Positions 1 to 29,870 of a DNA stretch of 29,870 bases are shown in pieces; positions within the stretch are counted from its first letter, which is position 1; each line of letters opens with the position of its first letter. Origin of the DNA: a virus (taxonomy: Duplodnaviria; Heunggongvirae; Uroviricota; Caudoviricetes). Where the stretch lies: positions 1 to 29,870 of the IMG/VR virus record IMGVR_UViG_2703718835_000002. One strand, 5' to 3'. The notes under the pieces were generated by a model, which was given only the letters and a program-made list of their open reading frames with translations, had not been told where the DNA came from and searched no databases. Both the position numbers and the translations under genes were made by a program.

Positions 1-3
1 TGA

Positions 4-483
4 CCATTTTCAAAGGTTGGTTTAGGGGATATCAAAACCAAACTAACCGCGGCTATGCAAAAGGCAGCTAATGGAGGTGACATTCAGGACGTGGTGGCTT
101 TCAGGAAATCTCTACAGTTAGGAGCAGCAGCATTAAGAAACGTAGGGATGGGAGGCCCGTCAAATCTGGTTGATATGGACAGTATCCGGGGGTTAATGTC
201 CGGGAACGGCTATATCCAGATTCCATGTATTGCGACTACCGGCAATAACCTGAAACTTTATCTGCAATGGGGATATACCTTAACACCGCCGAATTCAAAT
301 AATACCTATAACGTCAACGTGGCGTTTCCCAACACCATTTTATTCGCGGTGGGTAATCGCTGCGCGAATGGTTCAAATGATTCAATGAACGTTAACGCCG
401 TTGGGACTCAGGGTCTGCAAATTCAGAATTGGGCACCTGGTGGCTCATGGGAAGCTTGTGCATGGATTGCTATCGGATACTAA
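4..483 (+). CDS. Promoterless alternative tail-fibre C-terminal (variable) cassette; the ATG at 55 is probably internal
   Basis: Frame 1 is open from nt 4 (TGA at 1-3) to TAA 481-483. Translation has receptor-binding-tip features shared with the H C-terminus (GY..P...LQW). Lies antiparallel to H beyond two convergent tfa genes. Confidence 0.55.
   Translation, partial: PFSKVGLGDIKTKLTAAMQKAANGGDIQDVVAFRKSLQLGAAALRNVGMGGPSNLVDMDSIRGLMSGNGYIQIPCIATTGNNLKLYLQWGYTLTPPNSNNTYNVNVAFPNTILFAVGNRCANGSNDSMNVNAVGTQGLQIQNWAPGGSWEACAWIAIGY
5..30. other. Degenerate cix/gix/hix-like 26-bp crossover site, partner of the site in H (core TT)
   Basis: CATTTTCAAAGG-TT-GGTTTAGGGGAT. The TT core is inverted relative to the AA core at 1667-1668 and sits in the same codon phase as in H; half-sites only partly match. 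Confidence 0.35.
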
Positions 484-493
484 GGGGCGATAA

Positions 494-901
494 ATGAACA
501 CTGTTATTTACTGGTTTTCTAACGGGTTATTTTATCCAGACAATGAGAATTATACTCATATCCCGAATGACGCAATAAAAGTAGAGGCAAAAGAATTTGC
601 CAAGGCTATGAATCGAAAGCCCGGTGAATCTTTTTCTGTTGATGAAAACGGGGTGGTTATTATCATGTCCGCGCCGCCAGTTTCTCAGGAACAATTAATT
701 GCGCAGGCTGAATATGAACGCTCCGTATTAAGGGCGAGGGCCGATTCTGAAATTTCTTGGAGGCAGGGTGCAGTCGATGAGGGAATGGCGACGAAAGAAG
801 AAACCGCCGCGTTGTCTGAATGGAAGAAATACCGGGTGCTGTTGATGCGAGTCGATACCACAACAGCGCCCAACATTAGCTGGCCTGTTAAGCCGGAATA
901 G
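494..901 (+). CDS. Tail fibre assembly chaperone (Tfa), alternative copy
   Basis: 135-aa ORF with SD AAGGGG before ATG 494. C-terminal ..WKKYRVLLMRVDTTTAPNISWPVKPE is a typical Tfa C-terminus. Convergent with, and overlapping by 14 nt, the second tfa. Confidence 0.8.
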   Translation: MNTVIYWFSNGLFYPDNENYTHIPNDAIKVEAKEFAKAMNRKPGESFSVDENGVVIIMSAPPVSQEQLIAQAEYERSVLRARADSEISWRQGAVDEGMATKEETAALSEWKKYRVLLMRVDTTTAPNISWPVKPE

Positions 902-1319
902 CGGGCCAGTTTATATCCGGCGCGGTGGAGGTGTCTGTCGCTTCCACCGCCTCAATATAATCCAGCGTCAGATTTAAATTAATCGTCTCGTCGGGTGTAA
1001 GTTTTCTTCCCGCCCGAAGTTTCAACTGTATAACGCTAATTGACTGCATAGCATCGTCTATGCGGCGCTGTTTTTGCTGTTCTGCCTGACTAATTAATTC
1101 CGCTTTCGAGGGTTTTGGTATGTCAGCCCAGGCAGGTAAACCATCAGGCCCGGCGATGCGTATTTTTCCTGCCGGGGGTAGTTCGCTAAAAAATTCGCTG
1201 AACACTTCCACAGACATTAAAACCGCATCGTCCGGCCAGGTGCCAGTCGCTTTAAAAATCTCAATGTCATTTTGCGGGTACGCGCCATTAGTTTTCGCTG
1301 AATAATAAAATCCGCTCAT
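888..1319 (-). CDS. Tail fibre assembly chaperone (Tfa, P2 gpG-like)
   Basis: 143-aa ORF whose start overlaps the H stop. C-terminal ..DTSTAPDINWPAIPA is Tfa-like. Confidence 0.8.
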   Translation of the reverse strand: MSGFYYSAKTNGAYPQNDIEIFKATGTWPDDAVLMSVEVFSEFFSELPPAGKIRIAGPDGLPAWADIPKPSKAELISQAEQQKQRRIDDAMQSISVIQLKLRAGRKLTPDETINLNLTLDYIEAVEATDTSTAPDINWPAIPA

Positions 1320-2494
1320 CGTCCAACCCCTAAAATTCGTGCAGCGGCAGAAATCTGCCCCCAGTTATGCAGCTCTACCGCTGCGTTTGAAAATGCCCCG
1401 GCCACAACGTTTCCGGCTGTAGTATTCGTGGTAACAGCAACCGGTACCGCAATCGCAAACAAACAGACAGAAAATGGATATGTCCAGTAACCCACACCGG
1501 TTGAACTTGCGGGCACTTTTGCCGGGGTTTCAAGCCACTGCAATTTAAATCCGTTCGGCAACTTCAGATAACCGGCGGAAGCATTTCCCACATATTCGAA
1601 TGCTGACATGTCAGGGATTTGACCCGCGCCGGTTCCTACTGCCCGCTTCGCCGCTTCTTTCAAACCAAGGTATTCGAGAAGAGCCGCGACAGATTTTCCT
1701 GATAGTGCAGTTAAGGTATTGTCTAGAGGCTGTTTCCCTGCGAGGGCGTTCGTCATGGTAGTGGCAAAGTTAGGATCGTTGCCCAGTGCTTCCGCCAGTT
1801 CATTCAGAGTATCCAGCGCTCCTGGTGAGGAATCAACAAGCGCGGCAATTGCCGCCTGCACAAAGGCCGTATTGGCAAGTTGCGTGGAATTATTGCCTGC
1901 CGCTGCCGTTGGTGCTTTTGGCGTACCAGTGAATGTCGGACTGGCTTTTGGTGCATACTGCGTATGAGGATCTGCAGCTGCAAGGTGTCTAGCCATCAGG
2001 TCATCCACATACACCTTTAGTTCCAGCACCTTGTCATCAACATATTTACGGGTCGCCAGCACCACTGCCGGATCAATTTTCAGGGTGATGTTATCTGTGC
2101 TGCTGGTAATCAACACCATGCGCACGGTCTGCGTGCGCCCGCTCCCCTCCGCCAGCTGCGGTTTGTAGCTCTCCGGGCAGTTGCCCACAGCAATCAGTGC
2201 TCCAGTCTCATCAAACAGACCTACCTCACGAATCCACCAACCTCCCTCCGTTTCGGGGATCACCTGCTCAGCAATAATCTGGCTGCTGTTCTGCGGATCG
2301 ATATACAGCATATTCAGCGCGGCGCGGTGTTTTTCAGCAACTAACGCGGTCTGTTGCGCGCTTGGCGTTGGTAATACGCCACCACCGTCGCCCACCGCCA
2401 TCTGGGTAATTTTCAACGGAATGCCGAGCGCGGCGGCGCTTGCCAGTTTCGCCGCCCCGATTTCCGTCAGCAGGGTGTAAAATTTTGCGCTCAT
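1316..2494 (-). CDS. H: Tail fibre protein H (constant N-terminal part plus one variable C-terminal domain)
   Basis: N-terminus MSAKFYTLLTEIGAAKLA...MAVGDGGG...NCPESYKPQLAEGSGR matches the conserved P2 gpH N-terminal region as I recall it; synteny I-H-tfa. Confidence 0.9.
   Translation of the reverse strand: MSAKFYTLLTEIGAAKLASAAALGIPLKITQMAVGDGGGVLPTPSAQQTALVAEKHRAALNMLYIDPQNSSQIIAEQVIPETEGGWWIREVGLFDETGALIAVGNCPESYKPQLAEGSGRTQTVRMVLITSSTDNITLKIDPAVVLATRKYVDDKVLELKVYVDDLMARHLAAADPHTQYAPKASPTFTGTPKAPTAAAGNNSTQLANTAFVQAAIAALVDSSPGALDTLNELAEALGNDPNFATTMTNALAGKQPLDNTLTALSGKSVAALLEYLGLKEAAKRAVGTGAGQIPDMSAFEYVGNASAGYLKLPNGFKLQWLETPAKVPASSTGVGYWTYPFSVCLFAIAVPVAVTTNTTAGNVVAGAFSNAAVELHNWGQISAAARILGVGR
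1655..1680. other. cix/gix/hix-like 26-bp DNA-invertase crossover site inside H
   Basis: TTCTTTCAAACC-AA-GGTATTCGAGAA: two 12-bp half-sites of the ..AAACC type around a 2-bp core. Located at the constant/variable junction of H (encodes LEYLGLKE). Confidence 0.5.
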
Positions 2495-3096
2495 GGATTT
2501 ACTCTCATTGTGTCAATAACATGGACTGCCCCGCCCTCATAAGCGGTGCCGCCGGAAATAATGGTTTCGTTGATATACGGGTAGATCGTGATTTCTTCGC
2601 CGGTGTAAGTGGCAGCCCCCATAAAATACGGCCCACTGGTCTGCAGGTTGATGGACATGCCGATCAGGTGACGGCTGCACGGTTTGGCATCACCGATCAG
2701 CCGCTCAAGTTCCAGATAGGTTTCTTCCGTGATGCCTTGTTCCTGCACGCCAATATCAAGGCGAAACGTCCCCGGCGTTTCGCCGGTCTGCCACCACTCA
2801 ATGATGCGGATCAGGAAGCCGAACGGCTCCACCACGCGCCGCACAGCGCTGGTTGTCCCCTTGTGCTGATGGATATAGAAAGCGTCCTGCACCACCCGGC
2901 GCTTGACGCTCTCCGTCCAGCTTTCGTCCCAGCGGTCGACGGAAAACGCCCACGCCAGATACGGCAGAAAGCTGACCGGACACGTTGCCGGGTTCCACAA
3001 GTCGCGCAGCGGCACCTGCAGATCGGAAATGCCGCTGCAGGTCTGCGCCAGTCGGCGCTCAAGCGGCGATGAACCGGGCGGCAGCAGGCTATTCAT
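2491..3096 (-). CDS. I: Baseplate assembly protein gpI
   Basis: Translation ..GSSPLE...LWNP.TCP...LPYLAWAFSVDRWDE..FRLDIGV.. matches P2 gpI as recalled; overlaps J and H ends. Confidence 0.9.
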   Translation of the reverse strand: MNSLLPPGSSPLERRLAQTCSGISDLQVPLRDLWNPATCPVSFLPYLAWAFSVDRWDESWTESVKRRVVQDAFYIHQHKGTTSAVRRVVEPFGFLIRIIEWWQTGETPGTFRLDIGVQEQGITEETYLELERLIGDAKPCSRHLIGMSINLQTSGPYFMGAATYTGEEITIYPYINETIISGGTAYEGGAVHVIDTMRVNP

Positions 3097-3997
3097 CCGT
3101 GCCCCCGTTGGTTACGCTCCATTCCGTACAGGATGCCGCCTGCGTCTTATTCAGCACCATATCATCCAGCGGGGAGGCCAGTTCCACACGCTGGACACCC
3201 TCAACGTGCAGCGCGGCATAAATGGCGCTGCGACGGATATCACGGCCCAGCCGCGTCTGGCTGGCGATGTACTTCTGCAGGCTAGCTTTTGCCGCCGCCA
3301 TCACCGGCTCAGCTTCCGGCCCCGGATAAAGAAAGATCGTCGCATCCACGCTGTACGGGATTATTTCGGCGCTGCGCACCGTCAGGCGGTCTGCCACCGG
3401 GCGCACGTTCTCACTGTTAAGCGCCTGCTCCACCACCGCCAGCAGATCAGCCTCTGCCGTACCGTCACCCTCACGGCTCAGTACGGTAAGCACCACCTCC
3501 GCCGGTGCCGGGCTGGTTGCGCTGGCATCCGCCACGCGCCCGTCCGCGCTTTTGGCGTGAAACTCATAGGCCGCCGTCGGTCCTGCAACGGACAAACCTT
3601 CAAACGCAGCCGGAACACGCAGGCGCAGTGCCTCATCGCTTTCCATTACTGCCGCGACCGGCGGCACCGCGTCGTTGTCGGCAGGCGTTACCGTCAGGCG
3701 TTTCACGTTGTAGTTGGCTGCCAGCTGATCGAGATCGCCGCCGATGGCATACGCCACCATGACCGCCTGCGCGGCCTCGTTAATACGCTGGCGCAAAAGG
3801 ATTTCACGGTAGGTGCTTTCCTGCAGAAGCTTGGTGACGGGTTCAGATTCCAGCGCCAGCGTGCGCCGCACCGCGTCCTGCTCATCCGCCGGATAAAGGG
3901 CCACAAATGCGGCCTTGCGCTCAGCCAGCAGCGTCTCAAAATCCGGCACGTCCACTATCTGCGGCGCGGGCAACTGGGAAAGGTCAATCACTGCCAT
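3089..3997 (-). CDS. J: Baseplate assembly protein gpJ
   Basis: Start taken at MAVIDLSQLPAPQ (P2 J begins MPIIDLNQLPAP); the ORF-track TTG start 84 nt upstream is probably spurious. C-terminal ..RLGRDIRRSAIYAALHVEGVQRVEL.. is conserved. Confidence 0.9.
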   Translation of the reverse strand: MAVIDLSQLPAPQIVDVPDFETLLAERKAAFVALYPADEQDAVRRTLALESEPVTKLLQESTYREILLRQRINEAAQAVMVAYAIGGDLDQLAANYNVKRLTVTPADNDAVPPVAAVMESDEALRLRVPAAFEGLSVAGPTAAYEFHAKSADGRVADASATSPAPAEVVLTVLSREGDGTAEADLLAVVEQALNSENVRPVADRLTVRSAEIIPYSVDATIFLYPGPEAEPVMAAAKASLQKYIASQTRLGRDIRRSAIYAALHVEGVQRVELASPLDDMVLNKTQAASCTEWSVTNGGTDE

Positions 3998-4343
3998 TGT
4001 CTGCTCCTGTTGATACGGAAAGGGAAACCGACGCGCCGTTATTGCGCTGCCCGGTAAGCTCAACCACCATGGAGCCGTCAAAATTGCTGCTGATGGTGAT
4101 GGAATCCAGCGTAAGCCGTGGCTCCCAGCGACTCAGCGCCACATAGACCGCAGACATGACCTGCAGGCGTAGCGCCGGGTTCTGCGGCTGGTCAATCAGG
4201 GCGGATAGCAGGGAACCATATTCCCGGCGGGCAATGCGGCTACCCTGCGGTGTCAGCAGAATGTCCCGCACCGACTGGCGCAGATGGTCAATATCAGTAA
4301 TAGCTTTGCCGCTGGTATTGTTCATCCCGCTATAAAGCGTCAT
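3984..4343 (-). CDS. W: Baseplate wedge protein gpW
   Basis: 119 aa; ..DILLTPQGSRIARREYGSLL..IDQPQNPAL.. resembles P2 gpW; start overlaps V stop. Confidence 0.9.
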   Translation of the reverse strand: MTLYSGMNNTSGKAITDIDHLRQSVRDILLTPQGSRIARREYGSLLSALIDQPQNPALRLQVMSAVYVALSRWEPRLTLDSITISSNFDGSMVVELTGQRNNGASVSLSVSTGADNGSD

Positions 4344-4918
4344 ACCGGGCCTCCGGTTGTGTCGCCGCCTTTCAGGACGCCAGTATGCTGATGTGCATCA
4401 ACCACAATTCCGTTAGAACTCATTGCACCGCCGCCCTGGGTAACGCCACCATTGATCACTACTTCGCTGTTAATACGCGTGTGGTCAGCCTCCAGCACAA
4501 ACTCACTGGTTTTCAGGGTGATGTTGTCGGCAGCCTCAATGACCATGGATTTGATGCCCCTGACATACCAGCGCCCGGTGGCTGGTTCGTATTCAAACCA
4601 GCCACCGTCAGGATGTTCTGTCACGCAGGCTTCCGCCGACGTCGACGGTGGCGCGAACTGATTCGAATAGATGGCGGGCAACGCAAAGGCGGTTTCCAGA
4701 TTGCCGCCCAGACTCAGCAGCACCACCTGCTCACCTTCCGATGGTCGCCACCATGTCCGGGCATTCCCGGCACGCAGCGTCAGCCAGCTGATCCAGTTGG
4801 TTTCAAGCTCGCCCGTTTTCACCCGGCAAAGCCAGTTCTCCCGGTCCACTTCGGTGACTACCCCAGTGCGGATCAGGTTGGTGATAAGGCGCATGATTTC
4901 GGTTAGTTGTGCGTTCAT
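4340..4918 (-). CDS. V: Baseplate spike/central protein gpV
   Basis: Start taken at MNAQLTEIMRLI (ATG at 4916-4918), homologous to the P2 V N-terminus; ..RAGNARTWWRPSEGEQV.. and C-terminal ..HTGV..GGDTTGGPV conserved. Confidence 0.85.
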   Translation of the reverse strand: MNAQLTEIMRLITNLIRTGVVTEVDRENWLCRVKTGELETNWISWLTLRAGNARTWWRPSEGEQVVLLSLGGNLETAFALPAIYSNQFAPPSTSAEACVTEHPDGGWFEYEPATGRWYVRGIKSMVIEAADNITLKTSEFVLEADHTRINSEVVINGGVTQGGGAMSSNGIVVDAHQHTGVLKGGDTTGGPV

Positions 4919-4963
4919 AGGGTTAGGTTGCACGGACCTTGAATCTATGGCATCAATACGTCC

Positions 4964-4990
4964 TTGTGTGGTAAATGACACAAATACAAT
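4964..4990 (+). promoter_or_regulatory. Candidate sigma70 promoter for the moron ORF (TTGTGT-N15-TACAAT)
   Basis: -10 TACAAT at 4985-4990, -35-like TTGTGT at 4964-4969; SD AAAGG then ATG at 5014. Confidence 0.35.
4965..4982. promoter_or_regulatory. TGT-N12-ACA dyad (P2 Ogr / 186 B late-activator type) upstream of V
   Basis: TGTgtggtaaatgacACA, centred about 55 nt upstream of the V start codon, the same geometry as the dyad upstream of P. Confidence 0.4.
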
Positions 4991-5013
4991 TCCAATCGAA
5001 GAAAGGTAAAAGA

Positions 5014-5544
5014 ATGAGCCATCCAATTGATTATTACGCTATAGAAGAACACGCAAGAATAATTGAGCAATTATGCTGTTCATCTGAATTTTATTTACAG
5101 CGTATATATTCCACACAGAAAGTATATGATGGTTCTATAGTAACTGAATTTGAAATAGAGGAGTTATCGTACAACGGATGGTTGGAATATACCATTAGCA
5201 ACAATCTTATTAGCCTTTGTACAAAACTACGAATTCTCCAAGACACTAGTGAACATGAGTGGAACCCAGATTACTCACCTGAGAAAGAAGCATTTGAAGA
5301 ACATGAAAATATACTTTTTGTTATAGATGGTCATGTTAAAGGTTCTATACGCGAATGCTGCAACAAAATTATTCACGCATTAAGTTTTGAGTTAACAAAA
5401 AAGACCGGCAAAAATGGAATAAAATATTGGGATGGTTCTATTATTGCTTCTGGGGTTCAAAACAAAAAAAACTGGAAAATTAAAATAGACCTTTTCCCTT
5501 TTTGCCAAAGCATAAAAAGTTATTTAAGTTTATTAAGTGCGTAA
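5014..5544 (+). CDS. Hypothetical protein, AT-rich moron between V and S (176 aa from ATG 5014; ORF track starts at 4975)
   Basis: Opposite strand to the late genes, strongly AT-rich versus flanks, SD AAAGG 7 nt before ATG 5014. No motif recognised. Confidence 0.6.
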   Translation: MSHPIDYYAIEEHARIIEQLCCSSEFYLQRIYSTQKVYDGSIVTEFEIEELSYNGWLEYTISNNLISLCTKLRILQDTSEHEWNPDYSPEKEAFEEHENILFVIDGHVKGSIRECCNKIIHALSFELTKKTGKNGIKYWDGSIIASGVQNKKNWKIKIDLFPFCQSIKSYLSLLSA

Positions 5545-5549
5545 ACATT

Positions 5550-6002
5550 CTAATTTTTCATCAAAAAATACTTTAAAAGTAAATCTCTTACTTCATTTTC
5601 AGTATGTTCATTTAAACCCAGCAATTTTCGGGATGGATACTTAATGACTCCCCCCTTTGGACTGACGCGATCGCGCAGGCCGTAATGATGAACGCGGGCA
5701 ATGCGCTGCACCTTACCTTCAAACTGTACGCTGGCAGAATCCGCGCTGGCGGCAGTTTTCAGGTATTTTGTGGTGCGCAGCTTTGCAAACATCTGACGTT
5801 TGATGCGCCCTTTTTTACTTCGTGCTGTTACCCGTCGCGGTTCATAACTGCTGCCATCTGGATTGCGCTGCATCCTGATATTCTGCTGCTGTGTCCGGCG
5901 CAGTTCCTGCGCCAGCTGGCGCATCATGCGGCTTCTCGTGGCTGGTTCCAGATTCGCCAGCAAGGCACTCAGCCAGTCGTCCACCTTCTGCAGTTCAGCC
6001 AC
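5550..6002 (-). CDS. S: Tail completion protein gpS
   Basis: 150 aa; MAELQKVDDWLSALLANLEPA..QRNPDGS.YEPR.. resembles P2 gpS. Confidence 0.85.
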   Translation of the reverse strand: MAELQKVDDWLSALLANLEPATRSRMMRQLAQELRRTQQQNIRMQRNPDGSSYEPRRVTARSKKGRIKRQMFAKLRTTKYLKTAASADSASVQFEGKVQRIARVHHYGLRDRVSPKGGVIKYPSRKLLGLNEHTENEVRDLLLKYFLMKN

Positions 6003-6447
6003 GTTTCACCGTCCACATTTCTTCAGGTTCATCGGGTTCTGCTACAGCTTCAACGCTCGACACACTGCCGTCAGTGCTGACCAGCACACGTTCCGTCAGT
6101 TGCAGATTAAGGCTGATATCACAGACATCGTTGCGCAAAATATCCACATCAAAGGTGAATAGCTTTTCCCGTAACGCCGGGTTATTGATGGCATCGGGCT
6201 GGTTATCCCGAAGCCACAGTAAAACCGGGGCCATCAGCAGATTCTGGTCGCCGCTGAAATCCTCTATCACCACGTTCAGGGTATAGCGGTACTCCCATGA
6301 CATGGAGCCGGCCCCCGTGGCAACCAGCGAACCGTTATCCACAAACAGATGCAGTTTGTCCGGGTTATTGCGGACATAAGGCACCGCTTTATTGAGGGCG
6401 TGGCGCAGGGATTGTGGTTTGTTCACTGTTTCGCTCCTGACACGCAA
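5995..6447 (-). CDS. R: Tail completion protein gpR
   Basis: ..YTLNVVIEDFSGD..LL.APVLLWLRDNQPD.. resembles P2 gpR; exact start uncertain. Confidence 0.85.
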   Translation of the reverse strand: MRVRSETVNKPQSLRHALNKAVPYVRNNPDKLHLFVDNGSLVATGAGSMSWEYRYTLNVVIEDFSGDQNLLMAPVLLWLRDNQPDAINNPALREKLFTFDVDILRNDVCDISLNLQLTERVLVSTDGSVSSVEAVAEPDEPEEMWTVKRG

Positions 6448-6679
6448 TAATCATGTCCACTTTGTCTGCACAGACCGCCCAGGCGGCCTCCGTTTCATCC
6501 AGCAACGCGTTCAGGTCACCGTTAGTGCGCGGCGCTGCCTGCCCCAGCCGACACGGCGTCACTCGCGGACAACCACTGACGGTAAGCTGCACCTCCGGTG
6601 AGTGTGGGGCGTTCCCGCAGCCGGATAATGTCAGCAGGCAAAGGAGTATCAGCCCAGCGGCGTAAATCCTCGTTCTCAC
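6389..6679 (-). CDS. lysC: LysC / Rz1-like outer-membrane spanin lipoprotein, embedded out of frame in lysB
   Basis: Signal peptide plus lipobox LTLSGC; overlaps the lysB 3' half in another frame and extends past it, as in P2 lysB/lysC. Confidence 0.7.
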   Translation of the reverse strand: MRTRIYAAGLILLCLLTLSGCGNAPHSPEVQLTVSGCPRVTPCRLGQAAPRTNGDLNALLDETEAAWAVCADKVDMIIACQERNSEQTTIPAPRPQ

Positions 6680-6950
6680 GTTTCAGTTCCTCAATCCGGT
6701 GTTGTCGTTGTCTCAGCAGTACACTGGTCTGTTCTGCTTCGGCATAGAGCCGCGCCTGCTCCCGGTTATTGGTTTCAGTCAGAATGGACAGGCTGATAAG
6801 CTGGCTGTTGCTCTTTGCCAGTGCCTGGCTTTTGCTCCGAAGCTCGTCTGCCTGCGTGCTGATGGTCTGGCTGGCATCAGCCAGCCGCCACGTCTGCCAG
6901 CCCAGCGCCGCCAGTAATAACGCCAGCACAACCAGCAGCAACCGGTTCAT
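6522..6950 (-). CDS. lysB: LysB / Rz-like inner-membrane spanin
   Basis: N-terminal TM segment MNRLLLVVLALLLAALGW, then a charged coiled-coil-like region; position after lysA. Confidence 0.8.
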   Translation of the reverse strand: MNRLLLVVLALLLAALGWQTWRLADASQTISTQADELRSKSQALAKSNSQLISLSILTETNNREQARLYAEAEQTSVLLRQRQHRIEELKRENEDLRRWADTPLPADIIRLRERPTLTGGAAYRQWLSASDAVSAGAGSAAH

Positions 6951-7324
6951 GCTGCTACCTGTTGCGCAATCTGATTACGGATCATCCAGAAGGCAATAAC
7001 GGTCAGCAGATAAAAGACCAGGGTAATAGCCCACCCCGTCCAGGCGAAACTTACGACAATCAGCAATCGCATCACCCAGCTGATAAATACGTTTTCTTTT
7101 CGGGTAATGGTCTTTAGCAAAGATGCCCTCAACTCCTGCCAGAGCGGGCCGTTCTTAATTAACGCAGCCAGTGCTACCGGAATTACCGCCCATGTCAGCA
7201 GACAGGCTACCCAGACACCGGACGCTGCCAGTACCGGAAAAATCCCCTGCGGATACACCATTGCTGCGATCAACAGCGCCATCCATAACATCAGAAACAG
7301 CCCGCTGATTACTTTCTTTTTCAT
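6947..7324 (-). CDS. lysA: LysA lysis-timing membrane protein
   Basis: Start taken at MKKKVISGL with SD AGGGAG; multiple hydrophobic helices; located between K and lysB. Confidence 0.7.
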   Translation of the reverse strand: MKKKVISGLFLMLWMALLIAAMVYPQGIFPVLAASGVWVACLLTWAVIPVALAALIKNGPLWQELRASLLKTITRKENVFISWVMRLLIVVSFAWTGWAITLVFYLLTVIAFWMIRNQIAQQVAA

Positions 7325-7325
7325 T

Positions 7326-7838
7326 TCAGTTTGCTCCCTGTAAGCACCAGGCCATCTCCCGCGCACGGCGGTTATCCAGCCCCTGATTAAAAACACCTTT
7401 CACATAAACCCAGCGCGGCAACTGTCGGCACGCATCCGCCCAGCGCCGCTGATTGAGTAATTTCACCAGTGTGGAACTGCAGGCATTGCCCGTTCCCACG
7501 TTGAAGGCAAACGACACCGCAGCGTCATACACCTTCTGCGGCGGCTGTTGCTTCACACACCTTTCCAGCGCCCGCTCCACACGCAGCACGTTGGAGATCA
7601 GCCCTTCTGCTGCCTGTCGCTCCGTAATGGTTTTGCCGGGAATGACGCCCGACGTATTACCAATGCCGTCGGTCCAGACACCCGCGCTGCACTGATACGG
7701 CTGCAGACGACAGCCTTCGTAATCAGCAATCAGTTTCAGCCCCTCCACGGAGGTGTGAAGCTGCTGAAAACCCGGCAGCGTGGCAGCAATAGCCAGCACG
7801 GCCCCGACAAGGCAGCGTTTAACGATTGATGGATTCAT
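7326..7838 (-). CDS. K: Endolysin (lysozyme, P2 gpK-like) with N-terminal signal-anchor-like segment
   Basis: ..LIADYEGCRLQPYQCSAGVWTDGIGNT.. fits the T4/P2-type lysozyme catalytic E..D/C..T motif; hydrophobic N-terminus. Confidence 0.9.
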   Translation of the reverse strand: MNPSIVKRCLVGAVLAIAATLPGFQQLHTSVEGLKLIADYEGCRLQPYQCSAGVWTDGIGNTSGVIPGKTITERQAAEGLISNVLRVERALERCVKQQPPQKVYDAAVSFAFNVGTGNACSSTLVKLLNQRRWADACRQLPRWVYVKGVFNQGLDNRRAREMAWCLQGAN

Positions 7839-8034
7839 AGTCCTCCCGCGAGATCTGCCCGTCGCGCAGAAGCTGGTAGGCTTTGTGTTTGTAGTACCAG
7901 TTGATAGCCAGCATCAGTACACCAATCATCAGGCCGCCCAGCGTTGAGGCATCCTTGATGGACAAATCGCCCAGCCAGGCCAGCACGACGGCGATGCAAT
8001 ACGTGATAAAGGCGCTGATTCGCTCAAGCGTCAT
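7819..8034 (-). CDS. Y: Holin (P2 gpY-like)
   Basis: 71 aa with two hydrophobic segments and a charged C-terminus; immediately upstream of the endolysin. Confidence 0.8.
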   Translation of the reverse strand: MTLERISAFITYCIAVVLAWLGDLSIKDASTLGGLMIGVLMLAINWYYKHKAYQLLRDGQISREDYESINR

Positions 8035-8037
8035 AAT

Positions 8038-8241
8038 TCAGTCCCATAGCTGGACGGTCTGCACGGTGGTGGTTGTCGGAATGTCCGGCAGCTCCACCTG
8101 CAGCCCGTGAGGTAAAAAGGGGCCGTATTCGGCAAGCCCCGGATTTGCCTTCAGTACCTGCTCCGTGACACCCTGCGTGCGCCCGTAATAACGCCAGCAA
8201 AGCGCGTCCACCGTGTCATACTGATGCGCACGCACTTTCAT
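8038..8241 (-). CDS. X: Tail protein X (LysM-like)
   Basis: 67 aa; MKVRAHQYDTVDALCWRYYGRT... resembles P2 gpX. Confidence 0.85.
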   Translation of the reverse strand: MKVRAHQYDTVDALCWRYYGRTQGVTEQVLKANPGLAEYGPFLPHGLQVELPDIPTTTTVQTVQLWD

Positions 8242-8705
8242 CAGATAAGCTCCACTGTGCAGTGCGGCGCATCCTGCACCCGGCTGATGGCCCAGCGGGC
8301 GTCACGCCACAAATCACCGCTTGCTTCCGCCAGTTCCTCGCCCCGCTTCACACCGGATGCCGTGGCGTCATAGTCCTGATAACGCTCGTTGAGCATGGCG
8401 CGTGCCCAGCAGTAAACCGCGTTGAAATAGTGATGAATGCGCTCACTTTTGCCGTCCAGCTGTTCCGCCGGAACCTCTGCCAGCGAGGCATATCCCAGCA
8501 TCTGCTGACGTCTGCGAAACTCATACAGCTCTGCGTTGACCTCCGAAATTGCCGACAGCGCAACCTGCTTTAAACGCGGCTGCGTCACCGTGCCGTCAGT
8601 GCGCATGACACAGCGAAACTCCGACAGGTCCACATCAGGCCAGAACGGCGTATTTCTGATGATTTCCGCCTGTTCCGGTGCCTGTTCTGGCGCAACAAAC
8701 TTCAT
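8241..8705 (-). CDS. L: Head completion/stabilisation protein gpL
   Basis: Start taken at MKFVAPEQ with SD AGGAG 8 nt upstream; ..HYFNAVYCWARAML.. conserved. Confidence 0.85.
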   Translation of the reverse strand: MKFVAPEQAPEQAEIIRNTPFWPDVDLSEFRCVMRTDGTVTQPRLKQVALSAISEVNAELYEFRRRQQMLGYASLAEVPAEQLDGKSERIHHYFNAVYCWARAMLNERYQDYDATASGVKRGEELAEASGDLWRDARWAISRVQDAPHCTVELI

Positions 8706-8800
8706 GCTGCTTTCTCCTGAAATAGAGGGCGGTGGACGGGATTTTGATGTGGCAGTGCCTTTCGCCACCCCGTGCCGCCCGTGCGCGGGGGCACGTTCTG

Positions 8801-9451
8801 TCAGCGGCTGTCATTGCGCAGTCTGCGCTCCAGCTGCTGTTTGTCTTTTTTCACGCCACAGCGGGGATCGAGCTGTAACGCATGGTTGAGATGATTAAGG
8901 GCGGAAGCCGGATTGCTTTCACTCAGGACAGCGCCAATCGCTTTATGCAGACGCGCCCGTGACTGGTCCGGCATATCCAGACCGTCTGTCAGCTCCAGCG
9001 TCTGCAGCAACAGATCGGCATCAAAGTCGGTGGCGGCAAGCATTGCGCTCTGCGCTGCATCTGCCATTTCCTCTGCCAGCACGGTCTGCACGTTGCGGTT
9101 ACCCAGCGGCATCACCCAGCCATGACGCAGGGCATGACGCCCGATCTCCAGCGCCCCGGCATAATCTCCGGCATCAATGCGCCACAGCATCACGTACATC
9201 AGCACGTCATCCTGTTGAGCGCCTCCGGCAGCCAGGACGCCCTCCGCCCAGGCGGCGTACTTCGGCAGCAGCTCCACCTTGATTTCCGCTTTTTTGACCG
9301 TGGACTGAACGCCCTTGAGACGGCGGCGGTCTTCCGCCAGTTGCAGCAGCATCAGGTCATAGCCCGATGCGTGGCGAACACTGCCGCCCTCGCGGGCGGC
9401 CTGTTCAGCCTGAACGCGCAGGCGATGCTGCCGTGCGGGACTCAGGCTCAT
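8801..9451 (-). CDS. M: Terminase endonuclease (small) subunit gpM
   Basis: 216 aa; synteny N-M-L; ..LMLLQL..D...LK...S...KA.IK..LLP.Y..W.. matches P2 M as recalled. Confidence 0.9.
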   Translation of the reverse strand: MSLSPARQHRLRVQAEQAAREGGSVRHASGYDLMLLQLAEDRRRLKGVQSTVKKAEIKVELLPKYAAWAEGVLAAGGAQQDDVLMYVMLWRIDAGDYAGALEIGRHALRHGWVMPLGNRNVQTVLAEEMADAAQSAMLAATDFDADLLLQTLELTDGLDMPDQSRARLHKAIGAVLSESNPASALNHLNHALQLDPRCGVKKDKQQLERRLRNDSR

Positions 9452-9454
9452 GGA

Positions 9455-10513
9455 TTACGCTCCGGTTTCGGCTGCGGCGGCGCTGAAATCACCAATCTGG
9501 ATGTTTTCCACCAGTGCGGCGCAGCGGTAGTCCTCAACCACATAGGCTTCGTTAACGGATTCAAAGTTTTCAATCCGGTCACGTTTCGGGTTGTCGATAA
9601 CTGAACGGCGGCGGGTGTCTTCCTGCCAGTAGATGGACAGGTTATCCAGACGGGTGATCAGCAGCGCATTCGGCGGGAAGAACGGCGCACGCACGGCCTG
9701 CAGGCCACCCATGCGTTTCTGACTGATGATCATATCGGCAGCCAGTTTTTCACTGTTTTCCTGCTCTTTGTTGACCAGCGGGAAATACTTGTCAGACAGC
9801 AGTTCACGACCGCAAATCACCACCAGATCGTCATCGTCCTGATAGACCACGTCGATAAGCTCATTAACGGCATCCATCACCACGGCGTCCAGGTTGGCAT
9901 ATTCGCCACCTTTCCCGACTTTCACCGCACCCGGTGTGGTTTCACCGCCCGTGGTGGTGCTGCCCATGACGTGATCCGGTGCATCCTCACGGATTTTCTG
10001 CAGCCAGCCTTTATTCACATCCTGCAATAACGGGTTTTCGCTACGGTTGGAGGTTTTCGCACGCTTCACGCCGTTAAAGCCGATCATGATGCGGTCCAGT
10101 GCCTGACGTTTCACGATGGCGTCACGGATACGCACCTGAAAATCCTGAAACTTCGCCCACAGGTCCAGCTTCGCGTAGGTCAGTACCGTGTCAAAGTTGG
10201 TCTGCTCGCATTTATATTCCACATCGACCATCAGCGTCGGATCGACAGGTTCACGCTCTTTCGCGGTGGTATCAGTGGTTCCGGCAATGGTGCTGCCAAC
10301 TCCCAACCCCAGCAGCTGACCGGACTGCTCAGTCACTGGCGTGACGTTAATCAGCGTCAGGAAAGCGGCGGACTGCTGGATCTGGTCTTCCAATGTCTGC
10401 TGCACGGACGGCTCTACGGTGAACTTGCTGGACAGTTCTTCAACTGCCACACCGTTCAGACGCGCCAGTTGCTGCAGGTAAGCGTTAAAAGCAAAGCGGG
10501 TATTCTTCTTCAT
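9455..10513 (-). CDS. N: Major capsid protein gpN
   Basis: 352 aa; strong resemblance to the P2 N capsid precursor; synteny O-N-M. Confidence 0.95.
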   Translation of the reverse strand: MKKNTRFAFNAYLQQLARLNGVAVEELSSKFTVEPSVQQTLEDQIQQSAAFLTLINVTPVTEQSGQLLGLGVGSTIAGTTDTTAKEREPVDPTLMVDVEYKCEQTNFDTVLTYAKLDLWAKFQDFQVRIRDAIVKRQALDRIMIGFNGVKRAKTSNRSENPLLQDVNKGWLQKIREDAPDHVMGSTTTGGETTPGAVKVGKGGEYANLDAVVMDAVNELIDVVYQDDDDLVVICGRELLSDKYFPLVNKEQENSEKLAADMIISQKRMGGLQAVRAPFFPPNALLITRLDNLSIYWQEDTRRRSVIDNPKRDRIENFESVNEAYVVEDYRCAALVENIQIGDFSAAAAETGA

Positions 10514-10529
10514 CAGGTTTTGTGCTCCA

Positions 10530-11363
10530 TCAGCAATTGGTCAGAGTGTCAGCGGGGGCGTTACCGCCTGTTGCACGCTGGCGGTAGTCCTGGCGGCTGT
10601 CTTCTTGGCTCAGCTTGTCCACCAGTTCGTTAAAGGCGGTCTGCTGTGCCTGCAGGGCAGTCTCCAGCTCAGACAGGCGTTCTTCCTGCTCAGACAGGGA
10701 TTTTTCGGTGCGCGCACTCAGGTTCTGCTGCTCAGTGGCGACCAGTTCCACGGCCTTATGCACATCAGAGAACCGGGCGTCATCGGACTGCTCTTTTTTG
10801 GTGAACAGCGCCGTGACACGGGCAAACAGGGACGGTTTGTCATCCTGGATTTCTTCCAGTTCGATCACCGTTTCCTCTGCAGCGGTAAAAAGATTGGCGG
10901 GATTCTGCTTGCGGTTTGCCAGCGGGTTATGGGCTGCACTGGCGCTGAATGTCAGCATTTCAGTGCCCAGACTGGCAGGGTCATCAGTGGCAGCCAGGCC
11001 GACCAGGTAGGCTTTGCCCGTATCAGCAAACTTCGGGCTGACTTCCATAGAGGTGAATAATTTCTGGCCTTTTTTCACCAGTTCCACCAGGGATTCCGTT
11101 GGCTCAACGTCGGCATACAGCGCCATCTTGCCTGCCAGCGGACCTTCCGTGATTTCTTCAGCAAACAGCGCCGTCACCTTGCCGTAGCGGTTAAAGGTGC
11201 TGTCCGGCAGATAAGACTTGATGTGCTCAAGGTTAATCAGCGCGGTATACACCGCCGGGTTGTAGCTGGCTGCCATCTGTTCCAGCCATTCACGCTGGAT
11301 TTCGCGTCCGTCGGTAGTGGCACCTTCCACCCCGATGCGAAAACGCTTTGCTTTCACTGTCAT
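10530..11363 (-). CDS. O: Capsid scaffolding protein gpO
   Basis: 277 aa with an acidic, coiled-coil-rich C-terminal half typical of scaffold; divergent from P. Confidence 0.9.
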   Translation of the reverse strand: MTVKAKRFRIGVEGATTDGREIQREWLEQMAASYNPAVYTALINLEHIKSYLPDSTFNRYGKVTALFAEEITEGPLAGKMALYADVEPTESLVELVKKGQKLFTSMEVSPKFADTGKAYLVGLAATDDPASLGTEMLTFSASAAHNPLANRKQNPANLFTAAEETVIELEEIQDDKPSLFARVTALFTKKEQSDDARFSDVHKAVELVATEQQNLSARTEKSLSEQEERLSELETALQAQQTAFNELVDKLSQEDSRQDYRQRATGGNAPADTLTNC

Positions 11364-11441
11364 GAGCCGTGCTCCGTTAGAAAAAACTTACTGGAGCCTT
11401 ATGGTTGCGGTGATGGGGGCAGTGAAACAATGCGCGGTATT

Positions 11442-11459
11442 TGTACCGACAACCACACA
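11442..11459. promoter_or_regulatory. TGT-N12-ACA late-activator dyad in the O-P divergent late promoter region
   Basis: TGTaccgacaaccacACA, centred about 55 nt upstream of the P start codon in the 142-bp O/P intergenic region. Confidence 0.45.
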
Positions 11460-11505
11460 AACCGCAGGCGGGGAAAGCCTTCATTCAAGGCTGTAGGTTT
11501 GTGCC

Positions 11506-13272
11506 ATGAACACCACACTGACACCCGCAGATCTCGATCCCCGTCGGCAGGCCATGCTGCTCTACTTTCAGGGATACCGCGTAGCCCGCATTGCTGAAAT
11601 GCTGGGCGAGAAAGTTGCAACCGTTCACAGCTGGAAAAAACGCGACAAGTGGGGTGACTATGGGCCGCTGGATCAGATGCAGCTCACCACCGCCGCACGC
11701 TACTGCCAGCTCATTATGAAGGAGCACAAAGAAGGGAAAGATTTCAAAGAGATTGACCTGCTGGCGCGCCAGTCGGAACGCCACGCGCGGATCGGCAAGT
11801 TTAACAATGGCGGCAACGAAGCCGACTTAAACCCTAACGTTGCCAACCGCAACAAAGGCCCGCGCCGTCAGCCGGAAAAGAATGTTTTCACCGATGAGCA
11901 GATTGAGAAGCTGGAAGAAATCTTCCATTCCTCCATGTTCAACTACCAGCGCCACTGGTGGGAAGCCGGAAAAACCAACCGCATCCGCAACCTGCTGAAA
12001 TCACGCCAGATCGGCGCGACCTTTTACTTTGCCCGTGAAGCCCTGATTGACGCTCTGCTTACCGGACGTAACCAGATTTTCCTTTCCGCCAGCAAGGCAC
12101 AGGCCCACGTCTTTAAGCAGTACATCATCGACTTCGCCAAAGAAGTGGAAGTGGAGCTGAAAGGCGATCCGATGGTGCTTCCCAACGGGGCCACGCTTTA
12201 CTTCCTCGGCACCAATGCCCGCACGGCCCAGAGTTACCACGGCAACCTGTATCTGGATGAATATTTCTGGATACCGAAATTCCAGGAGCTGCGCAAAGTG
12301 GCTTCCGGTATGGCTATTCACAAAAAATGGCGACAAACCTATTTTTCCACGCCATCCAGCCTGACCCACAGTGCTTATCCGTTCTGGTCCGGTGCGCTGT
12401 TCAACCGTGGGCGCAACAAGGCCGACAAGGTGGACATCGACCTGTCCCACAGCAATCTGGCCCCCGGCCTGCTGTGCGCAGACGGGCAATACCGCCAGAT
12501 AGTCACCGTGGAAGATGCGGTGCGCGGCGGCTGTAACCTGTTCGACCTTGACCAGTTGCGCATGGAGTACAGCCCGGACGAATACCAGAACCTGCTGATG
12601 TGCGAGTTTGTGGACGATCTCGCGTCCGTGTTCCCGCTCAGCGAGCTGCAGGCGTGCATGGTGGACAGTTGGGAAGTCTGGACCGACTTTCATGCACTGG
12701 CTCTGCGCCCGTTTGGCTGGCGCGAAGTGTGGATCGGTTATGACCCGGCAAAAGGTACGCAAAACGGCGACAGCGCCGGATGCGTGGTGGTGGCACCGCC
12801 AGCCGTGTCGGGTGGTAAGTTCCGCATTCTTGAGCGTCACCAGTGGCGCGGGATGGACTTCCGCGCCCAGGCTGACGCGATCAAAAAACTGACCGAACAG
12901 TACAACGTGACCTACATCGGCATCGACTCGACCGGCGTCGGTCACGGGGTTTACGAGAACGTGAAAGCGTTTTTTCCAGCCGTCCGGGAGTTTGTCTACA
13001 ACCCCAACGTTAAAAACGCCCTGGTACTCAAAGCCTACGACATTATCAGTCACCGCCGTCTGGAGTTTGACGCCGGGCATACCGACATTGCGCAGTCCTT
13101 TATGGCAATCCGTCGTGCCACCACCGCCAGTGGCAACCGCCCGACCTATGAAGCCAGCCGCAGCGAAGAGGCCAGCCACGCCGATCTGGCCTGGGCAACA
13201 ATGCACGCACTGTTTAACGAACCGCTGCAGGGCGAGTCCGCCAATACCAGCAATATTGTGGAGATTTTTTGA
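11506..13272 (+). CDS. P: Terminase ATPase (large) subunit gpP
   Basis: 588 aa, P2 gpP-like throughout. Confidence 0.95.
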   Translation: MNTTLTPADLDPRRQAMLLYFQGYRVARIAEMLGEKVATVHSWKKRDKWGDYGPLDQMQLTTAARYCQLIMKEHKEGKDFKEIDLLARQSERHARIGKFNNGGNEADLNPNVANRNKGPRRQPEKNVFTDEQIEKLEEIFHSSMFNYQRHWWEAGKTNRIRNLLKSRQIGATFYFAREALIDALLTGRNQIFLSASKAQAHVFKQYIIDFAKEVEVELKGDPMVLPNGATLYFLGTNARTAQSYHGNLYLDEYFWIPKFQELRKVASGMAIHKKWRQTYFSTPSSLTHSAYPFWSGALFNRGRNKADKVDIDLSHSNLAPGLLCADGQYRQIVTVEDAVRGGCNLFDLDQLRMEYSPDEYQNLLMCEFVDDLASVFPLSELQACMVDSWEVWTDFHALALRPFGWREVWIGYDPAKGTQNGDSAGCVVVAPPAVSGGKFRILERHQWRGMDFRAQADAIKKLTEQYNVTYIGIDSTGVGHGVYENVKAFFPAVREFVYNPNVKNALVLKAYDIISHRRLEFDAGHTDIAQSFMAIRRATTASGNRPTYEASRSEEASHADLAWATMHALFNEPLQGESANTSNIVEIF

Positions 13273-14330
13273 TGGGAAAGAGTAAGAAGAACCGCGCTGC
13301 GTCGACGAACCAGATTCAGCATAAAAGCCAGACTTCAGCCGAAGCATTCAGCTTCGGTGATCCCGTTCCAGTACTTGACCGCCGCGAACTGCTGGACTAT
13401 GTGGAATGCGTACAGACAGATCGCTGGTATGAGCCGCCCGTCAGCTTTGACGGACTGGCGCGCACCTTCCGCGCCGCTGTGCATCACAGCTCCCCCATCA
13501 GTGTTAAGCGTGACATTATCAGCAGTACCTATATTCCGCATCGTCTTCTCAGTCAGCAGGCATTTACCCGTTTTGTGCAGGACTATCTGGTTTTTGGTAA
13601 CGGCTACCTGGAGAAGCGCACGAACCGTTTCGGTGAAGTTATTTCGCTGGAGCCTGCACTGGCAAAATACACCCGGCGCGGGCTTGACCTTGAAACATAC
13701 TGGTTTGTGCAATACAGCCTGACGACACAGCCGTATCAGTTCACAAAAGGTAACGTCTTCCACCTGATGGAGCCGGATATCAACCAGGAGATTTATGGTC
13801 TGCCAGGTTACCTTTCTGCCATTCCATCCGCCCTGCTCAACGAGTCCGCCACGCTGTTCCGCCGGAAGTATTACATTAACGGCAGCCATGCGGGCTTCAT
13901 CATGTACATGACCGACGCCGCGCAGAACCAGGAGGATGTGAACAACCTCCGCAACGCAATGAAAAGTGCCAAAGGTCCTGGTAACTTCCGTAACCTGTTT
14001 ATGTACTCGCCTAACGGCAAAAAGGACGGGCTTCAGATCATCCCGTTATCGGAGGTTGCGGCAAAGGATGAGTTTCTGAACATCAAGAACGTGAGCCGCG
14101 ATGACATGATGGCAGCGCACCGCGTACCGCCGCAGATGATGGGCATTATTCCCAACAATACCGGCGGCTTTGGTGATGTGGAAAAGGCCAGCCGCGTCTT
14201 TGTCCGCAACGAGCTGATGCCGCTGCAGAAGCGACTGCAGGAGCTTAACGACTGGCTGGGTGAAGAGGTGATCTGCTTCGAGCCTTATTCTTTACAACTT
14301 GATGAAAGTGCTGATAGCAACAGGGGGTAA
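13272..14330 (+). CDS. Q: Portal protein gpQ
   Basis: P2 Q-like; ATG at 13272 overlaps the P stop (TGATG); the ORF track begins at a TTG one codon earlier. Confidence 0.95.
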   Translation: MGKSKKNRAASTNQIQHKSQTSAEAFSFGDPVPVLDRRELLDYVECVQTDRWYEPPVSFDGLARTFRAAVHHSSPISVKRDIISSTYIPHRLLSQQAFTRFVQDYLVFGNGYLEKRTNRFGEVISLEPALAKYTRRGLDLETYWFVQYSLTTQPYQFTKGNVFHLMEPDINQEIYGLPGYLSAIPSALLNESATLFRRKYYINGSHAGFIMYMTDAAQNQEDVNNLRNAMKSAKGPGNFRNLFMYSPNGKKDGLQIIPLSEVAAKDEFLNIKNVSRDDMMAAHRVPPQMMGIIPNNTGGFGDVEKASRVFVRNELMPLQKRLQELNDWLGEEVICFEPYSLQLDESADSNRG

Positions 14331-14333
14331 TGT

Positions 14334-14696
14334 ATGGGATGGATCGGCGTTGATCTGGATGGCACGCTGGCGGTGTACCCGCCAGAGAGCGGGGCGCTAA
14401 TAGGTGATGCCATTCCCGGCATGGCGGAAAGGGTCCGCAAATGGCACAAGGATGATATTGAAGTACGAATTTTTACCGTCCGGGCTGGTTCGCGTGCCGG
14501 AGTGAAGCAAGTTAAAGCCTGGTTGAAAGCCAATGAACTGCCGGACCTGATGGTGACGAACGTTAAAGACAGCGGCATGGTGGAATTATGGGATGACAGA
14601 GCGATACGTGTTATCCGTAATACCGGTTCAGTATGCGCCGGTTGCAACGGCACATCGCAGTTCCACCACCATTCAGGAGATTTCACCAACTGCTGA
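14334..14696 (+). CDS. Hypothetical 120-aa protein with HAD-like motif I (VDLDGTL), coupled to Q
   Basis: ATG 3 nt after the Q stop, SD GGGGGT; N-terminal GWIGVDLDGTLA resembles the DxDGT phosphatase motif I, but the protein is short for a full HAD fold. Confidence 0.6.
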   Translation: MGWIGVDLDGTLAVYPPESGALIGDAIPGMAERVRKWHKDDIEVRIFTVRAGSRAGVKQVKAWLKANELPDLMVTNVKDSGMVELWDDRAIRVIRNTGSVCAGCNGTSQFHHHSGDFTNC

Positions 14697-14728
14697 GCCG
14701 GCAGGCATTCCGTTAACCATAACCTGAG

Positions 14729-14763
14729 CGCCTCAGCAGCATTCTGCGGGGCGCTTCTTTTTT
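14729..14763 (+). terminator. Rho-independent terminator after the P-Q-ORF120 operon
   Basis: GC-rich interrupted hairpin (GCGCC..GCAG-catt-CTGC..GGCGC) followed by TTCTTTTTT. Confidence 0.5.
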
Positions 14764-14850
14764 GCTGCCGCTCCCTCACCCTCACCGATTGAAGCCGCCA
14801 GCGTGCCGGAGATTGCGCCGGATTTTCACCATTTCACCCCGTTGCGCGCG

Positions 14851-14869
14851 CTCGTATCCCCGCCACGCC
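14851..14869 (-). other. Candidate cos cohesive-end site (P2/186-like 19-mer)
   Basis: Reverse complement GGCGTGGCGGGGATACGAG shares its first 13 nt with the P2/186 cohesive-end sequence as I recall it (GGCG.GGCGGGGAAAGCA.); located just beyond the portal gene as in P2. Confidence 0.35.
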
Positions 14870-14913
14870 TGCCCGCTTTATGTAGTGGTTTTCATGCACC
14901 TGCATGATCTACG

Positions 14914-14938
14914 CAAAAGCCCACCAGTTCTGGCGGGC
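14914..14938 (-). terminator. Rho-independent terminator for the leftward DinI-family operon
   Basis: Minus-strand GCCCGCC-agaact-GGUGGGC hairpin (one G.U pair) followed by UUUUG. Confidence 0.4.
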
Positions 14939-15073
14939 CTTAGCAAAAACGATCCTCAAACAATCATGCGATCTCATGCGGCATAGACATGCACTACAGA
15001 GCTAACGCCTCGCAAGGGTTCGTTGTTCAACCTTGCTGACGCCAGAAACAAGTTCAGACGCCAGCAACGTTTC

Positions 15074-15307
15074 TTAATGCAGCCAGCTGTCGTCTTCCCA
15101 CACCTTCTGCATAATTTTCATCACTTGCTTCCTTTCTTCGTCCAGTTGCAGTCCGGTCAGTTCCACACCGTTAGAGCTACCTTTGCGGATACGAATTACC
15201 GTTTTGGGATACAGGGGGCGCAGATTACGGTAAAGCTCGGATTCAAGGGCGTCCAGGGTAGACTGGCTAATCTTCTGCTCTTTATCGATCATTATTTCAA
15301 TGCGCAT
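15074..15307 (-). CDS. DinI-family protein (SOS-inducible; 186 Tum-like position)
   Basis: Start taken at MRIEIMIDKEQ with SD GAGGTGA; ..LDALESELYRNL...VIRIRKGSSNGVELTG...KQVMKIMQKVWEDDSW is DinI-like. Confidence 0.8.
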   Translation of the reverse strand: MRIEIMIDKEQKISQSTLDALESELYRNLRPLYPKTVIRIRKGSSNGVELTGLQLDEERKQVMKIMQKVWEDDSWLH

Positions 15308-15317
15308 AAAAGTCACC

Positions 15318-15506
15318 TCAGCTGATGACATCCATTGAGCGGTTGTATTCGTGGCTTCTGATTTTTGCCATGAGTTCATCAGTCAATTCAGAAACCCACT
15401 GCAGAGCCAGTCCCTTCTCTTCATCACTACACTCACTGGCCGCTACAAGCTTAAGAAAAAAATCAATGCGCTGGAGCTTCAAAGACTCCAAAAAATAGTC
15501 CTGCAT
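15318..15506 (-). CDS. Hypothetical 62-aa protein, first gene of the LexA-controlled operon
   Basis: Strong SD AGGAGG 5 nt before ATG; directly downstream of the LexA box. Confidence 0.55.
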   Translation of the reverse strand: MQDYFLESLKLQRIDFFLKLVAASECSDEEKGLALQWVSELTDELMAKIRSHEYNRSMDVIS

Positions 15507-15549
15507 CTTTCCTCCTATGACACCACACGCAATACTGTATGCATAACCA

Positions 15550-15565
15550 CTGTTTATAATTACAG
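15550..15565 (-). promoter_or_regulatory. LexA operator (SOS box) overlapping the promoter of the ORF62-DinI operon
   Basis: CTGT-ttataatt-ACAG is a perfect CTGT-N8-ACAG with AT-rich spacer, 40-55 nt upstream of the ORF62 start; TTTACA -35-like hexamer upstream on the minus strand. Confidence 0.7.
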
Positions 15566-15659
15566 TATATAATAATCTTACTGATGTAAAACGTTTTTTT
15601 ACGTTTATCAGCCTGATATGCCTGGTATTATTAAGAGCACGAATGGTTAACCATCGTAA

Positions 15660-18074
15660 TTAATACAGGTTTCGCCACTTATCATCTTCCTGCAAACGCT
15701 GGTTCCGATAGAAGATACGCAGGCCTGCTCCTGACGGAATACTGCCGCCGCGAAGGAGTAAATCGACCTCTTTCTCGCTACCATCAAACCCTCTGGACTT
15801 CAGCTCATACACGAGCTGCTGTCGCTGATGGTCTGTAATTCGCTGTTTGTAGTCTTTACGCCGTTTCGGTTTAACCAGGTGTAACCTTGCTGCCAGTTCC
15901 CGGCGTTCTTTTTTGCTCATACTGTGCAGGTAATCGTGCAACTCCTTGTCATCCATGCGGGTGATATCCGTTCTGGTATCCCCATCAGCTGATTTGTCTT
16001 TCCCTTGTTGGTTCAAATTTTCAGCAAGGGGACAGTTATTGCCACGAGTCCAAGGGGCGCAAGCGCCCTGGTCGGCTGCCGCCTCCTGAACGTCAACGGC
16101 CTTACGAACCATTTTCCACTTCACGGCATGAGTGCAGATCTTGCCCTCTGCAATAGGTGACCAGATGCCATAAATACGAATGCCGTGATCGCCATAGGCG
16201 GTCGGCTCTTCGTTGATTTCATAAGCAGTTCTGATGAGGTGATATTTACGGGGAACCAGTACGCCGCCCTGCTTCATGATGTAGGTGGCAAAACAACCAG
16301 CATCAGCAGCAGCCAGGATTGCATCAAGCCGCGGGTTATCCAGTACCGGCGCACCTGCTTTTTTGTCACCCTGTTGCCTTGCCGCCTGACCAGCCAGCAA
16401 TCGCAGTTCACGGTAAGCCTGACGCCCCGGAATGCCAAAGAAGCGGAATTGCTGAACACGATGCAGAGACGCCCAGGCATTCACGTATTCAGCGTTATCA
16501 CGCAGGGATTTACCCGTTTCCTTGCTGATCTCGCCAGCCAGACCACGCCCGTCAATGTTCTTACTGATATATTTCGCGATGTAGCTTGTCGGCGTTCCTT
16601 TGCGCGGGTTAATCAACTCAGACTTAAAGCGTGGTCCCGTGTTATTCCCCAGCTCCTCGCGGTCTTCACGAATGGCAAACTTACGCAACAAAGCAGTAAT
16701 GGCGCGGCGATCTTTTTTGCGCATAAAACACAACAGGTGCCAGTGAACTGTACCGTCATGATGCGGCTCAGCCACCCGCACGCCATACCAGCGCAATCCG
16801 GCTTTGTGCATCGCCTTACGAAATGCAGCAAACATGCCAACCAGATAATCACTGCTTTGTCTTACCGTCGCATTTGTCCAGGTCGGGTTGGGCCTGCCGT
16901 TATTTAGCGTGGAATGGAAACGTGACGGACAGGTGATGGTGTAGAAAACGGCGCAGTCACCGCGCATTTCCGCGATAAGCTCCAGGCCTTTAACACAGGC
17001 CATCATCTCATTGCGGCGATGCGCAGGGTTGCTGCTGCTGGCGTTTACCACATCCTCCATGTCCAGCGTGTCGCCGTCTTCGTTCACCAGTTCATGAGAA
17101 CGGAAAAACTCCAGCGACTTACGGCGCTGCTCACGTTTATGCATCACGGCTTCATAGCTGACATAGGGAGATGCTTTTTTGCTGACCAGACAGACAGCAC
17201 GCAACTGCTCTTCCCGCCATTCGCAACGCATCTTCCATAATTTCCGATACCACCAGTCGGCGCACAGCATACGCGCCAGCGAACCCGGAATGAGTTCATA
17301 GGGCACAGGTTTGCGGCGGTTTCTTTTCCGGCGGAGTTGCTCAAACGCAGGCGGTATGACATCCAGTCGCAGGGTTTCTGCTGCCACCTTTTCCCATGTC
17401 TTGCGGATTTCTTCCGGCTTAACATCATCGGAGGCGTACAAATCACCACAAGCGGCATCAAGACACATGCTCATATGCGCAGCGACAAGGGTGGACAGGC
17501 GTTTCACCTGATCCTGACTCATTTCAGGCAGGATCAGCAGACCGTCCAGCCCTTCATGGCTTGCCATAAAACGAAAAGATGCAGATAGCTGGCTGTCGCG
17601 TACATGCTCCAGTCGTTCCAGGCATGGCTTAATCGTCTCACGCAAATAGCGGGAATAAGCCTTTGGCCTGCCCAGGTTGCTGAAGTATTTAATACGTTGC
17701 ATCAGCGGCTTGCTGATATGGGAAGGCTGGGCGTTGACATCCGCCAGAATGACCATGTCTGGATTAAAACGCTGCTGCTCATGCGCCAGCTTTGCCCGGC
17801 TAATTAGCTTATCCTGCTCCATTTCGCGCTGGACAGGATCACGGGATTCATTAAAGAAATAACGCTCCCAGACCTGATCACTCAGTGCCTCGCGGCGCAG
17901 TTGTTCCTGCTCGTTATCGGCAGCGTACAGAGTGATCAGGTTTGAAAGCGCAGAAACCGGCGCAACTTCCGCCGGGTCCAGATAAGGGTTAATGGCCTTT
18001 TTCGGGCTGTTCCATGAGAATGCTGCGGCAGCCTCGTTAAAGCCGCAGCAGTTGTTCATATCGGCATGACTCAT
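15660..18074 (-). CDS. A: Rolling-circle replication initiator / endonuclease (P2 gpA, 186 RepA family)
   Basis: 804 aa; contains ..[11 protein letters not shown].. (HUH-like) and ..[14 protein letters not shown].. (catalytic Tyr region) typical of the P2 A family. Confidence 0.9.
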
Positions 18075-18928
18075 GCACGTACTCCGTACACGGCAGAACT
18101 GTCCACGCCACGCGAATAATCAAATCCCACCCAGCAGCGCGGCCCGGAAACAGCAATGATTTCTGTTGCTGATTTACCCTCGCCAGCTGCCACACCGATG
18201 TTGCGTTTTGCCTTGATGTAGTGGTGAGTAAAATTGCGATACAGCGAACGGATCAGGGATGTGTCACTGTTAGAAACAATGACCGGATGTCCTTCTGATG
18301 ACCGATGTTCAAGAACGGATGCCAGGTGATACTGGTCATCTTCAGTGAAGCCGTCAGTGTGATAACCGGAAAACGTGCCGTCATACGGCGGATCGCAATA
18401 CACCACATCCCCCGCCTTCAACATCGCCAGCGTTTCATCAAAGCTGGCGCAGATAAACGTTGCCCGCTGGGCTTTTTCTGCAAATGCGCGAATTTCTTTT
18501 TCAGGGAAATACGGATTTTTATAATTACCGTAGGGAATGTTGAAATGCCCGCTCTTGTTATAGCGACATAAACCACGGTAACCGTGACGATTGAGATACA
18601 GGAAATATACCGCTTTCATGAAATCAGTAATTTCAGTAGAGTAATTAAACTCCTGCCTTATGTTGTAATAAGCCACCTCCCTGTTTGCGATCTCAAATAA
18701 AACTCTGGCGCGAGATATAAACGATTCACAATCAGCGGCAACCTTTTTATAGAGGTTGATTAAATCAGGATTAATATCCGCAACCAGATAGCTGGGGTAA
18801 TCCGTCTCCATCATCACAGCACAGGAACCCGCGAAAGGTTCAACCAGTCGCGGGCCAGCAGGAAGGTGTTTTTTCAGTTCGGACATAATGGCGGTTTTAT
18901 TTCCCGCCCATTTCAGGATGGTGCTCAT
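18071..18928 (-). CDS. dam: DNA adenine N6-methyltransferase (Dam-like)
   Basis: Start taken at [11 protein letters not shown] with SD GGAGGTG; motif I ..FAGSCAV.. and motif IV DPPY; start and stop overlap neighbours by ATGA. Confidence 0.9.
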
Positions 18929-19152
18929 ACAGCACCTCCGTTGTAATGTTTGCCTTTCAGCTCTGCGATTTCCTGACAGGTAATGCAAAGCTGCACACCT
19001 GGAATGGCGCGGCGGCGTGCTGGCGGAATTGGCGCTTCACACTCAATGCAAAGCACGCGGGACACGCCCGGCGTTTTGGCACGGGCAGCACGGATATGGC
19101 GCTGGCGTTCTTCTTCAACGCGCTGCTGTACAAGATCCATTGCATCAGCCAT
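18925..19152 (-). CDS. TraR/DksA-family C4 zinc-finger protein
   Basis: 75 aa with CIEC-x17-CITC (Cys4) and an N-terminal helix. Confidence 0.75.
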   Translation of the reverse strand: MADAMDLVQQRVEEERQRHIRAARAKTPGVSRVLCIECEAPIPPARRRAIPGVQLCITCQEIAELKGKHYNGGAV

Positions 19153-19391
19153 TAGTGGATCTCCTGCGCTTCGTTCTGGATTGCTTCAGCAGTTACACGC
19201 AGTAGTTCTGCTGCTTCGACGTGGTTTAGCTGGCGGGATGTGATATGACACGCCAGGCTATCAAGGCGAGCTGCCATTGCTTCAGCCCTTGCCCGGCGTT
19301 CTTCCAGACGAGCCTCTGTCAGTAAAATATTAAGCCCTGCATCATCCGGTCCGGTTTTAGTCGTGAGGGTTTCAATATTACGCATAATCAA
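19152..19391 (-). CDS. Hypothetical early protein (79 aa)
   Basis: ORF whose stop overlaps the TraR-like start; no motif recognised. Confidence 0.5.
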   Translation of the reverse strand: MIMRNIETLTTKTGPDDAGLNILLTEARLEERRARAEAMAARLDSLACHITSRQLNHVEAAELLRVTAEAIQNEAQEIH

Positions 19392-19452
19392 TTCTCCTGA
19401 ATTTAGATAAAGGGATACCCGGCGGGTTTACGCCATTAATTTCATTAGTTGG

Positions 19453-19794
19453 TTAATTCGGCATGGTTAGCCGTCTTGGAAATAAGCTCACCACTGCACG
19501 AAAATGATTCATTGCTTTAATCAACTCCCGCTTTTCGTCAGTGGTCAGCTCATTAATGCTGATGCTATGACGTTCAGCTGGAATTTTTGCCATAAAGAAT
19601 ATAGCAGCCAGTGCCCGTTTATTTTGTTCGTTATTGATATCCCGTGGATCACGCATATCTTTAATAAACCGCTCAAGCTCTGACTCAATATTCAGGCCAA
19701 ATACTTTCGCCCTTAACTCCGCAATATGGTTAAGTCCATTCAGGCGTTCACCGGGGCTTAATGGAACAGTCGCCGCAGCGCCTTCAATAGCCAT
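19453..19794 (-). CDS. Hypothetical early protein (113 aa)
   Basis: ORF in the early leftward operon; start codon uncertain (overlaps the upstream ORF by 37 nt). Confidence 0.5.
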   Translation of the reverse strand: MAIEGAAATVPLSPGERLNGLNHIAELRAKVFGLNIESELERFIKDMRDPRDINNEQNKRALAAIFFMAKIPAERHSISINELTTDEKRELIKAMNHFRAVVSLFPRRLTMPN

Positions 19795-19958
19795 TTGTTC
19801 CCCCGTTTTTTCGTAGATAGTTCTGCCAGCAATTCATCTTGTGAACGGCACGGATGCCAGCGTTTACCATCCTCCCCCATGATCCAGCCGTGACCGTAGT
19901 GCATTGCCGGGCTTTGTTTTACCAGCAGCGATGCAAATGATGGTTCTTTCGTCAGCAT
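19758..19958 (-). CDS. Hypothetical small early protein (Fil-like position of 186)
   Basis: Start taken at MLTKEPSF with SD GAGGTG; positional analogy only. Confidence 0.4.
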   Translation of the reverse strand: MLTKEPSFASLLVKQSPAMHYGHGWIMGEDGKRWHPCRSQDELLAELSTKKRGNKWLLKALRRLFH

Positions 19959-19965
19959 AAGCACC

Positions 19966-20475
19966 TCACAGCAAACCGAATGACGCACCGAGGCCAGTTA
20001 CAGTATCAACTGCACTTGCCATCGCAGGATTAGCCTGTAAACGGGCCTGCAATGAAACAGCCGCCAGCGCCATCAGTCGTGTTACAGAGTTAATGCTGCT
20101 GATAGCATCACGACGACCTGCACTGGTTTTTACATCGCCAGATACCGCACCTGCAGCAACACGCCCGATCTCTGCAGTTGCACTCATGACGTAATGCGGC
20201 AGTTTCTCTTTTGCCACCTCATTAATCGGAACACATGGCAGACAATGAATCTGTGCCAGAAAACCGTCTACCAACGTTGAATCTTCAGTCAGATCGGTAA
20301 GCAACCAGATTTCTGGTGCGGTGAGCTGATGCGGTTGATCTGGATTGAGTTTGTTTCGCAGTGTCTGAACATTCATTCCTGCACGTTCTGCCAGCTTTGC
20401 CATATTGTGACGTAGTGCAAAAGCTCTACAGGCTTCATCAAAATGCGGATGTTTGGAAATCTTGTAATCAAACAT
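19966..20475 (-). CDS. cII: CII-like lysogeny establishment regulator (186-type)
   Basis: 169 aa, second gene of the lytic operon after apl; 186-type length and position, central HTH-like ..NVQTLRNKLNPDQ.. Confidence 0.7.
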   Translation of the reverse strand: MFDYKISKHPHFDEACRAFALRHNMAKLAERAGMNVQTLRNKLNPDQPHQLTAPEIWLLTDLTEDSTLVDGFLAQIHCLPCVPINEVAKEKLPHYVMSATAEIGRVAAGAVSGDVKTSAGRRDAISSINSVTRLMALAAVSLQARLQANPAMASAVDTVTGLGASFGLL

Positions 20476-20507
20476 GCTGCCCCCTTAGAAAGTTCTCATA
20501 ATTGAAC

Positions 20508-20756
20508 TTAGTCACCAACGATGACATTAAAGTTGAAATTGGATTGGCCCATGTTTTTCCTGACTTGTTCCTTTTTGTACTCAAGGTAACGTATACATAC
20601 TCTGTCTTTCGGTTTTTCTTTTCTTTCCAAGAATTTAGCGAGTTTACCATTATGAATCATTTGATATACCGAACCGCGAGAGCGGCCTTCCCATTCCGCG
20701 AACTCAGCTGGTGTCGCCATCACTTTTGGTACACGAATTGAAATGTCGTTGCTCAT
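20508..20756 (-). CDS. apl: Apl/Cox-type excisionase and repressor of the lysogenic promoter
   Basis: 82 aa, first gene divergent from cI; small basic DNA-binding-like protein. Confidence 0.7.
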   Translation of the reverse strand: MSNDISIRVPKVMATPAEFAEWEGRSRGSVYQMIHNGKLAKFLERKEKPKDRVCIRYLEYKKEQVRKNMGQSNFNFNVIVGD

Positions 20757-20815
20757 AGTGCAGTATCTCTCGATTAAGGTTTGGTTTACGTCGTTTTATC
20801 TTGTTTTATTTGATT

Positions 20816-20858
20816 CAATATTTGATACACCAAGATACTACGATCCAATATTTGATAC
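20816..20858. promoter_or_regulatory. Switch-region operator candidates: 13-bp direct repeat CAATATTTGATAC x2, 30 bp apart
   Basis: Perfect repeats at 20816-20828 and 20846-20858 in the 119-bp apl/cI intergenic region; each contains a TTGATA -35-like hexamer. Confidence 0.45.
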
Positions 20859-20875
20859 GTCAACAGGATTAAAAA

Positions 20876-21508
20876 ATGATACAAGTAAAAGCTGGCGAGA
20901 ATACAGGGGGAAGAGAGGCTATCCATAGGCTAATGGCAGCCTATGATTTCAAGTCCAGACAGCAACTTTGCGATCACTTGGGCGCATCAAAAAGCACTAT
21001 GGCAAACAGATACTTAAGAGATAGTTTTCCTGCAGAATGGGTGATTCAGTGCGCTTTGGAAACAGGAGTTTCTTTACTGTGGCTAACTACCGGACAGGGC
21101 GATCCAGGTTCAAACATTGACCCTAAAAAAAATATCAATTCCGTGAACTCTAGCAAAGTTAAACCTCTTTCGGAGCTTGTATCTCCTGAAATTGACAAGG
21201 CAACTCTCAACGGAGGTTTGCTGATCGATGCTGGAAAAGCAATCATTGATAGCAGCATACTCCCCTCAGACTCAAGCAACCTGCTGCTGGTGACTACTTC
21301 TGGTGATTCTTATTTAATAGATCGCAACCAAACACCACCAGTAAATGGTACGTGGTTAGTGGACATCGACGGGATAAAAAGCATTGTAAAATTGACACGA
21401 CTCCCGGGAAACAGATTAGTAGTGCATCAGGATGATTCATCGTTTGAGTGCGAACTGGATGACATTGAGGTAATAGGCCGCGCACTGAAAATCATTAAGA
21501 GCCTTTGA
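20876..21508 (+). CDS. cI: CI immunity repressor (186-type)
   Basis: 210 aa; N-terminal HTH-like region (..QQLCDHLGASKSTMANRYL..) plus a C-terminal domain; immediately upstream of int. Confidence 0.85.
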   Translation: MIQVKAGENTGGREAIHRLMAAYDFKSRQQLCDHLGASKSTMANRYLRDSFPAEWVIQCALETGVSLLWLTTGQGDPGSNIDPKKNINSVNSSKVKPLSELVSPEIDKATLNGGLLIDAGKAIIDSSILPSDSSNLLLVTTSGDSYLIDRNQTPPVNGTWLVDIDGIKSIVKLTRLPGNRLVVHQDDSSFECELDDIEVIGRALKIIKSL

Positions 21509-21509
21509 T

Positions 21510-22523
21510 ATGACCATCAGAAAACAGCCGAACGGAAAGTGGTTATGTGAATGCTACCCAAACGGGCGAGATGGCAAACGCGTACGCAAACAATTTGCGA
21601 CGAAAGGCGAAGCCATTGCGTTTGAGAATTTCACCATGGACGAGGTAAACAAGAAACCTTGGCTGGGAGAAAAGGAAGATCGGCGACACCTATCAGAATT
21701 AATTGAGCTGTGGTATTCCCTGTATGGTCAAACACTCGCAGACCCCAAGCGACTCATGGCGAAACTTGGAATTATCTGTAATGGTCTGGGCGATCCCATC
21801 GCTTCAGAGCTGACTGCCGGTGACTTTACGAAATACCGCGAAGCAAGGCTAAAAGGTGAAGTGCGAAATGAAGATGGCACGCTGATGTCGCCCGTTAAGC
21901 CCCGCACGGTAAACCTTGAACAGCGCAATCTATCATCTGTGTTCGGTACATTAAAAAAACTAGGACACTGGTCAGCACCAAACCCGCTGGCAGGACTTCC
22001 GACCTTTAAAATTGCCGAAGGTGAGCTGGCTTTTCTTTCCACGGACGAAATCAAGCGCCTGTTGGCGGCATGTGCTGAATCTCAAAGCCCTAGCTTACTA
22101 ATGATTGCAAAAATATGCCTGGCTACTGGCGCACGGTGGAGTGAAGCCGAAAATCTGCAGGGCCATCAAATATCGAAATACCGAATTACTTATACAAAAA
22201 CAAAAGGCAAGAAAAACCGTACTGTGCCGATATCTCAGGATCTGTATGATGAACTCCCCAAAAACAGAGGAAAGTTATTCACGCCATGCAGAAAAGCCTT
22301 TGAGCGGGCAGTAAAGCGGGCCGGTATTGACCTACCGGAGGGCCAATGCACCCACGTGCTTCGCCATACATTCGCCAGTCACTTTATGATGAACGGCGGA
22401 AACATACTGGTACTGCGTGATATTTTGGGTCATGCCGATATAAAAATGACCATGATTTACGCCCACTTTTCGCCCGATCACCTTGAAGACGCGGTGACTA
22501 AAAATCCTCTTTATAATTTGTAG
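21510..22523 (+). CDS. int: Tyrosine integrase (P2/186 family)
   Basis: 337 aa; C-terminal ..HVLRHTFASHFMMNGGNILVLRDILGHADIKMTMIYAHF.. contains the R..H-x-x-R...Y catalytic signature. Confidence 0.95.
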   Translation: MTIRKQPNGKWLCECYPNGRDGKRVRKQFATKGEAIAFENFTMDEVNKKPWLGEKEDRRHLSELIELWYSLYGQTLADPKRLMAKLGIICNGLGDPIASELTAGDFTKYREARLKGEVRNEDGTLMSPVKPRTVNLEQRNLSSVFGTLKKLGHWSAPNPLAGLPTFKIAEGELAFLSTDEIKRLLAACAESQSPSLLMIAKICLATGARWSEAENLQGHQISKYRITYTKTKGKKNRTVPISQDLYDELPKNRGKLFTPCRKAFERAVKRAGIDLPEGQCTHVLRHTFASHFMMNGGNILVLRDILGHADIKMTMIYAHFSPDHLEDAVTKNPLYNL

Positions 22524-22535
22524 TGGAGACCTATT

Positions 22536-24056
22536 GTGATTCAAAAATTAGATATTCAATCTGATGCGGTTGCAAAGTTAAGAATGGATGCTATTCGTTC
22601 AGAAATCCAAGGTTATTCCCCTGATTTATTTATCGAATTCTGTATGCAATATAACTTACAAAAATTTGAAGATAATATCCACATGTTACGACACATGCCT
22701 TGGATTGTTAATTTATGTCTAAAGTGGTCTGCGTCAGTAACTGGCAAGAATAAAAAATTCAAAATCCTCGATAAAAATCAATCAATAAAACTCTTCCAAA
22801 AAACTTATGAAACCTTGAACATTATTCCTATCGGTCTTGAGAGGAAGAATGGCATGCATTTCTTCATTAGAAATAATCTATACCAACAAGGAATCTACCA
22901 GAAAATTGACGCTCTAAACACAATTAGCAGACAAGTCTTTCTATTTTCAGAACTTGAAAAAAACCATAAAATAAAGACAAGTTTTTTTACTATCACGAAT
23001 GTATCTATCGAAGACTTTCTTAAGCTATCTTACATATTAATAACTCACATAACAGAAGAGCATCCCGTGAGAAAAATGAATGTAGATACATTTACTATAT
23101 TATTTGACATCATTCCTAGAAATACCATTGAGAAATTTCTTGATGCAATATCAATAAATTACAATGAACTATCTACATTTTGCAAATCTAAAACCTATGA
23201 TAAACCTTTGCTTGAATACTACTCATCATCACCTTTTCTTGAAAAACCATTAATAAAAAAAGGTTCAGAGTATTTTCAGATACACACACAACTGACTTCA
23301 ACAAGCATACAGACGTTCATATATGATCTTTTAAGAAGAACTGATGCCGAGAAGTTCATGGATAGCTTTGGAAATGTATTTGAAAATGCACTGGAATTAA
23401 TACTAAAAGAAAGCGAAATTGATTTTCATAACGAAAAATACCTTAAAGAACGACTACCTAAAGATAATAAAGTAGTTGATTATTTCATTCCACATACTGA
23501 GGCAAATATTTTCATTGATGCTAAAGGCGTTGAGATACACCAAAAAGGCATGGTAACATTACGCCCTGAGGATATTGCAGGAAAAATAAAGAAATCGGTA
23601 TTAAAAGCAATCGAACAATCTCACGAAGTTAATCGAGAAATATACTCTAATGAGCGAATAATAGCTCCATTCAGGGCTAACTCATATATCATTTGCATTA
23701 CATATAAAAACCTTTTCTTAGGCAATGGTAGTATCCTAGCTAATACTTATGCTAAAGATGAGATGAATAAGATATATGACAAGTTTAAACATAACTATCA
23801 TATCCCTACAGAGAATATTTTTTGTCTATCATTTGAAGAGTTTGAATATCTCATTGCATCATGCAAAAGGTTTAAAATTCCGCCTCATGAAGTCTTGCAA
23901 TCTGCAGTTGAAAAGAACAAAAAACCATCAAGTGCTGCTTTCCTATTTTCCCACCATATAGAAGACTATTTTGATAGAGTAGTCAATTCAGTCATAGTCA
24001 ATGAGGCAGGCATTAAAATGGTAGATTCTATTATCAATAAATTAAAGCCTGAATAA
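22536..24056 (+). CDS. Hypothetical 506-aa AT-rich cargo protein with a PD-(D/E)xK-like motif; candidate lysogen-expressed defence/exclusion gene
   Basis: GTG start 12 nt after the int stop with GGAG SD; composition sharply AT-rich versus the prophage backbone; residues about 283-330 read E..E...hhD(315)-x12-D(328)xK(330). Confidence 0.7.
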   Translation: MIQKLDIQSDAVAKLRMDAIRSEIQGYSPDLFIEFCMQYNLQKFEDNIHMLRHMPWIVNLCLKWSASVTGKNKKFKILDKNQSIKLFQKTYETLNIIPIGLERKNGMHFFIRNNLYQQGIYQKIDALNTISRQVFLFSELEKNHKIKTSFFTITNVSIEDFLKLSYILITHITEEHPVRKMNVDTFTILFDIIPRNTIEKFLDAISINYNELSTFCKSKTYDKPLLEYYSSSPFLEKPLIKKGSEYFQIHTQLTSTSIQTFIYDLLRRTDAEKFMDSFGNVFENALELILKESEIDFHNEKYLKERLPKDNKVVDYFIPHTEANIFIDAKGVEIHQKGMVTLRPEDIAGKIKKSVLKAIEQSHEVNREIYSNERIIAPFRANSYIICITYKNLFLGNGSILANTYAKDEMNKIYDKFKHNYHIPTENIFCLSFEEFEYLIASCKRFKIPPHEVLQSAVEKNKKPSSAAFLFSHHIEDYFDRVVNSVIVNEAGIKMVDSIINKLKPE

Positions 24057-24188
24057 GTCTCCCAAGCAAAACCAGTGGCGGCATTTTGGCGGCAGAGCAT
24101 TAAAAATGCGTAAAACAGACAAACACAAAATAATACTAACACACTGATTTTAAACATAAGTTCATGTTTTTGTTATAGTAAAAATGGT

Positions 24189-24233
24189 ATGTAGGAATTT
24201 CGGACGCGGGTTCAACTCCCGCCAGCTCCACCA
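24189..24233 (+). other. ssrA: attR core: duplicated 3'-terminal about 45 nt of the tmRNA gene ssrA ending in CCA
   Basis: ATGTAGGAATTTCGGACGCGGGTTCAACTCCCGCCAGCTCCACCA matches the ssrA 3' end (T-arm and acceptor stem) as recalled; upstream sequence is unrelated AT-rich phage DNA. Confidence 0.75.
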
Positions 24234-24362
24234 ATCATGATTGGACGGTGTAAGGACAACACCAACAAAAACAGTAAGTTAGAAGTCTCAGCAAAACACC
24301 GACCAGACGGTGAGGAGACATAAAAGGATACGCAAAGGAGCCGCGGCTCCTGGTAACATGAA

Positions 24363-24385
24363 AGCCCACAGATGTGGGCTTTTTC
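24363..24385. terminator. Bidirectional rho-independent terminator downstream of ypjA
   Basis: AGCCCACA-ga-TGTGGGCT hairpin followed by TTTTT on the plus strand; 9 nt beyond the ypjA stop. Confidence 0.55.
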
Positions 24386-24393
24386 GTTGATGG

Positions 24394-27300
24394 TCAGAAC
24401 GACCAGTTCACACCAGCTACCGCGTTCCACGGGGATTCCACACCGGCACTATGGCTATACCCCACCCCAAGATGCCCGCTTAACGTACTGCTGAATGAGG
24501 CTTTAATACCTGCCTGGTATATTCCACGTCTGCCCGACAAATAATTGACGAAATTACCGTCACTATTCACTTTCACCCGGTTATCATCGACAAATTCTTT
24601 GCGCACAGCCGCCTTCAGCCACGGCTCAACTTCCATACCGTTCCCCAGACGCATGTTGTAACTCAGCGTTGCGCCCAGTTCACGATATATACTGCGGGTA
24701 TCGACTGATTTCGATTTCATGCCATTGGATAAATGATATTCGGGGTTATCAGCGGTGAACCCCGTTAACGATGCATACGGCGTCAGGTTCCAGTTACCAT
24801 CGGTAAATCGCATCCCGGTTTCAATGTGACCGCCCAGCCCGTTGCTGTGGTAACTGCCATTGGCGGCTCCACCGCTGCTCATTTTACCTGCTACGTTACT
24901 TTTAAAACGGTTCAGCTTCACGACACCGTCCAGATAGAAACCACTTTCATGTTCCCAACTGGCATAGCCGCCCAGAGAATAACTGCCCACACTGCCATGT
25001 CCTCCGCGATCAAAACCGATATGTGAATGGGAATAGCCCATAAAAGCGCCTAGCGTGGTAATTCCTTCAGGAATATCATTACGGCTGTCGATCCCCACTG
25101 TCATTCCGGTCAGCGTCTGCTCAAACCCGGCACCCGCATCGGTGGTGACATTATTACGGGTGTTATACGTCGCCCCCCAGACATTATTGTTGTGTGGACT
25201 CGCTTTCATTATGTTCAACCGCTCGCGAATACTGTTTAGCTCAGCATCAAATACCAACGGTAATGTTGCTGCCATATTGAGTACGGCTGCCGTAGAAGGC
25301 GTAATGCGTTTCTCCGGAACGGGTGTCGGCGTTGGATCGGGAGTAGGGTCTGGTTTTGGATTTGGGTCTGGCTTTGGATCGGGTTTTGGGTCTGGCTTTG
25401 GATTTGGGATGGGGTCCGGGTTGGGTTTGACATCATTGGTCAGGTTCCAGTTGCTGTTGCCGTCACTTTTCAGGACATACTCATAGGTCCCAAGATCAAC
25501 GAAACCGCCGGTATTGCCCAGCGTAAACGAAGCATCCCCTCCCCCTGTTTTCACCAGCGTCATCGCGTCGTCAGACTGTGGGCTGACGCCGGTATCCTGA
25601 ACAAAGATTTTAAAATTACCAGTGGCGTTGTTGTTGACGACCAGTTGATCGCCCCGGGAGCCTGCAACGTTGGTATGCAGGTAGAAATTACCGCTACCGG
25701 AAAGTTCATTGGTTGTCAGCGTATTGTAGATACCGTTAGTTGTGGCAGGCGCTGCTGTTTGTGCTGACAAATAAACATCACCGTCGTTGAGTAGCAAACT
25801 GTTTACTCTATATTCGCAGTTGCTGGTACCTGCACAGGAATTATTGCTGTTAAGCCAGACACTGCCCCGGCTGGCAGCCGTCAGGTCGGCAAGCGTGGTA
25901 TCGACGCCATTTCCCAGAGTCAATGTCGCGCTATCGGTAATCCGGACCGCCCCTTCGAGTTTAACTGGCGTAACATTATCCCGTGGCGTCATTAACGACA
26001 GGCTTCCTGTCGCGCCACTGACCGATGCATCCGCCAGCGTACCTGCGTAGACGATTGCCGTACCGCCAGCGACCTGGAGATCTTCTGCCCGGGCCAGAGC
26101 CTGAAACTCATCTTTTGACCGCCCAAGGGTATATTGCCCGCCAGAGTTAACCTTTGTGGCGGAGTCCTGACCCAGGTTTTGCATTGCCCCACCCTTGCCA
26201 ACCGTGGAGTCGCGAGCTTCGGTACCTGCTAATACCAATAAATTACCGCCATTTTCCAGCAACATATTGGTCGCTAAATTGCCGGAAATGGAAAAAGTAC
26301 CGTACTGGTGAGTACCGCTGATTTCAATACCGTTAGCCGTGCTCGTCTGGAGAGCGGCACCGCTGTTCTGGACGATATCTGTCGCTTTGCCATTATCGTT
26401 GACTGTCAGCGTACCGCCTTCATTGATCTTTGTTTTTATTGCCTCTCCGTTAGCTGAAACTGTTTGTATTCCGCCGTCGTTAATTGTTGTCTCATTCGCC
26501 ACACCCTCGACAATTTGTTCACCGCCGGTGAGCGTCGTGCCTGTCGCAGTGGCTTTTGTTTTGACGATCTCCCGTCCGCCCATATTGACCTGTGTTTTGT
26601 CAGAAGAGGTGTCTGACTCCACGGTTAACACGCCGCCATTTGCCAGCAGGATATTGTTCGCCGCACCCTGCTCGATGCTGAACGCGACGCCATCCGCGCG
26701 TGTTCCTGTGACCCGCGTCGCCCTGGTGGTTGCAACCAAAGCGCCCTGGCTACTCTGCTGTATCCCCGTTGCGCTGCCTTTCTCCCGCACATCGAGTGTG
26801 CCGCCGTCATTAAGCACCGAGTTTTCAGCCAGACCGCCCTCATTAACTACCTGTGAACCCCCATTAATAATGGAACCTTCCGCTGTCCCGTTTGCCATAA
26901 TTTGTTGTAGGCCAGAGACGATATCGGTATTGATTGCCTTACCATAATTCTGAACGGTTTGCGTGCCACCATTGATGTGTGTTTTCTCTGTTGACCCACC
27001 ATCAACAATTTGTTCACCACTTTCGATATTTGCTTCAGTGGCTAAACCATATACCGTTTGCTTGCCACCTTTGATATTTGCTTTATCAGAAGTGGCACTG
27101 GCATATATTGTTTGGGTGCCAGCACTATTGAGTACAGTGCCAACATCTTTTCCATAAACATCCATTTTGCCGTTGGCATTAATAATCGTGTCAACTGCCC
27201 GGGAACCAGTGACGACTGTTAATGAGCCAGCGTTTTCCAGCACTACATTTTTAGCTTCTGAATTCCTGATGTAGAAAGCATCACCATAACTGTTGGTTCC

Positions 27301-28974
27301 TTCGATAAGTGTTCCGGAGGTCGTGGAAGCAATTAATGCGCCGCCGGATTGTTGCTCAACATGCTTAGCCTCACCACCGTCCTGAACCTCCAGAACGCCG
27401 CCATTATTAAGTCTGGTGCTATCTGTTTTAGCCTCCTTCTGGACAATCAGCTTACCGCCAGTATCAATGGTAGTATTTTTCGCCGAGGTTTTAGCCACTA
27501 CCGTCAGTTCGCCGGTATTTTCCAGCACAACATAATTAGCCTCCCCTCCGGTAATAGTGAAGTGAGAGAGCTTGTTGTATCCTTCGATATCAGTCCCTGC
27601 ACCCGTGTTGGCAACTAAAGCACTGCCCGTCTCCTGGTTAACCCCATGTGCAATACCGCCGGTATAGACAATCAGCGAGCCTCCGGCGCTAATATTGCTG
27701 CCAATTACCGTACCATCTTTCTCAACAACCTGCCGGCTCCCGGAGGATATAATTGTTGTGTCAGCTTTCCCGCCGCTTTTGATATTTTGCGTTCCGCTGT
27801 TGATATTGGTGCCTGTGGCTATGCCATAATTATTAATATTCTGTGTGCCACCATTAATTATGGTATTTGTCGCGTTTCCTGCAACATCCATAACCCCGCC
27901 ATTATCTATTCGGGTCGCATCAGCTTTAGCATTGGTTAAAACTGACATTGTTCCTTTATCTTTAATAATCGTCTTGTTTGCCGAACCATATGCGTTTATG
28001 TCTAAATGACCACCGTTTTCCAGCAACACATTGTCTGCCACGTGATTGTGGATGGAGAATGCACCTTCACTATTCGTACCGCTCACCGTCGTACCGTTAG
28101 TGTTAGTTTTTAAAATTGCACCATCGTGCTGGGTAACATTTGTTGCCGTACCACCACTAACATCAAGCACGCCACCAGAATAAACTTCAATAACATCCGA
28201 GGTGCTGGTGTTATCAACAATTTGCGTGCCACCAGAATAGATATGCGTATTTTTTGCCGTTGACTTACTATTCAGAGACTGAGTTCCGCCTTCAATCGTC
28301 GTGTCCAGCGCACGGCTCTCATATACTCTTTGCTCACCGCCATTTTTAATGGTTGTTGTTTCTACTGTGCTCTGTTCAACATACTGTCGACCACCATTTA
28401 TGGTTGTGTTCGTTGCCAGACTTCCTTGTACTACGTCCTGAGAGCCAGACTTATTTATCGTTGTACCATCAGCATGCCCTTGAACTTTTACTATCTGGCT
28501 ACCACCATCAATGAGTATTCCATTCGCACTCCCTCCCTCTACGCGTGAAGCACCGCCCTTAATTGTCGTTCCATTGCTGATACCCCCTTTATAAACGTCC
28601 TGATTGCCACTCTCGATTGTCGTACCTGTGGAAATACCCCCGTCATGAATTGACTGTCTGCCACCGTTAATGGTTGTATTATTAGCCTGCCCCACAAAAT
28701 TGTTATGACTTCCTATATCTTGATATCCACCAGATTCAATAAGACTTCCATTAGATACCCCGCCATGAACATTCTGCTGGCCATGGTTGATAATATGAGT
28801 GTTATTTGTTGTACCTCGTTCATCCACTTTTTGGTTGCCATCTACAGTCTCATCGTTTACCACACCAATAACATTAGTAGTGAAGGCAGCCATCCCGGGC
28901 GGGGCATATATCAAGGCAGATATCAATAAGGAAAGTACTGAGCGGCGACAATAATAGGGACTGGTCCTGTTCAT
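24394..28974 (-). CDS. ypjA: AIDA-I-type autotransporter adhesin (YpjA-like)
   Basis: Start taken at MNRTSPYY (signal peptide ..LISALIYAPPGMAAF); dozens of about 19-aa GG.Q.V..G.A..T.I repeats, Pro-rich linker, C-terminal beta-barrel ending ..GVNWSF. Confidence 0.9.
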   Translation of the reverse strand: MNRTSPYYCRRSVLSLLISALIYAPPGMAAFTTNVIGVVNDETVDGNQKVDERGTTNNTHIINHGQQNVHGGVSNGSLIESGGYQDIGSHNNFVGQANNTTINGGRQSIHDGGISTGTTIESGNQDVYKGGISNGTTIKGGASRVEGGSANGILIDGGSQIVKVQGHADGTTINKSGSQDVVQGSLATNTTINGGRQYVEQSTVETTTIKNGGEQRVYESRALDTTIEGGTQSLNSKSTAKNTHIYSGGTQIVDNTSTSDVIEVYSGGVLDVSGGTATNVTQHDGAILKTNTNGTTVSGTNSEGAFSIHNHVADNVLLENGGHLDINAYGSANKTIIKDKGTMSVLTNAKADATRIDNGGVMDVAGNATNTIINGGTQNINNYGIATGTNINSGTQNIKSGGKADTTIISSGSRQVVEKDGTVIGSNISAGGSLIVYTGGIAHGVNQETGSALVANTGAGTDIEGYNKLSHFTITGGEANYVVLENTGELTVVAKTSAKNTTIDTGGKLIVQKEAKTDSTRLNNGGVLEVQDGGEAKHVEQQSGGALIASTTSGTLIEGTNSYGDAFYIRNSEAKNVVLENAGSLTVVTGSRAVDTIINANGKMDVYGKDVGTVLNSAGTQTIYASATSDKANIKGGKQTVYGLATEANIESGEQIVDGGSTEKTHINGGTQTVQNYGKAINTDIVSGLQQIMANGTAEGSIINGGSQVVNEGGLAENSVLNDGGTLDVREKGSATGIQQSSQGALVATTRATRVTGTRADGVAFSIEQGAANNILLANGGVLTVESDTSSDKTQVNMGGREIVKTKATATGTTLTGGEQIVEGVANETTINDGGIQTVSANGEAIKTKINEGGTLTVNDNGKATDIVQNSGAALQTSTANGIEISGTHQYGTFSISGNLATNMLLENGGNLLVLAGTEARDSTVGKGGAMQNLGQDSATKVNSGGQYTLGRSKDEFQALARAEDLQVAGGTAIVYAGTLADASVSGATGSLSLMTPRDNVTPVKLEGAVRITDSATLTLGNGVDTTLADLTAASRGSVWLNSNNSCAGTSNCEYRVNSLLLNDGDVYLSAQTAAPATTNGIYNTLTTNELSGSGNFYLHTNVAGSRGDQLVVNNNATGNFKIFVQDTGVSPQSDDAMTLVKTGGGDASFTLGNTGGFVDLGTYEYVLKSDGNSNWNLTNDVKPNPDPIPNPKPDPKPDPKPDPNPKPDPTPDPTPTPVPEKRITPSTAAVLNMAATLPLVFDAELNSIRERLNIMKASPHNNNVWGATYNTRNNVTTDAGAGFEQTLTGMTVGIDSRNDIPEGITTLGAFMGYSHSHIGFDRGGHGSVGSYSLGGYASWEHESGFYLDGVVKLNRFKSNVAGKMSSGGAANGSYHSNGLGGHIETGMRFTDGNWNLTPYASLTGFTADNPEYHLSNGMKSKSVDTRSIYRELGATLSYNMRLGNGMEVEPWLKAAVRKEFVDDNRVKVNSDGNFVNYLSGRRGIYQAGIKASFSSTLSGHLGVGYSHSAGVESPWNAVAGVNWSF
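25338..25410. repeat. Tandem 24-bp repeat (about 3 copies) encoding the PKPDPKPD linker of the autotransporter
   Basis: TTGGGTCTGGCTTTGGAT occurs at 25362-25379 and 25386-25403 with a degenerate copy upstream. Confidence 0.4.
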
Positions 28975-29339
28975 AAATTTCATCCTCTGAAAAGTGAATA
29001 CTGAGTAGCGTTTAAGCGACCTTAGCTTTGCTGCAACATCAGCCCACAGGCACCAGACCAGGGGATTCATCCTGAAGAGACAGCGCAAGTGTATTGTGTT
29101 CACCGCTCATCAAAGACATCATGATGAAATGATGATATTCCGCATAAGAATGAGGCATTTTTTAAACGCAGTGCGCTGAAGTGTGGTTGGATAAAAAAGT
29201 CAATCCATTCAGGAAATACGGGCGTATTCTTTTCTTTCGACAATGAGGCCGTTGGCAAAATAAAATGATTTACATAATCGTTTCTGATGAATATCTTCTG
29301 CTCACATAAAAATCACACAATAACTTTGAGATCGCAGAT

Positions 29340-29530
29340 TGTTTTACTTTTACAGCATTCGTCCCCCCATTGTTGGGCAAATATAGATTGGGCCAGAGCA
29401 CGAAAGTTAATACCACGTTCGCACAGCTCCTCCAACAGCACGACAAGATGCCACATACTGCGCCCCAGTCGGTTCAGTTTACAGACTAGCAGTGCGTTCC
29501 CTGCCGATGATGTCCTGACCAGTTTTTTCA
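29340..29530 (-). pseudogene. pinH: Serine recombinase (DNA invertase/resolvase) fragment, frameshifted (pinH-like)
   Basis: Minus-strand translation ..[37 protein letters not shown].. matches the Gin/Hin/Pin core (..WKLDRLGRS...L...L.ERGI.F..L..SI) but is truncated, lacks the N-terminal catalytic Ser region and needs a frameshift. Confidence 0.55.
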
Positions 29531-29870
29531 GTCCGGACCTCCTGCCACGGTTTTACGTTGAAGTGGTAACCCTGAGCACGCAGTTCTTCAGTCAGGCGTG
29601 GTGCACCGTAACGCTGTTATTGCTGGGTAAGATCAAAAAACTTTCAGGCAGCTAAGGAAAGTTGAACCAGACATTAGATGAAATATTTCAACCAATTACA
29701 GCACCAATTCAGTCACTGCCAGCCCACCAAATAAATCAAGGGGTTACATGAAAACGTAGCCCCTTTTTCTTTGGTAGTGACACTAAAATGGATGTAGTGT
29801 GAAGAATAATCCCGTTTACTCAATCAATAATACATATTGTTTCAATCTACGTTAGGCTTTGTTGAATAAA

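Follow-up and report, generated by a model that had tools for sequence, protein, structure and literature searches.

A probable Din-family invertible segment at the end of the tail-fiber gene H of a P2-like Escherichia coli prophage

The window analyzed here, a stretch of 29,870 nucleotides (nt), is the entire contig LONV01000061.1 of assembly GCA_001576295.1, and its positions 17 to 1668 are in all likelihood an invertible tail-fiber segment of the Din family (Gin/Cin/Pin/Hin type), located where gene H of a P2-like E. coli prophage ends. This is a further example of a known mechanism, in which a flip-flop segment swaps the tail-fiber tip, here in a P2-like E. coli prophage; host-range switching by DNA inversion has been familiar from the time of Mu G and P1 C. 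As the segment lies now, the late operon would express the constant part of H together with cassette A, followed by tfaA. A small serine invertase would cleave the 2-bp cores (positions 17 to 18 and 1667 to 1668) and rotate the segment, so that cassette B, with tfaB behind it, would be joined in frame to the constant part of H, and the flipped fiber would carry a different receptor-binding tip and thereby confer a different host range. Direct support comes from the architecture, a canonical right site, the in-frame fusion, a flipped and fused copy in another genome, and intact silent genes. The locus adds one case of phages hedging their bets on host range through DNA inversion and opens no new question.

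Pfam searches with the contig genes (GPO, cap_P2, GpR, tail_S, base_V, GPW_gp25, Baseplate_J, and Tail_P2_I) identified a P2-like backbone (Peduoviridae), with the P2-like late gene order ...S, V, W, J, I, H, tfa and with capsid, terminase, repressor, and integrase genes. The prophage is integrated beside ssrA/ypjA in E. coli, the CI and integrase genes adjoining ypjA. The features of the segment and its surroundings are as follows.

1 to 16, no strand: outer flank, starting at the contig end (nt 1), plus the outer half-site (5 to 16) of the crossover site nearer the invertase
5 to 30, no strand: left (invertase-proximal) crossover site, 26 bp, CATTTTCAAAGG-TT-GGTTTAGGGGAT, core TT at 17 to 18; weight-matrix rank 3 of 29,845 (11.5 bits)
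19 to 483, plus strand: cassette B, the alternative, silent fiber C terminus (Gp53-like_C, PF21882, E = 1.7e-7), within an open frame at 4 to 483
494 to 901, plus strand: tfaB, tail-fiber assembly chaperone pairing with cassette B (Caudo_TAP, E = 2.9e-30; phrog_188)
888 to 1319, minus strand: tfaA, chaperone pairing with the expressed cassette A (Caudo_TAP, E = 2.3e-28; from the list of open reading frames [ORFs])
1316 to 2494, minus strand: H, the whole tail-fiber gene (Phage_tail_fib at residues 1 to 150, Pfam)
1316 to 1666, minus strand: cassette A, the variable C terminus of H expressed now (residues about 277 to 392; tail-fiber families phrog_1396 and phrog_2557)
1655 to 1680, no strand: right crossover site, TTCTTTCAAACC-AA-GGTATTCGAGAA, core AA at 1667 to 1668, at the constant/variable junction of H
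1681 to 2494, minus strand: constant N-terminal part of H (Phage_tail_fib, PF12571, E = 4.9e-64)

The 1.65-kb segment occupies the 3′ end of H and contains two antiparallel pairs of a cassette and a chaperone gene. There is a 4-nt overlap between the start of tfaA and the H stop codon, and the 3′ ends of tfaB and tfaA overlap by 14 nt (888 to 901). This overlap, the cassette frame, and both sites had been placed at the same coordinates by the first-pass annotation, and a check of the sequence and its ORFs left all of them unchanged. Identity is only 24% between the two cassettes and 29% between the two chaperones. The frame of cassette B opens directly after a TGA at 1 to 3, and its first ATG (position 55) has no Shine-Dalgarno sequence; a scan for promoters and terminators returned counts at the chance level and is thus uninformative on a promoter of the cassette's own. 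With a constant N terminus, two cassettes with their chaperones, and an in-frame fusion in either orientation, the locus has the makeup of a tail-fiber switch. The gene calls of the contig record omit H and enter cassette B as a separate ORF of 111 amino acids (aa), as annotation pipelines miss or mis-call such genes, and an exact-match look-up of the H protein gave no match.

The crossover sites

The right site is the only match to the Din consensus in the 29.9 kb (≤3 mismatches; 0.00 expected by chance) and, at 26.4 bits, the top score in the window for a weight matrix derived from published hix, gix, cix, pix, mix, and bix half-sites. Its earlier description as cix/gix-like was borne out by alignment with known sites, in which 22 of its 26 bases were identical to cixR of the P1 record, including the unusual GGTATT half. 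In the left site, which had been proposed as a degenerate partner with an inverted TT core, the inner half (ATCCCCTAAACC) scored well with the same matrix (10.5 bits), whereas the outer half (5 to 16) was poor (1.0 bit against Gin-type half-sites). The two sites have only about 12 of 26 bases in common when aligned as a plain inverted repeat, and a repeat search of the whole window did not report them as an inverted pair. Such a search is no valid test of so asymmetric a pair, and the case for the left site is therefore a comparative one. In comparisons with 10 other loci that have the segment, homology begins at window positions 8 to 17 and ends at 1671 to 1691 (1735 in locus L022), that is, at the proposed sites. 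The cores are inverted with respect to each other (TT and AA), and both sites fall in the same codon phase. The window thus contains two inverted 26-bp sites, each composed of two 12-bp half-sites and a 2-bp core, as in Din-family segments. A shufflon of the Rci type was rejected, since the sites number only two, each 26 bp long around a 2-bp core, and the enzymes encoded nearby are serine recombinases.

Nine prophages have the first 16 nt of the window unchanged as their invertase-proximal flank, which suggests that the weak outer half is the normal site of this lineage and by itself no sign of decay. Likewise, a ...AAAGG-TT outer half adjoins PinL-like invertases in three other backbones (L018, L023, and L024). 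Known sites offer parallels: the outer half of the cin-proximal site cixL of P1 starts with CA, as does the left outer half here, and the natural hixR and nix sites (PMC3241671) resemble the weak outer half-site of the window. The Salmonella Hin site hixR combines one canonical half with an outer half ending in ...TTTTGG by the core, and this outer half scored 0.6 bits, compared with 1.0 bit in the window. Hin flips a promoter, whereas fiber cassettes would be flipped here, and the likeness is one of site asymmetry only. The first-pass annotation had concluded from the poor left site that the segment may be frozen; the poor outer half stands, but a half-site that is standard in its lineage and scores like hixR lends little weight to the frozen reading.

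The contig end lies just 4 nt past the left site, so a mis-join or trimming there might have created a sequence at 5 to 30 that is not the true neighbor of cassette B. We regard such an assembly artifact as a negligible prospect, given that cassette B is followed by the identical inner half, core, and ...AAAGG outer bases in nine independent assemblies and that the terminal 16 nt are a real flank in nine other genomes.

The left flank and the invertase

Since the contig stops outside the left site, the invertase gene and its enhancer are out of view; draft assemblies can break at or near such loci, thereby hiding the invertase. Nine prophages that share the backbone (L008 to L016) have the flank ...AA-CCTTTGAAAATG-GTCA, with which positions 1 to 16 agree in 16 of 16 bases. 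The gpI of these prophages is identical to that of the window, as is their H from nt 1894 in the upstream direction. Past the flank, these prophages encode orf140 (140 aa), which matched no Pfam, PHROG, or NCBIfam family, then a 186-aa Resolvase+HTH_7 protein, and then the sheath protein. The 186-aa protein has the catalytic Ser9 and is 49% identical to Gin over its full length (49 to 52% to Gin, Cin, and Pin). Its closest named relatives, at about 72% identity, are phi80 PinL and related lambdoid invertases (mEp237 and HK225). The expectation of a Gin/Cin/Pin-type enzyme was thus right as to the family, and the subtype is refined to PinL-like. In Din-family systems, a Fis-dependent recombinational enhancer lies in the 5′ part of the invertase gene; in the relatives, this part of the gene can be aligned with those of gin, cin, and pin, albeit with much more divergence. 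The neighborhood of phi80 pinL, examined for a comparable proximal site, contained only pseudogene fragments.

In E. coli WL7562, a gene for a 188-aa Gin-like recombinase (75% identical to Gin) lies directly past the segment and before the sheath gene. The same segment with an adjoining serine recombinase gene was also found in L018, L023, and L024, and serine invertase genes adjoin it in at least five backbones. The arrangement in WL7562 and the 16-nt flank common to nine invertase-carrying prophages make it very plausible that an invertase gene is located just upstream of nt 1. By analogy with these prophages, a PinL-like 186-aa invertase gene would lie a few hundred bases past the contig end, after a 140-aa ORF, and the adjoining contig would be expected to end in ...GGTCACCTATATAGGTGACC. 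The same two lines of evidence, together with the flipped and fused copy in WL7562 described below, uphold the assignment of the locus to the Mu G/P1 C/e14 P arrangement.

Both e14 P/Pin (NC_000913) and P1 C/Cin (NC_005856) have the layout found here, which runs from the fiber constant part through a 26-bp site, a cassette with tfa, an antiparallel tfa′ with cassette′, and a second 26-bp site to the invertase gene. The present system differs from them in its P2-like backbone, in the length of the segment (1.65 kb versus 4.2 kb in P1), in the invertase-proximal outer half (...AAAGG versus ...AAACC or AAACG), and in the low identity of its lineage's invertase to Gin, Cin, and Pin. Closer in phage type and in position at the end of H are the segments of P2-like prophages in enteropathogenic strain EPEC E2348/69, whose inversion was shown by sequencing and PCR (Goldberg et al. 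2014, PMC4272514). The cassettes in that strain differ from those described here, and it also has a three-site, four-variant version, compared with two sites here (PMC4272514).

Flipped copies and the silent genes

Inversion of the segment in silico produced ...LEYLGLGDIKTK... and an in-frame ORF of 430 aa (H′), as had been anticipated from the equal codon phase; the predicted inverted junctions are TGACCATTTTCAAAGGTTGGTTTGAAAGAAGCGG and ATATCCCCTAAACCAAGGTATTCGAGAAGAGCC. In WL7562, window positions 17 to 1671 were matched at 99% identity in the opposite orientation, and H is annotated there as reading across the site into cassette B in an in-frame fusion. In addition, related segments (85 to 91% identical) were found in both orientations within the L008-to-L016 backbone. 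Both orientations thus occur in nature, in other genomes, namely WL7562 and those with the related segments.

These copies also bear on the explanation that ordinary recombination brought two fiber-tip modules together tail to tail by chance and that the 26-bp “sites” are a conserved LEYLGL coding motif. The junction motif is indeed widely conserved among the H genes of P2-like phages: five viral contigs, from distant P2-like phages and otherwise about 70% identical, contain the 31-nt junction on the H side exactly, which indicates that the motif is conserved and makes these matches uninformative on orientation. The H constant part is itself a mosaic at 1734 to 1893. However, the inner half, the inverted core, and the codon phase are all retained at the left site, although it is not part of any H gene; the WL7562 copy is flipped exactly at the cores; and serine invertase genes stand beside the segment in several backbones. 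We therefore consider chance juxtaposition highly improbable.

Cassette B and tfaB had no amino acid changes across the 10 other loci, and cassette B contained no stop codons, so that a search for inactivating mutations in the alternative cassette came up empty. The substitutions among these loci nearly all changed amino acids and lay at the tip of cassette A; residues 354 to 359 and 370 of H are suspected to form a receptor-contact loop. The protein database held no flipped twin of the exact combination of backbone and segment, with the best full-length match to the in silico H′ at ≤77% identity; the left-junction pattern had no matches in genome and viral contig collections, and a degenerate pattern covering both orientations had none in metagenome contigs. 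The assembly was contiguous across the right site, suggesting that one orientation was dominant in the sequenced culture.

An invertible architecture could also have become locked in this strain, with the invertase missing or inactive or the left outer half failing in synapsis, and with cassette B and tfaB as silent passengers. In the P2-like loci L017 and L022, and also in L021, no invertase gene was called next to the same segment (in L017 and L022, the outer half-site is followed by a hairpin and then by the sheath gene), which means that loss of the enzyme does happen. The low score of the left outer half, the lack of a flipped twin in the protein, genome, viral, and metagenome searches, and the absence of an assembly break at the right site point in the same direction. 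On the other side stand the flank identical to that of nine invertase-carrying prophages, the ...AAAGG-TT outer half next to PinL-like invertases in three further backbones, and silent genes that are intact and free of amino acid changes at 10 loci. A fossil segment appears unlikely to us on this evidence, and we lean slightly toward a segment that still inverts in the present strain.

The segment in other phage backbones

Copies of the segment with only 1 to 15 differences in 1,652 nt were found in P2-like, Mu-like, and at least two other myovirus backbones, with the homology bounded at the two crossover sites. They adjoin two invertase subfamilies, Gin/Pin-like and PinL-like, that are 49% identical to each other. 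From these comparisons, the 1.65-kb segment may conceivably be a self-contained, portable host-range cassette, although the evidence leaves us a little short of favoring this. If so, whole invertible segments would be exchanged between unrelated phages at Din sites, possibly by the invertases themselves, with one tip under diversifying selection. A single segment that is almost unchanged across unrelated myovirus backbones and two invertase subfamilies may aid host-range engineering.

Outside the segment, a comparison of the H constant part with that of L008 gave 40 of 40 identical positions per 40-nt block from 1894 upward and 29 to 38 of 40 across 1734 to 1893, showing that the H constant part is mosaic between 1734 and 1893.

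Gene order at the left end of the window

The left end of the window encodes a tail-fibre gene (H), its expressed variable C-terminus (cassette A), a silent alternative C-terminus (cassette B) and a chaperone gene paired with each cassette (tfaA and tfaB).

Features at the left end of the window
4-483, +, open frame of cassette B, preceded by TGA at 1-3
5-30, left site, CATTTTCAAAGG-TT-GGTTTAGGGGAT
494-901, +, tfaB, Caudo_TAP (Pfam)
888-1319, -, tfaA, Caudo_TAP (Pfam)
1316-2494, -, H, Phage_tail_fib (Pfam; residues 1-150, E = 4.9e-64)
1655-1680, right site, TTCTTTCAAACC-AA-GGTATTCGAGAA
next after H, -, I, J, W, V, in order from left to right

The 4-483 frame contains a Gp53-like_C domain (Pfam), and its first ATG, at 55, is without a Shine-Dalgarno sequence. 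H shares 4 nt with tfaA, and the gene coordinates bear out the 14-nt overlap between the 3' ends of tfaA and tfaB claimed in the first-pass annotation. Since the cassettes are 24% identical and the chaperones 29%, cassettes A and B appear to be distinct receptor-binding tips served by separate chaperones. The gene calls recorded for the contig (L026) are without the H gene (window 1316-2494, minus strand; L026 8829-10001) and include cassette B as a separate 111-aa ORF, a common kind of annotation error for invertible fibre genes; no record of the exact H product was found.

Inversion in relatives and the sequence beyond the contig end

The segment (window 17-1668) is found flipped in Escherichia coli WL7562 (locus L001), which aligns with the window at 99.0% identity over 17-1671 and nowhere outside. 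There, H as annotated (L001 4953-6467) crosses TTCTCGCATACC-TT-GGTTTAGGGGAT and continues into cassette B; at its far end the segment reads TTCTTTCAAACC-AA-CGTTTAAGAAAA, and beyond it lie a gene for a 188-aa recombinase (184 residues aligned with Gin, E = 4e-92) and then the sheath gene. Inverting the window in silico between the cores gave an in-frame 430-aa H' with ...LEYLGLGDIKTK..., as expected from the predicted fusion of the constant part of H to the alternative cassette. Within the window's own backbone, both orientations are represented among related segments of 85-91% identity (L009, L014, and L015 versus L010 and L016). The arrangement is that of Mu G, P1 C, and e14 P, here in a P2-like prophage; the earlier reading in these terms is upheld. 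The testable defining features lying within the window are all present, and the two that involve enzyme and enhancer fall beyond the contig end. We regard the invertible-segment architecture itself as highly likely.

The window is the whole of contig LONV01000061.1 (29,870 bp; assembly GCA_001576295.1; 100% identity), so nt 1 marks the contig end, with 4 nt of sequence outside the left site. Nine contigs of same-backbone prophages (L008-L016) encode a gpI identical to that of the window. In all nine, the distal site is flanked on its outer side by window 1-16 in exact reverse complement (...AAACC-AA-CCTTTGAAAATG-GTCA-cctatataggtgacc...), followed by a 140-aa ORF, a 186-aa Resolvase+HTH_7 protein, and the sheath gene. 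The 186-aa protein keeps Ser9, can be aligned with Gin from end to end (E = 5e-55, 49% identical), and has the phi80 PinL, mEp237, and HK225 invertases as its closest named relatives (∼72%). From these 16 nt and the shared backbone, we infer that the window's prophage continues likewise with the 140-aa ORF, invertase, and sheath. In a related lysogen, the prophage half absent from this contig has the order invertase, sheath, tube, tape measure, U, D, ogr, ssrA. The contig may have broken here because the invertase-sheath flank is repeated at another place in the genome.

Next beyond window 1-16 (region L008 13436-13476), the relatives carry a perfect 20-nt palindrome, GGTCACCTATATAGGTGACC, with the T-rich outer half-site directly after it; the arrangement looks like a terminator of the 140-aa ORF reading towards the segment. 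This ORF (L008 13474-13896) has no match in Pfam, PHROG, or NCBIfam, and a second, inverted copy lies inside the segment of L013 (L013 11772-12194 and 13705-14127). The "constant" part of H is itself mosaic over its last ∼55 codons (window 1734-1893): the H genes of L008-L016 are identical to that of the window over each 40-nt stretch upward of 1894, their identity decays from 40/40 to 29-38 of 40 across 1734-1893, and identity to segment donors begins only at 1680-1735.

Crossover sites and activity in this strain

The right site, at the constant/variable junction of H, is the sole match in the window to TTCTCNNAAACCWWGGTTTNNGAGAA at ≤3 mismatches (0.00 in shuffled sequence). With a weight matrix built from the hix, gix, cix, pix, mix, and bix half-sites given in PMC3241671 (19 distinct ones), it scored 26.4 bits, the highest among 29,845 window positions, and 22/26 of its bases are identical in P1 cixR (P1 record). 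The left site ranked third with 11.5 bits, divided between a good inner half facing the segment (10.5 bits) and a poor outer half (1.0 bit). A repeat search of the window did not list the pair; because it is unremarkable as a plain inverted repeat and the outer half is poor, the case for the left site is comparative, not statistical.

The first-pass annotation called the left site poorly conserved and the segment perhaps frozen; the former holds against Gin-type half-sites, but three observations argue against reading it as decay. All nine relatives (L008-L016) share the window's outer half-site, and outer halves ending ...AAAGG-TT bound the segment in L018, L023, and L024, where the adjoining invertases share 70-99% identity with that of L008; Pin-like enzymes (e14 and WL7562) have ...AAACG instead. 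The natural hixR outer half, TTTTCCTTTTGG (PMC3241671), scores 0.6 bits, and Dichelobacter nix sites carry CC after the core (PMC3241671). Judged from these comparisons, the weak outer half is a lineage feature and by itself no demonstration of decay. The invertase-proximal outer half varies with subfamily, ...AAAGG-TT in PinL-like loci (L008-L016, L018, L023, and L024) versus ...AAACG-TT in Pin-like ones (L001 and e14, L029), and the same or similar segments are adjoined by two invertase subfamilies, PinL-like and Gin/Pin-like, 49% identical.

The segment may be frozen in this strain: L017 and L022 (P2-like) and L021 carry the same segment with no called invertase gene adjoining (in L017 and L022 there is a hairpin between the outer half-site and the sheath gene), no flipped twin of the window's combination of backbone and segment was found in the sequence collections searched, and the assembly runs unbroken across the right site. 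On balance, we lean slightly towards active inversion in this strain. In P2-like L021 (11427-17021), the segment is followed by genes for U, tape measure, tube, and sheath in reversed orientation, without an invertase gene. The cause may be a large inversion or an assembly artefact, or the gene order may simply differ.

The segment across phage backbones and the rest of the prophage

Near-identical copies with 1-15 nucleotide differences over window 17-1668 occur in P2-like prophages (L017, L021, L022, and WL7562), Mu-like prophages (L018, L023, and L025), and at least two other myovirus backbones (L019/L020; L024). Homology starts at window 8-17 and stops at 1671-1691, except in L022 (to 1735); in L021, one lower-identity alignment continues into the backbone. 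G+C content is 43-50% in the segment versus 55-64% in the baseplate genes. Work on P1, p15B, Mu, and P2 in the early 1990s described fibre-module exchange at these junctions, so this distribution illustrates a known process. Sequencing and PCR have demonstrated that segments of this type invert in P2-like E. coli prophages (PMC4272514), and genome-wide screens detect prophage tail-fibre inversions (PMC5903667). The observation is confirmed, and its interpretation as a further example of an already known arrangement is supported.

Among ten loci, cassette B and tfaB have no amino acid changes and tfaA has one, while cassette A holds nearly all substitutions, most of which change the amino acid (H codons 277, 291, 326, 354-359, 367, 370, and 380-392). 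Codon 356 encodes Thr in the window alone and Pro in 10/10 others. This pattern suggests diversifying selection on one receptor-binding tip, cassette A. Within this cassette (window 1320-1665, H codons 277-392), substitutions are concentrated at codons 326, 354-359, 370, and 380-392, and in WL7562 the patch 1418-1433 has been replaced.

The right third of the window, with P2-type CI, integrase, gapS1, and ypjA genes, is 99.9% identical to E. coli chromosomes. The 506-aa gene directly 3' of the prophage integrase (22536-24056, +), which identical E. coli genomes annotate as "GapS1 family protein", is probably cargo carried by the prophage at its attachment-site end. Between tail genes S and V, a 189-aa ORF (4975-5544, +; 30-33% G+C) runs on the opposite strand; its entire length matches phrog_18838, and it resembles a moron. 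Past ypjA, at the right end of the window, lies a recombinase-family gene fragment (29382-29549) that identical E. coli chromosomes annotate as a partial pseudogene.

What the first reader, a model, noticed from the sequence alone, without database searches (positions are those of the whole stretch)
4964..5544. AT-rich moron with its own promoter inserted between V and S, opposite to the late operon
A 176-aa ORF (ATG 5014, SD AAAGG) lies on the strand opposite to all flanking tail genes. It is markedly AT-rich and preceded by a plausible sigma70 promoter (TTGTGT-N15-TACAAT) that overlaps the late-activator dyad upstream of V. The AT-rich tract continues into the last 25 or so codons of S (5550-5640), suggesting the insertion replaced the original S 3' end. 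The S-V junction is a known variable slot in the P2 family (P2 orf30, from memory). The protein has paired Cys motifs (LCCSSEF, RECCNK) but no domain I can name. Morons at this site are candidates for lysogenic-conversion or anti-phage functions.
Basis: partly seen in the sequence, partly recalled or inferred. Interest (0 to 1): 0.6.

Follow-up and report, generated by a model that had tools for sequence, protein, structure and literature searches.

The report
Prophage accessory gene cassette, likely anti-phage
A P2-like prophage carries a foreign, AT-rich, single-gene cassette between two tail genes; it encodes a conserved protein of an unnamed family that is transcribed in lysogens and sits in a slot where sister phages carry abortive-infection genes, so it is a reasonable but untested candidate for a new phage-defence gene.

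Summary
A 176-aa ORF (5014-5544, +) lies between gpV (4340-4918, -) and gpS (5550-6002, -). Its GC is 0.33 against 0.57 in the flanks.

Near-identical phages have V and S only 65-68 bp apart. The foreign segment is about 730 bp (4931-5660). It also replaces the last 36 codons of S and the whole region upstream of V, while keeping the TGT-N12-ACA late-activator dyad.

The gene is under purifying selection (dN/dS about 0.1). It occupies the same slot in Salmonella and Enterobacter prophages. More distant relatives sit in a Cellvibrio integron cassette and in other mobile islands.

Published LF82 RNA-seq shows the orthologue at least 6-fold above V and S in DMEM and early macrophage samples, but near background in stationary LB.

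Sister phages fill this slot with other single, AT-rich, antisense genes, including an AIPR/AbiU-like protein and PADLOC candidate PDC-S59.

Verdict: a genuine moron in a known variable slot, and a candidate defence gene. The mechanism is inferred.

The parts
4340..4918 (-). gpV baseplate spike, first gene of the late V operon
   Evidence: PF04717 E=7.6e-18 plus the Apex motif. The 192-aa start at 4918 matches the annotation in Cartapus, 500465-1 and KP12.
4931..5660 (.). Foreign AT-rich cassette: V upstream region, cargo gene and the 3' end of S
   Evidence: The alignment with empty-site phages breaks at 4930 and resumes at 5660. GC is 0.27-0.37 here against 0.55-0.65 in the flanks. The same segment is in 22 of 5426 complete E. 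coli genomes at 98.9-99.6% identity.
4965..4982 (.). TGT-N12-ACA dyad, the binding-site consensus of Ogr-type late activators (PV)
   Evidence: Exact match. A dyad of this form is present in all seven cassette or empty-site variants. It ends 46 nt (47 in one) before the V ATG even though the spacer sequence differs. The consensus is given in PMC3931495.
4964..4990 (+). Candidate sigma-70 promoter of the cargo gene (TTGTGT-15-TACAAT), overlapping the dyad
   Evidence: It is the only site with at least 8 of 12 matches upstream of the ORF when spacers of 15-19 are allowed. The standard scan did not report it. Transcription of the orthologue in LF82 lysogens shows that some promoter exists. This assignment is inferred.
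5002..5007 (+). Shine-Dalgarno-like AAAGGT
   Evidence: Sequence. A purine-rich GGA/AGG element lies at the same place in the Salmonella and Enterobacter orthologues.
5014..5544 (+). Cargo gene: 176-aa protein of an unannotated family (PHROG 18838); motif SIRECCNKIIHA at residues 111-122
   Evidence: PHROG hit E=2.5e-124, function unknown. No Pfam, PADLOC or NCBIfam hit. dN/dS is 0.097 against the Salmonella orthologue. AlphaFold pLDDT 90.6.
5550..5660 (-). Replaced C-terminal 36 codons (plus stop) of gpS, a variant that travels with this cargo
   Evidence: S is identical to empty-site phages up to residue 114 and then diverges. The same 'IKYPxRKLLG' tail type accompanies the cargo in Salmonella and Enterobacter. 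GC 0.315.
5550..6002 (-). gpS tail completion protein, last gene of the late O operon
   Evidence: PF05069 E=1e-41. Operon structure ONMLKRS / VWJIHG from PMC3931495.

Best explanation
Window 4931-5660 is an accessory ('moron') cassette in the inter-operon gap between the last gene of the late O operon (S) and the first gene of the late V operon (V) of a P2-like prophage. It arrived by recombination within S (codon 114/115) and next to the V start. It brought its own S tail, its own V upstream region with the late-activator dyad, and one gene.

That gene is transcribed against the late operons. Its promoter can only lie on or beside the dyad, and it is active in the lysogen.

My best guess for function is a single-gene, prophage-encoded anti-phage (abortive-infection type) protein. 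It would be a cytoplasmic helical-bundle protein with R113, N117 and H121 on one face of a short helix, backed by R73/D77. This arrangement resembles the catalytic helix of divergent HEPN RNases such as DUF4145/RAZR. The protein would stay inactive until a phage cue triggers RNA cleavage and growth arrest.

During the prophage's own lytic cycle, two things would shut the gene off: activator binding at the overlapping dyad, and antisense late transcription running from S.

Shown: cassette anatomy, purifying selection, mobility between elements, transcription in lysogens, and defence-type genes in the same slot.
Inferred: defence role, RNase chemistry, trigger, and promoter/dyad interplay.

Layered confidence: accessory moron cassette about 0.9; defence role about 0.5; HEPN-like RNase mechanism about 0.3.
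For: Cassette:
- Empty-site relatives and break points.
- GC contrast.
- In 79 IMG/VR loci the slot is empty in 60, holds this gene in 10 and holds five other cargos in 9. Every cargo is a single gene, GC 0.32-0.35, antisense to S and V.
- Two of those cargos are defence-type: AIPR (PF10592, E=1.6e-25) with AbiU (E=1.7e-24), and PADLOC candidate PDC-S59 (E=1.9e-197).

Real, selected gene:
- dN/dS 0.097 with dS 1.5 against Salmonella.
- Same slot and orientation in Salmonella (75% identity) and Enterobacter (60%).

Self-contained mobile module:
- Cellvibrio homologue flanked by 95%-identical attC-like repeats, in an array next to an integrase.
- Aeromonas copy between an integrase island and a filamentous prophage.
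- Stutzerimonas copy two genes from a TIR protein.
- Another copy two genes from a Ymh (HEPN-family) gene.

Expression of LF82_787, log2(fpkm+5):
- 5.1-6.0 in DMEM.
- 5.1-5.3 in macrophages at the early time point, 4.4-4.6 at the later one.
- V 2.3-4.3 and S 2.3-3.6 across all samples.

Structure and motif:
- pLDDT 90.6, pTM 0.85.
- Conservation across 135 relatives: R73 99%, D77 89%, R113 95%, N117 99%, K118 97%, H121 99%.
- The motif ends a helix that precedes the last helix, which is where HEPN places its motif.
- RAZR's DUF4145 catalytic pair R146/H154 has the same i/i+8 spacing.
- The LF82 DUF4145 family shows R-x3-D followed by K-x3-N-x3-H.
Against: - No defence phenotype has been tested for this family.
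- No hit to any PADLOC v2, Pfam or NCBIfam model for any of 135 members beyond noise.
- hhalign against a 57-sequence ZnF-DUF4145 alignment gives probability 0.2-0.6%.
- Foldseek against PDB and BFVD finds nothing.
- R-x7-H lies outside the canonical HEPN Rx4-6H spacing.
- Expression is near background in stationary LB, and the LF82 authors did not call the gene a moron.
- The proposed promoter is weak, and no site of at least 8 of 12 matches is found in the Salmonella orthologue.
- Three of the five alternative cargos of the slot have no known function.
Confidence: 0.45

Rival explanations
1. The protein is a stress-response or addiction-type toxin (a dormancy-inducing RNase), as has been proposed for integron-borne HEPN cassettes. 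It would benefit the element or host in some conditions with no role against phages.
For: A distant homologue is an integron cassette. PMC3710099 proposes dormancy RNase roles for integron HEPN proteins. Expression depends on conditions: higher in DMEM and macrophages than in stationary LB.
Against: No antitoxin-like partner gene fits in the cassette, since the ORF fills 5014-5544 of a 730-bp insert. The neighbours in the P2 slot are Abi-type genes. Integron cassettes are themselves reported to be rich in anti-phage genes (bioRxiv 10.1101/2024.07.02.601686).
Confidence: 0.15
2. The protein is a non-catalytic helical-bundle protein, for example an inhibitor, decoy or adaptor used in competition between mobile elements (counter-defence, anti-satellite or superinfection exclusion). 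The conserved R/N/K/H face would then be a binding surface.
For: The fold matches are generic bundles at the same Z as the HEPN hits. There is no profile-level link to any nuclease family. The family is carried by phages, a filamentous-phage island and an AlpA-linked island.
Against: Polar residues conserved at 95-99% at i, i+4, i+5 and i+8 across 135 sequences sharing about 18-40% identity, together with a second conserved R-x3-D, are more typical of an active site than of a binding surface that co-evolves with a partner.
Confidence: 0.2
3. The ORF is a spurious or decaying reading frame in AT-rich junk DNA, and the RNA-seq signal is pervasive transcription of AT-rich foreign DNA.
For: AT-rich DNA produces promoter-like sites, and one is predicted on the - strand inside the ORF. 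Expression is modest.
Against: dN/dS is about 0.1 at saturating dS. Full-length homologues are found in 465 clusters at 50% identity. The AlphaFold model is confident. The ORF is intact at 98.9-99.6% identity in 22 complete E. coli genomes.
Confidence: 0.01

Closest known systems
P2 orf30 position (S-V variable region of P2-like phages)
   Same: Same genomic slot between gpS and gpV. The literature lists it, with the TO-region and Z/fun, as one of three places where P2-like phages carry horizontally acquired genes (PMC3091744). Phage R18C has a different 741-bp ORF there (PMC6823313).
   Different: The cargo is a different gene. I did not compare the P2 orf30 sequence itself. Here the swapped unit also includes the S C-terminus and the whole PV upstream region.
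RAZR / PD-T7-4 (zinc-finger plus DUF4145 divergent HEPN RNase; PMC13017515)
   Different: There is no zinc finger here. There is no Pfam PF13643 hit, and hhalign probability is below 1%. This protein has a three- to four-stranded sheet inserted before the last helix. No activity data exist.
Integron-cassette HEPN (PDB 3jrt) and minimal HEPN toxins (7ae2, 5yep, 1jog)
AIPR/AbiU-like and PDC-S59 cargos in the same S-V slot of sister phages
   Same: Same slot, same antisense orientation, same AT-richness, single-gene layout, and each has its own S tail and dyad-bearing V upstream region.
   Different: The protein families are unrelated. The association is by position only.

Membership tests
Moron (prophage accessory gene unit) | Lies between genes that are adjacent in related phages | tested here: met
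   V and S are 65-68 bp apart in 60 of 79 related loci and in phages 500465-1 and KP12.
Moron (prophage accessory gene unit) | Base composition differs from the surrounding phage genome | tested here: met
   GC 0.326 against 0.57.
Moron (prophage accessory gene unit) | Transcribed in the lysogen independently of the silent late genes | tested here: met
   LF82_787 is at least 6-fold above V and S in DMEM and early macrophage samples. It is near background in stationary LB (PMC9928086 S1 Table). The data come from an orthologous prophage (cassette DNA 97-99% identical), not from this strain.
Moron (prophage accessory gene unit) | Own promoter and own terminator | tested here: inconclusive
   Only a weak site, 8 of 12 matches with a 15-nt spacer. 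No terminator-like site was found, and the stop codons of the ORF and S are 5 bp apart.
HEPN superfamily | Four-helix up-down bundle with the motif at the end of helix 3 | tested here: inconclusive
HEPN superfamily | Conserved Rx4-6H motif | tested here: not met
   The spacing is R113-x7-H121. The same non-canonical spacing occurs in RAZR's DUF4145 HEPN domain.
HEPN superfamily | Metal-independent RNase activity; dimer with a composite active site | not testable with these tools
   Needs biochemistry or a multimer prediction.
DUF4145 (PF13643) | Significant match to the family profile | tested here: not met
   No PF13643 hit for any of 135 members at E<=1. hhalign against 57 ZnF-DUF4145 proteins gives probability 0.2-0.6%.
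DUF4145 (PF13643) | [RK]-x3-N-x3-H catalytic helix preceded by a conserved R-x3-D helix | tested here: met
   A6: R73 99%, D77 89%, R113 95%, N117 99%, H121 99%. A7: R130, D134, K181, N185 and H189 all 100%. This is motif-level resemblance only.
Known anti-phage defence systems (PADLOC-DB v2.0.0) | Match to a curated defence protein model | tested here: not met
   No hit for the window protein at E<=10. Among 135 relatives there are only single-member noise hits.
P2-like S-V slot cargo cassettes | Single AT-rich gene antisense to S and V, with its own S C-terminus and a dyad-bearing V upstream region | tested here: met
   All six cassette types share this layout.

The most novel reading that the evidence does not exclude
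The family is an unrecognised branch of DUF4145-like HEPN RNases that works as a one-protein abortive-infection system. The S-V gap of P2-like phages would then be a little-explored defence hotspot. Its cassettes carry their own late-promoter operator, so that the prophage's late activator and antisense late transcription switch the defence off when the prophage itself goes lytic.
Probability: 0.2. Interest if true: 0.6.

Novelty: new member of a known kind. Interest (0 to 1): 0.45.

Why it matters
P2-like prophages are a much-mined source of defence systems. The mining I found in the papers I read concentrated on the old/tin and Z/fun loci.

This finding shows that the S-V gap behaves as a cassette slot with at least six alternative single-gene cargos. 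It also flags one cargo family that escapes every profile library tried (465 clusters at 50% identity, no Pfam, NCBIfam or PADLOC model).

If the gene protects against phages, it adds a compact 176-aa system. It also gives a motif-defined entry point (R113/N117/H121) for mechanism studies. Strain LF82 is a ready-made lysogen in which to test it.

If it does not protect, the result still documents how tail-gene ends and late-promoter regions are swapped together with cargo.

Tried and rejected
- Pfam, PADLOC, NCBIfam and PDB sequence searches with the protein and with 135 relatives gave only noise.
- Foldseek against PDB and BFVD gave nothing below E=0.09. The afdb50 library was unavailable.
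- hhalign against a DUF4145 alignment built from the LF82 prophage protein, both full length and three sub-regions, gave probability below 1%. I therefore do not file the protein as DUF4145.
- Metal-binding Cys pairs are rejected because the cysteines are not conserved.
- The upstream ATG at 4975 (189 aa, as annotated in LF82 and in some PHROG members) is rejected because homologues begin at MSHP.
- The count of TGT-N12-ACA sites in the window is not above chance: 4 found, 8.1 expected. The case for the dyad rests on its conserved position, not on the count.
- I looked for a link to the Vibrio cholerae integron defence cassette 'Esos' (HEPN-like). The genome scan found relatives in only six species representatives, none of them V. 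cholerae.
- No paper mentions WP_000019234.

Full report
**1. The observation**

- The + strand ORF 5014-5544 (176 aa) is present. An AAAGGT element lies 6 nt upstream of the ATG.
- The flanking - strand genes are gpV (4340-4918; PF04717 plus the Apex motif) and gpS (5550-6002; PF05069).
- GC falls from 0.55-0.65 in the flanks to 0.27-0.37 between about 4900 and 5700.
- The ORF has GC 0.326 and GC3 0.261. V has 0.573 and the conserved part of S has 0.567.
- The longer 189-aa frame from the ATG at 4975 is not the gene, because all close homologues start MSHP... at the 5014 position.

**2. It is a foreign cassette, and its limits are precise**

- Phage Cartapus (the LF82 prophage) has the same segment. 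The 1.8-kb region around it is 97% identical.
- Phages 500465-1, KP12 and many Klebsiella phages have V and S separated by only 68 bp.
- In the alignment, homology stops 12 nt upstream of the V start (window 4930) and resumes at 5660.
- At protein level S is identical to the empty-site phages up to residue 114. It then switches to a divergent, AT-rich tail of 36 codons.
- The segment 4931-5660 occurs in 22 of 5426 complete E. coli genomes, always once, always chromosomal, at 98.9-99.6% identity.

**3. The slot is a cassette hotspot**

I fetched 80 IMG/VR loci encoding close relatives of gpS and measured the S-V gap in the 79 that held both genes.

| Gap state | Loci |
|---|---|
| Empty (65 bp) | 60 |
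| This gene (634 bp) | 10 |
| Other inserts (745, 797, 866, 1417 or 1903 bp) | 9 |

- Every insert is a single ORF with GC 0.32-0.35 on the strand opposite to S and V.
- The 566-aa cargo matches Pfam AIPR (E=1.6e-25) and PADLOC AbiU (E=1.7e-24).
- The 442-aa cargo matches PADLOC candidate PDC-S59 (E=1.9e-197).
- The other three cargos are of unknown function: a DUF6216 protein and two different 253-aa proteins.
- Each cassette type brings its own version of the S C-terminus and its own sequence upstream of V.
- All of them keep a TGT-N12-ACA dyad that ends 46 nt (47 in one) before the V ATG.
- TGT-N12-ACA is the consensus of the four Ogr-dependent late promoters of P2, whose operons are ONMLKRS and VWJIHG (PMC3931495). 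The slot is therefore the gap between two late operons.
- The literature already lists the orf30 position as one of three regions where P2-like phages carry acquired genes (PMC3091744, PMC6823313).
- The hotspot studies I read concentrate on old/tin, Z/fun and an att-proximal locus. One mentions a hotspot 'within the tail genes' without detail.

**4. The gene is real, selected and mobile**

- A search of 5.8 billion proteins finds 16 relatives with the single sequence and 44 with a profile. All are 104-195 aa and none has a Pfam domain.
- An exhaustive profile search of 1.84 billion cluster representatives finds 465 relatives at E<=0.001. The 150 listed are mostly stand-alone proteins of about 170-210 aa.
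- Salmonella (75% identity) and Enterobacter (60%) orthologues sit in the same S-V slot in the same orientation.
- Against Salmonella, dN/dS is 0.097 with dS 1.5. That dS is similar to the backbone (V 1.0, S 1.5).
- Against an empty-site E. coli phage the window's backbone has dS of only 0.16-0.22.
- The S tail type 'IKYPxRKLLG' accompanies this cargo in all three genera.
- The simplest reading is that the cassette is old in some P2-like lineages and was recombined recently into this E. coli/Klebsiella-type backbone.

More distant homologues occur in other mobile or variable contexts:

- A Cellvibrio copy is an integron-type cassette. It is flanked by 95%-identical attC-like repeats in an array of at least 14 such repeats next to a tyrosine recombinase.
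- An Aeromonas copy lies between an integrase island and a Zot/RstB filamentous prophage.
- A Stutzerimonas copy is two genes from a TIR protein.
- One metagenomic copy is two genes from a Ymh (HEPN-family) gene, and another is near AlpA.
- No copy has a conserved partner gene, so the protein works alone.

**5. Expression**

PMC9928086 re-analysed RNA-seq of LF82, and its S1 Table lists the orthologue as LF82_787/CARTA_14. Values are log2(fpkm+5), two replicates each.

| Gene | LB stationary | DMEM, B1 | DMEM, B6 | Macrophage, MB1 | Macrophage, MB6 |
|---|---|---|---|---|---|
| LF82_787 (this gene) | 3.51 / 2.71 | 5.06 / 5.16 | 5.89 / 5.97 | 5.11 / 5.28 | 4.57 / 4.38 |
| V | 2.83 / 2.70 | 2.46 / 2.37 | 2.75 / 3.05 | 3.04 / 2.32 | 4.34 / 4.05 |
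| S | 2.32 / 3.14 | 2.37 / 2.53 | 3.28 / 3.07 | 3.19 / 2.58 | 3.19 / 3.58 |

- A value of 2.32 means zero. The repressor CI is about 8-9 outside LB.
- In fpkm the gene is roughly 28-58 in DMEM and 30-34 at the early macrophage point. V and S are about 0-5 in those samples, which is a ratio of at least 6-fold.
- At the later macrophage point the gene (about 16-19) is close to V (about 12-15).
- In stationary LB the gene is near background. That is why the authors, using a 5-fold cut-off in LB, did not list it as a moron.
- The gene is therefore transcribed on its own in a lysogen, in a condition-dependent way.
- Caveat: I rely on the authors' gene-level counts. I assume they are strand-specific, because their figures show separate strands.

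**6. Promoter and terminator**

- Only 31 nt separate the dyad from the ATG, so any promoter must overlap the dyad or the 46-nt V spacer.
- TTGTGT-15-TACAAT (4964-4990) is the only site with at least 8 of 12 matches. The standard 16-18 nt scan finds nothing on the + strand.
- The Enterobacter orthologue has TGGTACAAT, an extended -10 type, overlapping the dyad. The Salmonella orthologue has no site of at least 8 of 12 matches.
- The exact promoter is therefore unproven.
- No terminator is predicted, and the two convergent stop codons are 5 bp apart.
- I infer that late transcripts from S run antisense across the gene, and that activator binding at the dyad would compete with the cargo promoter. 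Neither was tested.

**7. The protein**

- The AlphaFold model is confident: pLDDT 90.6, pTM 0.85.
- It has helices at 7-21, 24-34, 45-78, 89-95 and 112-120. A sheet follows (strands 101-105, 124-131, 137-149, 152-159), then helix 160-175.
- Foldseek finds nothing in PDB or BFVD.
- Six of those matches are HEPN proteins: 3jrt (7.2), 7ae2 (7.0), 5yep (6.8), 1jog (6.6), 1ylm (6.0) and 1wwp (5.7). PMC3710099 classifies 3jrt, 1jog, 1ylm and 1wwp as HEPN.
- In 135 relatives sharing mostly 18-40% identity, the best-conserved residues are R73 (99%), D77 (89%), R113 (95%), E114 (81%), C116 (83%), N117 (99%), K118 (97%), H121 (99%) and A122 (88%).
- 176 of 188 sequences contain R-x3-N-x3-H.
- R113, N117 and H121 are spaced i, i+4, i+8, so they share one face of helix 112-120. 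The histidine sits at the helix end, before the connection to the last helix. That is where HEPN domains carry their motif.
- Canonical HEPN has Rx4-6H, so the spacing here is not canonical.
- By chance the LF82 prophage carries a ZnF-DUF4145 gene in its main hotspot. Its family shows invariant R130-x3-D134 and K181-x3-N185-x3-H189. That is the same order of motifs as here.
- Against this, hhalign between the two families gives probability 0.2-0.6%. No Pfam, NCBIfam or PADLOC model is hit.
- I therefore say the protein may work like a divergent HEPN RNase. I do not file it as a member of HEPN or DUF4145.

**8. Conclusion**

- This is a genuine accessory cassette in a known variable slot of a P2-like prophage. 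It carries one conserved, independently transcribed gene of an unannotated family.
- The best-supported function is prophage-encoded anti-phage defence of the abortive-infection type. The grounds are position, mobility and a nuclease-like conserved face.
- The defence role (about 0.5) and the RNase mechanism (about 0.3) are inferences. A plaque assay and three point mutants would settle them.

Noticed in passing
window 4919-4982; L012, L024, L036, L055, L057, L076, L090 (region upstream of V): The TGT-N12-ACA dyad ends exactly 46 nt (47 in L090) before the V ATG in seven variants whose spacer sequences are otherwise unrelated. No Shine-Dalgarno is visible upstream of V. From memory, P2 late dyads are centred near -55; if so, the V mRNA would have almost no leader.
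   Followed up: partly
L057 4015-5715 (-), L055 3994-5322 (-), L036 3952-4647 (-), L076 3963-4724 (-), L090 3944-4705 (-): These are the alternative cargos of the same S-V slot in sister phages: an AIPR/AbiU-like 566-aa protein, PADLOC candidate PDC-S59 (442 aa), a DUF6216 protein (231 aa) and two unrelated 253-aa proteins without a significant family match. All are AT-rich and antisense to S and V.
   Followed up: partly
L092 23009-23707 (-) (E. coli LF82, prophage Cartapus): The main hotspot next to the portal gene holds a zinc-ribbon plus DUF4145 protein, the RAZR/PD-T7-4 type of architecture. In the LF82 data (LF82_788) it rises from about 4.7 in LB to about 9.5 in macrophages. The window's prophage lacks it. 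At the matching place the window has a 120-aa ORF with a DxDxT-like start (14334-14696, +, no Pfam hit) and a DinI gene (15074-15379, -).
   Followed up: partly
L094 4890-16570 (Cellvibrio sp. pealriver): A chromosomal integron-like array: a tyrosine recombinase followed by at least 14 attC-like repeats of 110-138 nt separating small ORFs. One of these ORFs is a homologue of the window protein.
   Followed up: partly
window 11442-11459: A second TGT-N12-ACA dyad lies just upstream of the terminase ATPase gene (ORF 11506-13272, +). By synteny with LF82 this is the gap between the divergent O and P late operons. It is probably the shared PO/PP activator site.
   Followed up: no
L009 6554-8546 (Stutzerimonas stutzeri): A homologue lies two genes downstream of a TIR-domain protein, which follows a metallo-beta-lactamase-fold gene with an Apyc1-like Pfam hit. 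This may be a small defence or counter-defence island.
   Followed up: no

Follow-up and report, generated by a model that had tools for sequence, protein, structure and literature searches.

In phage 186, the Tum protein binds the CI repressor and blocks its binding to the operators (Shearwin et al. 1998, as reported in PMC3121763), and Tum looks like an antirepressor fused to a DinI sequence within one polypeptide (Lemire et al. 2011, PMC3121763). In Fels-2 and PSP3, tum is described as split in two by a stop codon (Bunny et al. 2002, as cited by Lemire et al. 2011, PMC3121763), and the upstream half of the PSP3 gene is said to carry the antirepressor activity (E. Christie, personal communication quoted in PMC3121763). 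The GenBank record of PSP3 (NC_005340) lists a tumA gene ("similar to 5' end 186 tum; UV induction of prophage") and a tumB gene. The dinI-gfoA/gftA operons of Gifsy-1, -2 and -3 are also controlled by LexA and also combine a small antirepressor with a DinI homologue (Lemire et al. 2011, PMC3121763), but they have dinI as the first gene and belong to lambdoid phages, whose repressors that paper places in another family (gfoR/gtgR, DicA/RacR-like). The split Tum operon is thus already known, and the copy analysed here is nearly identical to that of Fels-2.

The tum operon of a Fels-2-like prophage in Escherichia coli

The window, that is, the whole stretch of 29,870 bp that was analysed, carries a Fels-2-like prophage of the P2/186 family whose host is E. 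coli and which runs in reverse orientation relative to the 186 map (Table 1). Beyond the int gene lies E. coli chromosome adjoining ypjA: a 1,569-aa AIDA/pertactin autotransporter encoded at 24394-29103 on the minus strand, labelled ypjA/EhaD in E. coli, represents the host chromosome flank and therefore assigns the window to this species. No tRNA or tmRNA gene was found within the window.

The operon is very probably the SOS-induction module of a Fels-2-type prophage in its split form, and its two genes are called tumA and tumB here. The original prediction had described a leftward operon for a 62-aa protein and a 77-aa DinI-family protein between the replication gene and cos, controlled by LexA and placed where 186 has tum. 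Both reading frames are present, the second one scoring 81.3 bits against the Pfam DinI family, and the operon is located between gene A and a match to cos (14857-14869). The order of gene A, the promoter with its LexA site, tumA, tumB, the hairpins and cos is the order of 186 (A, p95/LexA, tum, cos); together with the alignment of the LexA site with that of 186, this agreement in gene order points to a LexA-controlled operon in the tum position.

Table 1. Features of the tum operon and of the prophage around it. Positions are those of the window.
Feature	Position	Strand	Basis or remark
Terminase	11506-13272	+	ORF list
Portal	13269-14330	+	ORF list
cos-like site GGCGTGGCGGGGATACGAG	14851-14869	-	Similarity to 186 cos
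Terminator-like hairpin GGCCCGCCAG-AACU-GGUGGGC, then UUUU	14915-14939	-	RNA fold
Stable hairpin just past the tumB stop	15029-15071	-	RNA fold
tumB	15074-15307	-	ATG 15307, stop 15074-15076; 77 aa, DinI family
tumA	15318-15506	-	62 aa, putative CI antirepressor; SD GGAGG at 15511-15515
LexA box 2, degenerate, core GTGGTTATGCATACAG	15533-15552, core 15535-15550	-	GTGG-N8-ACAG
LexA box 1 TACTGTAATTATAAACAGTG	15548-15567, core 15550-15565	-	Perfect core CTGT-N8-ACAG
-10 hexamer TACTGT of the putative tum promoter (left half of LexA box 1)	15562-15567	-	Analogy with 186 p95; 0.99 identity
-35 hexamer TTTACA of the putative tum promoter	15585-15590	-	Sequence; 0.99 identity across 25 upstream regions
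Replication gene A	15660-18074	-	Pfam Phage_GPA, E 1.6e-127; upstream of the operon
cII-like gene	19966-20475		Part of the 186-type immunity region
apl-like gene	20508-20756		Part of the 186-type immunity region
CI repressor, 186 type	20876-21508	+	Presumed TumA target
Integrase	21510-22523		Part of the 186-type immunity region

In Fels-2 of Salmonella LT2 the operon takes the same place after gpA and has the same double LexA operator; its products STM2728 and STM2726.1 are 97% and 100% identical to TumA and TumB, respectively. It differs in having an extra gene of 243 aa (STM2726) downstream of the DinI-like gene, whereas tumB of the window leads directly to the hairpins and cos; the host is Salmonella instead of E. 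coli, and the CI repressor is of a different immunity type. PSP3 shares the split two-gene order after gene A, with proteins of 60 aa and then 77 aa, and its TumB is 78% identical to that of the window, but its TumA is just ~22% identical and there is one LexA box, as in 186. The p95-tum unit of 186 is alike in its position, in the LexA box over the -10, in the order of the two modules and in the type of CI target; it is unlike the window in that the modules are fused in a Tum protein of 146 aa, the N-terminal module is just ~20% identical, one LexA box is found instead of two, and orf97 follows tum. Moreover, the DinI-like part of 186 Tum is also made from an internal GTG. This GTG is preceded by a strong SD sequence, AAGGAGG (L001, 7270-7295), so the contrast between a fused and a split tum is smaller than it first seems. 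The internal SD resembles a ribosome-binding site kept from the time when this part was a gene of its own, and a split ancestor may therefore have given rise to the fused form.

Predicted promoter and LexA box 1

On the minus strand the upstream region reads TTTACA-N17-TACTGTAATTATAAACAGTGGTTATGCATACAGTA, followed by 25 nt, GGAGG and ATG. The TACTGT -10 sits 17 nt downstream of the TTTACA -35, a layout that equals the annotated p95 of phage 186. With three of six positions matching TATAAT, TACTGT makes a weak -10, which is why a consensus promoter scan of 14700-15700 yielded nothing; the promoter was placed by analogy with the annotated p95 of 186 and by conservation. TATACT was considered as an alternative -10 and rejected, as it would need a 15-nt spacer.

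The perfect CTGT-N8-ACAG box over the leftward promoter, described in the original prediction, is present and lies over the -10. Box 1 (CTGTTTATAATTACAG) is the sole perfect match to this pattern in the window. The match alone is not significant, because chance would yield 0.35 matches and at least one turns up in 29 of 100 shuffles; the box is judged real for its position and conservation rather than for the match itself. Conservation was assessed in a comparison set of 33 loci from different Enterobacterales species, each encoding a relative of the 62-aa protein (71-98% identity). A LexA box with no more than one mismatch stands at the equivalent upstream place in 31 of them, 25 boxes being perfect and six having one mismatch, mostly the common CCAG variant. 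The remaining two comprise one locus ended by a contig edge and one decayed locus, L034, in which the LexA box is lost.

When 25 distinct upstream regions, those of the window and of Fels-2 among them, are compared with the window, identity is 0.99 for the -35 and for the left half of box 1, 0.94 for the right half of box 1 together with the left half of box 2, 0.91 for the right half of box 2 and 0.98 for the SD, but just 0.52 for the promoter spacer and just 0.58 for the leader. The synonymous divergence of the tum genes is saturated (dS ~1) while operator, -35 and SD stay 91-99% conserved, and an operator conserved amid diverged spacer and leader therefore marks a functional footprint. The promoter is overlapped by a predicted LexA operator that aligns with the LexA site of both 186 and PSP3. 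From the work on 186, PSP3 and Fels-2, this operator would be expected to bind LexA and to make the operon SOS-inducible.

A second predicted LexA box forms a colicin-type double operator

Box 2 is immediately downstream of box 1, and the two cores share one base. Its half-sites are kept at 0.91-0.94 across the 25 upstream regions, and three loci (L005, L019 and L020) have GTGT-N8-ACAG here, which departs from the core consensus at one position. 186 and PSP3 each have one LexA site, and in both it aligns with box 2, which makes box 1 the extra one.

A blastn search of the 66-bp operator against plasmids gave matches on small colicin plasmids, lying close upstream of cra (colicin R) and cna (colicin N). 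Box 1 aligns with the first and box 2 with the second SOS box of these promoters, and a near-identical 35-bp element, TATACTGTAcATAaAAcCAGTGGTTATGtgTACAGTATT, is common to the tum and colicin promoters. Compared column by column with cna and cra, the tum promoter has almost the same double SOS operator, TATACTGT-N8-A(A/C)CAGTGGTTATG(C/T)(A/G)TACAGTATT, including the one-base overlap of the cores. The two kinds of promoter differ in what they drive, a bacteriocin in one case and a putative prophage antirepressor in the other, and their -35 regions and leaders are unrelated. The colicin double SOS operator binds two LexA dimers, which results in tight repression and late induction (PMC2994835). 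Because the tum operator matches it, we propose that the tum promoter is likewise doubly locked by LexA, probably by two dimers.

These data bear on the view that the LexA box arose by accident in AT-rich DNA between genes. A perfect CTGT-N8-ACAG is indeed expected in 29% of shuffles per 30 kb, but an accidental match would hardly keep its position in 31 of 33 loci amid a diverged spacer and leader, overlap the -10 as in 186 p95, and form part of a 35-bp operator that matches colicin SOS operators over its whole length; we regard this explanation as scarcely credible.

TumB is a phage DinI-like paralogue

TumB matches the Pfam DinI family (PF06183) with 81.3 bits (E 6.6e-23, cut-off 24.2) over profile positions 1-63 of 63. 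Against the NCBIfam equivalog of chromosomal DinI (NF007893) it scores 42.7 bits, below the cut-off of 111; TumB is a phage DinI-like paralogue and not DinI itself. In the PDB its sequence matches 1ghh, the E. coli DinI (E 2.7e-6). TumB aligns without gaps over residues 71-145 of 186 Tum, with 41% identity over 75 residues (E 3e-24), compared with 29-30% identity to E. coli DinI. The comparison with both proteins that the original prediction had called for (41% against 29%) thus places TumB nearer to the C-terminus of Tum than to E. coli DinI. Its description there as a short DinI-like product does not hold: E. coli DinI (81 aa) and TumB (77 aa) belong to the same Pfam family, are alike in length and align end to end. 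The acidic C-terminal WEDDSW motif of TumB is common to Tum and DinI. By analogy with 186, PSP3 and Fels-2, TumB may interact with RecA filaments.

The SD of tumB (GAGGTG, 15314-15319) overlaps the stop codon of tumA (15318-15320), suggesting coupled translation, and we conclude from this arrangement that tumB is probably translationally coupled to tumA. A longer reading of the DinI-like ORF, 101 aa from the ATG at 15379, was set aside, since it overlaps tumA in a different frame and has no SD, and since its extension is not conserved, most loci giving 77 aa from the first ATG.

Loss of tumB and retention of tumA

tumA is present in all 33 loci, although reduced to a 45-aa match in L034. tumB is missing in 13 of the 33 (L008, L010, L019, L022, L027-L034 and L036) and truncated in three more (L018, L021 and L035), and these loci have kept the LexA box with 0-1 mismatch, the decayed L034 excepted. 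The deletion is clean in some of them, tumA directly abutting the hairpin that follows tumB in the window; the GAACGTTGCTGGCGT... hairpin is found directly after tumA in the tumB-less loci L010, L022 and L036. The loss of tumB with tumA kept speaks for TumA as the sole trigger, with TumB as an accessory, and against an obligatory complex of the two.

Such a complex would be required if TumA and TumB reassembled as a Tum-like heterodimer, both parts being needed to inactivate CI. That idea draws on the union of both halves in one polypeptide in 186, on the overlap of the tumB SD with the tumA stop, which suggests coupled and stoichiometric synthesis, and on the equal constraint on the two genes, each of which is under strong purifying selection (median dN/dS ~0.07 at dS ~1). 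Against it speak not only the 13 loci without tumB and the three with a truncated copy, all of which keep tumA, but also the antirepressor activity said to reside in the upstream gene of PSP3 alone (personal communication quoted in PMC3121763) and the separate synthesis of the DinI-like part in 186 from an internal GTG with its own SD. We therefore consider a heterodimer unlikely.

It might also be argued that the split is the decay of tum into a pseudogene through a stop codon, and that the prophage is no longer SOS-inducible. A stop codon does separate the two halves relative to 186; but the split tumA-tumB form is stable in at least 17 genome loci of many genera, each half has its own SD and ATG, and the dN/dS of ~0.07 per half at dS ~1 is not that of a decaying gene. 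PSP3 and Fels-2, both with the split form, are inducible (PMC2771037, PMC8072944). Decay is thus a very improbable explanation.

The region between tumB and the portal gene and other cargo

Downstream of tumB, the second, terminator-like hairpin is the probable end of the operon; a consensus terminator scan missed it because its U run has a length of four only. The first 13 nt of the cos-like site are identical to the annotated cos of 186. Between the portal gene and cos there is a 120-aa ORF (14334-14696, plus strand) with weak PHROG matches to a phosphoheptose isomerase family (E 1e-9) and a polynucleotide kinase family (E 1e-8). It is absent from all 33 related loci and is therefore taken as cargo specific to this lineage. 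Among loci L004-L036, tumA and the portal gene are ~650 to ~4,800 nt apart, and the ORFs that separate them are unrelated (372 aa in L027, 500 aa in L029 and 393 aa in L035, for instance); given this variable stretch, the tum operon borders a cargo hotspot.

Two further genes were noted elsewhere in the window. A Dam-like, D12-class N6-adenine DNA methyltransferase is encoded at 18071-18988 on the minus strand (Pfam E 1.5e-76), immediately upstream of gene A and overlapping its start. An AT-rich ORF of 506 aa (22536-24056, plus strand) is situated directly 3' of the integrase gene; it had no match in a Pfam search and is labelled "GapS1 family protein" in those E. coli genomes whose DNA is 99.7% identical. 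At the int end of the prophage, it may represent cargo of the defence type.

TumA and the N-terminal half of Tum

TumA has no sequence match in Pfam, NCBIfam or the PDB, and no function is annotated for it in PHROGs or NCBIfam. A BLASTP comparison of TumA with 186 Tum gave no alignment, and the relationship of the two was for this reason examined with profiles. In PHROGs, TumA matches phrog_698 (E 6e-38), phrog_8554 (1e-8) and phrog_1993 (2e-3); residues 1-70 of 186 Tum match the same three profiles, phrog_1993 with 2e-23, phrog_8554 with 3e-12 and phrog_698 with 6.7e-6, at positions colinear with those in TumA. A TumA family HMM was built from 28 distinct relatives and searched against 6,493 ORFs. 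Its best match outside the family is the N-terminus of Tum (E 0.002, colinear at 5-46/5-47), the next decoy having an E-value of 2.7; the same HMM did not detect the TumA of PSP3. These results support homology of TumA to the N-terminal, non-DinI half of 186 Tum at modest E-values (7e-6 and 2e-3).

The AlphaFold2 model of TumA is a two-helix hairpin (helices 2-23 and 28-61) with a pLDDT of 91.5. A Foldseek search of this model against the PDB returned non-specific helical hairpins, none at E <= 0.001, so the fold is uninformative on function.

The original prediction had left a choice between a split or minimal Tum-like module and a RecA modulator rather than an antirepressor. The shared PHROG profiles, the HMM match (E 0.002) and the 41% identity of TumB to Tum favour the former, in the form of a split Tum; the latter probably describes the DinI-like half only, the TumA half being read as the antirepressor.

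The CI repressor and its uncoupling from TumA

Over 193 aa, the CI protein of the window shares 32% identity with 186 CI (E 6e-34), and it matches the PDB entry of 186 CI, 2fjr, with E 3.4e-25. It is 100% identical to the CI of Klebsiella phage Kp4845-2, while TumA and TumB are Fels-2-like; the immunity and tum regions thus form a mosaic. The identities of TumA and CI were compared in 300 pairs from 25 loci (24 genome loci and the window) and found to be uncorrelated (Spearman -0.12). Where TumA is at least 95% identical, the median CI identity is 45%, and near-identical TumA proteins occur in prophages whose CIs are just 35-60% identical. Such a lack of co-variation is unexpected for a specific antirepressor-repressor pair.

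One possible reading of the uncoupling is that TumA works as a generalist antirepressor through a conserved surface of CI, and the N-terminal domain is the most conserved part of the CIs in these loci; cross-talk has been shown for the Gifsy antirepressors, which a generalist TumA would echo (PMC3121763). Another is that CI is less secure as the direct target of TumA than has been assumed. We put forward, as a tentative proposal with less than even chances, that TumA of the Fels-2 group is a generalist on a conserved surface of 186-type CIs and cross-induces co-resident P2-like prophages of other immunity, that the colicin-grade double LexA lock limits induction to severe DNA damage, and that TumB is an optional add-on. 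A generalist TumA, a double LexA lock and an optional TumB were not found stated in the literature searched.

The uncoupling is also relevant to the possibility that the operon is mainly of use to the host or to the SOS circuit, as a RecA/SOS modulator, and not the trigger of induction, TumA having some other role. TumB is a bona fide DinI-family protein, TumA carries no functional annotation in PHROGs or NCBIfam, its identity does not follow that of CI (Spearman -0.12, 300 pairs), and deletions of the Gifsy dinI homologues left induction unaffected (PMC3121763), all of which could be cited in favour of this role. The evidence on the other side is that TumA appears homologous to the non-DinI half of Tum, a proven antirepressor; that absence of LexA induces Fels-2, which has 97-100% identical proteins (PMC8072944); and that the CI of the window is of the 186 type, 186 CI being inactivated by Tum and not by RecA-mediated cleavage (PMC3121763). 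As the 186-type CI is not cleaved and UV inducibility is reported for this phage group (PMC2771037), some antirepressor is needed. A role mainly as such a modulator is accordingly improbable.

Proposed mechanism of prophage induction

Taken as a whole, the sequence comparisons and the analogy with 186, PSP3 and Fels-2 make it very likely that the operon is a split tumA-tumB SOS-induction module, in which TumA would be the antirepressor of CI and TumB an accessory RecA modulator. In the lysogen, LexA bound to the two overlapping boxes would cover the -10 and the transcript start and thereby shut the tum promoter. DNA damage would activate RecA and lead to self-cleavage of LexA, and once LexA is low enough to free the double operator, the tum promoter would fire. 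TumA, a predicted two-helix hairpin, would then bind the 186-type CI, which RecA does not cleave; this interaction is proposed by extension of the 186 and PSP3 work. By keeping CI off its operators TumA would open the early lytic promoter, and the prophage would be induced. TumB would act on RecA filaments and tune the SOS signal, as an accessory and not as the trigger.

Significance of the split tum module

The original prediction did not include box 2, the loss of tumB in 13 of 33 prophages or the uncoupling of TumA from CI. The modestly new points of the present analysis are confined to the double operator of colicin type, the finding that tumB is dispensable in related prophages and the TumA-CI uncoupling; they are small, testable refinements and do not amount to a new system. 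As the mechanism is textbook knowledge in the case of 186, and Fels-2 and PSP3 are on record as carrying the split form, the practical value lies in better annotation. Among 5,426 complete E. coli genomes, 1,282 contain DNA similar to the 1-kb tum region, and the best matches listed (97-100% coverage) carry the labels "DinI-like family protein", "hypothetical protein" and "replication endonuclease", in that order; TumA is still labelled "hypothetical protein" almost everywhere. The module, as proposed, would explain how common prophages of E. coli, Salmonella and Klebsiella can be induced by DNA damage although RecA does not cleave their repressor, and it bears on the induction of prophages by antibiotics such as quinolones.

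Follow-up and report, generated by a model that had tools for sequence, protein, structure and literature searches.

Gene organization at the integrase end of the prophage

The window (the whole 29,870-nt stretch of DNA that was analysed) carries the integrase end of an E. coli prophage which, judged by its cI–int module and gene order, is Fels-2-like (Felsduovirus, Peduoviridae); related cI–int pairs occur in about 205 complete E. coli genomes. The cI and int genes are followed by a 506-aa open reading frame (ORF) with a GTG start, which the ORF list places between int and the att core (Table 1). The int gene begins 1 nt past the cI stop codon, and its product shares 94% amino acid identity with Fels-2 Int; the Pfam domain Phage_CI_repr was found for cI in homologous loci. 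The int stop codon TAG (22521–22523) is followed by T-GGAG-ACCTATT and then by the GTG at 22536, the same start that RefSeq annotates in a near-identical genome (NZ_CP067399.1). All of these coordinates match an earlier note, made from the sequence alone, that described a GTG 12 nt past the int stop with GGAG in the gap. The G+C content is 0.313 in the 506-aa ORF versus 0.477 in int, 0.439 in cI, and 0.532 in the remaining prophage genes. The sharp fall that had been judged by eye is therefore real, but int, then put at more than half, lies just under one half.

Table 1. Positions of the genes and sites discussed in the text.
Feature	Position	Strand	Basis or detail
cI repressor gene (186/Fels-2 type), first in the lysogenic operon	20876..21508	+	ORF; "phage repressor protein CI" in near-identical locus L001
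Tyrosine integrase gene (int)	21510..22523	+	ORF; annotated "site-specific integrase"
Whole cargo module, 1551 nt, G+C 0.316	22524..24074		Comparison with 12 empty-slot loci
int–gapS1 junction, 12 nt	22524..22535	+	Shine-Dalgarno GGAG 22525–22528, 7-nt spacer to GTG
gapS1, 506-aa GapS1/GAPS1-family anti-phage protein	22536..24056	+	NF047931; RefSeq gene name
PD-(D/E)xK nuclease core, about residues 271–400	23346..23735	+	Conservation, fold
Catalytic candidate E283	23382..23384	+
Catalytic candidate D315	23478..23480	+
Catalytic candidate D328	23517..23519	+
Catalytic candidate K330	23523..23525	+
Catalytic candidate E333	23532..23534	+
Conserved attP arm, starting GTGGCGGCATTTTGGCGGCAG	24075..24188		Alignment, arm search; common to filled and empty relatives
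att core at attR, 45 nt	24189..24233	+	Identical to the 3' end of ssrA (tmRNA gene)

The same prophage in NZ_CP067399.1 has a complete ssrA beside smpB at its opposite (ogr) end; the att copy in the window is therefore attR. With no more than 45 nt of the gene included, the window gave no complete tmRNA in the ARAGORN and Rfam searches. The attP arm (~115 nt, ATGGCGGCAxTTTGGCGGCAG...) runs into an identical core in all relatives examined; the attP arm of phage 186 is known to contain sites for Int, IHF, and Apl (PMC7498355).

The chromosomal gene past attR is the autotransporter gene ypjA according to the annotation of the near-identical genome, represented in the window by a 1569-aa ORF (24394–29103, minus strand) for the autotransporter adhesin YpjA/EhaD. 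Between attR and ypjA, an inverted repeat (AAAGCCCAC-AGAT-GTGGGCTTT) followed by a short T run (24361–24386) resembles a bidirectional intrinsic terminator and could stop prophage read-through; the consensus terminator scan did not list it. Other att-adjacent genes were seen in surveyed relatives. A 160-aa hypothetical gene lies outside the window, between the intact ssrA (attL) and ogr (L097:11192–11674), and may mark a second att-adjacent cargo position. Two loci have a second integrase directly past attR (L088:6885–11530 and L093:6868–8097). In L088 it is accompanied by a gene for Psu and another for an nSTAND1/Mrr_cat (Avs-like) protein, so that the helper-type prophage at ssrA stands in tandem with a P4-like satellite bearing defence cargo of its own.

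The 506-aa protein belongs to the GapS1 family

The protein matched the NCBIfam model NF047931 "antiphage_GapS1" at 427.1 bits (curated cutoff 320, E 8e-128), and its residues 20–474 aligned with the full model (positions 1–455 of 455). It also has the family architecture of a one-protein system, about 500 aa long, in which the PD-(D/E)xK domain lies towards the C-terminus. Among 5426 complete E. coli genomes, 15 carry the gene at 99.7–99.8% nucleotide identity, and in most of these RefSeq names it gapS1. The window protein is identical at 505 of 506 positions to the entry "MULTISPECIES: GapS1 family protein [Enterobacteriaceae]", which is recorded on at least 1000 contigs, and 12 Klebsiella phage records (Kp48xx) encode a GapS1 with 99.4% amino acid identity. 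We therefore regard 22536–24056 as a GapS1 defence gene with near certainty, and the HMM match and RefSeq annotation settle the family membership that the earlier note, which had proposed a defence nuclease, left open. An exhaustive profile search returned 1577 cluster representatives at E<=1e-3, and the GapS1 family matches listed are mostly about 500 aa long and aligned along their full length. A 506-codon ORF in DNA of 31% G+C, with 1577 family representatives, is not a chance reading frame.

Other databases gave little. In Pfam, nothing significant was found on the gapS1 product; the only match, TPD, was sub-threshold (E 0.029) and was dismissed. The same scan showed no P-loop, HTH, or TM domain, as had been read from the translation. 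PHROGs assigns the protein to phrog_14259, "unknown function". PADLOC-DB v2.0 had no match, which reflects the date of the database and is not evidence against a defence role, because v2.0 is from 2023, whereas the version of the GAPS1 preprint consulted is dated 2024. Membership of two further nuclease families was rejected: the profile did not show the DUF4263 nuclease domain of Shedu, nor did it show Mrr_cat or a modified-DNA reader domain as in Mrr, and the generic fold alone is common.

The gene itself is thus already known: the family, its nuclease domain, and the catalytic residues are published, and RefSeq names the gene. The Phold paper noted a GAPS1-like protein in Klebsiella prophage ST437-OXA245phi4.1, which we found to be a 48.6%-identical homologue located directly after int. 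An INPHARED survey listed 12 phages with GAPS1 plus Lamassu, a count that matches the number of Kp48xx records.

Active site, predicted fold, and allele divergence

Across 17 aligned homologues, the most distant of them at 28% identity, the residues E283, E300, D315, D328, K330, and E333 do not vary. The characterised protein of the family is the Vibrio parahaemolyticus VPaI-6 GAPS1 (WP_005477165.1; Mahata et al., bioRxiv 10.1101/2023.03.28.534373), and its active-site peptide was reconstructed by joining and translating the published mutagenesis primers. The Vibrio peptide reads DNKIQGKVV-[D313]-FLHQRNGTSIFID-A-[K328]-GVEPNQKI, and its counterpart in the window protein is DNKVV-D315-YFIPHTEANIFID328-A-K330-GVE. 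The two share the motif VVD-x12-IFIDAKGVE with an identical D-to-K spacing of 15 residues, so that D315, D328, and K330 equal Vibrio D313, D326, and K328. The PD-(D/E)xK core that had been proposed at these 3 residues is thereby placed on a published active site.

An AlphaFold2 model built from the alignment was confident (pLDDT 87.6, pTM 0.88). As modelled, the N-terminal part of GapS1 is largely helical and is joined to a PD-(D/E)xK phosphodiesterase core with the α-β-β-β-α-β topology of the superfamily, in which D...(D/E)xK lies on the second and third strands. A Foldseek search with the model returned Upx (PDB 9wuf) as the sole match below E 1e-3, and a profile search of PDB sequences found no solved GapS1 relative.

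Two E. coli homologues validated by Mahata et al. allow the alleles to be compared. WP_152927281.1 is identical to cluster P0004 over all 126 comparable residues, and P0004 is 77.5% identical to the window protein; EJP5250929.1 is P0210, 57.7% identical. Both protect against coliphages and are alleles different from that of the window, with the greatest divergence at residues 1–240 and 451–506. Among the prophage-borne variants, the mean pairwise identity is 0.43–0.53 in these 2 regions versus 0.59–0.64 in the nuclease core, a pattern compatible with specificity determinants outside the catalytic core. The phage specificity of the window allele may accordingly differ from that of the tested homologues.

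The DNA adenine methylase gene in the same prophage (18071–18988, minus strand) raises another reading, that GapS1 is a methylation-state-sensing endonuclease (Mrr- or Sau3AI-like) paired with this Dam methylase; Mrr-type enzymes do have a fold of the same PD-(D/E)xK class. We consider this reading very improbable: Pfam shows no Mrr_cat or other modification-reader domain in the protein, the same Dam-carrying backbones occur with the slot empty or holding unrelated genes, homologues exist without a neighbouring Dam (the Photobacterium locus and the Vibrio Gamma-Mobile-Trio (GMT) island, described below), GapS1 homologues work when expressed alone in E. coli, and the published trigger is a protein, the capsid. 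The earlier note had floated this link as a speculation, and beyond co-residence nothing was found in its favour.

A variable cargo slot between int and the attP arm

The int–att interval was compared across relatives, 6 annotated and 80 IMG/VR loci, whose integrases are 76–100% identical (all but one >= 91%). Both the int end and the arm are present in 51 loci (window included), of which 12 are empty and 39 are occupied by 650–2386 nt. In the empty slots, including those of Fels-2, XH992, and APEC-O117H42, exactly 3 nt separate the int stop codon from the arm, and the distance from the int stop to the 26-nt core probe is 136 nt, equal to 117 nt to the 45-nt core. These junctions fix the boundaries of the insertion in the window, where the ORF is preceded by 12 nt (leader) and followed by 18 nt (trailer). 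Set against these empty-slot relatives, the 1.5 kb thus does fill a position that is otherwise vacant, and the finding that relatives have the slot vacant or otherwise filled bears out the separate acquisition that had been argued from the AT-rich composition. In occupied loci, the mean G+C of the slot is 0.335 versus 0.481 for int.

The IMG/VR loci are redundant, so that the following cargo counts are not frequencies: (i) C1, 25 ORFs in the cluster, unannotated, 395–412 aa, with a weak RES-like signature, an example being LF82 WP_001429732.1 (L006:5138–6340); (ii) C2, 24 ORFs, unannotated, 324–373 aa, plus shorter fragments; (iii) GapS1, 7 ORFs, with alleles mutually 48–100% identical; (iv) an anti-phage dCTP deaminase, 6 ORFs, on the opposite strand; (v) C5, 4 ORFs of a 207–222-aa family; and (vi) 1 case each of a SMEK-domain protein, a dCTP-deaminase-like plus ThyX pair, and IS5. 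With its conserved flanks and non-homologous, defence-enriched cargo, the int–att interval qualifies as a P2-like hotspot, and it proved variable in the comparison across relatives that the earlier note had proposed.

Several cargo types deserve description in their own right. C2, the second commonest cargo (L057:7017–8135, L064:7023–8051, L026:7033–8028, and about 20 other loci), has members 24–35% identical to one another, and searches of Pfam, NCBIfam, and PADLOC gave no match. Judged by eye, its alignment consensus seems hydrophobic over the N-terminal third (...PLFSFIYFG.F.W.GHSP...LPLLILASSVPLASIV...), as would suit a membrane protein acting in superinfection exclusion or as an Abi system. 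The anti-phage dCTP deaminase (NF041025, PADLOC dCTPase; L019:7031–8785 on the minus strand, L037, L079, L031, L086, and L021) is convergent with int; being on the opposite strand, it indicates that not all slot cargo can be expressed from a cI–int transcript. The pair at L071:7044–8608 is a two-gene nucleotide-metabolism unit of a dCTP-deaminase/dUTPase-like protein and the FAD-dependent thymidylate synthase ThyX. Two loci hold 2 stacked cargo genes (L040:7014–9674, C2 then GapS1; L044:3418–5799, C2 then C1), an arrangement that implies accumulation by serial insertion at the same junction.

GapS1 homologues outside the survey show the same placement. The clusters P0004, P0017, and P0022 (77%, 57%, and 49% identity to the window protein) all have the cI–int–GapS1 arrangement, as P0004 and P0017 of the tested E. 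coli homologues share it with the window; the context of P0210 was taken from its cluster representative, P0017. Altogether, the 4 enterobacterial GapS1 clusters with context examined and the 7 survey loci all occupy the Fels-2-like slot. A Photobacterium homologue, 31% identical, lies instead on a chromosomal island that also encodes an AAA_15/AAA_21 ATPase and part of an integrase. The prophage-slot, Vibrio, and Photobacterium island contexts together imply that the GapS1 family moves between kinds of mobile element, with the enterobacterial branch tied to the slot.

The cI–int–gapS1 block of the window (20876–24056) was also set beside its counterpart in Klebsiella phage Kp4845-2 (OK490395.1) and in the 11 sister records of that phage. 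Here the cI–int part is 99.9% identical and GapS1 99.4% identical at the amino acid level, and the remaining prophage is about 96% identical at 87% coverage. These values point to recent cross-genus sharing or recombination of an immunity–integration–defence module.

P2-like defence hotspots described previously (Rousset et al. 2022, PMC9122126; 10.64898/2026.02.27.708500) likewise hold variable, AT-rich, and defence-rich cargo. The 2 classical P2 hotspots lie elsewhere (gpA–portal and the late-gene region), whereas here the insertion point is the int stop plus 3 nt; the int–att position has already been listed in the 2026 preprint (10.64898/2026.02.27.708500). In the window, the classical hotspot (14330–15660) between gpA (15660–18074, minus strand) and the portal gene is nearly empty, containing a 120-aa ORF (14334–14696) and a DinI-like 101-aa ORF (15074–15379). 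At other places in their prophages, close relatives have a gene for an AAA ATPase, DUF262, AIPR, or S8 peptidase, and the gpA–portal hotspot is the probable site; for the AAA ATPase this position was seen in L001. As far as the window extends into the prophage, no defence cargo other than GapS1 can be recognised.

Probable expression in the lysogen

The gapS1 gene is most likely the third cistron of the cI–int lysogenic transcript and hence present in lysogens. We infer co-transcription because cI and int are 1 nt apart, int and gapS1 12 nt apart, and the trailer is 18 nt long, leaving almost no non-coding DNA. The 12-nt junction leaves no room for a separate promoter, and a scan for plus-strand sites resembling terminators found none from int to gapS1. 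The switch of phage 186 is laid out in the same way, and there leftward lysogenic transcription is reported by an int-lacZ fusion (PMC7708051).

Alternatively, gapS1 might stand outside the cI–int operon, either driven by a dedicated promoter within the last part of int or silent in lysogens. A sigma-70-like match (9/12) does lie within int at 22361–22390, and AT-rich cargo is a classic H-NS target. We judge this alternative improbable, since the promoter-like matches are at the shuffled expectation (13 found versus 10.8), plus-strand cargo ORFs in the 39 occupied loci start a few nucleotides from the int stop codon or overlap it, and one E. coli homologue is protective when expressed natively by its own host.

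Proposed mode of action

GAPS1 was described as a cargo of a Vibrio Gamma-Mobile-Trio island, as a single protein with a PD-(D/E)xK domain towards its C-terminus (Mahata et al., bioRxiv 10.1101/2023.03.28.534373). According to that study (10.1101/2023.03.28.534373), which covers anti-phage activity, active-site dependence, capsid trigger, and dormancy of the homologues, D313A or K328A in Vibrio GAPS1 abolished protection against T7; T7 escapers had amino acid changes in their capsid protein, Gp10, and phages rebuilt with I217T or V247A also escaped; and Gp10 alone, without phage DNA, stopped the growth of GAPS1-carrying cells while viability was kept. The capsid trigger and the dormancy were demonstrated only for Vibrio GAPS1 with T7 (10.1101/2023.03.28.534373). 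The E. coli homologues are only 24–29% identical to Vibrio GAPS1, and three of them protected a surrogate host; in isolate ZH142-A, the endogenous homologue was needed for protection at native expression, and at high MOI the native E. coli homologue gave growth arrest rather than normal growth (10.1101/2023.03.28.534373). In the same work, 78% of GAPS1 homologues were in Klebsiella pneumoniae, and prophages were not mentioned (10.1101/2023.03.28.534373). The single-gene superinfection-exclusion or abortive-infection profile that had been suggested for the window gene agrees with these homologues, which are proven single-gene defences that arrest the infected cell.

The best overall explanation, to which we assign a probability of roughly 0.85, is that gapS1 is a prophage defence made in the lysogen that acts by capsid-triggered dormancy. 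GapS1 would be produced via the cI–int transcript and kept inactive. The major capsid protein of a superinfecting phage would then activate the nuclease, whose PD-(D/E)xK site (D315, D328, and K330, probably with E283 and E333) would cleave some nucleic acid. The cell would stop growing (dormancy, not lysis), so that the competitor phage could not propagate, and the lysogen population and its resident prophage would be protected. For the specific proposition that the trigger and outcome of the window allele are the same as those of Vibrio GAPS1, which we infer by analogy together with the phage range, we lean towards agreement with less assurance.

The restriction-enzyme-like fold also accommodates an enzyme that destroys incoming phage DNA directly, as a restriction enzyme or nickase, with the N-terminal part as a DNA-recognition module. 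This seems unlikely to us: in Vibrio the arrest is elicited by the capsid protein with no phage DNA present, escape mutations fall in the capsid gene and not in DNA sites or modifications, and the native E. coli homologue leads to arrest at high MOI.

Under the preferred reading of capsid-triggered dormancy, the window protein can be set against known systems as follows: (i) Vibrio GAPS1 shares the NCBIfam family, the length of ~500 aa, a PD-(D/E)xK core in the C-terminal half, and the motif spacing, but its overall identity to the window protein is low and it is island cargo rather than prophage cargo; (ii) Upx, a dual PD-(D/E)xK anti-phage protein and reported terminase sensor, is likewise a PD-(D/E)xK defence nuclease but has 2 nuclease domains in 1212 aa and no detectable sequence similarity; (iii) Shedu SduA is a PD-(D/E)xK defence nuclease with a DUF4263 domain, and no sequence similarity to GapS1 was detectable; (iv) Can2/Card1 are PD-(D/E)xK nucleases that need cyclic oligoadenylate and a CARF domain, again with no detectable sequence similarity; and (v) Type IIS enzymes and nickases (N.BspD6I, R.BspD6I, and FokI) are about 10% identical to GapS1, which differs from them in having a protein trigger rather than a DNA site and in implying no pairing with a cognate methyltransferase.

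Implications for the int–att slot

A further idea, which we put forward tentatively, is that the int–att slot is an operon-fused "third cistron" position that spares the prophage's own capsid and, separately, that C1 and C2 are undescribed single-gene defences. If so, slot cargo would have no transcript other than a lengthened cI–int mRNA; a capsid-sensing nuclease would be on in lysogens and its production would end when the switch flips, which would help the prophage's own capsid protein to escape self-triggering during induction.

For gapS1 itself, the value of the analysis lies mainly in annotation: a reading of the sequence alone reached a defence nuclease and the catalytic residues of the published GapS1. 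To this are added the insertion point of the int–att slot at the nucleotide level and the finding that the validated E. coli homologues belong to clusters occupying the Fels-2-like int–att slot. Most int–att slot cargo carries no annotation, and its commonest families are reasonable candidates for defence screens.
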